Origin: Obrimoposthia wandeli
Lineage: Eukaryota
Direction: 5' to 3'
Length of the DNA: 64,000 nucleotides
Assembly (NCBI GenBank): GCA_977020255.1
Contig: CDROCS010006706.1
Span: 1-64,000, forward strand
Shown here: piece by piece, positions 1-64,000 of the stretch
Layout of the letters: every line of letters starts with the position of its first letter
Numbering within the stretch: position 1 is the first letter of the stretch
The notes under the pieces: model-generated
What the model was told of the DNA's origin: nothing
Seen by the model: the letters and a program-made list of their open reading frames with translations, nothing else
Database searches by the model: none
Translations under genes and position numbers: made by a program

Positions 1-1152
1 ATGGGTGATGAGCTGTTAATCGCACTATCGGCTCATATGAAAGGGGCGCTACGCGAAAATGACAGTTTAGCTCGTATTGGCGGTGATGAGTTTGTTGCTG
101 TTTTAGCTAATTTAATAAAGGTTGAAGATTGCGAGCCTGTACTGGAACGACTATTGCTTTCAGTGTCGGAGCCCGTTGCTATTGACGGTATCGTATTAAA
201 TATATCAGCGAGTATTGGAGTTACTCTTTATCCGCAAGATAATGTGGATGCTGATTTATTGATGCGACATGCTGATCAAGCTATGTATGTAGCTAAAGAA
301 TCAGGAAAAAACCGCTATCATTTGTTTGATACGATCCAAGATAATGCTGTTAAAGCACGACGGGAAAGCTTAGAGGCTATTAGAGATGCATTAGATAACG
401 ATCAGTTCGTGCTTTATTACCAACCTAAAGTAAATATGAAAACAGGAAAGGTGATGGGAGTTGAGGCACTCATTCGATGGCAACATCCCAAACGAGGGTT
501 GTTAAACCCGGGGGATTTTTTACCGGTGATCGAGAACAACCCTATAATTATCGAGATTGGTGAATGGGTTATAAATACAGCACTAACACAAATCGGCCAA
601 TGGCAAGGGGTTGAGTTTAATTACCCTATAAGTATTAGTGTTAATATTGCGGCGCTGCAATTACAACACTCTAAATTTGTAACTAGGTTAACTGCACTGC
701 TAGCAGCTCATCCCAATGTTGAGCCACATTATTTAGAGTTAGAGATATTGGAAACAAGCGCTTTAGGTGATATACATCATGTCTCAAAAATAATGAAGGA
801 TTGTATCGAGCTAGGTGTAAACTTTGCTTTGGATGATTTTGGCACAGGTTATTCATCGCTCACTTATCTTAGAAGATTTCCTGCAAAGCTAGTCAAGATC
901 GATCAGAGTTTTGTCCGAGATATGTTACATGACGCCGATGATTTGGCGATTGTCGAGGGAGTTGTCGCTTTAGCTAAATCATTTAAACGAGAGGTGATTG
1001 CTGAAGGTGTTGAAACAATAGAACACGGTACTGCACTATTGCAATTAGGGTGTGAATTAGCTCAAGGCTATGGCATTGCTAAACCTATGCCCGCTAGTGA
1101 TATCCCTGTATGGATTAGTAACTGGAAGCCAGATAGTCATTGGAAAAACTGA
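1..1152 (+). CDS. GGDEF-EAL diguanylate cyclase/phosphodiesterase, C-terminal part (5' end outside window)
   Basis: RENDSLARIGGDEF (RxxD I-site plus GGDEF), VEALIRW, ALDDFGTGYSSL, EGVET motifs; ORF begins at the window edge. Confidence 0.93.
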   Translation: MGDELLIALSAHMKGALRENDSLARIGGDEFVAVLANLIKVEDCEPVLERLLLSVSEPVAIDGIVLNISASIGVTLYPQDNVDADLLMRHADQAMYVAKESGKNRYHLFDTIQDNAVKARRESLEAIRDALDNDQFVLYYQPKVNMKTGKVMGVEALIRWQHPKRGLLNPGDFLPVIENNPIIIEIGEWVINTALTQIGQWQGVEFNYPISISVNIAALQLQHSKFVTRLTALLAAHPNVEPHYLELEILETSALGDIHHVSKIMKDCIELGVNFALDDFGTGYSSLTYLRRFPAKLVKIDQSFVRDMLHDADDLAIVEGVVALAKSFKREVIAEGVETIEHGTALLQLGCELAQGYGIAKPMPASDIPVWISNWKPDSHWKN

Positions 1153-1515
1153 AAACGCAACTGTTGCAATGTTGTATAATGTACTAACGTTTGAACTCTG
1201 TTTGTAAAGTGGTGATACTGTTCAAAAAAGTTGTTTGATTAGCAGTAGAGTCAGCCTCAAAAAAATGGACAATGCCAATTAGTGACTAAAAATCTGCACA
1301 AAACAGATTTCTGAGCGAGTTTGAGGCAGAACTTAAATTTCATGTTTAAATAACTACAATGAGTAGCCACACAGAATAAATTACATTCTCCCATAGCCTA
1401 GTTGTAGTCGTTACAAACGACGGATAAAACCCGTAAAAAGTGGTGCATTTTTAAATTTTGGTAACAAGTCTGCCAAAATAATACTCAGGCTTTAACTTTT
1501 TAAGAGTACTACGCT

Positions 1516-2472
1516 TTGTCTTTATCACAGCAATTATCATTATTCCGCGATGTCGTGCAGCAAGGTTCTTTTGCTAAAGCTGCGGCATTACACAACATGG
1601 ATAATTCATCGTTATCCAAGCATATTAAAAAGCTCGAAGTTAATTTAGGCGTGCAATTACTGAATCGCTCAACGCGTAGTTTTGCTTTAACGCCTGTTGG
1701 CGAGGAAATTTTTGCACAAACCCACGTACTTGTTGGCACGCTTGAGCATATACAAAATATTGCTGACTCATTTCAAGAATCACCAAAAGGTCATATTCGT
1801 ATCACCTCGTCAGTTGCTTTTGGTCAAATGTATTTACAGCCCACTGTTTCACTTTATATGAAAAAGTATCCTGAGGTAAAAATAACCCTGTCATTAGATG
1901 ACAAACGCTCTGACATTATTGCCGATCATTTTGATTTGGCCATTCGTATTGGTAAATTGGATGACTCAAGCCTGATTGCCAAAAAAATTGCCGATATGAA
2001 ATTTGCGATTGTGGCATCGACAGGCTTTATAGCAGAACACGGTATGCCAAAAACGCCTGAAGAGCTCATTGCATTGCCAGCAGTGATATACAGTAATGGC
2101 GGCTTTTCACTTGATCAAATGACTTTAAGTGAGTCTCCTAGTAGTCGTTTATTTAAACATTATAAAATGGCGGGGAATTACAAGGTGAATGATGTTAAAT
2201 CATTGATTCGAGCGGTATCTGACGGTTTAGGTTATAGCATGATTGATTTGTTTAATTTAGAACAGCCAATGAGTGAGTTCAATTTAATACCTTTACTCAC
2301 AGACCATCGCATAGCCAAAGAAGACTTAGGTATTTACGCGGTTTATCCTCATCGCAATCAAACCCCTTTAGTTACCGAGTTCATTAGAGCGTTACAAGCG
2401 TTTATTGGGCAACCGCCATTTTGGGAAGCGCATATTCCCGACTATATTAATTTATATAAAGGCAATGAGTAA
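1516..2472 (+). CDS. LysR family transcriptional regulator (DmlR/CrgA-like), TTG start
   Basis: N-terminal HTH (GSFAKAA...LSKHIKKLEVNLGVQLLNRSTRS), substrate-binding domain (FDLAIRIGKLDDSSLIAKKI). Confidence 0.92.
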   Translation: MSLSQQLSLFRDVVQQGSFAKAAALHNMDNSSLSKHIKKLEVNLGVQLLNRSTRSFALTPVGEEIFAQTHVLVGTLEHIQNIADSFQESPKGHIRITSSVAFGQMYLQPTVSLYMKKYPEVKITLSLDDKRSDIIADHFDLAIRIGKLDDSSLIAKKIADMKFAIVASTGFIAEHGMPKTPEELIALPAVIYSNGGFSLDQMTLSESPSSRLFKHYKMAGNYKVNDVKSLIRAVSDGLGYSMIDLFNLEQPMSEFNLIPLLTDHRIAKEDLGIYAVYPHRNQTPLVTEFIRALQAFIGQPPFWEAHIPDYINLYKGNE

Positions 2473-2780
2473 ATTTAAAACCTCTTGTTTATCGGATGGA
2501 ATAGGACAGCTTTACGTTACAACCGTATTCACTCTACTGCCTATAACTTTAACGGCATGTATTACTTATGCTTGCCTTGCACGCCAATAATCATGTAACC
2601 ATTAATAACGCTTGGTTTTACCTAGTAAGATGGCACTGGCATATAATAAGCATGTATCGTCATTACTATGCAGCGTTATGTAGTTTCCATAGCTTTCTTC
2701 AAACTATACGGTTAAAAAGATATTTTCTTCAACCTTAAATGCTTTATTAAGGGAGTGACCCATCAAGCATCTGGCTTTGA
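2465..2780 (-). pseudogene. Possible decayed LytTR-domain (response regulator C-terminal) remnant
   Basis: One minus-strand frame reads ...FEESYGNYITLHSNDDTCLL...HAVKVIGSRV...IPSDKQEVLNLL with 4 internal stops; resembles LytTR motifs IESxGNYVxLH and YKQEVL; abuts the MITE at 2787. Confidence 0.3.
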
Positions 2781-2786
2781 ACTAGT

Positions 2787-2949
2787 TAGTGTCCATCCAG
2801 AAACGGATGTCTACTGCGAACGCCTCACTGACACAATCTACTCACTACTAGATATAGTTGTTTGGAATAACCAAACGCCCATATCTAGTAGTACGTATCT
2901 TGAATCATTGAGCCGCTCTCGCGACGACCCCGTTTCAGGATGAACACTA
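2787..2949 (+). mobile_element. MITE-like repeat family 1, copy A (159 bp plus flanking TA)
   Basis: TA|GTGTCCATCC...GGATGAACAC|TA termini; core 2794-2942 matches the reverse complement of the 61592-61756 copy with 7 mismatches in 149 nt (manual alignment); nested internal inverted repeats. Confidence 0.85.
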
Positions 2950-3222
2950 GTTAAGTTGTGATAACTAATGCCAGCTTTTTCTAGCTTCATATTGTACGAA
3001 CGATCACTAGTCTATTTATAGCTTATAACGGGGACGTCAATTGTTCTAGTTGCTAGCTGAAATTATTTAACACAGGTGATTTTGGCAATAAAAATCAAAC
3101 TTAATAGAGAGATAATTCGACAACATTGACTGATTACCCCTAACGCGCTTCGATTAATAGTTTTAAAATATTTGACTGTGGATTGGCACCAATTAGCTAG
3201 TTGTTAATAAAGCTTTTTTCAA

Positions 3223-3864
3223 TTAAAACTCAACGACAAAATTCATATATTGCTCTAATTTGCCAACAACAGCCTCGGCCATTAATCTACCAGTTTCAAT
3301 GGCATACGGTTGATTAAAGTGAATATCCCAAACATCAGATTCTTTTCGCCAATGCTCATAAACAGCCAGTGTGTCACCTTCTCCGTCAACGGTGTATAAA
3401 TCAAATATGAGGTTACCTTCTTCTGCCCGAGTATGTTTTACATGAGTTTCAAACTGGTTAAGCAATTGTGTACGGTAAGCGGGTTTGATTTTGAAAATAA
3501 AGAAAATAATAAACAATTCATCGCTATCTTTAGCTGATTTAGGATTATTCTCGTGCAAAGGCGCTGGCGTAGTATTATTTACTTTCAACACTAGTGGTGC
3601 TGAATTCACTGCTGTAGTCATTAACTCCATAACGGCTTGGGTAGAAGGTCTTAACGCATGGCGTTGCAATGCTTCACTATCTTTAAACCGTTCATAAGCA
3701 AAAATTATATTGGGCTGAGTTTTATCTTGAAATAAACGCAGTTCTAGACTGCTAGCATCACCTTTTGCTCCATCTTGATCGTTGAGTAGTGCCACTTTAA
3801 ATGTTTCAACTAAGTCTGATTTAATATCAAATTTTACGATTTGCGTGATCATCATATAATCCAT
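3223..3864 (-). CDS. Tandem ABM-domain (antibiotic biosynthesis monooxygenase / putative quinol monooxygenase) protein
   Basis: Two ABM-like repeats (AYERFKDSEALQRHA; TRAEEGNLIFDLY...VYEHW...HFNQPY). Confidence 0.85.
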   Translation of the reverse strand: MDYMMITQIVKFDIKSDLVETFKVALLNDQDGAKGDASSLELRLFQDKTQPNIIFAYERFKDSEALQRHALRPSTQAVMELMTTAVNSAPLVLKVNNTTPAPLHENNPKSAKDSDELFIIFFIFKIKPAYRTQLLNQFETHVKHTRAEEGNLIFDLYTVDGEGDTLAVYEHWRKESDVWDIHFNQPYAIETGRLMAEAVVGKLEQYMNFVVEF

Positions 3865-3946
3865 GAGAAATTTTGGAATTAGTATTCCAACTCAACCCTA
3901 CATCATGGCTAAGTTAGAATAATATGCATTGGCAACTAAATGGCAA

Positions 3947-4615
3947 TTAAACTTCTGTTAAAATGTCAGCATAAGGTAAGCGTGATTTGGGTAATACGGC
4001 ATTAAAGTCTAGTTCTGTGTCGCTATAACCTAAAGTAACAATGGCAAAGCTTTCAAAACCTTTTTCAGTTAAGCCAAACTCTGTATCAAGCACTTTTGCG
4101 TCAATTCCTTCCATCGGCGTAGCATCAATACCTAGCGCTGATACACCTAATAAAAATGCGCCTAAGTTAAGATAAACTTGTTTTTCCATCCAATGTTTAA
4201 CATCATTAAAATCATTTTTGTGTAAGTCGATAAACATATTTCTACCACCGTGCATACGTTCTTTAAACGCGATAGGGTCAGCTTCAAAACGACCATCAGC
4301 TTCTTCTTGCGCTAATACACGTAATAGATAATCTTCTTCAATATCTACTCGAGTACTAAATACCACAACATGCGAGGCATTTAAAATAGACTGACTATTA
4401 AAGGGATATAAGGTCTCAGTCGACTTTACAATTTTCTCTTTTGCTGCATCAGTAGAGGCTAATACAAAATGCCAAGGTTGAGCGTTAACACTTGAAGGGC
4501 TATAGCGTAACAACTCTTTAATTTTTATAATATTGTCGGCAGAGATTTTTTTGCTTACATCATACGCTTTTGCTGACTGGCGGTTTTTTGCGTAGTAAAT
4601 AATATCTTTGTTCAT
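3947..4615 (-). CDS. nfsB: Oxygen-insensitive NAD(P)H nitroreductase (NfsB-like)
   Basis: RYSPSSVNAQPWHF, WMEKQVYLNLGAFLLGVSALGIDATPMEG, PKSRLP motifs. Confidence 0.92.
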   Translation of the reverse strand: MNKDIIYYAKNRQSAKAYDVSKKISADNIIKIKELLRYSPSSVNAQPWHFVLASTDAAKEKIVKSTETLYPFNSQSILNASHVVVFSTRVDIEEDYLLRVLAQEEADGRFEADPIAFKERMHGGRNMFIDLHKNDFNDVKHWMEKQVYLNLGAFLLGVSALGIDATPMEGIDAKVLDTEFGLTEKGFESFAIVTLGYSDTELDFNAVLPKSRLPYADILTEV

Positions 4616-4761
4616 GATCTAAGTCCTAAATATTGTTTGTTTAGTGATTGTCTTATTGACCCAATTCACCTTGGTATTAGAGAGTAATTAACAGCTGCGA
4701 AATTTAATAAGGCAATTATGCCGATATAACCACAAGAGAAAAATAGCAAAAGTATCCAATA

Positions 4762-4785
4762 ATTATGGACAATAAACTCCATAAT
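4762..4785. promoter_or_regulatory. Candidate operator upstream of nfsB
   Basis: Perfect inverted repeat ATTATGGA-N8-TCCATAAT, overlapping a second dyad TCCA-ataatta-TGGA, about 150 bp upstream of the nfsB start. Confidence 0.35.
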
Positions 4786-5169
4786 AGACTTAAGACCAAT
4801 AAAGTCATAAAGCTCGATTGATTCGATATGGCACTAAACGATGGCTTTGTGACTTTTTCAAAATTTTATGTGTCTGATGAGTTAAATTTTGTTAGTTAAT
4901 TGCTGCGCGTAAATACGCGAAAATTTACATCTTTTTAATTAGCGCTGTTTAAATTCAGGCTCTATTAGTGAAAAGGTATTAGTTTGTATGTGTATTAGGA
5001 CAGCAGTTCAAATGCGCATAAAATTTTTTTGTAAAGAAAAGTACTGCGTAATACTCTACATTGTTTGATAAAGGGGGGGGAGGGAATCGTGCAAAAGTTA
5101 AACGGATTTATCAAGAGTTTGGCGGTGTTTTCCATTGTTGATGGAATGTTGTGGCACACTGCTCTCAAA

Positions 5170-8100
5170 TCAGCAAAACTTATCTAAGGTGTCGATCATA
5201 TCATCAAAGGTATTTTGGAAATTTGGCAAGCCTTCACGTGCGGCATCTAGATCCCCATCAAGATATAGGGTGTGTTGGGTTTGAGCTATAAGATGAAATG
5301 CTTCGTGTGCATCATTAAATCGTTTAAAACCATTAGCATCAAAGATATGTTCTTGTTTCACTCGTTTTATCCACGCGCCACAAGAACAATTTTTACTATC
5401 CATAATTGGCCAGCATTCCTCTTCTTCTGATGATGATTGAATACTCTTTATAAAACGACCTTTCCATTGATTTGCTATTAAACTAAACAGTCTTATCTTA
5501 TTATCTTTTACAGTATGGGCGCTATTACCGCATTGGAGCCATTTCTGATTTGGAGTGTAATTGGTTAACCATGAGGGGAAGTCATTCGCAGGCATCGGTT
5601 TAGCAATACTATAACCTTGAGCGGCTTCACAGCCCATAATTAGAAGCATTAAACCATGATTGGTTGTTTCAATACCTTCGGCTATCACATGTCGGCCAAA
5701 AGACTTAGCTAAGCCTATTACACCATCTATAATGGCATAGTCACTTGGATCGTCCAGCATATTGTGAACAAAACTTTTATCTATTTTTATGGTATCGACT
5801 GGCAAGCTTCTTAGATGTACTAACGATGAATAACCTGTACCAAAATCATCTAATGCTACTTTAACCCCTAAAGTTTCTTCGCACCTCTCAATAATCGCAC
5901 TAATCGCACTCAAATCGCCAAAGGCAGAGCTTTCTAGAATTTCTAACTGCAGGTATTTTGAGTTAACAGAGGGATGTTTTGAAAGGATATTGTCAAGTTC
6001 AATAAAGAATCTTTCAGATAATAAGTGATGGGATGCGATATTAACACTGACTTCAATACTAATGCCTTGTTTACACCATACTTCAAGCTGTTGTAAAGCT
6101 TGGCTAACAACCCAGTTGCCAATTTTTATTTCTAATTCAGTTTCCTCAATAGCAGGTAAAAAATCTAACGGAGCGATAATCCCCTTCTCAGGATGTATCC
6201 AGCGAATAAGTGCCTCAGCGCCAAATACATGGCCATTTAACATATTAACTTTGGGCTGGTAATACAATTGAAATTCATTATTCGCTAATGCCTGTTCAAT
6301 TTCTTCTAACTGATGATGCTTTTGAATCGTGCGTTGGTCATGCTCTGTGTTAAACAAATGAAAGCGTTTTTTCCCCTCTAGTTTAGCTTTATACATCGCT
6401 TGGTCTGCATGGCGTAATAAAGTATCAATATCTCCGTCATCATCTGGATATAAAGTTACCCCAATGGAAGCTGTTATCTTATGAGTATTACCATCAATGA
6501 AAAACGGCTGTGCAAGGGAAAAGTTTATACGCTGTAGCGTTTGCGTACATTCTGCAAAAGACTCAATGTCATTAAGTAACAAGGTAAACTCATCACCGCC
6601 TTGGCGTGAAACAGTATCTTCTTGTCTAATATTGGCTGCTATGCGTTCAGCTACTTCAATAAGCAGCTTGTCGCCTATATCGTGACCGTAGTTATCATTA
6701 ACAGGCTTGAAGTTGTCTAAATCGAGAAAGCAAACAGCGAGTAGGTGTTGGGTACTATTACTGTGGGCAATAGCTTGGTGGAATCGATCAGCAAACAAGG
6801 TACGATTAGGTAAGCTGGTGAGTTCATCGTAATGGGCCATAAAACTAAGCTGTTCTTGATGCTTTTTTCTGCGGGTGATATCTGTGAAAATACTTACATA
6901 ATTTATGATGTTATCATTTTCATTTTTTAGCACAGAAATACTGAGTAGCTCAGCATAAATCTCGCCACTTTTTTTGCGATTCCATACTTCACCTTGCCAG
7001 TGATCTTGTTCATTAATTTGTAGCCACATATCTTGATAAAACTCAGAGCTTTGTTGGCCTGAACTGAGTATTCTCGGATTCTGACCAATGACTTCTTCAA
7101 GTGTATAGCCCGTTATTTTGATAAAAGCAGGGTTGACATCAATAATATTCATATCGGCATCAGTAATGGCAATGCCTTCGTGCGTATTGCTAAACACACG
7201 GGCGGAAAGCTTTAACTTCTTTTCTGCTTGTACTCGTATCGTTGAATCTCGCCCTATTCCTAAGACACCAATAATATCTCCTTGTGAATCTTTCAAAGGA
7301 ATTTTTTTGGTATCAAATATCTGTACATCACCTTCTGTAATTGCAGGGTCATAAGGGTTATGGACAAAATTTCCTGCTAAAGCGGATTTGTCATCTTGTT
7401 CCCATCCAAGCACTCCTGTCGCAGGATTACCATGAATTAGCTCGCGATCAAAGCCAATTTCAGTGTCCGTTTTTCCATACATTTCAGTAGACGTCTTTCC
7501 GACGGACTCACAGTAAACAGTGTTGCATAAAATGGTACGAAGCTGTGTGTCCTTCACAAAAATTAGATCATCAGAACTATTAATGACATTCCTAAATAGC
7601 GAATTAACCTCTGCAAAATTTTTCTCAGTTTGCTTTCGCGAAGTAACATCCTCAGTCATGCATAAGTGACGGGGGTTACTTTGGCCTTTGACTTCCATGG
7701 CGGCAATTGTCATATTGATCCATCGGGTGTCTCTATCGGGCTGGATAAAACGTATCTGCATGGTAAAGCTGGGTTTTTCACCAGCAGTTAATGCTGCCAA
7801 ATTATCAACAATTTCTTGTTTTTCATCTGAATGGGTTATAGTCATCCAGGGTAGCGCTTTCAATTCGGTTAACGAACGACCTGCCATACGAGAATAAGCT
7901 GGGTTGGCATCAAAAACTTCACCTGTTAATGAATCAATGACAGCCACACCGAGAGGAACCTCATTGAAAATAGTATGAAAATGCTTATTTGCTGTAGAGG
8001 CTTTTATTGTTTCTCTTATAAATGCATACATTAATAAAAAAAGTAAAAATGCTGGCCCGAATACATAGAACCTAATATTCCAAATGTTTTGGGGTAAGGT

Positions 8101-8838
8101 GCTCCATCCGCCTTTAGGTATCGCTGCTATCTGCCAAGGACCACCAGGCAGTTCAATAGTGGATTCAACGTGTGCATTATTGAACAAAGCGGAAGAGCCA
8201 AAAAATACTCCTCTAGAATTATTCCTAATAGCGACCTCTATTGCTAGGTTCTCGTCTAGAAGACCACTTTGTTTAATAAGCTTATTAATGTCTATAACGG
8301 CAGAAATTATTCCCCAAAAGGACTTATCACCCACTTTATTTTCTAGGAATATTGGCAGTCTAGTTATTAAGCCAGTTCCTCCTTGCACTAACTTTAAAGG
8401 CCCTGCCAACGTTAGCTGTTTTGTCTGCTTAGCTTTGAGAACAGCATCTATCTGTAGAGGTTGCTTTCTATAATTCAATCCAATCGCAGCTTCGTTTCCT
8501 TCCATTGGGTACATATAGGTCAATATTAGATCGGGTGCAGCTGCAATGTTGAGTAAAAGAGTATGTTCATCAAATAATTGTTTAACAGCTATGCCAAATG
8601 CGTGTTGAGATAAATTGGGATTGACTTGAAATAGTGCAGGTAAACCTTTCACAACTTGAATGTTTTTATAAAGTTTTAAAGTAAGTTGGCTATTCAGCTG
8701 ATTTAGGTTATTTTTCACCTGCTGGTGAGATGTTAGCTTGTGGCGTTCAATAATTTCACGTTCTATTAAAATGGAGGCGATAGTTAGTATTAGCGCAATA
8801 AATAATAGGCTAGCGTAGTACTTAACTTTATTATTCAA
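5170..8838 (-). CDS. CHASE-PAS(x3)-GGDEF-EAL protein with C-terminal CZB-like domain
   Basis: N-terminal TM plus CHASE (AGPLKLVQGGTGLITRLPIF), PAS repeats, RQEDTVSRQGGDEF, AEALIRW, DDFGTGYSS, C-terminal CSCGAW...HEAFH. Confidence 0.9.
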   Translation of the reverse strand: MNNKVKYYASLLFIALILTIASILIEREIIERHKLTSHQQVKNNLNQLNSQLTLKLYKNIQVVKGLPALFQVNPNLSQHAFGIAVKQLFDEHTLLLNIAAAPDLILTYMYPMEGNEAAIGLNYRKQPLQIDAVLKAKQTKQLTLAGPLKLVQGGTGLITRLPIFLENKVGDKSFWGIISAVIDINKLIKQSGLLDENLAIEVAIRNNSRGVFFGSSALFNNAHVESTIELPGGPWQIAAIPKGGWSTLPQNIWNIRFYVFGPAFLLFLLMYAFIRETIKASTANKHFHTIFNEVPLGVAVIDSLTGEVFDANPAYSRMAGRSLTELKALPWMTITHSDEKQEIVDNLAALTAGEKPSFTMQIRFIQPDRDTRWINMTIAAMEVKGQSNPRHLCMTEDVTSRKQTEKNFAEVNSLFRNVINSSDDLIFVKDTQLRTILCNTVYCESVGKTSTEMYGKTDTEIGFDRELIHGNPATGVLGWEQDDKSALAGNFVHNPYDPAITEGDVQIFDTKKIPLKDSQGDIIGVLGIGRDSTIRVQAEKKLKLSARVFSNTHEGIAITDADMNIIDVNPAFIKITGYTLEEVIGQNPRILSSGQQSSEFYQDMWLQINEQDHWQGEVWNRKKSGEIYAELLSISVLKNENDNIINYVSIFTDITRRKKHQEQLSFMAHYDELTSLPNRTLFADRFHQAIAHSNSTQHLLAVCFLDLDNFKPVNDNYGHDIGDKLLIEVAERIAANIRQEDTVSRQGGDEFTLLLNDIESFAECTQTLQRINFSLAQPFFIDGNTHKITASIGVTLYPDDDGDIDTLLRHADQAMYKAKLEGKKRFHLFNTEHDQRTIQKHHQLEEIEQALANNEFQLYYQPKVNMLNGHVFGAEALIRWIHPEKGIIAPLDFLPAIEETELEIKIGNWVVSQALQQLEVWCKQGISIEVSVNIASHHLLSERFFIELDNILSKHPSVNSKYLQLEILESSAFGDLSAISAIIERCEETLGVKVALDDFGTGYSSLVHLRSLPVDTIKIDKSFVHNMLDDPSDYAIIDGVIGLAKSFGRHVIAEGIETTNHGLMLLIMGCEAAQGYSIAKPMPANDFPSWLTNYTPNQKWLQCGNSAHTVKDNKIRLFSLIANQWKGRFIKSIQSSSEEEECWPIMDSKNCSCGAWIKRVKQEHIFDANGFKRFNDAHEAFHLIAQTQHTLYLDGDLDAAREGLPNFQNTFDDMIDTLDKFC

Positions 8839-9027
8839 AATATGATTGCCTGTTGTATATGAAAGACTCGTGTTTAGATGAATGTGTTATTCGTTACAGA
8901 ACCTTCAATCCTAGGTTAACTCACACTCATATTATTGAATCACTGCTAGAGTCAGTACTAGCAAATTGGTGCCGATAATTTAGTGAAGTTTATGGAAATG
9001 AGCAATAATATTCGTTTAAAACTATTG

Positions 9028-9169
9028 GTGTCCTGTTGAATTTTTGTTGTTCTATAACTCATTGATGTTACGTTAACGATAATTGTTATTTGGCTGAAAT
9101 AATCGAATTCACTATGCTAGAAACCACAAATCAATGAGAAAAGAGTTTACATTTTTTAACCGGACAGTA
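9028..9169 (+). mobile_element. MITE-like repeat family 2, copy A (~140 bp)
   Basis: Termini GTGTCCTGTT...AACCGGACAG|TA; internal dyad CTCATTGAT...ATCAATGAG; colinear similarity to 54293-54433. Confidence 0.7.
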
Positions 9170-9396
9170 ACGGTTAAAAACATTCTAACACATCGTTTTT
9201 ACATGACAATAATACACATCTGAGCGCAGCTTTCGCCTATTGGCTATTATGTACAAAGTTTAGACTATGATAGATCTTGTTCTCTAGCTTAGCGGTATCT
9301 TAATCGCTATGCAGGCTTAGGGCAAAGCGGTTATTATTTGCTTTAAACTGACAAATACAGCTGCACAGTGTGAACGTTTTAACCTAAAGGAATATA

Positions 9397-9423
9397 ATAA
9401 AACCCCTGATGACAGGGGGATTT
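9397..9423 (-). terminator. Intrinsic terminator of the DUF465 gene
   Basis: Minus strand CCCCTG-tcat-CAGGGG followed by TTTTAT, just after the stop. Confidence 0.7.
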
Positions 9424-9427
9424 GTAA

Positions 9428-9673
9428 TTAAACGCTGTGTTTAACAAGCATAGTATGTAGCTGATCTTTTAAATGTAACCGTTGCTTTTTTTGCTGCTCA
9501 ACGTATTCATCACTCGGAGTTTCAACGCCTTGTTCGATACGATGTACCTCATGATCAATATCGTGATATTTGTCGAACAATTTTGCGAAATGCCGATCAT
9601 TCATTTTCAACTCGCGAATGGCTTCACGGTGTTCTGGAAACTCGTGGAGTAAATCGTGTTTTTGTAAGCTCAT
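9428..9673 (-). CDS. DUF465 / YdcH family small protein
   Basis: MSLQKHDLLHEFPEHREAIRELKMNDRHFAKLFDKYH...KKQRLHLKD; start reassigned to the ATG at 9673, which has a GAGG upstream. Confidence 0.85.
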   Translation of the reverse strand: MSLQKHDLLHEFPEHREAIRELKMNDRHFAKLFDKYHDIDHEVHRIEQGVETPSDEYVEQQKKQRLHLKDQLHTMLVKHSV

Positions 9674-9741
9674 ATAATTTGTCCTCTTATTGATAACCAA
9701 TTGCTATATAAATACTTTACTCTCAATCGCTAAGATGAATT

Positions 9742-9755
9742 TTGATATGTATCAA
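9742..9755. promoter_or_regulatory. FNR/ANR box upstream of the DUF465 gene
   Basis: Perfect TTGAT-ATGT-ATCAA; candidate -10 TAAAGT at 9719-9714 on the minus strand would place the site at about -41.5. Confidence 0.7.
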
Positions 9756-9990
9756 TTGTTGATAATTAAATTAATCGCTTTATTTTTATGGGTGCGAGAA
9801 GGCTATCTTGCTTAAAAATAATCTGCTTATTCCCACTAGGATCGGCGAAGATCGATGCTATCCCAGCGATGGAAATATAACTGGTATTATTGAGAAGTCA
9901 TAAGAGGCTTCAACCACACACGAAAAAAGATGCAAAGAGAATAGAGTTTGCTTAAATAAATTAAGCTTATTAGAGTCTAGTGGTCATCAT

Positions 9991-11658
9991 TTACAATAGC
10001 TTGTGAGTCACTTGTCCATGGCAGTGATTGATACAGGCATAATGAATCGCCTTTTCTAAGCTAGTAAAGCGCTGCTGTACAGTTATTTTATCAACTACTC
10101 CTGCATCCAATAAAGCTTTATTAACTTGGCTATTCGCCCCACACAGAAAAGCATTTTTTGGTGGTAGCGAGGCATCCTCAAACAGATTTCCTAATGCGAG
10201 TGCTGTTGAAATATCAATGCTTGGAACTAAGCTGAAATCGAAGATCATTACTTTATAGTTCTTAATATCTTGGAATTTTAGTTTGATAGCTTTAATAGAT
10301 GCATAACTTATAGGTCCTTGAAAGTTAAGCACTTGGACATCGCCATTAGCGGCAATCATGTACTGTGCTTCCAACACACTCAGCTGGCTGTGTGTTTCGT
10401 CCAAGTGGTTAATGATCGACATGCTTTGAGCTTGATTATCGGCGAATCTTCTTACAGTGATAATATTGGCAAAAAATATCCCTGCAGCGACAGCCGTTAC
10501 TAAATCAACAAACACAGTGAGCAACAACACGCCGAGTAATAAGCTAATAATCAGGGGCGGAAATTTATGTAATCTACGCAAGGTGGGAAAATCAATAATA
10601 TCTAATCCTACCTTAAACAATAGGCCTGCCAGAACAGCATGGGGGATGCTTTCAGCTAAAGGGGCTGCCCCAAGCAGTAATGTCAGTAAAATCAGCGAGT
10701 GGAAGATTCCAGAAATATTAGTTTTAGCGCCTGCTTTGATATTAGCCACCGTGCGCATAGTGGCTCCCGCGCCGGGTAGGCCGCCGATTAAGCCTGCTAC
10801 AATGTTACCAATACCTTGTCCAATCAGCTCCTTGTCAGAATCGTGATCAGTTTTGGTCATAGTGTCAGCGACTAATGAGGTTAGCAAAGAATCGATAGCG
10901 CCCAATATTGCCAGTAAAGCGGCGCTACTGAGCATATCCCAAAGCAATGCTATATCTATTTGTGGGATAAGTAGTTTTGGCAGTTCTGTCGGTATCGTAC
11001 CAATAACAGAAACACTATTTTCAGGGAGTAACAGTAGTGAAATCATCACACCGCTGATTAACGCTGCTAAGGTTGAAGGTAAATATTTTGCAATGTTTTT
11101 AGGATAGAGCAACGTAATGAGTAAAGTGACAGTACAAAGAGCAAAGGCGTAGATGTTAATATTGGTCAGCATTTGTGGAGTTGCATCTAGAGTATTTATA
11201 ACTCCACTTTTTCCAGTGTGGCCAAGTAAAGGCGCTATCTGCAGGATAATGATGATCACTCCAATACCCGACATAAAACCAGATATCACCGGAAAAGGCA
11301 CCATCGTTATATAGCGGCCCAGCTTTAAATACCCCATCGCTATTTGCATTACACCGGACATAACAACCACAGTAAATGCTAGCAACAGACCATTTTCAGG
11401 GTTTTTGGCAATAAATAATGTAAAAATTGATGCCATGACCACTGTCATAGGCCCGGTAGGTCCCGATATTTGAGTGGCTGTACCACCAAACAAAGACGCA
11501 AATAGGCCGACACAGATAGCACCATATAAACCGGTTATCGCACCAGCACCTGATGATACGCCAAAAGCTAAAGCTAAAGGCAGTGCTATAATAGCGGCTG
11601 TTAAACCGCCACTTAGATCAAGTTTTAAATTAGCAAAACGATTTTCATTAGAGAGCAT
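9991..11658 (-). CDS. SulP (SLC26) family anion transporter with STAS domain
   Basis: LPLALAFGVSSG, QISGPTGPM, DKELIGQGIGN, GATMRT motifs; C-terminal STAS (FDFSLVPSIDIS). Confidence 0.93.
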   Translation of the reverse strand: MLSNENRFANLKLDLSGGLTAAIIALPLALAFGVSSGAGAITGLYGAICVGLFASLFGGTATQISGPTGPMTVVMASIFTLFIAKNPENGLLLAFTVVVMSGVMQIAMGYLKLGRYITMVPFPVISGFMSGIGVIIIILQIAPLLGHTGKSGVINTLDATPQMLTNINIYAFALCTVTLLITLLYPKNIAKYLPSTLAALISGVMISLLLLPENSVSVIGTIPTELPKLLIPQIDIALLWDMLSSAALLAILGAIDSLLTSLVADTMTKTDHDSDKELIGQGIGNIVAGLIGGLPGAGATMRTVANIKAGAKTNISGIFHSLILLTLLLGAAPLAESIPHAVLAGLLFKVGLDIIDFPTLRRLHKFPPLIISLLLGVLLLTVFVDLVTAVAAGIFFANIITVRRFADNQAQSMSIINHLDETHSQLSVLEAQYMIAANGDVQVLNFQGPISYASIKAIKLKFQDIKNYKVMIFDFSLVPSIDISTALALGNLFEDASLPPKNAFLCGANSQVNKALLDAGVVDKITVQQRFTSLEKAIHYACINHCHGQVTHKLL

Positions 11659-12209
11659 TATTAAGGCCTAAAAGTTTAAAATAGTTAACTTATGCATAAC
11701 GAGCAAAAGGCTTTTTAGTAAGTCTCTAGCTTGAATTTACTATTACTGAGTTGCGGGGCATCTTTGCATACGGCTCCTGGAATATGCTCGGCCAAAGTAC
11801 GAGCTGTGTCTCTTTGAAGGCTAAACTCTCCAAGTAGTTTCAACCTAATCGGGTTTAACCTAGGCATACAGCATATTTGTGAATATTAATGGAGTATATG
11901 AGCAATAGGTATATGTGTACGCAAAAAATTGACTAATACCTACATTTATATGTTTGAAATATAAATACTTAAGGTTTCTATATAACCTATTAAACATTAA
12001 TAAGTGAAGTACATTGGAATAAACCAGTTGAGAGTGCTGCTGGACATTCTTAGAGGATATGCTTGTGAGTTTGGAGGAGTTGTAGCTAAGCTGGATTTTT
12101 AAGTTGTATTTGTTGGCTGAAAAACAACCAGTATTTGATGTTTTTATAAAGAATATGCCATTATGTTGTTTTAGGTATTTTGCTCACAATGAACTAAAAG
12201 GAATTTGAT

Positions 12210-13247
12210 ATGGCTCTTCTCATTAGTAAATATAATCAAATATCAATAAAAACAAAGTTTTGCATGGTCGCGGGTCTTTTGTCTATCAATATTGGTCAAG
12301 TGCATGCGCAGTGTGGCACGGTTTCTATCGCAGAAATGAATTGGGCGACTGCTGAGTTCGCTGCAAATTTAGATAAAATTATTTTAACAGAAGGGTTTGG
12401 CTGCAATGTTGAAATGATGCCTGGTGCGACCAATACAACTTTTGCCTCGATGGAAGCTAAAGGGCAACCTGATATCGCTCCTGAATTTTGGAGTAACTCA
12501 GTATCAGTTAGATTAAAAGCGGCGCAGAAAAAAGGTGATTTAACGGTGGGAGTGCAATTGATATCTGACGCATCAGAAGGTTGGTTTGTTTCACCCGCGA
12601 TCGCTGAACAATATCCTGAGATAAAAACGGTAGATGATGTATTAGCTCGTGCAGAGCTTTTTCCGAATAAAGAAGAGCCTGATAAAGGCGCGTTTATGAC
12701 TTGCCCTGCAGGGTGGGGGTGTGGTGGGGTAAATGCAAATCTAGCTAAAGAAACCGCTTATAATTTCGCCAAAGCAGGATTTGCAATGGTAGATCCGGGT
12801 TCTGCTGCAGGCTTAGATGGTGCTATTGCAAAAGCAGTGCAACGTGATGAAGCATGGTTTGGTTATTACTGGCAACCAACGGTAAATGCGAGTAAATACC
12901 AATTAAAGCTACTTGATTTCGATGCTCCATTTGATGCCAAAAATTGGCATGAATGTTTATCTGTTGAAGCGTGTGATACACCCAAACGTACCACTTGGAT
13001 TTCATCCAAGGTAAATACTGTCGTGACCACAAAATTTGCTAAAGCTAATGCACAAGTGATGAGCTATTTAAATAAACGCTCATACAACTCTGAGCAAATT
13101 GGACCAATTATTGTTTATATGGATGAGAATCAGGCAAATGGTGAAGATGCCGCCTATTACTTTCTGAAAAATAATCAATCGCTATGGACTAGTTGGGTGC
13201 CTGAAGAAGTGGCTGCTAAAGTAATAAAAGCATTAAAAGTATTGTAG
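12210..13247 (+). CDS. proX: Glycine betaine/proline-type ABC transporter substrate-binding protein (ProX-like)
   Basis: Signal peptide, CGTVSIAEMNWA, PDIAPEFW, TCPAGWGC, WFGYYWQP; first gene of an ABC operon; actual substrate unknown. Confidence 0.85.
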   Translation: MALLISKYNQISIKTKFCMVAGLLSINIGQVHAQCGTVSIAEMNWATAEFAANLDKIILTEGFGCNVEMMPGATNTTFASMEAKGQPDIAPEFWSNSVSVRLKAAQKKGDLTVGVQLISDASEGWFVSPAIAEQYPEIKTVDDVLARAELFPNKEEPDKGAFMTCPAGWGCGGVNANLAKETAYNFAKAGFAMVDPGSAAGLDGAIAKAVQRDEAWFGYYWQPTVNASKYQLKLLDFDAPFDAKNWHECLSVEACDTPKRTTWISSKVNTVVTTKFAKANAQVMSYLNKRSYNSEQIGPIIVYMDENQANGEDAAYYFLKNNQSLWTSWVPEEVAAKVIKALKVL

Positions 13248-13281
13248 GACGGCGCTTAATCAACTCACAAAAGAGGAAAGA

Positions 13282-13329
13282 AGTGCTTTAATAAATTTCT
13301 GGTAAACAATAGAAATTTATTAAAGCACT
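13282..13329. other. 19-bp perfect intercistronic hairpin
   Basis: AGTGCTTTAATAAATTTCT-N10-AGAAATTTATTAAAGCACT between the binding-protein and permease genes. Confidence 0.8.
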
Positions 13330-13429
13330 GGGTTGATAGTAATTACTAGCTTACTTGATAGCAGTAATGTCAATAATGTTGTTTTTCCAACAGCATTGCA
13401 TGTTATCAAATAATGATTGGAGAGTTGTT

Positions 13430-14317
13430 GTGAATTGGACTGAATTTCCAAGTATGTCTAAAGCTGATCTGCGTAGTTTTCGAAAAATTATAGACGAAGG
13501 TTTTCGCGATTTTGCTACTGAATACGGGCAGAGTTTAGAAAATTTTTTCGATCCATTGTTAGGGTTTTTAATCTTCAGTGAGCATCTTTTACTAAGTACG
13601 CCTTGGCCTATTATGATCACTGCTTGCGCATCGATTGCTTTTGCTGGCAGCCGCAGTTGGAAGATAGTCTTTGGCGTAGTGATCGCTTTTTTAGCCATTG
13701 GTTATTTAGGCATGTGGGCGGATACGATGCGGACTCTGTCAATAATTACAGTCTGCACTGTAGTAGCGATTGCTATAGGTATTCCTATGGGTATATTAAT
13801 GGCTAAATCCAATCGGATACAGCTAACGTTTTCGCCGATACTAGATGTTATGCAAACGATGCCCAGCTTTGTATATCTAATTCCAGTCGTTATGCTCTTG
13901 GGGATAGGTAAAGTCGCGGGCATGCTAGCCGTTATTGTGTATGCTTTACCCCCTATTGTGCGTTTAACTAATTTAGGGATTCGCGAAGTTGATCCCGATG
14001 TAATCGAGGCCGCTGATGCATATGGTAGTAGCAGTTTGCAAAAGTTACTCAATGTACAGTTGCCTCTCGCTTTACCTTCTATTTTTGCAGGGGTGAATCA
14101 AACTATTATGATGTCATTATCTATGGTTGTTATTGCTTCTATGATCGGTGTTAAAGGTTTAGGGCAACCTGTTCTTAAAGCCATCCAAAACCAGTATTTT
14201 GCAATTGGTCTTTTAAATGGTTTCGCTATTGTAGCGCTAGCTATCATTATCGATAGAGTTTCACAGCGCTATGGCATGCGAATTCAACGTCACCGTCAAG
14301 GTAGAAAAGATGTCTGA
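13430..14317 (+). CDS. proW: ABC transporter permease (ProW-like)
   Basis: PILDVMQTMPSFVYLIP, VRLTNLGIREV, EAA loop; GTG start at 13430 preceded by GGAG. Confidence 0.9.
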   Translation: MNWTEFPSMSKADLRSFRKIIDEGFRDFATEYGQSLENFFDPLLGFLIFSEHLLLSTPWPIMITACASIAFAGSRSWKIVFGVVIAFLAIGYLGMWADTMRTLSIITVCTVVAIAIGIPMGILMAKSNRIQLTFSPILDVMQTMPSFVYLIPVVMLLGIGKVAGMLAVIVYALPPIVRLTNLGIREVDPDVIEAADAYGSSSLQKLLNVQLPLALPSIFAGVNQTIMMSLSMVVIASMIGVKGLGQPVLKAIQNQYFAIGLLNGFAIVALAIIIDRVSQRYGMRIQRHRQGRKDV

Positions 14318-15359
14318 AACAAAGCCAGCAATGAGTGAGTTAAAAATTAAAATAGAAAACCTAACCAAAATATTTGGTGCCAATCCGGCATCCATGCTTG
14401 CACTAGTCGCACAAGGTATTGATAAGCAAAGTTTGTTGGCACAGCATCAGCATGTATTAGCTTTAGATAATATCAATATGGGGATACAAGCTCGGTCTAT
14501 AGAAGTAATAATGGGCTTGTCTGGTTCGGGAAAGTCTACTTTACTACGGCATATAAATCGCTTAATACAGCCGTCATCAGGAAATGTGATGGTTGATGGC
14601 GAAAATGTTTGTAGTATGTCAAATGCTCAATTGAGAAAGTATCGACAGCAAAAAACAGCCATGGTTTTTCAAAATTTCTCGCTACTGCCTCATAAAACAG
14701 TAATCGATAATATAGCCTTCGGCTTAAGAATACGTGGTCAAAAAGAAGCGCGTATTAAACAAGTTAGTCATTATTGGTTAGAGAAAGTAGGATTGCATGG
14801 TTTACAAAAAAGTTACCCAGCGCAGCTCTCTGGTGGCATGCAGCAGCGTGTTGGTTTAGCCAGAGCACTTGCCTGTGATGCTGATATTTTAATGATGGAT
14901 GAAGCTTTCAGTGCATTAGATCCATTGATAAGATCAGATATGCAGGATATATTGCTAGAGTTGCAAAAAGAATTAAAAAAAACCATCGTTTTTATCACTC
15001 ACGATTTAGACGAAGCACTAAAAATAGGTGATCGAATCACTATTTTGAATCAGGGTAAGCTAATACAACAAGGCAGTGCTGAAGATATATTGCTACACCC
15101 CGCAGATGAATATGTGCGCAGATTTGTTGCAGATGTTAATCGTACAGGTGTGCTAAGAGCCCGCTCAATAATGGCAGTGGAACAGCAGGTTTTAGTTGAA
15201 AAAGAAAACGCGGTCATCGTACAAGAAAACGATACCTTAAGAACGGTTTTACACTCGATGCTAAGCGCTGACTCGTACAATGCAGTGGTTAGAAATGATG
15301 ATGGAGAAACCGTCGGTACAATAGACTCTGATATGGTGGCTGCGGCTGTTAACAACTAA
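14310..15359 (+). CDS. proV: ABC transporter ATP-binding protein (ProV-like)
   Basis: Walker A GLSGSGKST, LSGGMQQRVGLARAL, MDEAFSALDPLIR; ATG 14310 overlaps the end of the permease gene. Confidence 0.93.
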   Translation: MSETKPAMSELKIKIENLTKIFGANPASMLALVAQGIDKQSLLAQHQHVLALDNINMGIQARSIEVIMGLSGSGKSTLLRHINRLIQPSSGNVMVDGENVCSMSNAQLRKYRQQKTAMVFQNFSLLPHKTVIDNIAFGLRIRGQKEARIKQVSHYWLEKVGLHGLQKSYPAQLSGGMQQRVGLARALACDADILMMDEAFSALDPLIRSDMQDILLELQKELKKTIVFITHDLDEALKIGDRITILNQGKLIQQGSAEDILLHPADEYVRRFVADVNRTGVLRARSIMAVEQQVLVEKENAVIVQENDTLRTVLHSMLSADSYNAVVRNDDGETVGTIDSDMVAAAVNN

Positions 15360-15641
15360 CAGCCATTATATAAACTTAGCATCAATTAGCTAATAGTAAA
15401 AAATTGACTCTACTCTTCCTCACAAAGTGCTACTTTCTCGTATAAAATAAGCTTTCTAATACCGGCAATTGTAAATGCGCATAGTAGTGGCTAGTGTGGT
15501 AAACAGCTGTAATTAGCTGTTTGGCTTAAGGATCAAAAGAATATTTTTTTAGCATTCGTAAAATAGCTGTTTGTTAGAAGCTTTTAGTACAGTAAGATGA
15601 ATGCTAATGTAGCGCGTTAACTTTTTAATATTTATAGGTAT

Positions 15642-16553
15642 GTGATGGTTCTTTGGTCAAGTGAAAAGCGGATAAAAATATTAGTAACTAGCCCTACAGA
15701 GCAAGTTGGGCGCGCATTATTAAAAGCAGGTTCTACCAGTCAGCTTTTTGAAGTTATCGGTGCGACTTCTAATGCCCCTAATTTACGTGACAAACAAGTT
15801 GTTACACAGCTACTAGAGCAAAGTAATCCTGATTTTGTGGTCAATACCTTAGGTTATAACTCTGTGATGGTCAGTGAGAAAAAAGTAGATTTATGCTACT
15901 TACTTAATCGTGATTTCTTGGCTATTTTGGCTGAAGTTTGTCAGGAAAAAGATATCCCTATTATTCATTTATCAAGCGATCATGTTTTTGATGGCCATTA
16001 CGCTAGCGGCTATAGTGAAGATGATCAAACAATCCCCTTAGGTATCTTTGGTAAAAGCAAATGGCAAGGTGAGGAAATGTTGCGCCAAAAGCAAGCGCAG
16101 CATTTAATTTTACGGGTGAGTTGGTTGTTTTCACAATGGGGTGATAATTATTTAACCCGTTCACTAATTAATGCTCGCACCGATCAAGAAATGTACGCTG
16201 CAGATGACAGGCAAGGTTGTCCTACATCTGCTGCTGATATCGCTAGAGTAATTTTTGCGGTTATACTGCAGTTAAATGATGGCGCTCAAGCATGGGGTAC
16301 CTACCATTACTGTGGAGCAGAGGTTACAACGCGTTATAAATTCTTAGAAGCTATTTATAATAGAGCTAAGCAGCAGGAGCAACTAGCGACACAAGTGTTG
16401 CATTCTGTGCCGCGCTCTCAATTGTACGCCAATGCAGAAAGACCTGCATCCTCAGTGCTAAACTGTAAAAAAATACTGCGCAACTTTGGTATCCATCAGC
16501 GCCCTTGGCGTGCAGGTTTAACTGAAGTGATGGATACCATCTACCAAGCATAG
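15642..16553 (+). CDS. RmlD (dTDP-4-dehydrorhamnose reductase)-like protein with degenerate motifs
   Basis: IHLSSDHVFDG, WGTYHY, ERPASSVL; GxxGxxG replaced by SPTEQVG and YxxxK by FGKSK. Confidence 0.8.
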   Translation: MMVLWSSEKRIKILVTSPTEQVGRALLKAGSTSQLFEVIGATSNAPNLRDKQVVTQLLEQSNPDFVVNTLGYNSVMVSEKKVDLCYLLNRDFLAILAEVCQEKDIPIIHLSSDHVFDGHYASGYSEDDQTIPLGIFGKSKWQGEEMLRQKQAQHLILRVSWLFSQWGDNYLTRSLINARTDQEMYAADDRQGCPTSAADIARVIFAVILQLNDGAQAWGTYHYCGAEVTTRYKFLEAIYNRAKQQEQLATQVLHSVPRSQLYANAERPASSVLNCKKILRNFGIHQRPWRAGLTEVMDTIYQA

Positions 16554-16572
16554 TTTATATTCGATAGTTAGA

Positions 16573-16953
16573 TTAACCTATCCCCGGAGTCGGACTTTTA
16601 GTCACCGCGACTGCTATCATATAACCTATCACGCTCAATGCTAATAACAAAAAGGCTAATCTAGTGATTACGTTTTTTTGCCCTTTCAATGCTAGCGTTC
16701 CTAAAAGAATGTAAGCACATAAAGCAATAATTTTGGCTGTTAGCCAAGCATCGGTTATTGGGTACTGTTGTATAATCACCATTAGTGCGATTGCACTGAC
16801 GAGTAGCAATGTATCGATTATATGCGGTGCAATTTTCAGCCACTTTTTTTGCACCCATTGGGCATTTGCCGTTGTTGCTAATACGCGAATAATTAGTAAA
16901 GTGACACTAATTAGCATTAGAGTCATATGTGTGTGTTTCACAATTGTATACAT
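16573..16953 (-). CDS. SirB2 (YchQ) family membrane protein
   Basis: MYTIVKHTHM, KIAPHIIDTLLLVSA, WLTAKIIAL..YILLG. Confidence 0.88.
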   Translation of the reverse strand: MYTIVKHTHMTLMLISVTLLIIRVLATTANAQWVQKKWLKIAPHIIDTLLLVSAIALMVIIQQYPITDAWLTAKIIALCAYILLGTLALKGQKNVITRLAFLLLALSVIGYMIAVAVTKSPTPGIG

Positions 16954-17103
16954 AGTTTTTACTCGATTAGATAAAATATAAAAAGGTTTTTTGTCGTTAA
17001 GTTGTGCTCTGTCAATAAACTTAATTTCTAAAGACTAGATAAGGGTTTAACAAGTGTAAATTTAGTGTGGTTACTATAGTATCGAAGCCAATTTTAACTG
17101 CTA

Positions 17104-18354
17104 ATGACGAGAATAGACATGACTGAAGTAGTAACAAATGCAGATTTTAAAGTGAACCCTCTCATTCCTGTTGCTGATGCGCTTGAGCGGTTACTGGCAG
17201 ATGTTCAAGTAACCACTGAAGTTGAAACAATCTCTTTGCAACATGCATTGGGCAGAGTATTAGCAGAACAACCTAAATCTACTGTTAATGTGCCGCCGCA
17301 AGATAATAGCAGTATGGATGGATATGCCGTGGCAACGGCCAGCTTGAATGCGGGGCAAAGTACAATTTTGCCTTTATCCCAGCGTATAGCAGCAGGAGAT
17401 GATCCTAAACCGCTTGCCGAGGGAAGTGTTGCCCGCATATTTACGGGTGCACACATACCTACTGGTGCAGATGCGGTGATTATGCAAGAGCAAGTAACGA
17501 TCAGCGAAGCGGGCATTCACTTACCTGCAAACATTAGCGTTAATCAAAATATACGCCCCCAAGGGCAAGATCTAAAAGCAGGTGAACTACTGCACGGCGT
17601 CGGTAAAAAATTACAGCCTGCAGATATAGGAGTGCTAGCTTCAGCAGGGATCGATAAACTTCTGGTTTTTAAGCCTTTAAAAGTCGCTATCCTCTCTACT
17701 GGAGATGAGCTGGTGGAACCCGGTGAATTACTACCAGCGGGAAAAATCTATAATTCAAATCGCGCCATGCTCAATGCATTAATTAGCCAGTTGGGGATGC
17801 AAATCGTTGATCTAGGCAAAGTGGCAGACACATTAGAAGCGACTATTAGTGCCTTGGCAGAAGCATCACAAAGTGCCGATCTTATTATTAGCACTGGTGG
17901 CGTTTCTGTTGGTGAAGAAGATCATATTAAAGCCGCTGTCGATGCGTTAGGCGAGCTAAACATGTGGCGCATTAAGCTTAAACCTGGAAAACCTTTAGCT
18001 TATGGACGAGTTAACGGCACTCCCATATTTGGCCTGCCAGGAAATCCTGCTTCTGCACTGATTACTTTTAGCTTATTTGCTAGGCCGTACCTAACAAAAT
18101 TACAGGGCGGTAGCGTAGTCGCAGCGCTTAAGTTTAAGGTGATTGCTGACTTTGAACACTTAAAAGCTGGAACGCGTGAAGAGTACATGCGAGGTGTTTA
18201 TGAAAGCGGTAAAGTTGTGCGTTTTAACAATCAAAGCTCTGGAATGTTATCAACAGCGAGCAAAGCTAATGGTTTAATTGTTATACCGGTTGATGCTTTA
18301 GTTAAGAAGGGAGACTTGGTTGATTTTGTGCCTTTTTCCGAACTATTGGCTTAA
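17104..18354 (+). CDS. moeA: Molybdopterin molybdotransferase
   Basis: DNSSMDGYAV, RIFTGA, STGDEL, STGGVSVGEED, KPGKP, GLPGNP, QSSGML. Confidence 0.95.
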   Translation: MTRIDMTEVVTNADFKVNPLIPVADALERLLADVQVTTEVETISLQHALGRVLAEQPKSTVNVPPQDNSSMDGYAVATASLNAGQSTILPLSQRIAAGDDPKPLAEGSVARIFTGAHIPTGADAVIMQEQVTISEAGIHLPANISVNQNIRPQGQDLKAGELLHGVGKKLQPADIGVLASAGIDKLLVFKPLKVAILSTGDELVEPGELLPAGKIYNSNRAMLNALISQLGMQIVDLGKVADTLEATISALAEASQSADLIISTGGVSVGEEDHIKAAVDALGELNMWRIKLKPGKPLAYGRVNGTPIFGLPGNPASALITFSLFARPYLTKLQGGSVVAALKFKVIADFEHLKAGTREEYMRGVYESGKVVRFNNQSSGMLSTASKANGLIVIPVDALVKKGDLVDFVPFSELLA

Positions 18355-18598
18355 CGCTATGTTGGTAGATATAAAACGGGTTTTAGGTAATGATTGAGTA
18401 GGTTGATTAAAGTATTAAATAAGCCAGCCACGGTTAAATGCTGGTGGTAGTTTACTTTAAACATAAATTTGATTGCACGTTTATAAAAATAACAAGCTTA
18501 CTACTATTCTTGATTAGCTTGTAGTGGGCAAAAAAAGTGCAATCATAGTAACGAACCGCTAGAATAAGCGCCTTTAAATTAGTCAGGTATAAAGCATA

Positions 18599-19738
18599 GT
18601 GAATTCTGAACAAGATCCTTACAGCGATATCCGTCCTTACAAAGATACGGAAGTACCCGCAGTACTGAATGCGCTGTTATATAACGATGAGCTTGTCGGC
18701 GCTATTTCTCATTACAAATTCCCTAAGTTTTACCAGTACCTGCCTAATATTACTAAAAAAGTAGTGCGCATTGGTATGGCGCGACAATTTGGCGATATAG
18801 ATACGGTGCGTGACTTTCAAGCGATAGTCGCCGGATTTATGGAAAAGATGATAGGGCGAACCACCGGTAAAATATCTTGTTCAGGTATTGAAAATTTAGA
18901 ACAAGACGGCGCTTACTTATTTATCTCTAATCACCGCGATATCGCGATGGACCCTGCCTTTGTGAATTGGATGCTGTATCACAAAGAAATGCAAACGGTA
19001 CGCATTGCGATAGGTGATAATTTACTATCTAAAGAGTACGTCTCTGATTTAATGCGTTTAAATAAGAGCTTTATTGTTAAACGTTCCGCCAAAGCACCCC
19101 GTGAAATGATGAAAGCACTTACCCAGCTTTCTTCTTATATCGATCATAGTATCGTGATAGATGAGTCATCTATTTGGATAGCGCAGCGTGAAGGGCGCGC
19201 CAAAGATGGCGATGATAAAACAGACGCTGCTCTATTAAAAATGCTGCATATGTCATTGCGTAAACAGTGCGATTTTTCGAAGATGCCAGCAAGATTAAAC
19301 ATGGTGCCGGTTTCCATCTCTTATGAATATGATCCATGTGATACGCATAAAGCTAAAGAGTTAGCTATTAAGCAAGCAGGTGAAGTTTATGAGAAAAGTG
19401 AATTTGAAGATATAGAGAGTATTGTCGCGGGTATTACTGGCTATAAAGGGGATGTGCATGTGCACTTTGGTGATGTCTTGCAAGGGGAAATTGAAGATCC
19501 TAATATGTTAGCAAAATGTATAGATAAACAAATTCAGCAAAATTATAAGCTGCACGATTCAAATTTAATTGCTGCTGGTCAGTTAACGGGTATCAGTGAT
19601 GAAAAACAACAAGAGTTTGAAGATAGATTTAAATTATTATCAGCCGCGCAAAAAGCGATTGCCATCAATATGTACTCAAAGCCTTATGAAAACCAGCAGC
19701 GTAACCAATCGGTAGTAGAGGATAATCACCATGTCTGA
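18599..19738 (+). CDS. Glycerolipid acyltransferase family protein (PlsC/GPAT-like)
   Basis: [10 protein letters not shown] (HxxxxD), [25 protein letters not shown]. Confidence 0.85.
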
Positions 19739-20216
19739 GTTAACTCATTTAGATACACAAGGTAATGCACAGATGGTGGATGTGACTGCTAAGTCTACCA
19801 CCACTAGAGAAGCCATTGCTTATGCCGAAGTGCATATGCTCCCTGAAACGTTAGCTCTGATCGCCAGTGGTGGCCACAAAAAAGGCGATGTATTAGCCGT
19901 TGCAAGAATTGCAGGTATTATGGCCGCTAAAAAAACCAGTGATTTAATTCCAATGTGTCATCCGTTAATGCTAACTAAAGTCAATGTAGATTTAGAGTTA
20001 AATATCGATAAAAACATAATTGAAATTACCGCATTATGTAAATTATCTGGGCAGACAGGAGTGGAAATGGAGGCGCTGACGGCAGCGAGCACTGCAGCAT
20101 TAACTATTTATGATATGTGTAAAGCGGTTGATAAGGGTATGCAAATACAGAATTTGAAGTTATTAGAAAAGCGCGGTGGTAAAAGTGGTCACTGGCAAGC
20201 GGAGAGCACAAAATGA
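19731..20216 (+). CDS. moaC: Cyclic pyranopterin monophosphate synthase
   Basis: [37 protein letters not shown]. Confidence 0.97.
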
Positions 20217-20467
20217 TTAAAATTGTTTATTTTGCCAGTATTCGTGAGCAGCTAGGTTTAGCGAGTGAATCTATTGAACTGCCAATGCAAGTATCAACCA
20301 TTGCAGAATTATCTACTTGGCTGCAGGGAGAACGCGGTGAAAAATGGGAGAAAGCACTCTCTAATCCAAGTACCTTGATAGCGTTAAATCAAGAAATGGT
20401 TAATGCTCAAGAAGTGGTAAAATCGGGGGATGAAATTGCATTTTTTCCTCCTGTTACCGGTGGTTAG
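20213..20467 (+). CDS. moaD: Molybdopterin synthase sulfur carrier
   Basis: IVYFASIRE...[12 protein letters not shown] (C-terminal GG). Confidence 0.95.
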
Positions 20468-20504
20468 TTACTTTAGTAATGTCATGCAATATTAGGATAT
20501 AGAT

Positions 20505-21233
20505 GTGAGTAAAGTGATTAATTTTATACGCGCTATTATTTACTATAGCGCTTTTTATCTAGCGACTATAATACATGGTATCGCTTGCGTCGTAGTTGCA
20601 AGAGGGATGCCTTTTAACAAGCGCTTTCGTTTCGTCACCAGTTTAAATTTTTTCTATGTGTTTTTGATTCGCTGGTGCTGCGGTATTAAAGTCGTTGTAG
20701 AAGGGTATGAAAACTTACCTAAAGAAGGTGGTTATGTCGTTATTTCCAATCACCAAAGCGAATGGGAAACGATATTCTTTCAAACTTTAATACGGCCTCA
20801 CAGTATTGTATTAAAGCAAGAGTTACTTAAGATTCCCTTTTTTGGTTGGGCGTTAGCATTGCTTGACCCAATTGCCTTGGATAGAAGTCAAAAACGTGGC
20901 GCTTTAAAGCAGTTGTTAGGCCAAGGTAAAGAACGGTTAGAGCGCGGTGTACCAGTGATTATATTTCCACAAGGAACGCGGTTAGCAACTGGTGAAGTCG
21001 GGGTGTTTAATAAAGGAGGCGCCATGCTAGCGGCGAGTGCCGAGGTGCCTTTAGTGCCAATGGCACACAATGCAGGTGTTTTTTGGCCTGGAAAAAGCCT
21101 ATTAAAAAAGCCTGGTACAATAACGCTGCGTATTGGAGAGCCGATTGCCACAGTAGATCGCACAGTAAGCGATATTCATGATGAATCTGTTACTTGGGTA
21201 AAGGGGCAGATGGAAGTGCTGGATAAAGCTTAA
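20505..21233 (+). CDS. plsC: Lysophospholipid (1-acyl-G3P) acyltransferase
   Basis: SNHQSEWET, LKQELL.IPFFGW, IFPQGTR. Confidence 0.88.
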   Translation: MSKVINFIRAIIYYSAFYLATIIHGIACVVVARGMPFNKRFRFVTSLNFFYVFLIRWCCGIKVVVEGYENLPKEGGYVVISNHQSEWETIFFQTLIRPHSIVLKQELLKIPFFGWALALLDPIALDRSQKRGALKQLLGQGKERLERGVPVIIFPQGTRLATGEVGVFNKGGAMLAASAEVPLVPMAHNAGVFWPGKSLLKKPGTITLRIGEPIATVDRTVSDIHDESVTWVKGQMEVLDKA

Positions 21234-21441
21234 AAGGTATTGTTGAGGGAGGTGTGAGATTAGAGCTTCCAGGCGGCTGCCTCTAGCGTATGCTATAGGG
21301 AAAAGCTATCAGAATATGTGACGATAGCTGCCGATGAAACAAGTGCGCTCTTTAGCTTTGGTTGTGGCTTGGAGTTAGTCTATTTAAATAATAGAGTGAT
21401 CTAGTTGAGGTTTAGGATGGTAATATCAAAAAATCAGACAT

Positions 21442-21470
21442 AAAAAAGCCTCACAACTGAGGCTTTTTTT
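21442..21470. terminator. Bidirectional intrinsic terminator (fabB / plsC)
   Basis: AAAAAAGCCTCA-caac-TGAGGCTTTTTTT. Confidence 0.88.
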
Positions 21471-21497
21471 CTTTATAAGTACCAACTTTGAAGCGAG

Positions 21498-22712
21498 TTA
21501 TACTTTTTGGAAGACAAGTGTTGAGTTAGTGCCGCCAAAGCCGAAGCTATTTGACATCACACGCTGTAAGTCAACGTTATCTATACGCTCTTGAGCAATA
21601 GGTAAGCCCGCTGCTTCAGGATCTAATTCTTCAATATTTGCCGATGCACATATAAAGTCATTTTGTTGCATAAGTAAGCAATAAATAGCTTCTTGTACAC
21701 CTGTGGCACCTAGTGAATGCCCTGTTAGCGACTTAGTAGAGCTCACTGGAGGTAGTTTGTCGCCAAAGGTCTGTTTCATAGCCTTGAGTTCTTGAAGATC
21801 ACCAGCGGGCGTTGAGGTGCCGTGTGAGTTGATGTAGTCAATATCACCATCAACAGTGCTCATAGCTTGTTGCATGCAGCGCATAGCGCCTTCACCTGAT
21901 GGAGCAACCATGTCATAGCCATCTGAAGTTGCGCCGTAGCCAACAAGTTCTGCATAAATTTTCGCGCCGCGCGCTTTAGCGTGTTCGTATTCTTCGATAA
22001 CTAACATGCCACCACCGCCGGCAATGACGAAACCATCACGGTTAGCATCGTATGCGCGAGAAGCTTTTTCAGGCGTGTCATTGTACTTGGTAGATAGTGC
22101 ACCCATTGCATCAAACATAACACTGAGTGACCAATGTAGTTCTTCTCCGCCGCCGGCAAAAACAATATCTTGCTTGCCGAGTTGGATTTGTTCCATTGCA
22201 TTGCCAATGCAGTGCGCACTGGTGGCGCAAGCAGAAGTAATAGAGTAATTTACGCCTTTGATTTTAAAAGGAGTTGCCAAACAAGCAGAAACGGTACTGC
22301 CCATAGTGCGAGTTACACGATAAGGGCCAACACGCTTAACGCCTTTTTCACGTAAAATATCTGCAGCTTCGATAATGTCAGCAGAAGATGCGCCGCCAGA
22401 GCCAGCGATTAAGCCTGTACGAACGTTCGAAACTTGATCTTCGCTCAAGCCTGCATCTGCAATTGCTTGTTGCATCGCGACATAAGAGTAAGCCGCAGCA
22501 TTCCCCATGAAACGACGTAACTTTCTGTCAATTAGTGCTTCAATATCGAAATCTTCAATACTGCCCGCAACATGGCTGCGAAAGCCCATCTCTTTGTATT
22601 CTTCTTGAAACCTGATACCAGAGCGACCCGTTTTTAGTGACTCTAATACTGTATCTGTATCTTTGCCTATGCAAGATACGATGCCCATGCCTGTAACAAC
22701 AACACGCTTCAT
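21498..22712 (-). CDS. fabB: 3-oxoacyl-ACP synthase I
   Basis: [31 protein letters not shown]. Confidence 0.96.
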
Positions 22713-22748
22713 TGGGTATCTCCTTTAAATCGTTGAGAAAAATATGAC

Positions 22749-23264
22749 TTAAAAATCATCAGTGGATTGAAATAACCCAACTTTAAGGTCAGTTGCAGTG
22801 TAAATTTCTTTACCATCAACATACATGCTGGCATCTGCAATGCCCATCACTAGTTTGCGTTCTATCAAGCGTTTAATAGTGATTTTATAGGTAACTTTTT
22901 TTGCGGTAGGCAGTACTTGGCCAAAAAATTTAACCCCGCCTGCTCCAAGAGCCCGCCCTTTTCCAAGGTTGCCTTTCCAGCCTAAGAAAAAACCAACCAA
23001 CTGCCACATTGCATCTAAGCCTAAGCAACCAGGCATAACAGGGTCTGTTGGGAAGTGGCAATCAAAGAACCAAAGATCAGGGTTTATATCTAATTCGGCA
23101 ATAACTTCACCCTTACCAAATTCACCGCCATCAGCAGTGATAGAAGTAATACGGTCCATCATTAACATATTGCCTACTGGAAGACGGGCGTTGCCAAGGC
23201 CAAACATCTCACCATTGCCACAGCTTAGTAGCTCATCGCGATTTAATGTAGAAGGTCTAGTCAT
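22749..23264 (-). CDS. fabA: 3-hydroxydecanoyl-ACP dehydratase/isomerase
   Basis: [25 protein letters not shown]; start probably ATG 23264. Confidence 0.96.
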
Positions 23265-23554
23265 GTGAAATACAGTTCTCATTTTTAGAAATATCGGCAG
23301 ATTATACCCATTGTATTGTGTTTAAACATCACTTACCCGAGAAAAAAGCTTGATCTGTGTTAGTTTGTCCAAGAAAATAAAAAATTAATGATATATATCA
23401 GTTATTTAAATTTTTGTTAAGGTGGCGTGGTGTTTGTTGGTTTGCATTGGTCTTAGTGATTTAGAGGCGACAAAAGCTAATATAGCAGGCGTAAAGGAAG
23501 AAAAAAGCGCCATTGATATATCAGCGCTTTTAAAAAAAGTTTAGTAGGGGCGAG

Positions 23555-24535
23555 TTAGGATTTTCTGTCGACAGCGATTTTTGCTAAAGTGATTAACGTT
23601 TCTTTAAAACTCGAGTCCTGTATAGCGGCTAAGCTTTCAATGGCAAGTTGGGAGTGCTCTATTGCTTTATCTTGAGTATATGTAATGGCATTGGTAGCAC
23701 TGATTGCAGACAGTACTGGCGCTAAGTCGTCAAGGCCGCCTTCGCGAATAGCGCGTCGAATAAGTTTCCTGTTTTGTGCGTCTGTCTCTTTCATTGCTTG
23801 AATTAGTGGTAGGGTTGCCTTGCCTTCCGCAAGATCATCTCCGGTATTTTTACCCATTTCAGCTGCGTTGGATAAATAATCCATAACGTCATCAATTAAT
23901 TGAAAAGCAATGCCTAAGTGGCGCCCATAGTGTTGTAGTGCATGCTGCTCTTGTTCATTGGCGTCAGCTAAAATAGCGCCTGTTTGGGTAGCCGCTTCGA
24001 ATAACATCGCTGTTTTGCCGATGATAACTTGCATATATTCTTCTTCGGTTAAATCAGGATTGCGACAATTTAGTAGCTGTAAAACTTCGCCTTCAGCTAT
24101 TACATTGGTGGCATTTGAAATAACGCTCATTATTTCCAGCTTGCCAATATCTGTCATTACTTGGAAAGCGCGAGAATAGAGGAAGTCTCCTACTAATACG
24201 CTAGGTGCGTTGCCCCACTTGGCGTTGGCAGTGTCTTTGCCACGGCGTAGATCTGAATTGTCGACAACGTCATCGTGAAGCAAGGTTGCTGTATGGATAA
24301 ACTCAATAATGGCAGCGAGTTTAATGTGATCAGTTTGGTCGGCAGTTTTAGGGTACCGGCAAGCATTCGCAGCTAATAGCACCAATATTGGGCGAAAGCG
24401 TTTGCCGCCACTTTGTACTATATAGTGACCTATCTTTTCGACTAAAGGTACGTTTGAGCCCAAGTGATCAATGATAAACTCATTAACTTGTGAAAACTGT
24501 TGTTCTATCTGTGGATTAAGCTGATGTGGCTGCAT
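23555..24535 (-). CDS. ispB: Octaprenyl-diphosphate synthase
   Basis: SGGKRFRP, HDDVVD, FQLIDDVMD; divergent from rplU. Confidence 0.95.
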   Translation of the reverse strand: MQPHQLNPQIEQQFSQVNEFIIDHLGSNVPLVEKIGHYIVQSGGKRFRPILVLLAANACRYPKTADQTDHIKLAAIIEFIHTATLLHDDVVDNSDLRRGKDTANAKWGNAPSVLVGDFLYSRAFQVMTDIGKLEIMSVISNATNVIAEGEVLQLLNCRNPDLTEEEYMQVIIGKTAMLFEAATQTGAILADANEQEQHALQHYGRHLGIAFQLIDDVMDYLSNAAEMGKNTGDDLAEGKATLPLIQAMKETDAQNRKLIRRAIREGGLDDLAPVLSAISATNAITYTQDKAIEHSQLAIESLAAIQDSSFKETLITLAKIAVDRKS

Positions 24536-24883
24536 AAATGATATTCAATGTTTTATTAGTTATGCGAATGCTAGGGTGTGGCTAAGTTTCTGTCAAGTAG
24601 GTAAAAGCAAGCAATCAATAAATTGCATTACTAAAGATACAAAGTGCGAGTGTTTATTCGAAGAATATGCATCAACAGGTTGTAATGGTTTTAAATATAA
24701 GTGGTTATAAAGGTGCTGGAAGGTAAGTATTGCGTTGAAATAAAAACTTGAGCTTTACTCGATTTTGCTATAGTATTTCGCGCCCTAAGCTTGTCCAACC
24801 TTTAGCTCCCTGTTATATGGCATGTGCCAATAGAAGCAGGTTTCAATTTAGTAGCCGGATAAGCATAAACTGGAGAGAGAATA

Positions 24884-25195
24884 ATGTTTGCAGTAATTGT
24901 AAGCGGCGGTAAGCAGTACCGTGTAGAAGAAGGCTATACTCTTAAGCTAGAGAAATTAGCGGTAGAAGCTGGATCAACTATCGATTTTGACCGTATTTTA
25001 ATGGTTGGAAACGATGGCGATGTAAAAGTTGGCGAACCAACTGTAAGCGGTGCGAAGGTTACTGCTGAAGTAGTTAGTCATGGTCGTGGTGAGAAAATTA
25101 GTATCATCAAGTTCCGTCGTCGTAAGCACTCAATGACACGTCAGGGTCACCGTCAATGGTATACTGAAGTCAAAATCACAGGCATCAGCGTTTAA
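24884..25195 (+). CDS. rplU: 50S ribosomal protein L21
   Basis: [14 protein letters not shown]...QGHRQWYT. Confidence 0.98.
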
Positions 25196-25218
25196 GCTGG
25201 TCGAATAGGAGATAACTC

Positions 25219-25476
25219 ATGGCTCATAAGAAAGCTGGTGGTTCTACTAAGAACGGTCGCGACTCCAATGCCAAGCGCTTAGGTGTTAAGCGCTTCGGTG
25301 GTCAGGTAGTTTCGGCTGGAAGCATCCTTGTTCGTCAGCGCGGAACTAGATTCCACGCAGGTGTTAACGTAGGTTGTGGTAAAGATCACACTCTTTTCGC
25401 TAAGGCGGATGGTGTTGTTAAATTTGAAGTTAAAGGCCCGAAAAACCGTAAATACATTACTATTGTAGCTGCGTAA
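25219..25476 (+). CDS. rpmA: 50S ribosomal protein L27
   Basis: [16 protein letters not shown]. Confidence 0.98.
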
Positions 25477-25491
25477 TCGGTGTTTTTAGTT

Positions 25492-25524
25492 AAAAAAGGC
25501 TCCGCTTAGCGGGGCTTTTTTTTT
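25492..25524 (+). terminator. Intrinsic terminator after rpmA
   Basis: AAAAAAGGCTCCGC-tta-GCGGGGCTTTTTTTTT. Confidence 0.85.
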
Positions 25525-25637
25525 GGCTGTATGTTTTGATGCAATGTGATTTAATGGTCTCTTTGTTGATTGCTAGCGTAAAAAGTAAGTCTTGTGTTTA
25601 TAGTCGATTGCAATTGATGATTGTAATGTGAGTATGA

Positions 25638-26909
<1,272 letters not shown>

Positions 26910-26919
26910 GGAGCTTTAA

Positions 26920-28044
26920 GTGGCAGCTGATCGTGCGGTATTAAAGGACTCTCGTAGATGGGTGGTTAAAATAGGCAGTGCGTTATTAACGGATGATGGT
27001 AAAGGGCTAGATCATCAGGCTATTGCTCGTTGGGTTGATCAGCTGATTTTGCTTAAAAAACAGGGGATAGAGGTAGTGCTTGTATCCTCTGGCTCGATCG
27101 CTGAGGGAATGACGCGTTTGGGCTGGAAGAAAAGGCCGGCGCAAGTATATCGATTACAAGCTGCTGCTGCAGTGGGGCAAATGGGCCTGGTACAAGTGTA
27201 CGAGCAGAATTTTCAGCGTCATGCTACGCAAACTGCACAAATTCTGCTGACGCACGAAGATTTCTCGGATCGTAAGCGTTATTTAAATGCGCGTGGAACC
27301 TTGTCTACATTATTAGATTTAGGCGTGGTGCCGGTCGTTAATGAAAACGATACCGTTATTACTGATGAAATCAAATTTGGCGATAACGATACGCTGGCCG
27401 CTTTAGTGGCGAATTTAATTGATGCTGAAGTGGTGGTTTTGCTAACTGATCAGTTGGGCTTGTTTACTGCGGACCCTAGATCGAATCCTGATGCTAAGCT
27501 GATCTCCAAAGCGAAAGCGGATGATCCAATGATTGCGGCCGTTGCGGGTGATGGTGGCGCTCTAGGCAGTGGCGGTATGGCAACTAAGGTGCGTTCATCT
27601 AAGTTGGCGGCGCGCTCTGGCACGGTGACGGTGATTGCAAGTGGTCGAGTTGATAATGTGCTGTTGAAGATTCGAGCGGGAGAAAATGTAGGTACTTTGA
27701 TAATACCTTCTAGTTCGCCTGTAGCGGCGCGTAAGCAGTGGCTGGCAGGGCATTTGCAGGTCAGGGGTACGGTAGTGGTCGATCAGGGTGCTGTGGCTGC
27801 TATGCGCGAAAGAGGTAAGAGTTTGTTGCCTGCAGGTGTTAAGTCTGTACAAGGCGATTTTTCTAGAGGTGAAATGGTGCTGATAGTTGATGAGCAAGCG
27901 TGTGAATTGGCGCGTGGGCTAGTTAATTATAGTGCAAGTAATGCGCGAGCTATTGCAGGGCTGCCGAGCAGTCAGATTCAATCGGCTATTGGTTTCGTTA
28001 ACGAAGATGAATTAGTGCATCGAGATAACTTGGCCCTTAGCTAG
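26920..28044 (+). CDS. proB: Glutamate 5-kinase
   Basis: [31 protein letters not shown] domain. Confidence 0.96.
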
Positions 28045-28101
28045 TTAGCTAAAGAGTTGTTTTGTGTTTGCTATGGGTTTGTTATAAGAGATTATTAAAG
28101 G

Positions 28102-28135
28102 CATAAAAAAACCAGCAAAAGCTGGTTTTTTTATG
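28102..28135. terminator. Bidirectional terminator proB / rpsT
   Basis: CATAAAAAAACCAGC-aaaa-GCTGGTTTTTTTATG. Confidence 0.88.
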
Positions 28136-28171
28136 TCAATTAAATAGCAGTGATGCTATTTAATCTAGATC

Positions 28172-28435
28172 TTAAGCAAGTGCTTTGATCTTAATGTTCA
28201 TTCTGCTTTTAACGCGAGCAATCTTATTTTTAGTAAAGATGCCTTTGTTTACAGATGCGTCTAAAACAGGTTGCGCAGTTTTGAAGGTTTCAATCGCGAC
28301 AGCTTTGTCGCCAGCTTCAATTGCTGCTAAAACTTTTTTCATATATGTACGAGCCATAGAGCGAAAGCTAGCGTTGTGTTGACGACGCTTTTCCGCTTGA
28401 CGGGCACGTTTTTTTGATCCTGCGGAATTCGCCAT
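28172..28435 (-). CDS. rpsT: 30S ribosomal protein S20
   Basis: [23 protein letters not shown]. Confidence 0.97.
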
Positions 28436-28594
28436 GATCTGCTCCTGAGAAGTATGTTTCGGAAAAGCCAGATGCTTTGCCGTAAATTAAGAGGCGGGAT
28501 TATTCATTTTTATTGGTTAGATGTCAATAAGAACAAGATATTTTATGCAACAACGAGTAATATTTCTGCCCAAATTCACAAATAAGGCAAAGAA

Positions 28595-30214
28595 GTGGAA
28601 AAAAAGGCTGGAAAAAGCGTTGAAGAAGGATCTTCGGAAATACCACCGTTAGCAAAAATTCAGCCTAAGAATACTCCGGGCAAGAGTTTGTTGCGCTCGA
28701 GTTTAGTGGTTGGATCAATGACCATGCTTTCGCGTGTGCTCGGCTTGGTTCGAGATGTGGTTATCGCTAATTTTTTTGGTGCCTCTGAATCAGCTGATGC
28801 TTTTTTTGTCGCGTTTAAAATCCCCAATTTTTTGCGTAGGTTGTTTGCAGAGGGCGCTTTTTCTCAGGCATTTGTGCCAGTGCTAAGTGAGTACCGAACA
28901 AAACGCGATTTATTGGCGGTGCAGAATTTAGTGAATAGAGTGGCTGGTTGCCTGGGCCTTATCTTGCTAGTTATCACGATAATAGCAGTATTGGCAGCGC
29001 CTTATCTCACCGCTTTATTCGCTCCGGGGTTTTATTTGCACGCGCAGCAAAAGTTTGACTTGGCTTCTCAAATGCTAGCAATAACTTTTCCATATCTGAT
29101 GCTGATTTCACTGACGGCTTTCGCTGGTGCTATTTTAAATAGTTACGAGCATTTTATTGTGCCAGCTTTTACGCCGGTGCTGTTGAATGTTTGCTTGATC
29201 GGCTCTGCTTTGTTCTTAAGTCCCTATTTTGAGCAGCCAGTGGTTTCGCTCGCCTGGGGTGTTTTGATGGCAGGCGTGGTGCAGTTGCTCTTTCAAGTGC
29301 CTTTTTTGATGCGTATGAAATTGTTGCCAAAGCCGGTGATTGATTGGCAGGATGAAGGCGTGAAAAGAATACTCACGCTAATGTTGCCTGCTATTTTCGG
29401 AGTATCAGTTGCGCAAATAAATTTATTGCTAGATACCGTGCTGGCAACATTCTTGAAAACAGGCAGCGTTTCTTGGTTGTACTATTCTGATCGATTAGTC
29501 GAGCTGCCTCTGGGTGTTTTCGCTATCGCTATTTCTACTGTTATCTTGCCCAGTTTATCTCGCAAAAATGCCAGTGCTTCTGTCGATGAGTTTGCAGTCA
29601 CTTTAGATTGGGCGCTACGCATGGTTTTATTAATAGGACTGCCCTCAGCCTTGGCCCTTTTCTTCTTAGCAGAGCCTTTGCTAGCGACGCTGTTCGGTTA
29701 TGGGACGATGACAACAACAGATGTATTGCAGGCAGGACAAAGTTTACGGGCATATTCGTGTGGGCTATTGGCTTTCATGTTGATCAAAGTGCTCGCGCCA
29801 GGGTATTTTGCGCGCCAAGATATGAAAACACCGGTTAAAATTGCGATTCAGGCAATGGTCGCAAATATGGTGTTTAATCTATTGTTGATATATCCATTTG
29901 AGCACGTAGGTTTAGCGGCAGCAACCGCGATGTCAGCATTTTTGAATGCTGGGTTATTGCTATATGGCCTGTTAAAGATAGGAGTGTTCAAGTGGCAAAA
30001 AGGCTGGATGTTAATGTTGTTTAGGCTGGCAAGCGCTTGTGTGGTACTAGTGTTGTCAATAGTGCTACTCGATGTTGAGTTACAGCAATGGCTCGATTGG
30101 AATGTATGGCAGCGTGTAATGCGTATGAGCTTTATGGTGCTTGTAGGAGCGAGCAGTTACCTGTTTGTATTATTTGCATTAGGGCTCAGAAAAAGGCATA
30201 TATCGGCACTGTAA
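28595..30214 (+). CDS. murJ: Lipid II flippase
   Basis: SRVLGLVRD, FRRLFAEGAFSQAFVP, LYYSDRLVELPLG. Confidence 0.96.
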   Translation: MEKKAGKSVEEGSSEIPPLAKIQPKNTPGKSLLRSSLVVGSMTMLSRVLGLVRDVVIANFFGASESADAFFVAFKIPNFLRRLFAEGAFSQAFVPVLSEYRTKRDLLAVQNLVNRVAGCLGLILLVITIIAVLAAPYLTALFAPGFYLHAQQKFDLASQMLAITFPYLMLISLTAFAGAILNSYEHFIVPAFTPVLLNVCLIGSALFLSPYFEQPVVSLAWGVLMAGVVQLLFQVPFLMRMKLLPKPVIDWQDEGVKRILTLMLPAIFGVSVAQINLLLDTVLATFLKTGSVSWLYYSDRLVELPLGVFAIAISTVILPSLSRKNASASVDEFAVTLDWALRMVLLIGLPSALALFFLAEPLLATLFGYGTMTTTDVLQAGQSLRAYSCGLLAFMLIKVLAPGYFARQDMKTPVKIAIQAMVANMVFNLLLIYPFEHVGLAAATAMSAFLNAGLLLYGLLKIGVFKWQKGWMLMLFRLASACVVLVLSIVLLDVELQQWLDWNVWQRVMRMSFMVLVGASSYLFVLFALGLRKRHISAL

Positions 30215-30351
30215 AGCGCTGTTTTAATGTCGCTGTGCTAAAAGGTGTTTTTAATAAGCGTTTATTTGTAGCTTTAGTGATTGCAGTTGTACCAGAAACA
30301 TAATATCTGGGCTATAATCATGCGCTTTTGTGGTAGATGTAATAGCGATTG

Positions 30352-31287
30352 ATGGAATTAATACGTTCGATTCATAATTTGCGGGCCAAACATTTAGGTT
30401 GTGTCGCCACTATCGGTAAATTTGATGGTGTGCACTTAGGTCACAAGCAAATTTTAGCGCAACTTAAAGCCAAAGCAGCTGCTTTAGGCTTGCCATCGCT
30501 TGTCATATTGTTTGAACCGCATCCTGCAGAATATTTTGCTCAAGACAAAGCGCCGGCACGTTTAAATACCCTAGCGGCAAAATTAGAGTATTTATCACAA
30601 CAGCAAATAGACAGAGTACTGTGCTTAAGTTTTAACGCTAAGCTATCAGCGATGAGTGCAGAGCAGTTTATTAGCGAGTTACTAGTTGAAAAACTCGCGA
30701 TAAAGCACTTTGTAGTGGGCGATGATTTTAAGTTTGGTCGCGGTCGCAGTGGCAATTTTCAATTACTTGAACAACAAGGTAAAGCTTGCGGTTTTAGTGT
30801 GGAAAATACCATCACTTTTACTTTGAATAACGAGCGAGTGAGTAGTACTAAAATACGTAAACTACTCGCTGAGCATGATTTTTCACAAGCGGCATCAATA
30901 ATGGGGCGCGCGTACAGCATCAAAGGTAGAGTGATACACGGTCAAAAACTCGCCAGAACTTTAGGTGTGCCGACGGCTAACATCAAAACTAGCCGCTACA
31001 ATTTACCGCTCAAAGGCGCTTTTGCGGTGCTAGCAACGACCGAATCTGGTGCGGTTCACCAAGGTGTCGCTAATATCGGCAAACGACCGACCGTTGACGG
31101 GACTCGCTCAGTACTTGAAGTACACATTTTTGATTTTGATGCAGACATATATGGGCAAAAGCTTAATGTTGAATTCAAAGAGTTTTTACGCGCAGAGCAA
31201 AAATTTGCTGATTTAGATCAGCTTAAACACGCAATTTTTAATGATATAGATGTGGCGAAGAAATACTTCGCCGCACAGAACCAGTAA
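30352..31287 (+). CDS. ribF: Bifunctional riboflavin kinase / FAD synthetase
   Basis: IGKFDGVHLGH, VSSTKIR, GVPTANI, LEVHIFDF. Confidence 0.96.
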   Translation: MELIRSIHNLRAKHLGCVATIGKFDGVHLGHKQILAQLKAKAAALGLPSLVILFEPHPAEYFAQDKAPARLNTLAAKLEYLSQQQIDRVLCLSFNAKLSAMSAEQFISELLVEKLAIKHFVVGDDFKFGRGRSGNFQLLEQQGKACGFSVENTITFTLNNERVSSTKIRKLLAEHDFSQAASIMGRAYSIKGRVIHGQKLARTLGVPTANIKTSRYNLPLKGAFAVLATTESGAVHQGVANIGKRPTVDGTRSVLEVHIFDFDADIYGQKLNVEFKEFLRAEQKFADLDQLKHAIFNDIDVAKKYFAAQNQ

Positions 31288-31305
31288 TGGGTATGGAATA
31301 CAGCA

Positions 31306-34119
31306 ATGAGTGATTACAAACAGACATTAAATTTACCAGAAACCGCGTTTCCAATGCGTGGTAATTTAGCTAACCGCGAACCCGCTATGTTAAAAGCATG
31401 GCAGGATATCGATTTATATCAGAAAATTCGTGAAATTAGCGCTGGTCGTCCTAAGTTTGTACTGCACGATGGGCCTCCGTACGCGAACGGTGACTTGCAC
31501 ATTGGTCATGCTGTTAACAAAATTCTAAAAGACATGATCCTTAAATCTAAGACGCTGAGTGGCTTTGATGCACCTTACGTACCAGGTTGGGATTGCCATG
31601 GTTTGCCTATAGAGCATAAAGTTGAAACGATGATTGGCCGTGCAGGTACAAAAGTACCTTACGCAGAGTTTCGTAAAAAGTGCCGCGAATATGCTGCTAA
31701 GCAAATTGAAGGACAAAAGAAAGATTTCATTCGCTTAGGTGTGCTTGGCGATTGGCAAAACCCGTATTTGACCATGAACTTTGATACTGAAGCGAACATC
31801 GTTCGTGCATTGGCTAAAATAGTCGAAAACGGCCATTTGGTGAAAGGCTATAAGCCTATCTACTGGTCTGTGGTAGGACAGTCAGCACTGGCTGAAGCAG
31901 AAGTCGAATATCAAGATAAAACATCCACTTCGTTAGATGTTCGCTTCCCTCTTGTTGATCAAGCAGGCGCTGAACAAGTTTTTAGCAGTGTGGCTGGAAG
32001 CAAAGGTGAAGGTGAAATTTCCCTCGCTATATGGACAACAACGCCTTGGACAATTCCTTCTAACCAAGCGGTATCAGTACATGCTGACCTTTCATACTCT
32101 TTAGTTCAATATGCAGATGAGCGCTTGGTATTAGCATCTGATTTAGTAGAGTCAGTGGCTAATCGTTGGGGAGTTGAGCCGTTTACCGTGTTAGCGACTT
32201 GCGAAGGTAGCGCACTAGAAGGGATGTTGATGGAGCACCCTGTGTATGACAAGCAAGTACCTATTCTATTAGGCGAGCATGTAACAACGGATGCAGGTAC
32301 TGGAGCGGTTCATACAGCACCAGATCACGGTATGGAAGATTTCGAGGTCGGTAAAAAATACGGGATTGGTACTTTAAATTATGTACAAGGCAATGGCGTG
32401 TTTGTTGATGCAACAGGCGAATTTGCCGGCATACACGTTTATAAGGCAGACGCTCCGGTCTGTGCGGCATTAGAGCGCGAAGGGAAATTACTTTTCCAAG
32501 AGAAATTTAAGCATAGTTTCCCACATTGCTGGCGTACTAAAACCCCGCTTATCTATCGCGCGACACCGCAGTGGTTTATCTCAATGACCGAGAAAGGCCT
32601 GTTAGCAGATGCTAAAGAAGCGGTCAAAGGTGTACGCTGGGTGCCGAGCTGGGGCCAGCAACGTATGGAAGGGATGTTGGAATCAAGCCCAGATTGGTGT
32701 GTTTCACGCCAGCGTACTTGGGGGGTGCCAATTACTTTATTCACGCATAAACAGACAGGAGAGTTACATCCTAATACTGTCGAGTTGATGGAAAAAGTAG
32801 CACTAGAGATAGAAAAAACGGGCATTGATGCCTGGTATGAGCTCGATGCAACTAGCTTACTTGGAGATGATGCAGATAACTGGGATAAAGTAACAGACAC
32901 TTTAGATGTATGGTTTGATTCAGGTGTTACACATCATAGTGTATTACGTACCCGTAAAGAGCTTACTTTCCCAGCAGATATTTACCTTGAAGGTTCGGAT
33001 CAACATCGTGGTTGGTTCCAGTCTTCATTAAAAACCTCTATCGCTATCAATGGGGTTGCACCTTATAAGCAAGTACTTACTCACGGCTTTACCGTTGATG
33101 AGAAAGGCTACAAAATGTCAAAGTCATTAGGTAATACTATCGTTCCTAAAGAAGTGACAGATACGTTAGGTGCTGATATTTTGCGTCTTTGGGTTGCTTC
33201 TACTGACTATGCCAATGAAATGTCGGTCTCTAAGCAAATACTGCAGCGCACAGCTGATACTTATCGTCGTATCCGTAATACATCACGCTTTTTGATGGCG
33301 AATTTAAATGGCTTTACGCAAAACGATGCGATTGAATTTAATGAGCTAGTTGCATTAGATCAATGGGTGATTGATAGAACCGCTAAGTTGCAGAAAGAAA
33401 TTATTGGTCACTATGAGAACTATGAGTTCTTACAAGTAAGCCAGAAAATATCGCATTTTTGTTCATTAGATTTAGGTGGCTTCTACTTAGATATCATCAA
33501 AGATCGTCAGTATACTTCAGGTGCCAACTCTAACGCGCGCCGTTCAGCGCAAACAGCTCTTTATCATATTGCTGAAGCACTGGTCCGTTGGATTGCGCCA
33601 ATCTTAAGCTTTACAGCAGATGAGATTTGGCAGCATTTGCCGGGTGAGCGCAGTGCCTCAATACAATTAGAGACTTGGTATACTGGTTTAACGCAAATGT
33701 CATCTGACGCAGCGCTAAGTACAGACTATTGGCAGCAAATAATGCTAATTAAAACAGCGGTCAACAAAGAGTTAGAAGCGCAACGCGGTGCTGGCGTTAT
33801 CGGTAGTAGCTTAGCGGCTAAAGTGACTTTATTTGCCGATCCGCAACTTAAAGAAGCACTAGATCATTTAAAGGATGAGCTTCGTTTCGTACTTATTACG
33901 TCTGAAGCGAGTGTTGAAACATTAGAGAAAGTCACTTCAGCGGCAGTTGTAAGCGATATAAATGGCTTAAGCATTTTAGTAGAGAAGCTGGATGCGACTA
34001 AGTGCGAACGCTGTTGGCATCATCGAGAAGACGTAGGAAGTCATGATAGCCATGAGCAGCTTTGTGGCCGTTGTATCGAAAACGTTGAAGGTGAAGGTGA
34101 GTTCCGAGAGTTTGCTTAA
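31306..34119 (+). CDS. ileS: Isoleucine--tRNA ligase
   Basis: [15 protein letters not shown] (HIGH), KMSKS, C-terminal Zn finger CERCWH...CGRC. Confidence 0.98.
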
Positions 34120-34150
34120 GCTTCTGTAAAGTATTGAAATGATTTAAAAG

Positions 34151-34183
34151 AAAGGAGTACAATTGGAAAATTGTGCTCCTTTT
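34151..34183 (+). terminator. Hairpin/terminator between ileS and lspA
   Basis: AAAGGAGTACAAT...TTGTGCTCCTTTT. Confidence 0.6.
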
Positions 34184-34215
34184 GTTTATGAGCTGTAAAA
34201 AAGTTAGGGATTAAA

Positions 34216-34743
34216 ATGCAACAAACGGCAACAAAAGGAACTCGCTCGCTTATTTGGCTGTGGCTAGCAGGTTTAGTGTTAGCATTAGATCGATTAAGTA
34301 AAGTGATAGCGCAAGAGAATTTAATTTACGCTGACGCCAATCCTATTATACCGGGATTTTTTGATTTAACTTTGTTGTATAACAAAGGGGCGGCTTTCGG
34401 ATTCTTAGCAGACGCTGGTGGCTGGCAACAATGGTTGTTTGCAATACTAGCAATTGTAATGAGTGTTATTCTAACTATTTGGATTAAGCGGACACCGCGC
34501 GAAATATGGTGGCTAAATGCTGGACTAGCGCTAATTCTAGGCGGAGCGCTCGGTAATTTATACGATAGGATAATGCTCGGTAAAGTGGTTGATTTTCTGT
34601 CTTTTCATTTTGGTAGTTATAGTTTTCCGACCTTTAATTTAGCTGATATTGGGATAAGCTGCGGTGCCTTTTTGTTAATAGTTGATATGCTGTTCTTTGA
34701 GAAAAAAAGACTAGCGCAGCAAGATAAGGAAAATAATGAGTAA
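34216..34743 (+). CDS. lspA: Lipoprotein signal peptidase II
   Basis: NKGAAFG, GGALGNLYDR, VVDF, FNLAD. Confidence 0.96.
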   Translation: MQQTATKGTRSLIWLWLAGLVLALDRLSKVIAQENLIYADANPIIPGFFDLTLLYNKGAAFGFLADAGGWQQWLFAILAIVMSVILTIWIKRTPREIWWLNAGLALILGGALGNLYDRIMLGKVVDFLSFHFGSYSFPTFNLADIGISCGAFLLIVDMLFFEKKRLAQQDKENNE

Positions 34744-35164
34744 TATAGTACCTGAATCTAACGTTGAGCTATTTTTTGAAATTAGATTAGCAGATGGATC
34801 AATCGTCGATAGCAATTTTAAGCAAAAACCCGCCGTTTTCAAAATAGGTGATGGTAATATGCTGGCAGGTTTTGAGTCGGTACTAATGGGTTTAGCCGCG
34901 GGTGATAAGCAAGTGTTTACACTACAACCAGAGCAAGCTTTTGGTATGCCCAATCCCAGTAATATGCAAAGTGTGAATCGTTCTAAGTTTACGGATATGG
35001 ATTTAGAAGTGGGTTTAGTAGTCTCTTTTCAAGACCCAAGTGGAGAGTTGCCCGGGGTTGTTAGTGCTATAGATGATAGCGAAGTGCTGGTTGATTTTAA
35101 CCACCCGTTAGCAGGGGAGGTGTTAGAGTTTCAGGTAGAAATAGTAAATGTTTTTGGCGATTAG
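34736..35164 (+). CDS. fkpB: FKBP-type peptidyl-prolyl isomerase SlpA/FkpB
   Basis: VDFNHPLAG; follows lspA. Confidence 0.93.
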
Positions 35165-35217
35165 CCGCTAGATTAATAAACAATAATAAATGCCTAGGGC
35201 TTACTTGGAGTGTAAAT

Positions 35218-35635
35218 ATGAAGCAAAAAGGTATGACTTTAATTGAACTAATGATTGTAGTGGCCATCATAGGGATTATCTCGGCTATTGCCTATCCAGC
35301 TTATCAATCGTATATTCAAGAAGCAGACGACGCACGGCAGCTCAGGTGAATTACTTGAAATGGCACAATGGATGGAGCGTCAATACCGTTAACCGGGTTC
35401 TTACCCTCTATCAGCAAATGGATCGCTAGCACCCGGGATTTTTTCTAACAATGAGGAGTTTACATGCCGCCACTATTAATACCTGCAGGTGCTACGGTTT
35501 ATCAGCCTTTACGTTACGTGACGCTACTGCGCAAGCCAAAATGCGGTGCAAAATCAAGATACAACAACGGTTGACTAACAGCGGTAATGCAAGTGAAATA
35601 CTTCAGGTGCGGTAGCGGATTGTTGGAGGAATTAA
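35218..35635 (+). pseudogene. pilE: PilE-like type IV pilin, multiply frameshifted (decay or assembly error)
   Basis: [36 protein letters not shown], then shifted fragments ELLEMAQWMERQY and C-terminal TSGAVADCWRN*; not in the ORF track. Confidence 0.8.
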
Positions 35636-35659
35636 TGCATATTATCCAAGGCATTATAA

Positions 35660-36208
35660 ATGCAGGTTAGGCAACGAAAAAAAGATCGGGGATTTACACT
35701 AGTTGAGTTGATTATTACAGTGGCGATGTTGGCGATTCTGCTTGGATTGGCTGTGCCCAGTTTTAATTCCACTTTGTCAGGGCGCGGCAGCAGTGATACC
35801 TTAATTACGGCGATTTACTACGCGCGTAGCGAAGCTATTTCGCGTAACACTATAATTAGTTTGTGTGCCAGCATTGATGGCAACACATGCCAGGGAGCTG
35901 CGACTTCTTGGAATAGCGGATGGATAGCAATAGATACCACTAATACAGTGTTAAAATATTGGAGAATGGCTGATAATCGTCGAGAAATACAGTTAGCAAT
36001 AGGTGCCACTGCTCATGATAGCAGGCAAGTTAGGTTCGATGCTTTAGGCGATGCCAGCTTATTTATTGCACCAAATAATACAGTCGTAGGTGCGTTTGAG
36101 TTTGACCTTGAGATACAAGGTTGTGAAGCGCCTCAATTAGGCATTCATCGAGAGATAATTGTTCAACCTTGGGGAGCAATTGATGTGGATACTGAGAATT
36201 GTTCATGA
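35660..36208 (+). CDS. fimT: FimT/FimU (GspH-like) minor pilin, set 1
   Basis: RGFTLVELIIT, YARSEAISRN. Confidence 0.88.
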   Translation: MQVRQRKKDRGFTLVELIITVAMLAILLGLAVPSFNSTLSGRGSSDTLITAIYYARSEAISRNTIISLCASIDGNTCQGAATSWNSGWIAIDTTNTVLKYWRMADNRREIQLAIGATAHDSRQVRFDALGDASLFIAPNNTVVGAFEFDLEIQGCEAPQLGIHREIIVQPWGAIDVDTENCS

Positions 36209-36666
36209 TAAAAAACATCTTTATGTCTGAGCGAGGCTCCACTTTAATAGAGGTATTAATTACAGTATTAGTGGTGTCTATTGGTTTGTTAGGGATGTCT
36301 AGTTTGCAACTGAAATCCACAGCGTTGAATCACGACAGTTCAGTGAGGACTGATGCCGCTAATTTGGCCAATGACATTGCTGCTAGGCTTTACGTCAATG
36401 CCTTAACGGCGAGTTCTGGGTTATATACTATTGCCCTTGGTGCTGCAAAAACTGCGGCTGGTGATGTTGATACCGTTGCCGAAGAAGACTTAAATCGCTG
36501 GGCGGATAGCGTAGCACGATTTTCGGGCCAGTTTTCTATTTCTAATGTAGTAGCTAATGCAGGTAAACCAGCCTTTTATGCAGTGAGAGTGTGTTGGCCG
36601 AGCAAATTCTTAGCGGCTCAAAGCCCCTGTGATAATAGCTTTAGCTACGAAGCAGTACGCAAATGA
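36205..36666 (+). CDS. pilV: PilV minor pilin, set 1
   Basis: RGSTLIEVLITVLVVSIGLLGM; ATGA overlap with fimT. Confidence 0.85.
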   Translation: MIKNIFMSERGSTLIEVLITVLVVSIGLLGMSSLQLKSTALNHDSSVRTDAANLANDIAARLYVNALTASSGLYTIALGAAKTAAGDVDTVAEEDLNRWADSVARFSGQFSISNVVANAGKPAFYAVRVCWPSKFLAAQSPCDNSFSYEAVRK

Positions 36667-37526
36667 TCAGTTATAACAGTACTATCACCGCAGTAAGACG
36701 TAATCGTAAGCTACGGTCTAAGATGTTTAATCAAAACCGAAAAAATGCACAAAAAGGCTTTTCTCTGATAGAGTTGATGATAGCAGTGCTGATTGGGATA
36801 TTTTTGATCGGAGGATTAATCGGAGTATTTATTGCCTCAAGTAATACTTACAGAGTACAGCAAGCGCAAACAGAAGTGCAGCAACTTGGTCAATATGCCT
36901 TACGTTGGCTGAACGGGGATATCAATCGTGCTGGTTTTCAAATGGATTGGGAACACACTTTCCCACCAGTGCGATGGCTAGCCACAGATGTGGTTAACTA
37001 TCCTGCCACTGCTACCAATATATTAGAAGTATATTGGCGCGATTCAACTGACGGAGATGTCAACCGTAATAGTTATTACCAAGTCAATGATGCGCTTTTT
37101 CTTAGAGAAACTGATGATGTTTTGGGTGCAAATGTATTTATTGACTCGCAGTTAGCTTCAAATATAGCACAGCTTAATTATCGATTCGCTGCTAATGTGC
37201 ACGATAGCGGTGATGAAGCACAAGCGGATATTGACTGGTTGCCAAGACCGGGCATTGGAGCGGGTAGCACAGCGTATATAGATGAAACTGAGTACACTAT
37301 TATGGTAGCTGCAAACAGTGTTAGTTGGCACCAAGTAAAAGCAATATCACTGGATTTGGTAATAGCTAGCGCAACGGAAAATATTACAGATACTCCACAA
37401 GTATTAAATACATTTAATTTAGATACTGGTACGAGTGGCGCCTTACCTACAAATTTGTCTAGCAATGAGTTGCGGTTATATAAAGGCTTTACCTCAACAA
37501 TATCTATTAGGAATCGGATTAAGTGA
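36663..37526 (+). CDS. pilW: PilW minor pilin, set 1
   Basis: KGFSLIELMIAVLIG; start could be 36723. Confidence 0.85.
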   Translation: MISYNSTITAVRRNRKLRSKMFNQNRKNAQKGFSLIELMIAVLIGIFLIGGLIGVFIASSNTYRVQQAQTEVQQLGQYALRWLNGDINRAGFQMDWEHTFPPVRWLATDVVNYPATATNILEVYWRDSTDGDVNRNSYYQVNDALFLRETDDVLGANVFIDSQLASNIAQLNYRFAANVHDSGDEAQADIDWLPRPGIGAGSTAYIDETEYTIMVAANSVSWHQVKAISLDLVIASATENITDTPQVLNTFNLDTGTSGALPTNLSSNELRLYKGFTSTISIRNRIK

Positions 37527-38014
37527 TGAACACTCAGGAGCCCCAAAACAGTCAATATTACCAACAGGGGGCGGCGTTAATCATAGGTTTGATATTTTTG
37601 GTGGTAATGTCTATTATTGGTTTGTCTTCGATGCGTAATGTATCAGTGCAAGAGCAAGTAAATGGCAATATTGTTAATAAGAAACATGCACTGCAAGAAG
37701 CCGAGTCAGCTCTGCGACAAGCAGAAAAAGCGACTTTACCTGGCGTGTTCGCCTACCCAGATTACTTGTTGATGGTAATAGATGATCCAAGTTTGGCGAT
37801 GACTGATGCACAGTTACTAGATGCTGCTAATTGGGATTGTGGAAAAAATAATATAGATTGGAAGAAACGTTGCATTCAACTGCAAGGTGCAGGTGTTGGC
37901 CCTATGATTAAATTTGAATATATTAACCAAGAAGATGATTTTTATCGGATAACAGTACGTTCTGTCGATAAAGGCAATACAGTGGTAACTATCCAGTCAG
38001 TTTTTAAAAGATAA
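37523..38014 (+). CDS. pilX: PilX minor pilin, set 1
   Basis: QQGAALIIGLIFLVVM (no E5, typical of PilX), QEAESALRQAE. Confidence 0.85.
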   Translation: MMNTQEPQNSQYYQQGAALIIGLIFLVVMSIIGLSSMRNVSVQEQVNGNIVNKKHALQEAESALRQAEKATLPGVFAYPDYLLMVIDDPSLAMTDAQLLDAANWDCGKNNIDWKKRCIQLQGAGVGPMIKFEYINQEDDFYRITVRSVDKGNTVVTIQSVFKR

Positions 38015-38032
38015 GTAAATAGAGGATGTGAT

Positions 38033-41000
38033 ATGTTCAGGTCTTATAAAAAAATTAATATATGTATCGTACTTTACTTCGCTGCAAGCTTTAACTTAGT
38101 GGCAGGTGAACTAGTCCTTTCAGATATCCCTATTTATAATAAAGAATATGTGCCACCCAATGTTATGATACTGATGGACTCTTCAGGTAGTATGGCCTGG
38201 GACTTGGATGGTGCCACGACAAGTGTTGTAAGTGATCAACGTATAACGATTGCTAAAGCCGCTGCCGCAAATATTATAAACCAAACAGCGAAGGTTAAAT
38301 TTTGTCTTTCAAGATTTAATTCTGGATGGGATAGTTCTAACAACAAATACAAAGACGGTGGAGAGATTCTCGCCGAGTGTAAGTATCCAGCTGATAACGA
38401 TATCATTGCAAAGTTAAATGGTATTAGCGCTGGTGGAGGCACGCCATTAGCTGAGAGCTTTTATGAGGTTACGAGTTACTTTAAAGGTGGTAATTCGATT
38501 TATAATTCCGGCGTGTCCTATGCCAGCCCTATCACTAATAGATGCCAAAAAAACTATACCATCGCGCTAACAGATGGGCTCCCCTCTACAGATAATACCT
38601 TCCCAGGTATTGTAAAAGACTATGATGGTTTGCATCCGGACACCACTGCTAACACTACCAATACTTACCCTCAGTATTCGGATGGTTTTGGCGGCAACGA
38701 GAATAGCGCTGGCGCAACTTTATACTTGGACGATATTGCCAAATACGCCTATGAAACAGATCTTAAAGATACATCTGATCCTGATGGGGGGGGAGGTAGT
38801 TACAATCTAGCTCCTTTTTCCTTACAAAACATGATTACTTATACTATTGGTTTTGGTTTCGGTAAGGATGCATCTGGCAATGATATCGACGTCCAAATGT
38901 TAGTAGATGCAGCGGAGTACGGCAATGGAGAAAACTTCAATGCGAATGATGTCGATGCACTAGGTGCTTCTTTTGGTGCAATACTGAAAGAGATAACTGG
39001 CGAAAGCCAATCAGTGGTTGCGGCTACATCGAGTTCAGGTACTCTAAGCACCGATTTTAAAGTTTATCAAACTCGTTACACTTCAGGGGATTGGCGGGGC
39101 GAGCTAGTTGCTTGGAACATCGAAAAAACAGTGACTAGCGGTGTTGCTTCTTATCGTATTAGTTCAGTGCCTGAATGGATCGCTCCTCGAAAAGATGGCC
39201 CATATAAAGTGGTTTCAGCAAATAGTCGAGTACTGTTGACCGGGTATAAAGGCGGAAAGCGTTTTCGCAGTGCCACCTTTAAAAATAATCCAGAGTGGGA
39301 TGAATGGTTTGACGAAGATTCTAATATCATTAAGTTTTTACGCGGTAATAGTAATGCGGTCAATGTTAGGCAAGTAGAGCTTCCTATGATCGGTGACGTC
39401 GTAAACTCTAGCCCGTTATATGTGGGTGCACCAGCTAAAGCGCTGTATAAAGATGATGATCCAGCTTTTAGTAGCGCAAAGTACTCAGAATACTACACCG
39501 CAAATGCTGCGCGTAAAGCAATGATCTACTTAGGAGCAAACGATGGTATGCTACATGGATACGAAGCGCTAACGGGTTTGGAAAAACTGGGCTATTTCCC
39601 AACAAAGGTTTTGCCTAACGTAAAGAAGCTGGCATCTGTAAACTATCAACATAACTTTTATGTAGACGGCACCCCGTCCGCAGCAGAAGTGTTTGATCAT
39701 GTAGATGGTAAATGGCGTACCATTTTAGTTGGAGGATTGCGCCGTGGTGGTCAGGGGATTTATGCATTAGACGTTACAGACCCTAACTTTGTGTGGACTG
39801 ATGAAGCGGCAAGCAAAACAGTACTATGGGAATTTGATGATTCAAATGATGTGAATTTAGGCTATACCTATTCTCAACCACAGGTTATGCGCCTAAATGA
39901 CGGCAAATTTTATGTTGTTTTGGGTAATGGTTACAATAGTAATAACAGTATCGATGATACCAATGTTAGTACTGACGGAGATGCTGTGTTGTATCTGCTG
40001 AATATACATGACGGCAGCGTGGTAAAAAGCATGGCAGTCGGTAGAAAGATTGCGGAAGAATCCATCTTATTACAGGAATTTCAATGGTCTGGCAGCAGTG
40101 ACCGACCCTAGGCTGATGCAGGTATTGCAACAGCAACAGGCATGACAACAGGGTATGATAGAAAAATTGATTATATTTATGCAGGTGATTTGTTCGGTAA
40201 TGTGTGGAAATTCGACTTTATTAATTTGTAGACCCTGTGTGACCGAATAAATGGGCTTTAAGAGCAGCGCAAGATCCCGTTGTCGCAAATCCGCTAAAAT
40301 TATTTACAGCCTGTACTGGAGGCAATAATACGACAAGCTGTTTAACTGGTGCTTCGGACAACCATCAAAGTATTACTTCACCATTGAAACTGCAAAAGCT
40401 TGATAGTGGAAAGTATATGGTCTTTTTTGGAACGGGTAAATTATTAGAACCAGATGATGCTGATACGAATACAATAGCTACTCAAACTTTCTATGGGATA
40501 AAAGATCTCAATGAAACAGTGGCAAGAGGCGATCTATTGCAACAAAAAATTACTTATCAGGGAAGTGTTAATAACGCTTACAACGATGAAGTACGCTCCA
40601 CTAGCGATTATAAATTAACCACGCAGAAAGGTTGGTTTATTAATTTGCAAAGACCAAAGTATAGTTCTACCAACATAAACAGAATTTTAGATGGTTTAGA
40701 AACGGTTAGTTATGTTAACGAAGGAGAGCAGGTGCTAGCTCAGGCAAATGTCATTGATAATTATGTCAGTTTTTATACTCGAATTACAGATAACTTAGAA
40801 GATCCTTGCCGACCCGCGAGTAGTAACAGTTTTACAATGCAGCTCAATATTGAATCTGGTGGCCGACCTAGCTATAAATATTTTGACGCTAACAAAGATG
40901 GCACTATAGACGAGGATGACAGTTTTAAAACGGATAAAAAGAACGTGCTTGGAGAAGATAAATATGCAGTGTTTACTGGGCAAAGCGGTGGCAATGGCGC

Positions 41001-41157
41001 CGGAGCAGTTCACGTGAATATTACGGACGATAAAGGAGAAAATACTGGTGAACAGCTGGCTATTGAGCTAGATGGTGATGATGCAGGTACAGATATCAAA
41101 AAAGTGAAGAGTGGTAGTGGTGTGCGCCAATCTTGGCGAGAAATAATATCACCTTAG
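38033..41157 (+). pseudogene. pilY1: PilY1/PilC tip adhesin with vWA domain, interrupted by frameshifts/stops at about 40050-40390
   Basis: MIDAS DSSGS, GGTPL, LTDG; GANDGMLHG, YVDG; in-frame YIYAGDLFGNVWKFD after the stop at 40111; C-terminal part in another frame (VFFGTGK, DANKDGTID, RQSWREI). Confidence 0.88.
38786..38793 (+). repeat. G8 homopolymer in pilY1 coding sequence
   Basis: CCTGAT-GGGGGGGG-AGGT, currently in frame (PDGGGGS). Confidence 0.8.
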
Positions 41158-41192
41158 TTATGATTAACAGTATTAATTGGATAAATTTAGCT

Positions 41193-41460
41193 ATGAAAAA
41201 AATCAGTCAACTATTATTCATATTTCTCATTTTTAGTTATGCGAACATAAGTAATGCTGCAACGGCAGAAGGCATAATCATAAAAATTAGTACTTTTGCA
41301 GGTGAGTTTAATTTAGGTAAGCAGCGCTATAAATTAAAGAAAGGAGCTTTAAGCAGGTAATGAACTGCATACAAACATTATATAGATTTTTAATAACATG
41401 GCAGGTAAATTTTAATTTACATAGAGTTCAAGAAACCTAAATTGGGCGGCTACCGTGGAT
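41193..41460 (+). pseudogene. PilY2-like small exported protein, apparently frameshifted
   Basis: Signal peptide MKKISQLL...SNAA then EGIIIKI...FNLGKQRYKL, directly after pilY1; reading frame breaks at 41360; end approximate. Confidence 0.45.
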
Positions 41461-41939
41461 TACTACAAATTAAGTGTTTCACTAAGTGTAGTGTCGAAGT
41501 TTTGCATTTTAGTTTAATAATGACAGTAGAACACAGCGGCAATATAGCGATTTGGCGGCAGAACCTTTGCTTGGGTTGGGTACGACTACTACAAAGAGGC
41601 ATACTAAATTATTTTATAGTAACAAGCAGCTGCAAAGTAGGAGGGTGATTCGACCTATCCTTTAATTAATTTTAAGCTGCTTGTATCAGACTATTAATCC
41701 TCGGATTAACAAGATAAATACTCTGCTAAACACCCGCTGCAAAACTTTGATTTTGTTAAATTAAATTTACAAACTCTCTTTAAAACTCTATCTTCGCAGC
41801 ATCTTAAAAACGACAGCTTTCAATAAGCATAGTTTTCGGCAGCTTTTTGATTTATGATCTTATGATGAATGCAAGATAAATATTGCTAGGGCTTTGTGGT
41901 TTGTTTTTAAGTCATGGCCAATAATAAGTCATAAATTTA

Positions 41940-42455
41940 ATGATGAACAACAAGCAAGCAGGCCTGTCTCTGATAGAGCTCAGTGTAGTGCTATTACTGA
42001 TATCTATTTCCCTGACGGGGGTTGTCAGTATGATGTTGAAATCACAACAGCTGACAGCTCAGTCAATTCAAGAATTGGATATTCACTATCTAGTGGCTAG
42101 TTTGGCCAATAAAATGCAATTGAACAAAGCGCAAGCGCAGAGTGAAACTAGCCGCTACTTAATCACCGTGGACCGGCATAGCCTATTGCCAAGTAGCTGC
42201 TCTGGTTTAGAGCATTGCACCGAACAGCAGCAAGCGCTGCAGCATTTAAATACTTTCCAGCAATCTCTAGCCAGAATTTCAGCTGAGTATGCAGTTACCA
42301 TTTGCCACGACCAAACTTATTATGACGGAGCGTATCAAGGGGATGACGGTTGCGACAACCAGCTAGATAGTCCGCTGGTGATCAAAGTGTGGTGGAGAAG
42401 CACAGAAAATACCGATAATTTAGCCAAATTTTATGCACTTAATACTACTTTGTGA
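41940..42455 (+). CDS. pilV: PilV-like minor pilin, set 2
   Basis: QAGLSLIELSVVLLL; two Cys pairs; PLVIKVWW. Confidence 0.8.
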   Translation: MMNNKQAGLSLIELSVVLLLISISLTGVVSMMLKSQQLTAQSIQELDIHYLVASLANKMQLNKAQAQSETSRYLITVDRHSLLPSSCSGLEHCTEQQQALQHLNTFQQSLARISAEYAVTICHDQTYYDGAYQGDDGCDNQLDSPLVIKVWWRSTENTDNLAKFYALNTTL

Positions 42456-42477
42456 ACCTAGTTTGCCATTTTAAACA

Positions 42478-43428
42478 GTGGGGAAGCTAAAGATGATGGA
42501 TCAAAAGGGCTTCTCTTTAATACAAGTATTAATCGCCGCCATGTTAGGTATGCTGCTCAGTGCTGCAGTTTTGAATGTGTTGTTTGCAACCTTTCAATCC
42601 GCCAACTTGAAGAATGCAATGCACAGTGTTCAGGAGAGAGGGGCGCTGGCATTTCATTTTATTAAAAGAGATTTAAATGCGCTAGGTTTTAGTCATTGTT
42701 TGGAAGACGGGTTGAGTGCAGTCAATATAATCTCCCAAGGCCCAGTCGCCGCACATTTAATGGCTCACACTGAGTTAGTCGGTAATCTATACCCATATAA
42801 AAAGTCGGACTCAATCTCTTTTGTGACCAATTCTATCGCTGGTAGTGAATTGCAACAAGACATGCATACCGTTCACAGTAGCGTGGATATATTGGACAGC
42901 CAAGATTTTAAAGATGGACAAGAAGTGCTCATAACAAATTGCCGTAGCGCCGAGCTTTTTTCTATCACCAATATTTGGCAGAACCAGTTAAGTCATGACA
43001 GCAGTCATAACAAAGAGGAAAATTTTAGTGAGATCTATAGCAGGGGATCTTTTGTCAGTCCCTTGGTGTTAGTCAGTTATAAATTAGCTAAAGGAGCTAG
43101 TGGTAGAACAGGGCTATTCAGAGCAGTTAATGGTCGCGCTCAAGAGTTGGTTCCAGATGTACAACAATTGAAAGTCCTCTATGGGATTAAGGGATTGCAA
43201 GGCGTCAAAATCAACTATGTTAGTGCTGATCAGATGCTTGATTATAAAAACGTGATCAGCGTAAACGCAAGTTTGTTACTGGCCTCTGAAAAAGAAGTGC
43301 TGAGTGAGCCGATGTTAATAGATGATCCATTCGGGCTAATAAAAACAGCAGCTGATTTACGCTACTATAAGCGCTTTGACATTTACCTGATATTGAAAAA
43401 TAGAGGGCTGAAAGATCAAATAAACTAG
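42478..43428 (+). CDS. pilW: PilW-like minor pilin, set 2
   Basis: QKGFSLIQVLIAAMLG (Q at +5), QELVPDVQQLKVLYG, SLLLAS. Confidence 0.8.
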   Translation: MGKLKMMDQKGFSLIQVLIAAMLGMLLSAAVLNVLFATFQSANLKNAMHSVQERGALAFHFIKRDLNALGFSHCLEDGLSAVNIISQGPVAAHLMAHTELVGNLYPYKKSDSISFVTNSIAGSELQQDMHTVHSSVDILDSQDFKDGQEVLITNCRSAELFSITNIWQNQLSHDSSHNKEENFSEIYSRGSFVSPLVLVSYKLAKGASGRTGLFRAVNGRAQELVPDVQQLKVLYGIKGLQGVKINYVSADQMLDYKNVISVNASLLLASEKEVLSEPMLIDDPFGLIKTAADLRYYKRFDIYLILKNRGLKDQIN

Positions 43429-43575
43429 CTTTTATCACACTAGAAACAGACTCGTAGTGCAAGCGAACACTGCTAGATACTGTTGCGTGGAGCACCCAAC
43501 AGACACTGTCCAAGTAGTGTCTATTTTGAACGATTGAGTTGCTGATGTTATAGCTTCGCTTCTGGATAAAAGTTA
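43426..43575 (-). mobile_element. Diverged MITE family 1 copy C between pilW2 and pilX2
   Basis: TA|GCTTTTATC...GATAAAAGT|TA; blocks GAAACagacTCGTaGtGcaAGCG, GATTGAGTT and TTCTGGAT align with the 61592 copy; empty site would read CTAG. Confidence 0.6.
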
Positions 43576-43593
43576 GCTATTGGAGATGTAGTT

Positions 43594-44145
43594 GTGAATT
43601 CTCAACATGGAAGTTTCATGCTTTTTTGCTTAGTTATCATTTCTGTGCTGACAAGTTTGTCAATTGTGAGTATGCAAGGCTCTATTCAGGGCAGTCGGTT
43701 GGTGAATAGTTATAAGAGCTACCATTTAGCTTTTACCCGTGCCGAAGTCGCGTTAAAGATTGCTGAAAATCAGTTAGATGTTCAAAGTGACTACGCAGTA
43801 GATTTAACTAATAAGCCATTGGAGCTAGGCTTATTTCCAGCACTGCTCAATATCTCTGCAACCTCACAGCCCTCTTGGCAGTTTATTGGGGAGCAAAATT
43901 TATGGTTGGATGAGAAATATACTATTATTCAGCGATTGAACCCAAATCAAGAATGGCCTTTTAGCAATAGGTACCACAGCGCCTACATCATTGAAAAACT
44001 CTCTATAGGTAACACCGCCCCAGGAATCGATTGGTTTAGAATTACTGCAAAAGGCTTTGGCTTGCAAGTCAGCACAGCGGTAATTTTACAAGTGGTTTTT
44101 AAAGTACAAGGTAAAAAGCAGCGTCTATCATGGAGGAAAATATAA
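43594..44145 (+). CDS. pilX: PilX-like minor pilin, set 2
   Basis: QHGSFMLFCLVII (no E5), AFTRAEVALKIAE, FRITAKGFG. Confidence 0.8.
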   Translation: MNSQHGSFMLFCLVIISVLTSLSIVSMQGSIQGSRLVNSYKSYHLAFTRAEVALKIAENQLDVQSDYAVDLTNKPLELGLFPALLNISATSQPSWQFIGEQNLWLDEKYTIIQRLNPNQEWPFSNRYHSAYIIEKLSIGNTAPGIDWFRITAKGFGLQVSTAVILQVVFKVQGKKQRLSWRKI

Positions 44146-44147
44146 GC

Positions 44148-44684
44148 ATGTTGATACACAAGTACTTACCTAGATGCCGTGATGGATACAGTTTATTTGA
44201 GTTATTGGTGTGTTTATTGATCATATCTATACTGGGGTTTTATGCCATACCCGCGTTTGACACAATGTTACTCAAGCGGCAGTTAGAGAATCGCGTGAGC
44301 TATTTGATGATGTCTTTTAAAGAGGCAAAGCTGGCTGCTATCAAGTTTGATAAGCAAGTGATTATCTGTCGTATAGACAAGATAAATGAACGTTGCTTGG
44401 TAGAGAAATCAAAAGGTGTTCAACAGTGGGGGAGAGGTTGGCTGGTGTTTGTTGATGGTAACTTAGATAAACAATATCAAGTAGAAGAGCAGCTTCTTAA
44501 AGTAGTAAGTTTAAACTTGGCCAACTGCAGTGTTACTTGGAACAGAGGTGAGTATTTAAACTTCTATCAATTTGGGGTTCTTAAAGGGTCAAGAGCGGGC
44601 ACTTTTAAGATAAGTTGTGCTGAGTTAACTACCCAGCTAATTGTTAACTGGGTAGGTAGAGTCCGTCGCAGGGATGGGGTGTAA
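44148..44684 (+). CDS. fimT: FimT/GspH-like minor pilin, set 2
   Basis: DGYSLFELLVCLLII, WGRGWLVFVDGN, AGTFKISC, GRVR. Confidence 0.82.
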   Translation: MLIHKYLPRCRDGYSLFELLVCLLIISILGFYAIPAFDTMLLKRQLENRVSYLMMSFKEAKLAAIKFDKQVIICRIDKINERCLVEKSKGVQQWGRGWLVFVDGNLDKQYQVEEQLLKVVSLNLANCSVTWNRGEYLNFYQFGVLKGSRAGTFKISCAELTTQLIVNWVGRVRRRDGV

Positions 44685-44706
44685 AATCACCACATGCCGC
44701 GCTTAA

Positions 44707-45543
44707 TTAATGATCGTATAAGGTAGGAATTGGCTGCCGCTTATGCTCAGTTTTTGCATATATAGCGACGATTTTTTGTACTACTTTTTCACAGACTGGT
44801 TTGTTTTCTAGAAAATCGTCTAGTTGCTCATAAGTTATACCTAGCGCTATTTCATCAGCTTTTTGTGGTTCTAGTTCTTCTAAGTCAGCAGTGGGTATTT
44901 TAGTGATAAGCATGTCAGGAGCGCCAAGATAGGTGGCTAAGCTCCTTACTTGGCGTTTGCTTAGACCAAACAGCGGAGCTAAGTCACAAGCTCCGTCTCC
45001 CCATTTGGTGTAAAATCCGGTCACGTTCTCTGCTGAATGATCCGTACCTACCACTAATCCACCAACAATTCCCGCTATATGATATTGCGCGATCATTCGT
45101 GAGCGTGCTTTTACATTGCCTTTTGAAAAATCAACTGCTGCATCATTACTGAGATCTATATTCGCACTGGTGAGACCAGCAAGTACCTGTGAGTGGATAC
45201 CTTCAGTGCCCGCTTGAATATTGATGGTAATGTTTTGCGAAGCGTTAATAAATCGCAGTGCAGCTTGTGCGTCTTCTTCATCTTGCTGTTGTGAATAAGG
45301 CAATCGAACGGCAAAGAATTGATACTTGTTATTAGCCTCTTGCTGATTGAGTTGATCTACAGCCAATTGCGTTAGTTTGCCACAAACAGTTGAATCAACA
45401 CCACCACTAATGCCTAGTACTAGATTGCTTAAACCTGATGCACGTAACTGCTTTTTGATAAATGCAATGCGTCGCTCAATTTCAAAAGCTGCATCAATTT
45501 CTGGTAAGACCTGCATTAATTCACGAATTTGTTGGGCATTCAT
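44707..45543 (-). CDS. nadE: Ammonia-dependent NAD+ synthetase (single domain)
   Basis: [41 protein letters not shown]; no glutaminase domain. Confidence 0.95.
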
Positions 45544-45564
45544 GCTGAATTTCTCTCCAAGGAT

Positions 45565-46506
45565 CTAGTCAAATAGCCCAAATGAAAGCTTGTTGAGCCA
45601 AGAAGATTTATTAGTACTATCTTTATTAGCTTCAGCATCTAAAACATCTTCAGCAGGCTGCTGTGCGACAGGCGTCCAGCTTGGAGGTTTGGTACCTGTA
45701 CTTCCTAATAAACCAAAGGTTGCAGTACTTAATAAACTATCCACAGATTTTTGATAGCTGTTAATAGAATAGTTCGGGTAGTTATTTGAAAGTACTAACT
45801 TGGCATCGTTAGCTAGGTCGTCAATTTTGAGTTGAGAATACGCCTGGTACATGATTTCAAGCGCTCTAGGCGCCGCGATTGATTCCTGGAAATTCTCTAC
45901 TACATAGCGAGCACGATTAGAAGCGGCAACATAAGCGCCGCGGTCCATGTAATATTGAGCGACTTGAACTTCATGCGTCGCCAATCTATTTTTCAAAAAT
46001 AACATACGTTTATTAGCATCAACTGCATATCTACTTTCTGGAAGTCTAGCGACTAAAGTGGCAAAAGCATCAAATGATTCTAGCGCAGCACCAGGGTCTC
46101 TTTGATTTTGATCAATTGGTAAATACTTTTCTATCCAGCCAGAAGATTGTTCAAATGCGGATAAGCCTTTTAAATAATAGGCGTAATCTACATTTTCGTG
46201 CACAGGGTTGAGACGAATAAATCTATCTGCGGAGACAATAGCTGCATCGCGCTCATCATTTTTGTAATAGGCAAAAATGAGTTCTAATTGTGCTTGTTGA
46301 GAGTATTCGCCAAAAGGGTAACGTGCTTCAAGCAGTTCGAGCTTTTCTACAGCAAGTAGGTAATTGGCATCTTTTAAAGCATCAATAGCTTGTAAATATA
46401 AAGTGTTTTCTGGAATATCCGGCTTTTCAGCTTCTGGCCCAAACACAGAACATCCTGATGTGATTGCACAGAAACTAACGATAAAAAGTATTTTTGAGAA
46501 ATGCAT
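45565..46506 (-). CDS. bamD: Outer membrane assembly lipoprotein BamD/ComL
   Basis: Lipobox ITSGC, YPFGEYSQQAQL, RFIRLNP.H.NVDYAYYLKG; C-terminal extension with a repeated (T/S)FGL motif. Confidence 0.95.
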   Translation of the reverse strand: MHFSKILFIVSFCAITSGCSVFGPEAEKPDIPENTLYLQAIDALKDANYLLAVEKLELLEARYPFGEYSQQAQLELIFAYYKNDERDAAIVSADRFIRLNPVHENVDYAYYLKGLSAFEQSSGWIEKYLPIDQNQRDPGAALESFDAFATLVARLPESRYAVDANKRMLFLKNRLATHEVQVAQYYMDRGAYVAASNRARYVVENFQESIAAPRALEIMYQAYSQLKIDDLANDAKLVLSNNYPNYSINSYQKSVDSLLSTATFGLLGSTGTKPPSWTPVAQQPAEDVLDAEANKDSTNKSSWLNKLSFGLFD

Positions 46507-46855
46507 TTATTTTAATCCTAATCAGAGGTCTCAATTGTATATCTCTAGTCAACTCCGAGATAGACATAAATAGTGAAAGCAGGCCATATTGTAACGGGTT
46601 GTATGGGGGAAACAAGTGTTGTTGGTTATGACACTGAATTGCATGATTAATCATGAGTGTTTAGCAATTTTAACTGAACTTTCAAGGGTAGATCTAGGGA
46701 GTGTTCAAGCAATGAAATGCGGTTTTAATGATATTGAGTGTCTCGTTTGCTAAGCATAGCGTTAATCGCTGCTATTTCTTGGCCTATCAGTTAGCAAAAT
46801 CAGATTTAATCATCAGAAACTTTGTTGTTTGGGGTATAATGCTGGCATTCATGAG

Positions 46856-46937
46856 TAGTTCGTTTTTGTCCACAAACGAAATCTACTGCGAACTAATGTA
46901 TTAGTATCGTGTAGGCTCGCTTTATAGATGAAAACTA
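46856..46937 (+). mobile_element. Internally deleted MITE family 1 copy D upstream of rluD
   Basis: GTCCA..AAACG..TCTACTGCGAAC (12-nt exact match to copy A) and right end GATGAAAAC|TAGTTA versus copy A GATGAACAC|TAGTTA. Confidence 0.55.
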
Positions 46938-47000
46938 GTTAGTCATAACTCAAATGTTATCTATGATATTTGAATCATATTATGCAAAGCCGGAAAGTCA

Positions 47001-47966
47001 ATGTCAGAAAATATAGAACTAGAACACCGTGTGCCGAGTGAGTACACCGGTAAGCGTTTCGACCAAATACTTGCGATATTATTCCCAGAATACTCTCGAT
47101 CTCGTTTAACTACCTGGATCAAAGAAGGATGGGTGTTAGTCGATGGTAAGCAGCTTAAACCGCGTGAAAAACTGTATGGCGGTGAAAAGATTATGATTGA
47201 CGCTGTATTAGAAGATCTTGAAGTACATGAAGGGGAAAACATCCCTATTGATATCGTTTATGAAGATGACGATATTTTAGTGGTGAATAAACCAGCAGGT
47301 TTAGTGGTGCATCCTGCCGTGGGCAACCGCAGTGGCACCCTACTTAATGCCTTACTGTATTATTATCCAGCGATAGCGCAAGTGCCAAGAGCAGGCATAG
47401 TGCATCGCTTAGATATGGACACGACCGGATTAATGGTGGTGGCGAAAACGGTACAAGCGCAAACCGATTTAGTTGGGCAATTGCAAGACCGTTCGATGGG
47501 ACGAGAATATGAAGCAATCACCAACGGCGTAATGACTGGAGGTGGGTGTGTTGAAGAGCCTATGGGGCGACATGCAACTAACCGACTAAAAATGGCTGTA
47601 GTTTCAATGGGTAAAGAAGCGATTACTCATTACCGCTTACTAGATAAGTTTCGTGCGCATAGCCATATCCGCTTAAAGCTTGAAACAGGTAGAACTCACC
47701 AAATTCGTGTGCACATGGCGCATATTAATTACCCTTTAGTGGGAGATCAAACCTACGGCGGACGAGCGCGTTTACCAAAGGGAATAGAAGAAGATACAGT
47801 GGAGGCACTGCGCGGTTTTAAAAGGCAGGCGTTGCATGCTAAAAAACTAGAGCTTTGGCATCCAGCGACTGGCGAACAAATGAGTTGGGAAATTGACTTA
47901 CCTGAAGATTTTGCTAATTTACTTGCGGTATTGAAAGAAGATGCGAAAGGCTACGAAGAGTATTAA
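47001..47966 (+). CDS. rluD: 23S rRNA pseudouridine synthase D
   Basis: S4 domain, VNKPAGLVVHP, GIVHRLD, TGRTHQIRVH. Confidence 0.96.
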   Translation: MSENIELEHRVPSEYTGKRFDQILAILFPEYSRSRLTTWIKEGWVLVDGKQLKPREKLYGGEKIMIDAVLEDLEVHEGENIPIDIVYEDDDILVVNKPAGLVVHPAVGNRSGTLLNALLYYYPAIAQVPRAGIVHRLDMDTTGLMVVAKTVQAQTDLVGQLQDRSMGREYEAITNGVMTGGGCVEEPMGRHATNRLKMAVVSMGKEAITHYRLLDKFRAHSHIRLKLETGRTHQIRVHMAHINYPLVGDQTYGGRARLPKGIEEDTVEALRGFKRQALHAKKLELWHPATGEQMSWEIDLPEDFANLLAVLKEDAKGYEEY

Positions 47967-48718
47967 TGGAAGTTGTTAAGGCGAACTGGCCTGAACTTGA
48001 AAATTCAACAGGACATCAAGTAACTGCATTCACTACTACGCGTTTATTTGGAGCCAGTGAAGGCCCTTTTAAAAGTTTTAATACAGGGTTACATGTGAAT
48101 GATGACCCTAAAGCAGTACACAGTAATCGCCAACGTTTACTAGAGTATTGTGGATTACAAGATGCGCAGTGGTTAGATCAAGTTCATGGTACGTCTTGTA
48201 TAAAGTCGGCACGTGATAATAAAGTGATACGCGCTGATGCTTGTTGGACTGATGAAGCTGAATTAGCTTGTATTGTAATGACTGCTGATTGCCTACCTGT
48301 TGCTTTTCGAGAGCGTGATAAGATAGCGGTTGCTCATGCGGGTTGGCGAGGTTTGTTGTCAGGGGTATTGCATAATACTTTACAAAACTTCAGCGCTAAA
48401 GAAACGGATATTTGGCTGGGGCCTGCAATAGGTCCCAATGCTTTTGAAGTGGGTGGTGAAGTGCGTGAACAGTTCCTCGATAGAAATCAACAGTACTCTC
48501 CAGCCTTTACAGCAGCCGATCAACCAGGGAAATGGTTAGCAGATATTTACCTGTTAGCACGGTTAGACTTGGTAATGAAAGGCGTTAACCCCGCTCGAAT
48601 TTACAGTGGCAACTACTGTACTTTCACTGATGAAAAGAAGTTCTATTCATACCGAAGGCAAGCACAAACGGGTCGAATGGCAACGGTTATTTATCGAACA
48701 GGTTTAGATAAAATGTAA
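47966..48718 (+). CDS. pgeF: Peptidoglycan editing factor PgeF / YfiH
   Basis: QVHG, MTADCLP, HAGWRGL, GPAIG, FYSYRR. Confidence 0.94.
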   Translation: MEVVKANWPELENSTGHQVTAFTTTRLFGASEGPFKSFNTGLHVNDDPKAVHSNRQRLLEYCGLQDAQWLDQVHGTSCIKSARDNKVIRADACWTDEAELACIVMTADCLPVAFRERDKIAVAHAGWRGLLSGVLHNTLQNFSAKETDIWLGPAIGPNAFEVGGEVREQFLDRNQQYSPAFTAADQPGKWLADIYLLARLDLVMKGVNPARIYSGNYCTFTDEKKFYSYRRQAQTGRMATVIYRTGLDKM

Positions 48719-48860
48719 TTTTTATCTAATAAATCCTGTTTTCTAACATATAAAATCCAATTATATGTTGTTTTTATGAGAATATAGCGAAAAAAATGCT
48801 GAGCTTTACCTATACACTATTAACTATAAAACAGTGAGAGCTTTACTATAAAACTGCTCA

Positions 48861-49523
48861 TTGATGTTAAAGCGTATATTAGAGGCCGACATTGTGAATG
48901 CAAAAACAGATTTCCTACTAGAACTAGGCCAACTGACTGATAAAACTGTCAATTCGCTAACTCGCTCATTCTCCAACTTACCTAAAAGTGAATATTTAGA
49001 TGGTGCGTTTCGTTTACGCCGCTTTTCACACTTCTCCTATACAGAACAAATGTTGACTGAATTGCCAGTAAAAGCATTTTCGCAGAATCAAGAAATAAAT
49101 TCTTTTCAAGGGAATGTTGCTAGGCAATACCCAACTATAGAATCATCCGTAGTTGAAAGTAGTGCTTTTACAGAAATGTTTAGAAAATTTAAACAGATGA
49201 CTGCTGTTAAAGATGAAATGCCGATCGAAGTGCATCAAATGCGCATATTAGGTAGTAAAAACACCATCACAGAAGCCGCGCCTGAAGGCGTTCATCAAGA
49301 TGGTTTCGACTATCTAGCGGTGTTTGTTATTGATCGAAAAAATATAGAAGGAGGGGAAATCTGTGTACATCCCGCGAAAGAGCAAGCACCTATCTTTAAA
49401 CACGCTTTCGATAATGGTGAATTTGTAGTGCTTAACGATAAGCGTTTTTGGCACAGTGCAGCGAGTTTGCAGGCAGTCAATGATGATTTAGCGTATATGG
49501 ATGTGTTTGTACTTACCGCTTAA
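48861..49523 (+). CDS. 2OG-Fe(II) dioxygenase, PF10014-like (BsmA / isoleucine dioxygenase family)
   Basis: FRLRRFS, FQGNVARQY, PEGVHQDG (HxD), RFWH distal His. Confidence 0.8.
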   Translation: MMLKRILEADIVNAKTDFLLELGQLTDKTVNSLTRSFSNLPKSEYLDGAFRLRRFSHFSYTEQMLTELPVKAFSQNQEINSFQGNVARQYPTIESSVVESSAFTEMFRKFKQMTAVKDEMPIEVHQMRILGSKNTITEAAPEGVHQDGFDYLAVFVIDRKNIEGGEICVHPAKEQAPIFKHAFDNGEFVVLNDKRFWHSAASLQAVNDDLAYMDVFVLTA

Positions 49524-49747
49524 ATGAATTGGTAAAAGCTGGGCAGCATTTTCGCGCTTAGCTTAAATACGCCTTGAAGTAATCTATATGCACTTGATAA
49601 TTCTATGCTGTTAGTAATATCCCTTCACCGATAGGGAGATACGCCGAGCTAATGTCTATCGCTGATCCCTATTTAGCAACAGCTAATCTATAAAGCAATA
49701 ACCAATTATGCTATTGTTTTTTCCTGTAATAACAAAGGAATAAATAG

Positions 49748-50158
49748 ATGCATCCATTTCACTACTCATTTAAAATTAAAGACATTGAAAGCACCAAAGA
49801 GTTCTATGGAAAGTTACTAGGTTGTACGCAAGGACGTTCAACTGAAAGTTGGATCGATTTTGATTTTTTTGGTCATCAAATGTCAGCGCATATTGCTGAG
49901 AACATTCCTCCTTTAGATTATTGCGGTCTGGTGGACGGTATCAAAGTGCCTATCCCGCATTTCGGCGTTATTATCAGTTTTGCGGAATATGAAGAGATTC
50001 GTGAAAAATTAGAAGCGATAAACTATCCTTTTATTGTAAAGCCACAAGTACGTTATGCCGGTAAGCCTGAGCAACAACATACTTTGTTCATCTTAGACGC
50101 TTCGGGTAATCCACTAGAATTTAAAAGTTACTCAGGTACATCCAAGCAGTTTATTTGA
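49748..50158 (+). CDS. VOC (glyoxalase/dioxygenase) family protein
   Basis: PFH, GRSTESWIDFDFFGHQ, VPIPHFG, DASGNPLEFK. Confidence 0.88.
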   Translation: MHPFHYSFKIKDIESTKEFYGKLLGCTQGRSTESWIDFDFFGHQMSAHIAENIPPLDYCGLVDGIKVPIPHFGVIISFAEYEEIREKLEAINYPFIVKPQVRYAGKPEQQHTLFILDASGNPLEFKSYSGTSKQFI

Positions 50159-50205
50159 TTAGCTATCCCCTCAATAATGGTGGGTTGATATATGGGCGTG
50201 TGCAC

Positions 50206-50676
50206 ATGGAAAATCTTGATAAAACGGATAAGTTAATCCTTAGCTACTTACAGCAAGACAATACTTTATCCGCATCAGATATAGCTGATAAAGTTGGATT
50301 GTCCCAATCTCCTTGCTGGCGGCGTATTAATAAAATGCAGGAGCAGGGCATCATTTGCGGTGGTGCCGCCACTTTAGATAGAAAAAAGTTAGGGCTTAAA
50401 GTTGTGGTTATTGTGAATGTAAAGCTCACAGCACATGGCTGGAGTATGCTAAATGAGTTTGAGGACGCGATTGTCGCTTTTTCTGAAGTACTCGAATGCT
50501 GGACCATTTCTGGTGGCATGGATTTTATGCTGCGGGTGGTAACTAAAGATATCGATAGCTATGAAAAATTTTTACGTCATAAATTATTACAATTACCGCA
50601 TATTCAAGAAGCGCAAAGCCATTTCACGATGACAGAGGTAAAGAACACGACACAATTACCTTTAGATATCCTATAA
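50206..50676 (+). CDS. Lrp/AsnC family regulator
   Basis: LDKTDKLIL..LQQD, GLSQSPCWRR, SGGMDFMLRV; start ATG 50206. Confidence 0.93.
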   Translation: MENLDKTDKLILSYLQQDNTLSASDIADKVGLSQSPCWRRINKMQEQGIICGGAATLDRKKLGLKVVVIVNVKLTAHGWSMLNEFEDAIVAFSEVLECWTISGGMDFMLRVVTKDIDSYEKFLRHKLLQLPHIQEAQSHFTMTEVKNTTQLPLDIL

Positions 50677-50751
50677 AATGAGCGCTACCTACCTATCAGC
50701 TACTTCTTGAATAAAGGCTTCTAATAGTAAAAAAATTAATACTGTGGTGTG

Positions 50752-50765
50752 TTGATATACATCAA
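50752..50765. promoter_or_regulatory. FNR/ANR box upstream of clpB
   Basis: Perfect TTGAT-ATAC-ATCAA. Confidence 0.6.
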
Positions 50766-50783
50766 GCATCGCCACGAGCGACA

Positions 50784-50811
50784 CTTGAATCTAGCTTTAA
50801 GCCCCCAATAT
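50784..50811 (+). promoter_or_regulatory. Sigma32 (RpoH)-type promoter of clpB
   Basis: CTTGAA-N13-CCCCAATAT, about 65 nt before the clpB ATG. Confidence 0.75.
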
Positions 50812-50875
50812 AAGTGCTATACAAAAGCGGTCAACTTTTGAATAAAACTCAACTATTTGAGTTTAGGAGCACAGT

Positions 50876-53458
50876 ATGCATCCAGAAAAATTCACAGCTA
50901 AATTACAACAATCAATCGCCGCCGCACAAGCATTGGCGTCCTCCCATAACCATACACAAATAGAACCGTTGCACTTGTTAGCTATATTTATTCAAGAGCA
51001 GGGGAGTAGCATCAATGCGCTGTTATCAAGATTAATAGATTTATCCCAGTTAGAGCAGCAAGTTGTCAGTGCACTGCAGGATTTACCACGCTTACAAAAT
51101 AGCACTGATGATTTACGCTTATCCCAAAACTGTAGCCGCTTGTTTACACACGCTGAAAAACTCGCACAGCAAAGAGGAGATGAATATCTTGCGACAGAAA
51201 TAGTATTGCTCGCGATGCTTGAGGATAAAAGTGGTACGGCTAAATTATTAAAGAAGTCTGAGTTAAACAGTGTAAATTTACAGCGCGAAATAGATGCGCT
51301 TAGAGCAGGTGAAAGTGTGAAAGATAGCAATGCCGAAGAAAACCGTGAATCATTAGAAAAATACTGTATCGATCTAACTGAACTTGCCAAACAGGGAAAA
51401 TTAGACCCTGTGATTGGGCGTGATGATGAAATACGTCGTACTATTCAAGTACTGCAACGACGCACAAAAAATAATCCAGTATTAATAGGTGAGCCAGGTG
51501 TTGGTAAAACGGCGATTGTCGAAGGTTTGGCGCAACGTATTGTTAATTCAGAAGTCCCTGAAGGCTTAAAACACAAACAAGTGCTTTCCCTTGATATGGG
51601 GGCTTTAATCGCCGGAGCTAAGTTTCGTGGGGAGTTTGAAGAACGTCTTAAGTCTGTTTTAAAAGAGCTTTCAAAGGCACAAGGGCAAATTATTTTATTC
51701 ATTGACGAACTACACACTATGGTTGGCGCTGGTGGTGGAGAAGGGGCAATGGATGCTGGTAATATGCTAAAGCCTGCTCTAGCAAGAGGTGATTTACACT
51801 GTGTCGGTGCAACAACTCTAGATGAATATCGCAAACATGTAGAAAAGGATGCAGCATTAGAGCGTCGCTTCCAAAAGGTGTTAGTAGATCAGCCAGATGA
51901 GCAAAGTACTGTTGCCATTTTGCGAGGGCTGAAAGGGCGCTATGAAGTGCATCATGGGGTTGATATTACAGACTCGGCAATCATTGCTGCTGCAAAGCTA
52001 TCCCAGCGTTATATTACAGACAGGCAGCTACCTGATAAAGCGATTGACCTAATTGATGAAGCGGCTTCAGGTATTCGTTTAGAAATGGATTCAAAGCCTG
52101 AAGAATTGGATAAGTTAGAGCGTAAAATTATTCAGCTTAAAATGGAGCGTGAAGCACTTAAAAAAGAGCGCGATAGCGCTGCAAAACAGCGCTTAACATT
52201 ATTGCTTGGTCGCATTAGTGAATTAGAAAAAACCTTTGCTGATTTAGAAGAAGTTTGGGTCGCTGAAAAAGCAGTCTTTCAAAGAGCTCAGCAGATTAAA
52301 GAGCAACTCGATCAGGCGCGCATTGAAATGGAGCAAGCGAGCCGAGCGGGTGACTTAAATAAGATGTCCGAAATTCAATATGGTTTAATTCCAGATTTAG
52401 AAAAGCAGTTAGTGGTTGCCGCTGAAGCCGAGAAAAATGCTGAGCAACACAATAAATTGCTACGCAACAAAGTTGACGAAGAAGAAATTGCCGAGGTTGT
52501 CTCGCGCTGGACAGGTATTCCAGTGCATAAAATGCTTGAAGGTGAGCGTGAGAAATTATTGGCAATGGAAGCAGAGTTGCAAAAAAGTGTAATAGGGCAA
52601 AGCGAAGCAGTTGCTGCTGTCGCGAATGCGGTTAGGCGCTCGAAGGCTGGTTTAGCAGACCCTAATCGCCCTAACGGTAGTTTTCTCTTTTTGGGCCCAA
52701 CGGGAGTTGGTAAAACAGAGCTATGCAAAACATTAGCGCATTATCTATTTGATACCAAAGAAGCAATGGTGCGTATCGATATGTCTGAGTTTATGGAAAA
52801 ACATTCAGTTGCACGATTAATAGGCGCACCGCCGGGTTATGTAGGTTATGAGGAGGGGGGATATTTAACTGAAGCTGTTCGGCGCAAGCCCTATTCAGTG
52901 TTACTGTTAGATGAAGTGGAGAAAGCACACCCTGATGTATTTAATATATTGCTACAAGTGCTTGAAGATGGGCGATTAACTGATGGGCAAGGGCGCACTG
53001 TTGATTTTAGAAATACTATCATAGTGATGACTTCCAACTTAGGTTCGCACCTTATTCAAAACTTTAACACTGCTGATGATTACCAAGTAATGAAAAGTGC
53101 AGTGATGGATGAGGTTTTAAAGCATTTCAGGCCTGAAGTAGTTAATCGCATTGACGAAGTCGTTGTTTTCCAAAGCTTGGATAAAAGTGAAGTGGCGCAA
53201 ATTGCCACTATTCAGTTAGCTAACTTGCAACAACGATTAGCTGAAAAAGAGCTCAGTATGCAGTTTTCCGAAGAGGCGCTACGCAAATTAGTTGATCTAG
53301 GTTACGAGCCTGTATATGGTGCTAGGCCGTTAAAGCGCGCGATACAACAGTGGATTGAAAATCCTCTAGCACAAGCATTGTTGGCAGGTGAGTTCTTACC
53401 TAAATCTAACATACAGGTAGATTTAGAGCAGGGAGAGTTTTGCTTTAAAACACTGTAA
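50876..53458 (+). CDS. clpB: Disaggregase ClpB
   Basis: Two AAA+ modules ([16 protein letters not shown]), middle coiled coil, GARPLKR. Confidence 0.97.
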
Positions 53459-53469
53459 ATGATGAAAGT

Positions 53470-53503
53470 AATAGTGAGTACTTATTCTCAAGTGCTCACT
53501 ATT
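53470..53503 (+). terminator. Hairpin after clpB
   Basis: AATAGTGAGTACT...AGTGCTCACTATT. Confidence 0.6.
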
Positions 53504-53735
53504 ATGAAGCTTTAACGTAACTAATTCTTAGGGCATTATAACTGAGTTCAAAGTTTATTTACGGCCGTCATCTCCGCTATTCACAGATTTTCTCCTTGCC
53601 TTACTTATCCCTGAATACGTTTTACAGAGGTATCATTATGCAATATAGCCTGTTTGTTTGTCGTTTTTTGAAACTAAAATCAGTAAATTAACGTAATAAA
53701 TGAAACATACAATTTACTTTGATTTGGAAATATAA

Positions 53736-54293
53736 ATGCAGTTGGCCAGTGATGAAATTAGTGTTATCGATAACTTAATAGAACAATTGAAAAATTGCTC
53801 AGATGATCCACAACGCATCCAATTGATTGCACAATTAAAAATTAGCCTCAGTGATTTGGGGGCTTATCATTACTTTGGTGACCAAAGCTATGGCCGTAAT
53901 TTGATCTTCAGCAATGACGATTTTGAAGTAATATTAATGTGCTGGAGTCCCGGGCAAGGTACCATTGTGCACGATCATAGTGAATCACTGTGTGTAATGC
54001 AGTGTGTGGTAGGTGAGTTGGATGAACAGCGTTATATTGAGCAATCTAACAAAGAGGAAGCGAAATTTAAAATAAAGCCCTTGCAGATGAGTAAATTAAC
54101 CAGCGGTGAAACTTGTTCAATAACAGATCAAGATGGCCTGCACAGTATTAAGAACAGCTCAACTAGCGCGGCTTGTAGCTTACACTTTTATTTTCCCCCT
54201 ATTCATAACGTCACTTTGTATAACTTGCAAGAAGGTGTGAAAAAGACGGTATCAGGCGTATTTACCAGTGAATATGGTGTTCTAAAGCATTAG
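53736..54293 (+). CDS. Cysteine dioxygenase family protein, Arg-type, eukaryote-like
   Basis: YGRNLI, CWSPGQG, HDHSESLC, GLH, SLHFYFPP, FTSEYG. Confidence 0.88.
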   Translation: MQLASDEISVIDNLIEQLKNCSDDPQRIQLIAQLKISLSDLGAYHYFGDQSYGRNLIFSNDDFEVILMCWSPGQGTIVHDHSESLCVMQCVVGELDEQRYIEQSNKEEAKFKIKPLQMSKLTSGETCSITDQDGLHSIKNSSTSAACSLHFYFPPIHNVTLYNLQEGVKKTVSGVFTSEYGVLKH

Positions 54294-54433
54294 TGTCCAG
54301 TTTAATTTTTGTTGTTCTTTAACTCATTGATTTTAAGCTAACCATAGGAACTATTTGGCTGAAAAACCCCGATTAACTATGTTGGAAACCCACAAATCAA
54401 TGAGTTAGAGAGCTTGTTTTTTTAACCAGGCAA
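54291..54433 (+). mobile_element. MITE-like repeat family 2, copy B
   Basis: TA|GTGTCCAGTT start overlapping the CDO stop codon; perfect 13-bp internal dyad AACTCATTGATTT...AAATCAATGAGTT; colinear with 9028-9167. Confidence 0.7.
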
Positions 54434-54674
54434 CAATGGTTCTAAAGTAAATTTATTGTAACGTGCTATTTACGCGAATTTTTGAGTAAATAAGTAATAA
54501 ATTACTAATGCTAATAACAAGGATTATTTCTTACACTTACAGCGAGATGTAATTTTTATATACAGTTTCTTTTCAAATACCTTCTAAGTAAGAATCGGCG
54601 ATTATTCTAATACAGTAGATGATAAAAACACTTAGGCTGTTAAAATAAGCTTTTTCATTCTGTGTTAAATCGAG

Positions 54675-55520
54675 GTGCTCTTGTTAAGTTATCAACACAG
54701 CTATCATGCTGGAAATTTTGCCGATGTACACAAACATCTCACGCTATCACTTATTCTTGAATCATTAAATAAGAAAGCCAAGCCTTGGAGTTACTTTGAA
54801 ACGCATGCAGGTATTGCACGCTATGAGCTAAACGGTGAACAAGCGATTAAAACAAATGAGTTTAAGCAGGGTATTGAGCTTATTTATGCGAAGAAGCTGC
54901 CTAGATTTTGTGCTGCATATATCGATGAGATTAAAGCACTTAACATTGGGCAAGACAGCTTGAACTATTATCCCGGCTCTCCTTGGCTAGCGAAATCTGC
55001 ACTTAGAGAAGAGGATAAAATTGCGCTCATGGAGTTACACCCAAGCGAATTTGAAAAACTCAAAGCTGTATTTAACAGAGAACCGAATGTTGCAGTACAT
55101 CACAGAGATGGCTATGAAGGGGTTTTAAGTTTATTACCGCCAAAACCCAACAGAGGCGCTGTATTGATCGACCCGTCATATGAAGTAAAAACGGAATATT
55201 TACAAGTAGTTAAATTCATAGAAAAAGCTTATCAACGTTGGAGTAATGGCTGTTTTGCTATTTGGTATCCACTGTTAAAAGCAGGTAATCACCGAGACAT
55301 GCTGCATAAGCTGAAGCGCTCTGGAATACGTAATATTTTACAAGCTGAGCTATATGTTAAAAGTGAAACTGATGAGCGAATGTATGGTAGCGGCATGTTG
55401 TTAATTAATCCGCCTTGGCAGCTAGATCAACAATTAGGGCAACTTAGTGAAGTATTGTTTCGTCACTTGGCTGATGAAGATGCACAAAAGCCTAAAGTTG
55501 AATGGTTAGTTGCAGAATAA
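54675..55520 (+). CDS. rlmJ: 23S rRNA m6A2030 methyltransferase
   Basis: LSYQHSYHAGNFADVHKH, YPGSP, LIDPSYE, NPPW. Confidence 0.95.
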   Translation: MLLLSYQHSYHAGNFADVHKHLTLSLILESLNKKAKPWSYFETHAGIARYELNGEQAIKTNEFKQGIELIYAKKLPRFCAAYIDEIKALNIGQDSLNYYPGSPWLAKSALREEDKIALMELHPSEFEKLKAVFNREPNVAVHHRDGYEGVLSLLPPKPNRGAVLIDPSYEVKTEYLQVVKFIEKAYQRWSNGCFAIWYPLLKAGNHRDMLHKLKRSGIRNILQAELYVKSETDERMYGSGMLLINPPWQLDQQLGQLSEVLFRHLADEDAQKPKVEWLVAE

Positions 55521-55574
55521 GCGGCTCCAGAAGTAATAGTTGAAGAACCACTAAAAGCAGGTTTAAAAATTGCG

Positions 55575-55602
55575 AAAAAAACGGGCCAATGCCCGTTTTT
55601 TT
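55575..55602. terminator. Bidirectional terminator rlmJ / hypothetical gene
   Basis: AAAAAAACGGGC-caat-GCCCGTTTTTTT. Confidence 0.88.
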
Positions 55603-55629
55603 GTGCCATATTAAATGTAATGCATTTGA

Positions 55630-55896
55630 TTAATACAGTGCGGTAGCATCTTTAGCCATATCAATTAATAAATCTAGAAATAACTTGTCTGCTTCTGAAT
55701 GCTCAACAGGTATTTTTACATTTGTTAATGCTGAAAGCTCATCGGCAATTAATACGCGAGCGTTGTTATCATGAACATGCTTGGCTGCAATTTCCATGGC
55801 AATAACACATATTTCTGGCTCTGAAAAAATCTTGCGAATAACAAGCGTTAGTTCGGTAATAGCACGTTCTTTATTGATTACATCTGCACTTAACAT
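55630..55896 (-). CDS. Small hypothetical protein (88 aa)
   Basis: AGGAG RBS 7 nt before ATG; own terminator; no family recognised. Confidence 0.7.
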   Translation of the reverse strand: MLSADVINKERAITELTLVIRKIFSEPEICVIAMEIAAKHVHDNNARVLIADELSALTNVKIPVEHSEADKLFLDLLIDMAKDATALY

Positions 55897-56101
55897 GGTT
55901 GTCTCCTAAATAGATATTAGCCAAATATACCGCTGTATTGGCGCTGACGCATCTGAATATTAAAAAATAGTGAAATTATCTGAATGTTTGCTGCTTTTTT
56001 CGCCTTTTCACTTTGTAGATTGGTTGAATAGCACTAGGCAAAATGCGAAAATATTTTCCTTATTTTTGGTTTAACTAAAAATAGTCGTTCACTTGTATCT
56101 A

Positions 56102-56340
56102 TTAGGTAACCCCGAACGGTTTAAAGTGAAAAAGCAAACCCAGCTTAGTCCAGAAGTCTGTTGGTAGAGAAGATCCTCTTACCTTCATTCATACGAACGT
56201 GGTACTTAAAGGTAGCAATGAGGTTACCTAAATTGATGGAAATTCCGTCACTGTAAAGTTGGCGTAACAACGCACAGCAGCAGTCATGTTCTTCCTACAG
56301 AATCTCTGAACTTTTTCATTCGCCGAGTTTGACGGCGACG
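56102..56340 (+). promoter_or_regulatory. Structured 5' leader of ilvI (candidate cis-regulatory RNA)
   Basis: TTAGGTAACC/GGTTACCTAA 10-bp long-range stem, inner hairpins, overlapping alternative stems next to the RBS. Confidence 0.45.
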
Positions 56341-56357
56341 ATTTGAGGGTAAATAAA

Positions 56358-58079
56358 GTGGAATTATTATCAGGCGCACAAATACTGATTCGCGCCTTGC
56401 AAGATCAAGGTATTAAAAAAATATACGGATACCCAGGTGGCTCTGTATTACACATTTACGATGCACTGTTTCAACAAGATGCAATCGAGCACATATTAGT
56501 TCGCCATGAGCAAGCAGCGACACATATGGCAGATGCTTATGCACGTGCTACCGGTAAAGCAGGCGTGGCATTAGTCACTTCAGGTCCAGGTGCGACCAAT
56601 GCTATTACAGGTATTGCTACTGCATACACTGATTCAATTCCTATGGTGGTTATTACGGGCCAAGTGCCTAGCCATCTTATTGGTGAAGATGCTTTTCAAG
56701 AAACAGACATGATAGGTATTTCACGACCAGTGGTTAAACACAGCTTTACGGTGAAGCACCCTTCAGAAATTGCTGAAATCATTAAAAAAGCGTTTCATAT
56801 AGCTGAATCTGGTCGCCCAGGTCCTGTTGTTATTGATGTGCCTAAGGATATGACTAACCCAACCGATAGATTTGAGTATGTTTATCCTAAATCAGTCAAA
56901 ATGCGCTCTTATAATCCTGTATCTAAAGGACATAGCGGCCAAATCAAGAAAGCTTTTGATTTACTGATGAATGCTAAAAGACCAATCCTTTATACAGGTG
57001 GCGGTGTTTTGATTGGTCGTGCTTGTGAAGAGTTAGTTGAATTAGCACAAGCGCTAAATTATCCAGTGACCAATACTTTAATGGGCTTGGGTGGATATCC
57101 AGGTACAGATCGTCAGTTCGTGGGTATGCTAGGTATGCACGGTAGCTATGAAGCTAACATGACGATGCATCACAGTGATTTGATTTTGGCGGTTGGAGTA
57201 CGTTTTGATGATCGCGTGACTAACGGTTTGGATAAATTCTGCCCTACGGCAAAAATTATTCACATTGATATAGATCCTACATCAATCTCCAAAAATGTAA
57301 GAGCTGATGTACCTATCGTTGGGCCTGCTAAAGTCGTATTGCAAGATTTTTTAAAGCAGCTTAAAGCCAGTAAAGCTAAGCCAGATGCACAGGCATTAGA
57401 GACTTGGTGGAAGCAGATAGATGAGTGGCGTACTCGCCATGGTGGTCGTTATGAAATTAATGACTCCGAACTCATGAAGCCACAGCAAGTGATTGAAATG
57501 CTGAGCAAGGTCACTAATGGTGACGCTTACGTCTGTTCTGATGTTGGTCAACATCAGATGTTTGCAGCGCAGTATTACAAGTTTAATAAGCCTAACCGCT
57601 GGATTAATTCAGGTGGGCTTGGAACAATGGGATTTGGTTTCCCTGCGGCAATGGGCGTGAAATTGAATTTCCCTGATGCCGATGTAGCTTGCGTTACGGG
57701 TGAAGGCAGTATTCAAATGAATATTCAAGAGCTATCAACTTGTAACCAATACAATATTCCTGTGAAAATCATTTGCTTGAATAATGGATCTCTTGGAATG
57801 GTGCGTCAATGGCAAGATATGAACTATGAATCGCGCCACTCGCATTCTTATATGGAATCACTACCTGATTTTGTAAAGTTAGCTGAATCTTATGGTCACG
57901 TGGGTATTCGTGTTGAAAAGTACGAAGATCTCGAAGAAGCGATGCGTAAAGCTTTTGCCATGAAAGATAAGTTAGTCTTTATGGATATAAAGATAGATCC
58001 ATCTGAGCACGTTTATCCAATGCAGATTCCCCGCGGTGCCATGCGGGATATGTTGCTTTCTAAAACGGAGAGGACATAA
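56358..58079 (+). CDS. ilvI: Acetolactate synthase large subunit
   Basis: [41 protein letters not shown]; GTG start 56358. Confidence 0.96.
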
Positions 58080-58081
58080 TT

Positions 58082-58573
58082 ATGCGTCATATTCTATCGG
58101 TATTATTGGAAAATGAACCTGGTTCTTTATCGCGTGTGGTTGGTTTGTTCTCGCAACGTAACTTTAACATCGAGTCATTAACCGTTGCTGCAACAGATGA
58201 TGAAACGCTTTCACGTATTACTATCACCACTTCAGGTGTTGATAAAGTAGTGGAGCAGATCACTAAGCAGTTAAACAAGTTAGTGGATGTGGTAAAAGTT
58301 GTTGATTTGACGGAAGGCGATCACATTGAGCGTGAGCTAATGATGATCAAATATAAAGCTACTGGTGCGGCGCGCGATGAAATCAAGCGAACAGCAGATA
58401 TTTTTAGAGGTCAGATCATCGATATCACCCCTAGTACCTATGTGGTGCAGCTGGTGGGATCGAGTAGCAAGTTAGACGCGTTTATTGAAGCGTTAGGTAC
58501 AGCAAACTTAATTGAAGTTGTACGTACTGGCGTTTCTGGTATTGCTCGCGGTGAAAAAGTACTAAGTGTTTAA
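58082..58573 (+). CDS. ilvH: Acetolactate synthase small subunit
   Basis: MRHILSVLLENEPGSLSRVVGLFSQRNFNIESL. Confidence 0.97.
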   Translation: MRHILSVLLENEPGSLSRVVGLFSQRNFNIESLTVAATDDETLSRITITTSGVDKVVEQITKQLNKLVDVVKVVDLTEGDHIERELMMIKYKATGAARDEIKRTADIFRGQIIDITPSTYVVQLVGSSSKLDAFIEALGTANLIEVVRTGVSGIARGEKVLSV

Positions 58574-58616
58574 TTGCGTGTAATTTTAAACATTACTTAA
58601 GCAATGTTTGAAATAT

Positions 58617-58652
58617 AAAAAAGCCTTAGTCATTTGATTAGGGCTTTTTTTT
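58617..58652. terminator. Bidirectional terminator after ilvH
   Basis: AAAAAAGCCTTAGTCA-tt-TGATTAGGGCTTTTTTTT. Confidence 0.85.
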
Positions 58653-58671
58653 GCTTAACTTTTCAAAGCTG

Positions 58672-59448
58672 TTACATACGTCCGTAAAAAGTCATTCTAG
58701 CGGATTCAGATAGCGCGACATCAGGCTGAGAGTTATAAGCTAATACAACTAGCATTCTTGTCGTATCTCCCTGGGTAGGCGTAACTCTATGCATGGCGTT
58801 CCTGCCACGAAATAAAGAAAGTGTACCCGCTTGAGCTTGTAGTGTTCTAACAGCTGTTTTGCCTGATAGCACATCTGTAACCCCTGAGTAATTCATTTCG
58901 CCTTTATCGGCATCTCGCAGGTTTTCAACATATTCAAAATCACCTCCTGCTAGCGGTGGTTGAAGCAGTAATGTAATGGCAAAAGATGATTCATCAAAAT
59001 GCCAGCCGAGCTCTTGGCCTTCACTGGCGTAATGCAAATTGATTGAAGATAGTTTGTCAGCATAATTATGTAGTTGTTGCTCACCAAAAATTTTTGCTAA
59101 AAAAGTGCGAAATATCGGCGAATCATAAAGTGTTCTCAAAGGAGAATCTTCAGGTATTTGATCGTCGGTAATACAGCCCTTTGAGGAGTTTACTAATAGA
59201 TTGCGCACGTGATCAACAGAGAAACTAGGATCGCTTTCTTTTAAGTAAACGTTATGGCGGCTGGTGGAATAAAAAGCCAAATGCTGATTATCTATTCCTT
59301 CAGTAACAACTTTCTCAATCGCCTTAGGCGTTAAAAAGTCCTTTAATACTAAAGCACCTGTTGTATCCAATTGCTGTTTGCATTGATCAGTGAATGCACA
59401 GTCATCGATAGGATAACTCTCTAAATGTACAATATTATTAAATTGCAT
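58672..59448 (-). CDS. Fe(II)/2OG oxygenase resembling the BesD/HalD-like family, with HxD (hydroxylase-type) motif
   Basis: ELGWHFD, GGDFEY, AGTLSLFRG..AMHRVTP, RMLVVLAY. Confidence 0.72.
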   Translation of the reverse strand: MQFNNIVHLESYPIDDCAFTDQCKQQLDTTGALVLKDFLTPKAIEKVVTEGIDNQHLAFYSTSRHNVYLKESDPSFSVDHVRNLLVNSSKGCITDDQIPEDSPLRTLYDSPIFRTFLAKIFGEQQLHNYADKLSSINLHYASEGQELGWHFDESSFAITLLLQPPLAGGDFEYVENLRDADKGEMNYSGVTDVLSGKTAVRTLQAQAGTLSLFRGRNAMHRVTPTQGDTTRMLVVLAYNSQPDVALSESARMTFYGRM

Positions 59449-59527
59449 TACTTGGTCCTTATCATTATTTAGGTAAGAATAAGTAATGACAAAACGATTT
59501 GAAAGCGATAGTTTCTATCGTTTGTCG

Positions 59528-59540
59528 TAAGTAAAACTTA
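59528..59540. promoter_or_regulatory. LysR T-N11-A box
   Basis: TAAG-taaaa-CTTA in the divergent spacer between the oxygenase and the GcvA-like regulator. Confidence 0.6.
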
Positions 59541-59564
59541 ATAATAATTATCAAGGCTTAAATT

Positions 59565-60473
59565 GTGAATAGCAGACTTCCTCCTCTAGGTGCATTACTT
59601 GCATTTGAAAGTGCAGCGCAATCAACGAGTTTTGCCAGTGCTGCAAAGAAACTTTTCGTCACACCAGCAGCGGTAAGTCAGCAGATTCGGTTATTGGAAG
59701 AACAGCTACAAGTTGTATTATTTGATCGATCAAAATCTGGAGTAAAGTTAACTAGGGCAGGTGAGCGCTATTTAATTTTTGTAAGCAAAGCGTTTGAGGA
59801 GCTTAGGTTAGGGCAGCAACAGCTAGAACAGTTTAGCAATCAGCATGTACTCACTATTTCTGCACTGCCTTCAGTGGCTCAAAAATGGTTAATGCCGTTA
59901 GTTTTGCAGTGGATGGATCTAAATCCTTTAATGGAAATTCGGGTTGAAGCTAGCCATAACAAAGTAAATTTCAATCACAGTGCGTGTGATATGTGTATTA
60001 GTTTTGGTGATGCGGGTTTTAACAATTTGTACAAAGAGCAGCTGTTGCTTGATAGCGTCACAATGGTATTAAGTCCCAAGCTTATTGCCAGCCAAGTATT
60101 AACAACAGATTTAGATGCAATAGTAACGCTACCTATGATCCATGTAGATTGGGGAGATGATAACGCCAATCTACCGCAATGGAATGATTGGTTAAATGCG
60201 GTATCAATGCAGAACAGTAAAATTCAAGTAGGTCCTCGGTTTAATCTATCTAGTATGGCGATTGATGCTGCTGTTCAAGGAAAAGGAATATTACTAGCGC
60301 AGCATTTATTAATTGAGCAGGAGCTAAAATCGGGGCTTTTAATAAGCCCTTGTGAAGTGAGTTTACCTTTAGGCGAGCCTTACTATTTAGTTTATCCACA
60401 GCGTAGTTTAGATAACCCACAAGCATGCGCTTTTATTGAGTGGATTAAAAAAAGCGTTAATAAACTCAACTAA
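59565..60473 (+). CDS. GcvA-type LysR regulator
   Basis: RLPPLGALLAFESAA, VTPAAVSQQIRLLE, AAVQGKGILLA. Confidence 0.92.
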   Translation: MNSRLPPLGALLAFESAAQSTSFASAAKKLFVTPAAVSQQIRLLEEQLQVVLFDRSKSGVKLTRAGERYLIFVSKAFEELRLGQQQLEQFSNQHVLTISALPSVAQKWLMPLVLQWMDLNPLMEIRVEASHNKVNFNHSACDMCISFGDAGFNNLYKEQLLLDSVTMVLSPKLIASQVLTTDLDAIVTLPMIHVDWGDDNANLPQWNDWLNAVSMQNSKIQVGPRFNLSSMAIDAAVQGKGILLAQHLLIEQELKSGLLISPCEVSLPLGEPYYLVYPQRSLDNPQACAFIEWIKKSVNKLN

Positions 60474-60494
60474 TATTAAGTGCTCAAAAAAGCG

Positions 60495-61385
60495 CTACTG
60501 CAATTTCCAAAATGCTTGGATAATTGGGTTTTTAAGTTTTTTCTCTAATGTAAACAAACCAATATTAAAAGGCGCTAATTTAACAGGTGGATTCACGACA
60601 GTAACTGACTCGCGAAGCGGGCTATTATTGAGTACTATTTGCGGCACAATACCTACTCCAAAACCTAAGCTTACCATGCTAACAATAGCTTCATTGCCCG
60701 CTACTTGCGCATATATTTTGGGTGTGACGCCAATATTGACAAACCAGTCGTTAATACTTTTTCTAGCCACACCTTGCTCAGATAAAATCATGGGGATTTG
60801 CTGCCAGCTTTGTTGCATTAATTCAGGAGATTGGGTGTTGGCCAAAGTAATTAAATGCTGGTTATCTCGAGGTGCAATAAACAATAATTCTGAGCTGGCC
60901 ACCGATTGAAAAGTAATGCCTTGCGGTAATTTTTCAGGTTTTGCTCCCATCGTTATATCTTCAATACCCGACATTGATTTTGCTAAAGCGTGCTCAGAAT
61001 CACCAGTATGTAATTTTAGTTCCACTTGTGGATATTTGATTCGAAATTTTCGTAATATGTCGTATAAAAAGCTATAACTTGCTGTAACTGAACAGTAAAC
61101 GCTAAGCTCACCACTTAAATTATGGCTGTTTTCTTGTAGTGATGAGCGGATAATATCCCACTGGTTTATCGTTTCATTCGCGTAGAGGATAAAATCTTTG
61201 CCAGCTTTAGTTAAAGTGACGCTGCGATTATCTCTCTCAAATAACTTTACGCCTAAGCTATCTTCTAGCTGCATAATATTTCGACTAAGAGCTGATACAC
61301 TAAGATGTGATACTTCACTAGCTCGCCCAAAGTGCAGGGTGTCAGCTAAATTTAAGAACAGTTTTAAATTTTTAGTATCCATCAC
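60495..61385 (-). CDS. ilvY: IlvY-type LysR activator
   Basis: LHFGRAS, FERDNRSVTLT, LSGELSVYCSVTASYS, IYAQVAGNEAIVSMVSLG, IIQAFW, all characteristic of IlvY. Confidence 0.87.
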   Translation of the reverse strand: MMDTKNLKLFLNLADTLHFGRASEVSHLSVSALSRNIMQLEDSLGVKLFERDNRSVTLTKAGKDFILYANETINQWDIIRSSLQENSHNLSGELSVYCSVTASYSFLYDILRKFRIKYPQVELKLHTGDSEHALAKSMSGIEDITMGAKPEKLPQGITFQSVASSELLFIAPRDNQHLITLANTQSPELMQQSWQQIPMILSEQGVARKSINDWFVNIGVTPKIYAQVAGNEAIVSMVSLGFGVGIVPQIVLNNSPLRESVTVVNPPVKLAPFNIGLFTLEKKLKNPIIQAFWKLQ

Positions 61386-61591
61386 ACAGCTCAGTTGAAA
61401 ATAAACAACATAGTATATTACTAGTAGCGAGAGCTAGCTAATACTAATCATCTGATATTTAGTAGCAACGCGCTGTATTATTGATTGAGGATGATGCAGC
61501 AAGCGTCATTTACCGGCTTGTTATGTGTTTTGTAGATACAGTTTTGAAATACTTGTTATTAAAGTAACGACCTATGGCCTTAATAAATAGC

Positions 61592-61756
61592 TAGTGCTCA
61601 TCCTGAAACGGGGTCGTCGCGAGAGCGTCCCAATGATTCAAGATACGTACTACTAGATATGGGCGTTTGGTTATTCCAAACAACTAGATCTAGTAGTACG
61701 TAGATTGAGTTAGTGAGGCGTTCGCAGTAGACATCCGTTTCTGGATGAATTTACTA
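61592..61756 (-). mobile_element. MITE-like repeat family 1, copy B (161 bp plus TA)
   Basis: Reverse complement of 2787-2949; empty site would be the palindrome TAGCTAGCTA; nested stems TACGTACTACTAGAT/ATCTAGTAGTACGTA and GTTTGG/CCAAAC. Confidence 0.85.
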
Positions 61757-61930
61757 GCTAATAGGAGAAGGCCAAAAAATGCATACGCCCATAAAGAATG
61801 AATCGGAACGCTCATCATTAATTCATAAGGCGCTATAAAAACAATTTTTCTGAAACTGTATCTAAAATTAGGTTTGCTGCGTAGATATATTTATAGACCA
61901 TTTGTCAATGCAGCAATCTTAAGGTGACCC

Positions 61931-62935
61931 ATGTTAATACTAGAACAACAGAAAATTAAATCGTCTGAAATTACCTCTGAGTCAATTTATCAGCAGCGTA
62001 GAAGTTTTATGAAAGCAGCTCTAGGCGTGACATCAGCCGTCGCTTCTTCAAGCGTACTTGCTTTGACAAACTATGAGTTAGAAGATGAAAAGCGTTATCC
62101 AGGCCCTAAGTGGTTGCAACAGAAAACACAAGATTCTGTTAAACATCCAAGTTTTCAAGCAAAAGATAAACTGACTCCTTATGGAGATGTAACTACTTAT
62201 AATAATTTCTATGAATTTGGTACTAGTAAAGATGAACCAGCAAAGCGTGCTCAAAAATTTGTAACTGACCCTTGGATGGTTGAAGTTTCAGGTGAAGTGG
62301 CCAAGCCTGGGAATTATCATTTAGAAGATTTTGTAAAGCCTCATACATTAGAAGAGCGTATTTGTCGTTTACGTTGTGTTGAAGGTTGGTCAATGGTTAT
62401 TCCTTGGATGGGAGTTTCGCTAGCCGAGGTAATAAAGCGCTTTGAACCAACCAGTAAAGCAAAATATATTGAGTTCACAACGTTACATGACCCAGAGCAA
62501 ATGCCAGAGCAAAGCGCCACATTTGGCACGCTAGACTGGCCGTATGTTGAAGGATTGAGATTAGATGAAGCAATGAATCCGCTCGCATTTTTGGCGACAG
62601 GTTTATATGGACAGGGATTACCACCACAAAACGGAGCGCCGTTGCGCTTAGTTGTTCCTTGGAAATATGGTTTTAAAAATATTAAATCGATTGTCAAAAT
62701 CCGTTTTACTGAAACAATGCCAAGAAATACGTGGTACGAGACAAACCCGAGAGAGTACGGTTTTTACGCCAACGTAAACCCAGCTGTTGATCATCCTCGT
62801 TGGAGCCAAGCAACTGAAAGACGCCTACCTAGTGGGCTTTTCTCACCTAATAGAATTGAAACGCTGCCTTTTAATGGATATGCAGAAGAAGTTGCGCATC
62901 TTTATAAGGGTATGGATTTAGCTAAATGGTACTAA
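61931..62935 (+). CDS. msrP: Methionine sulfoxide reductase catalytic subunit (molybdoenzyme)
   Basis: Tat motif [42 protein letters not shown]. Confidence 0.96.
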
Positions 62936-63561
62936 CCCAAAAAATTAAGCAAAGGGTGCTTTGGTGGCTAATATTTTGCAGCGCTTTAATTCCCGTTATC
63001 ATGTTAACCATAGGGGCGGTGCAACAAGACTTAGGAGCCGATCCCGCTAAGGTCATCGTGCTCGAATTAGGAGTATGGGCGCTAAACTTTTTGTGGATAT
63101 CGTTAGCTATAACGCCCTTTCGCAAGTTGTTTGGCTGGAAAAGTTTAGCCAAATATCGAAGGATGATGGGGTTATACAGCTTTTTTTATCTGACATTACA
63201 CATATTAGCTTTTACAACGTTTATTGTTGGTTGGCAAATATCTATTTTAGTAACCGAAATAACAGAAAGACCTTATGCAATAGTTGGGTTCATCGCTTTC
63301 TTATTGCTGTTACCACTAGCCATAACATCGACAAAAGCGATGCAGAAGCGATTGAAAAAGAATTGGCTTCGTTTGCATAAGTTAGTTTATGCTGTATCTC
63401 TATTAGCATTGTTACACATAGTGTGGCAAATACGATCAGACTACTCTGAAGCATTAGTTTACGGATTAATACTTAGCTGGCTGTTAGGTTACCGATATTA
63501 TAAAAAATTAGCCGCTAATAAAGCACGCGACTTCAAGAAGAGTGTAGCAACACATAACTGA
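62926..63561 (+). CDS. msrQ: Heme-binding membrane subunit of MsrPQ
   Basis: [32 protein letters not shown]. Confidence 0.94.
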
Positions 63562-63618
63562 TAATCTTCTTATGTCGCGACGAATTTGATATTTTACCTT
63601 AATATTAAGGGAGCAGTC

Positions 63619-63831
63619 ATGACACAGAAGTCAAAGGTAGATGAAAAGAAGTTAACTTGGTTAAATATGCTGATGAGTGTATGTAGCGCTTTTATCGGTG
63701 TTCAATCAGATAAAAATTTAACATCAGATTTTACCAATGGTCGATTATGGCCATTTATTATTCTCGGGTTGTTCGTTGTCGTTGCTTTTATTTTAGTGCT
63801 GGTGCTTGTCGTAAAACTAATACTGATCTAA
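63619..63831 (+). CDS. DUF2970-like small membrane protein
   Basis: SVCSAFIGVQSDKN...DF...PFII.G; GGAG RBS before ATG 63619. Confidence 0.8.
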   Translation: MTQKSKVDEKKLTWLNMLMSVCSAFIGVQSDKNLTSDFTNGRLWPFIILGLFVVVAFILVLVLVVKLILI

Positions 63832-63840
63832 GTTGAAATA

Positions 63841-63873
63841 TTAACTCCGTTTATGCTAAATAAACGGGGTTAA
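63841..63873 (+). terminator. Hairpin after the DUF2970 gene
   Basis: TTAACTCCGTTTAT-gctaa-ATAAACGGGGTTAA. Confidence 0.6.
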
Positions 63874-64000
63874 ATTGAGATTTAAAATACCATTATAAAT
63901 CTATAAAGTAGATTATTTACTCGATATTCCTTGAGTAGTATTTACGAATAAAGGCGTGCCTTAATATTATGTTAAGTCTGAAAGTAATTGAATTAACTTA

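What the first reader, a model, noticed from the sequence alone, without database searches (positions are those of the whole stretch)
53736..54293. Bacterial cysteine dioxygenase retaining the eukaryotic Cys-Tyr crosslink pair
Seen: the protein has Y52-G-R54, H79-D-H81-S-E-S-L-C86, H136, S148-L-H150-F-Y152 and a C-terminal FTSEYG. Known: mammalian CDO has Y58/R60, H86/H88/H140, C93 and S153-H155-Y157; C93 and Y157 form a thioether cofactor, and characterised bacterial CDOs and thiol dioxygenases usually have Gly at the C93 position. Here C86 lies exactly 7 residues after the first His, as C93 does, and the tail mirrors rat FHSKFG. Inference: this bacterial Arg-type CDO may form the crosslink, from either an under-studied bacterial clade or eukaryote-bacterium transfer.
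Basis: partly seen in the sequence, partly recalled or inferred. Interest (0 to 1): 0.72.

Follow-up and report, generated by a model that had tools for sequence, protein, structure and literature searches.

The report
Mammalian-like cysteine dioxygenase in marine bacterium
This is an intact, well-conserved gene for a cysteine-oxidising iron enzyme in a marine Oceanospirillaceae/Nitrincolaceae bacterium that keeps the cysteine and tyrosine which fuse into a built-in cofactor in the animal enzyme; such bacterial versions turn out to be widespread and already noted in the literature, so it is a good test case, not a surprise.

Summary
It is a clear Pfam CDO_I member (E 3e-24). Its best solved relatives are mammalian CDO1, with C86 aligned to C93 and Y152 to Y157. 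A confident AlphaFold model (pLDDT 94.8) superposes on rat and human CDO at Z about 25.5 and 1.7-1.9 A over about 175 residues.

The gene lies between clpB and rlmJ in 11 species-level Nitrincolaceae/Oceanospirillaceae genomes. It is under purifying selection (dN/dS 0.08). C86 and Y152 are invariant in all 32 family sequences.

It is most likely an Arg-type L-cysteine dioxygenase that forms the Cys-Tyr thioether during turnover.

The implied rarity does not hold. The same Cys occurs in named Paenibacillus, Flavobacteriia, Stenotrophomonas and Vibrio homologues, and in 56 of 74 putatively bacterial relatives sampled. The literature has flagged Cys-bearing bacterial CDOs (Schultz 2023, as cited) and tested them genetically in Bordetella pertussis (Saha 2026).

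Trees place this bacterial group next to eukaryotic CDOs. They cannot resolve whether, or in which direction, a transfer occurred. A recent transfer is unlikely.

Verdict: a new member of a known kind, of moderate interest.

The parts
53736..54293 (+). Cysteine dioxygenase gene (185 aa plus stop), Arg-type, Cys-Tyr-bearing
   Evidence: ORF. Pfam CDO_I E 3e-24. Mammalian CDO1 are the best PDB sequence matches, E 4e-19. AlphaFold pLDDT 94.8. VIA Z 25.4-25.9 to rat and human CDO. dN/dS 0.083 against L001.
53889..53897 (+). Codons Y52-G53-R54: predicted substrate-carboxylate clamp, equivalent to rat Y58/R60
   Evidence: Y52 and R54 are invariant in 115 aligned homologues. They align to rat Y58/R60. 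The Arg marks the Arg-type, L-Cys-specific branch.
53970..53978 (+). Codons H79-D80-H81: two of the three Fe(II)-binding histidines, equivalent to rat H86/H88
   Evidence: H79 is invariant and H81 is present in 113 of 115 sequences.
53991..53993 (+). Codon C86: predicted thioether partner, equivalent to rat C93
   Evidence: Seven residues after H79. Aligned to C93 without gaps. Invariant in all 32 family sequences.
54141..54143 (+). Codon H136: third Fe(II) ligand, equivalent to rat H140
   Evidence: Invariant in 115 of 115 sequences.
54177..54191 (+). Codons S148-L-H150-F-Y152: Ser-His-Tyr network, with Y152 the predicted crosslink partner (rat S153/H155/Y157)
   Evidence: H150 is invariant and Y152 is present in 114 of 115 sequences.
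54261..54278 (+). Codons F176-T-S-E-Y-G181: C-terminal strand motif shared with animal CDO (FHSKFG)
   Evidence: Aligned. The motif F.[ST]..G is found in 12 of 12 family members, its three nearest bacterial relatives and 32 of 50 rows of the eukaryote-like cluster, but only 1 further Cys-type row among the other putative bacteria. B. subtilis CDO stops aligning at model residue 165.
50876..53458 (+). Context: clpB, the conserved upstream neighbour
   Evidence: 79-96% identical and adjacent to the CDO gene in L001-L011.
54675..55520 (+). Context: rlmJ (23S rRNA methyltransferase), the conserved downstream neighbour
   Evidence: Pfam RsmJ/RlmJ E 2.7e-71. Found downstream of the CDO gene in 9 of the 11 family loci.

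Best explanation
The gene encodes a functional, cytoplasmic, mononuclear non-haem Fe(II) cysteine dioxygenase of the Arg type. H79, H81 and H136 hold the iron. L-cysteine binds through its thiolate and amine, with its carboxylate clamped by R54 and Y52. O2 is added to the sulphur to give cysteine sulfinic acid, assisted by the S148-H150-Y152 network. These steps are inferred from conserved residues and from the fold. C86 occupies the position of mammalian C93 next to Y152. The enzyme is therefore expected to form the Cys-Tyr thioether autocatalytically during turnover, as the mammalian enzyme does, which would raise its efficiency when cysteine is abundant. This step is inferred and not shown. 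Physiologically it would remove or catabolise excess cysteine in a marine heterotroph, giving cysteine sulfinate and then pyruvate plus sulfite, or hypotaurine. Downstream enzymes were not identified in the window. The gene is an old, vertically inherited resident of the Nitrincolaceae/Oceanospirillaceae chromosome, not a recent import.
For: The ORF is intact and every catalytic residue is present. Pfam CDO_I scores 85.9 bits against a 23-bit cut-off. Mammalian CDO1 are the best PDB matches (E 4e-19 to 1e-18), ahead of B. subtilis CDO (5e-12) and of 3MDO and ergothioneine dioxygenase (1e-3 or worse), with gap-free alignment at both motifs. The AlphaFold model has pLDDT 94.8. Foldseek gives TM 0.85-0.86. 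VIA gives Z 25.4-25.9 and rmsd 1.7-1.9 A over 174-175 residues, spanning model 8-185 against CDO 9-190. R54, H79, H81, C86, H136, H150 and Y152 are invariant in 32 family sequences at a mean column identity of 47%. dN/dS is 0.083. The clpB-cdo-rlmJ order is conserved in the family's species genomes. Gene GC is 39% against 40% for the window. Placing a Cys at this position in Gly-type bacterial enzymes is enough for crosslinking: PDB 4WVZ is titled 'artificial crosslinked ... G95C', and the title of Schultz et al. 2023 says the same for B. subtilis. C-to-G replacement in both B. pertussis CDOs impairs growth in excess cysteine (PMC13689094).
Against: There is no biochemical evidence for activity, substrate or crosslink in this protein or in any member of its clade. 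Proximity is inferred from the superposition and from gap-free motif spacing. No RNA run was found, so expression is not shown. The neighbours are housekeeping genes, with no functionally linked sulfite exporter, aminotransferase or decarboxylase. No promoter signal above chance was found. According to Saha et al., putting Cys into the B. subtilis and P. aeruginosa enzymes did not improve activity, so a crosslink need not be beneficial in every scaffold.
Confidence: 0.72

Rival explanations
1. It is an active cysteine dioxygenase, but C86 is conserved for another reason, such as packing, tuning of pH optimum or stability, or redox sensing. In that case it does not form a thioether with Y152 in vivo.
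For: The crosslink has not been shown for any natural bacterial CDO. Saha et al. say explicitly that they have no direct biochemical evidence. The Cys/non-Cys state changed at least 8 times on a tree of 136 homologues, so the residue is not essential to the fold or the chemistry. Engineered Cys did not raise activity in the B. subtilis or P. aeruginosa enzymes.
Against: C86 and Y152 are both invariant across the family despite about 50% overall divergence. Geometry is inferred to match mammalian CDO. Crosslinks form even in engineered Gly-to-Cys bacterial enzymes (4WVZ title; Schultz title).
Confidence: 0.15
2. It is a thiol dioxygenase whose physiological substrate is not free L-cysteine, for example D-cysteine, homocysteine, cysteamine, a Cys-containing peptide or another marine organosulfur thiol.
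For: The CDO fold hosts 3-mercaptopropionate, mercaptosuccinate and ergothioneine dioxygenases. The closest relatives outside the family, in Paenibacillus ihumii and in P0060 contigs, sit in a conserved cluster with two ATP-grasp ligases, an MFS transporter and an aminotransferase. That hints at a specialised pathway role for at least some relatives.
Against: The Y52-x-R54 carboxylate clamp and every other mammalian active-site marker are kept. Similarity to mammalian CDO (E 1e-18) far exceeds that to the other substrate classes (1e-3 or worse). The gene here stands alone, outside any biosynthetic cluster.
Confidence: 0.1
3. The gene was recently acquired from a eukaryote, for example an animal host of Osedax-symbiont-like bacteria, and is a eukaryotic gene living in a bacterium.
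For: The best solved and profile matches are animal CDO1. The full-length architecture, including the C-terminal FxSxxG strand, is shared with eukaryotes. The bacterial group containing it is adjacent to the eukaryotic sequences in the tree (92/89). A clade of this group plus metazoa is not rejected (AU p 0.53). Some relatives are Osedax symbionts.
Against: Identity to animal CDO is only about 25-35%. The nearest relatives are all bacterial (Pseudomonadales MAG, Paenibacillus, P0101), with support of 95-98. The same chromosomal slot is occupied in 11 species whose CDOs have diverged to 47-55% identity, which implies long vertical descent. Base composition is native. No viral copies were found.
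Confidence: 0.03

Closest known systems
Mammalian cysteine dioxygenase type 1 (rat, mouse and human CDO1; e.g. PDB 2B5H, 2ATF, 2IC1, 6BGM)
   Same: Both have the 3-His iron site, the Tyr-x-Arg substrate clamp, the Ser-His-Tyr network, a Cys seven residues after the first His, the Tyr partner and the C-terminal FxSxxG strand. The full-length fold matches at Z about 25.5 and rmsd 1.7-1.9 A.
   Different: Sequence identity is only about 25% in the structural alignments (up to about 34% to an arthropod CDO representative). The protein is 185 aa against 200 aa. It is encoded in a bacterial chromosome between clpB and rlmJ. Crosslink and activity are untested. Rat C164 is not conserved.
Bordetella pertussis CDO homologues BP2871 and BP3011 (Saha et al. 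2026, PMC13689094)
   Same: They are bacterial CDO homologues that carry a Cys at the C93-equivalent position. Its importance is supported genetically: C-to-G mutants are sensitive to excess cysteine. The crosslink is proposed but not shown biochemically.
   Different: They belong to a host-restricted betaproteobacterial pathogen and are reported as closest to Burkholderia and Cupriavidus enzymes. They did not appear among this protein's nearest relatives. The present enzyme comes from free-living or symbiotic marine gammaproteobacteria, which does not fit a pathogen-specific acquisition story.
Bacillus subtilis CDO (YubC; PDB 3EQE, 4QM8/4QM9) and other characterised Gly-type bacterial CDOs
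   Same: These are also Arg-type bacterial L-Cys dioxygenases with the same metal site and Ser/Thr-His-Tyr network.
   Different: The Bacillus-type enzymes have Gly where this protein has C86 (checked here in B. cereus and P. megaterium). They are about 155-160 aa and lack the C-terminal strands, with alignment ending at model residue 165. The match is weaker, E 5e-12 and Z 20.
Gln-type 3-mercaptopropionate dioxygenases (P. aeruginosa, A. vinelandii; PDB 4TLF, 6XB9) and the engineered G95C crosslinked variant 4WVZ
   Same: They share the fold (Z about 21). 4WVZ shows that a Cys at this position crosslinks to the Tyr in a bacterial scaffold.
   Different: They carry Gln instead of Arg at the R54 position and use a different substrate. 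Sequence similarity is marginal (E 4e-3 to 0.08).

Membership tests
Cysteine dioxygenase type I family (Pfam PF05995) | Profile score above the curated gathering threshold | tested here: met
   85.9 bits against a 23-bit cut-off, E 3e-24, covering profile positions 29-168 of 170.
Cysteine dioxygenase type I family (Pfam PF05995) | Cupin fold matching solved CDO structures | tested here: met
   The AlphaFold model has pLDDT 94.8. Foldseek TM is 0.85-0.86. VIA Z is 25.4-25.9 with rmsd 1.7-1.9 A over 174-175 residues.
Cysteine dioxygenase type I family (Pfam PF05995) | Three-histidine Fe(II) site (rat H86, H88, H140) | tested here: met
   H79, H81 and H136 are present and aligned. They are invariant or nearly so in 115 homologues.
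Arg-type (L-cysteine-specific) CDO | Arg at the rat R60 position with Tyr at Y58, and not Gln as in 3MDO | tested here: met
   Y52-G-R54 is present, and Y52 and R54 are invariant in 115 of 115 sequences.
Arg-type (L-cysteine-specific) CDO | Ser-His-Tyr outer-sphere network (rat S153/H155/Y157) | tested here: met
   S148, H150 and Y152 are present.
Arg-type (L-cysteine-specific) CDO | O2-dependent conversion of L-cysteine to cysteine sulfinic acid | not testable with these tools
   This needs an enzyme assay.
Cys-Tyr crosslinked ('eukaryote-type') CDO | Cys at the C93 position and Tyr at the Y157 position | tested here: met
   C86 aligns to C93 and Y152 to Y157 without gaps. Both are invariant in the 32-sequence family alignment.
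Cys-Tyr crosslinked ('eukaryote-type') CDO | Cys sulphur within bonding distance of the Tyr ring carbon | tested here: inconclusive
   Model coordinates are not exposed to scripts, so no distance was measured. Proximity is inferred from the 1.7-1.9 A full-length superposition on crosslinked human CDO (6BGM, 6E87) and from identical motif spacing.
Cys-Tyr crosslinked ('eukaryote-type') CDO | Thioether bond actually formed | not testable with these tools
   This needs an SDS-PAGE doublet, LC-MS/MS or a crystal structure.
Gln-type 3-mercaptopropionate dioxygenase | Gln at the rat R60 position | tested here: not met
   The residue is Arg (R54). PDB 3MDO matches reach only E 4e-3 to 0.08.

The most novel reading that the evidence does not exclude
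The Nitrincolaceae / Pseudomonadales-MAG / Paenibacillus-type group may be the bacterial lineage closest to the stem of eukaryotic CDOs. It shares the Cys-Tyr pair and the C-terminal FxSxxG strand with them. If so, the Cys-Tyr cofactor is a bacterial invention, or at least an ancient shared one, and Cys would be the common state in bacterial Arg-type CDOs. The well-studied Gly-type Bacillus enzymes would then be the derived exception. On this reading the marine enzymes would form a native crosslink and give the first natural bacterial example.
Probability: 0.3. Interest if true: 0.5.

Novelty: new member of a known kind. Interest (0 to 1): 0.36.

Why it matters
The Cys-Tyr cofactor of CDO is a textbook protein-derived cofactor that is usually described as a mammalian or eukaryotic speciality. 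In the papers I could read, no natural bacterial CDO has been shown biochemically to form it. This family offers small, soluble, highly conserved candidates from non-pathogenic marine heterotrophs.

Showing a native crosslink here would move the cofactor's origin outside eukaryotes. It would also weaken the idea that Cys-bearing bacterial CDOs are host-derived adaptations of pathogens. The enzyme would further indicate an O2-dependent route for cysteine removal in bloom-associated and bone-degrading marine bacteria.

The conceptual advance is limited, however, because the existence of Cys-bearing bacterial CDOs has already been published.

Tried and rejected
1. Key papers could not be read, so their content is known only through citations and titles. 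These are Driggers 2015 (PMC4282421), Dominy 2006 (PMC1540046), Stipanuk 2011 (PMC3136866) and Schultz 2023 (PMC10697556).

3. No RNA run holds the locus, and read laying was therefore not used.

4. Promoter and terminator scans gave nothing above shuffles. Rfam gave only sub-threshold sRNA hits in the next intergenic region. No regulatory element can be claimed.

5. NCBIfam has no model that matches the protein.

6. A viral-contig scan found no relatives.

7. The scan's earlier findings hold nothing near this locus or on this topic.

8. The plasmid tblastn search returned only 13 distant hits. They were useful only as named Gly-type (Bacillus, Priestia) and Cys-type (Vibrio) controls.

9. A metazoan-origin hypothesis was tested by AU test and could be neither rejected nor supported (p 0.53).

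10. An unbiased census of Cys against Gly across all bacterial PF05995 proteins was not possible. The full HMMER search lists only the best 150 of 3056 hits, and the genome scan used patterns taken from the Cys-type family. The 76% Cys figure is therefore biased toward relatives of a Cys-type query.

Full report
**1. The observation**

window:53736-54293(+) is a single ATG-initiated ORF of 185 codons plus stop.
- Y52-G53-R54
- H79-D-H81-S-E-S-L-C86
- H136
- S148-L-H150-F-Y152
- the C-terminal F176-T-S-E-Y-G181

The spacing from H79 to C86 is 7 residues, as for H86 to C93 in rat CDO. Gene GC is 39% against 40% for the window, so there is no compositional anomaly.

**2. Family assignment**

- Pfam CDO_I matches at 85.9 bits against a 23-bit cut-off, E 3e-24. 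NCBIfam has no model for the protein.
- Against all PDB sequences the best matches are mammalian CDO1, at E 4e-19 to 1e-18. The alignments run without gaps through both motifs and into the C-terminal FxSxxG strand.
- B. subtilis CDO scores only 5e-12. Ergothioneine dioxygenase and the 3-mercaptopropionate dioxygenases score 1e-3 or worse.
- An AlphaFold model built on a 115-sequence alignment is confident, with pLDDT 94.8 and pTM 0.89.
- Foldseek ranks rat, mouse and human CDO first, at TM 0.85-0.86.
- VIA-align gives Z 25.4-25.9 and rmsd 1.7-1.9 A over 174-175 residues, with model 8-185 matching CDO 9-190. The matches include crosslinked human CDO entries.
- B. subtilis CDO gives Z 20 and stops aligning at model residue 165, so it lacks the C-terminal strands that this protein shares with animal CDO.
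- I could not reach the model coordinates. The proximity of C86 and Y152 is therefore inferred, not measured.

**3. Who has it**

The word-indexed search found 31 relatives at 44-90% identity. All named ones are marine Oceanospirillaceae, Pseudomonadales MAGs or Osedax symbionts. In their alignment R54, H79, H81, C86, H136, H150 and Y152 are invariant, at a mean column identity of 47%.

The scan of GTDB species genomes returned 11 family genomes. Their titles name Nitrincola, 'DT-Nitrincolaceae' MAGs, Osedax symbionts Rs2 and Oceanospirillaceae MAGs.

In these genomes the gene lies directly downstream of clpB. It is followed by rlmJ in 9 of the 11 loci and by ilvI in 8 of them, and ilvH follows ilvI in 7 of those 8. 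Flanking proteins are mostly 70-98% identical to those of the window. The CDOs have diverged to 47-55% identity, or 90% in the closest genome, L001.

Against L001 the gene shows dN/dS of 0.083, compared with 0.034 for clpB. It is therefore an old, vertically inherited gene under selection, not a recent import. No viral copy was found. No RNA-seq run holds the locus, so expression is not shown.

**4. How unusual the Cys is**

It is less unusual than the finding implies.

- Named bacterial homologues with Cys and Tyr at these positions are Paenibacillus ihumii, Flavobacteriaceae, Fluviicola, Flavobacterium, Psychroserpens, Stenotrophomonas and Vibrio sp. THAF191d.
- Three unnamed Cys-type representatives, P0060, P0081 and P0101, lie in plainly bacterial gene neighbourhoods.
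- Gly occurs in B. cereus, P. megaterium and an Acidobacteriota MAG.
- The exhaustive HMMER search gave 3056 hits at E up to 1e-3. Among the 83 single-domain representatives outside the family in the top 150, 66 have Cys and 13 have Gly.
- Among the 74 tree rows that fall outside both the eukaryote-like cluster and the family, 56 have Cys.
- This sample is biased toward relatives of a Cys-type query. It still shows many diverse bacterial Cys-type lineages.
- The state changed at least 8 times on the 136-row tree.

**5. Literature**

Saha et al. 2026 (PMC13689094) make the following points:
- Most bacterial CDOs have Gly at this position.
- Both B. pertussis CDO homologues have the Cys.
- C-to-G replacement makes the bacterium sensitive to excess cysteine.
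- The authors have no direct biochemical proof of a crosslink.
- A 'recent bioinformatic analysis' found Cys-type CDOs in several Gram-negative pathogens, possibly acquired from eukaryotic hosts. This is their reference 19, Schultz et al. 2023, Biochemistry 62:1964.

That paper's title, and PDB 4WVZ ('artificial crosslinked thiol dioxygenase G95C variant'), show that a Cys introduced at this position in bacterial scaffolds does crosslink. I found no paper that connects CDO with Nitrincolaceae or Osedax symbionts. Several primary papers were not held.

**6. Phylogeny**

In a careful IQ-TREE analysis of 46 labelled sequences, support values are ultrafast bootstrap / SH-aLRT:

| Grouping | Support |
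|---|---|
| The family of 12 sequences | 100/99 |
| Family plus a Pseudomonadales MAG | 98/89 |
| Those plus Paenibacillus ihumii and P0060 | 97/86 |
| Those plus P0101 | 95/89 |
| This 16-row bacterial group together with the 18 eukaryotic sequences | 92/89 |
| Eukaryotes as one group | 48/37 |

The 92/89 grouping sets the 16 bacterial and 18 eukaryotic sequences apart from the Flavobacteriia, Stenotrophomonas, Vibrio, Acidobacteriota and Bacillus types.

An AU test does not reject a clade of the bacterial group plus metazoa, at p 0.53. The tree is unrooted. The C-terminal FxSxxG motif is shared by the family, its nearest bacterial relatives and most rows of the eukaryote-like cluster, but by few other bacteria.

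This is therefore the most eukaryote-like bacterial CDO group in my sample. Whether a transfer occurred, and in which direction, cannot be decided here. A recent host-to-bacterium transfer is very unlikely.

**7. Mechanism (inferred)**

- Fe(II) is bound by H79, H81 and H136.
- L-Cys binds through its thiolate and amine, with its carboxylate held by R54 and Y52.
- O2 activation yields cysteine sulfinate, assisted by S148-H150-Y152.
- During turnover C86 and Y152 form the thioether, as in mammalian CDO, which raises efficiency at high cysteine.

The likely role is disposal or catabolism of cysteine in copiotrophic marine heterotrophs. The neighbours are housekeeping genes, so context gives no pathway clue. 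Promoter, terminator and Rfam scans gave nothing usable.

**8. Verdict**

This is a new, uncharacterised member of an already recognised kind, the bacterial CDOs that carry the C93-equivalent Cys. It is a good candidate for the first biochemical demonstration of a native bacterial Cys-Tyr cofactor. Interest is moderate. The scan's earlier findings held nothing bearing on this locus.

Noticed in passing
Proteins P0032-P0080 (e.g. P0032, Diphylleia rotans transcript, 814 aa): The top hits of the exhaustive search are 600-920-aa eukaryotic proteins made of 3-4 tandem CDO domains. The one looked up (P0032) is a Diphylleia rotans protist transcript; the others carry no name. Most domains keep the full 3-His / Arg / Ser-His-Tyr set. 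In the typical four-domain proteins the second domain always has the Cys, while the other domains often have Ser, Ala, Val or Gly at that position. I know of no description of such multi-CDO polyproteins.
   Followed up: partly
L012:3277-10523 (Paenibacillus ihumii) and L025/L026:3229-10560: The closest relatives outside the family sit in a conserved six-gene cluster: two ATP-grasp L-amino-acid-ligase-like genes, the CDO, a 425-aa protein with no Pfam hit, an MFS transporter and an aminotransferase. The cluster proteins are 60-77% identical between the two sources. This looks like a small biosynthetic pathway that uses an oxidised cysteine building block.
   Followed up: partly
window:48861-49523 (+), 58672-59448 (-), 61931-62935 (+): Three further oxidoreductase genes lie in the conserved neighbourhood. 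One is a 2OG-Fe_Oxy_2 dioxygenase. One is a HalD/WelO5-like 2OG oxygenase next to a LysR regulator. One is a molybdopterin oxidoreductase of the sulfite-oxidase/MsrP family. None is adjacent to the CDO gene, and no functional link was established.
   Followed up: no
window:55630-55896 (-): An 88-aa ORF lies between rlmJ and ilvI with no Pfam or NCBIfam match. Weak sub-threshold Rfam sRNA hits fall in the adjoining intergenic region at 55532-55657.
   Followed up: no
scan index for 'this genome': Earlier notes filed under the same 'genome' describe a Photobacterium operon and a eukaryotic gypsy retroelement. The source therefore appears to be a mixed metagenome assembly and not one organism. 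One sequencing run that shares a small part of the locus is labelled an ice metagenome.
   Followed up: no
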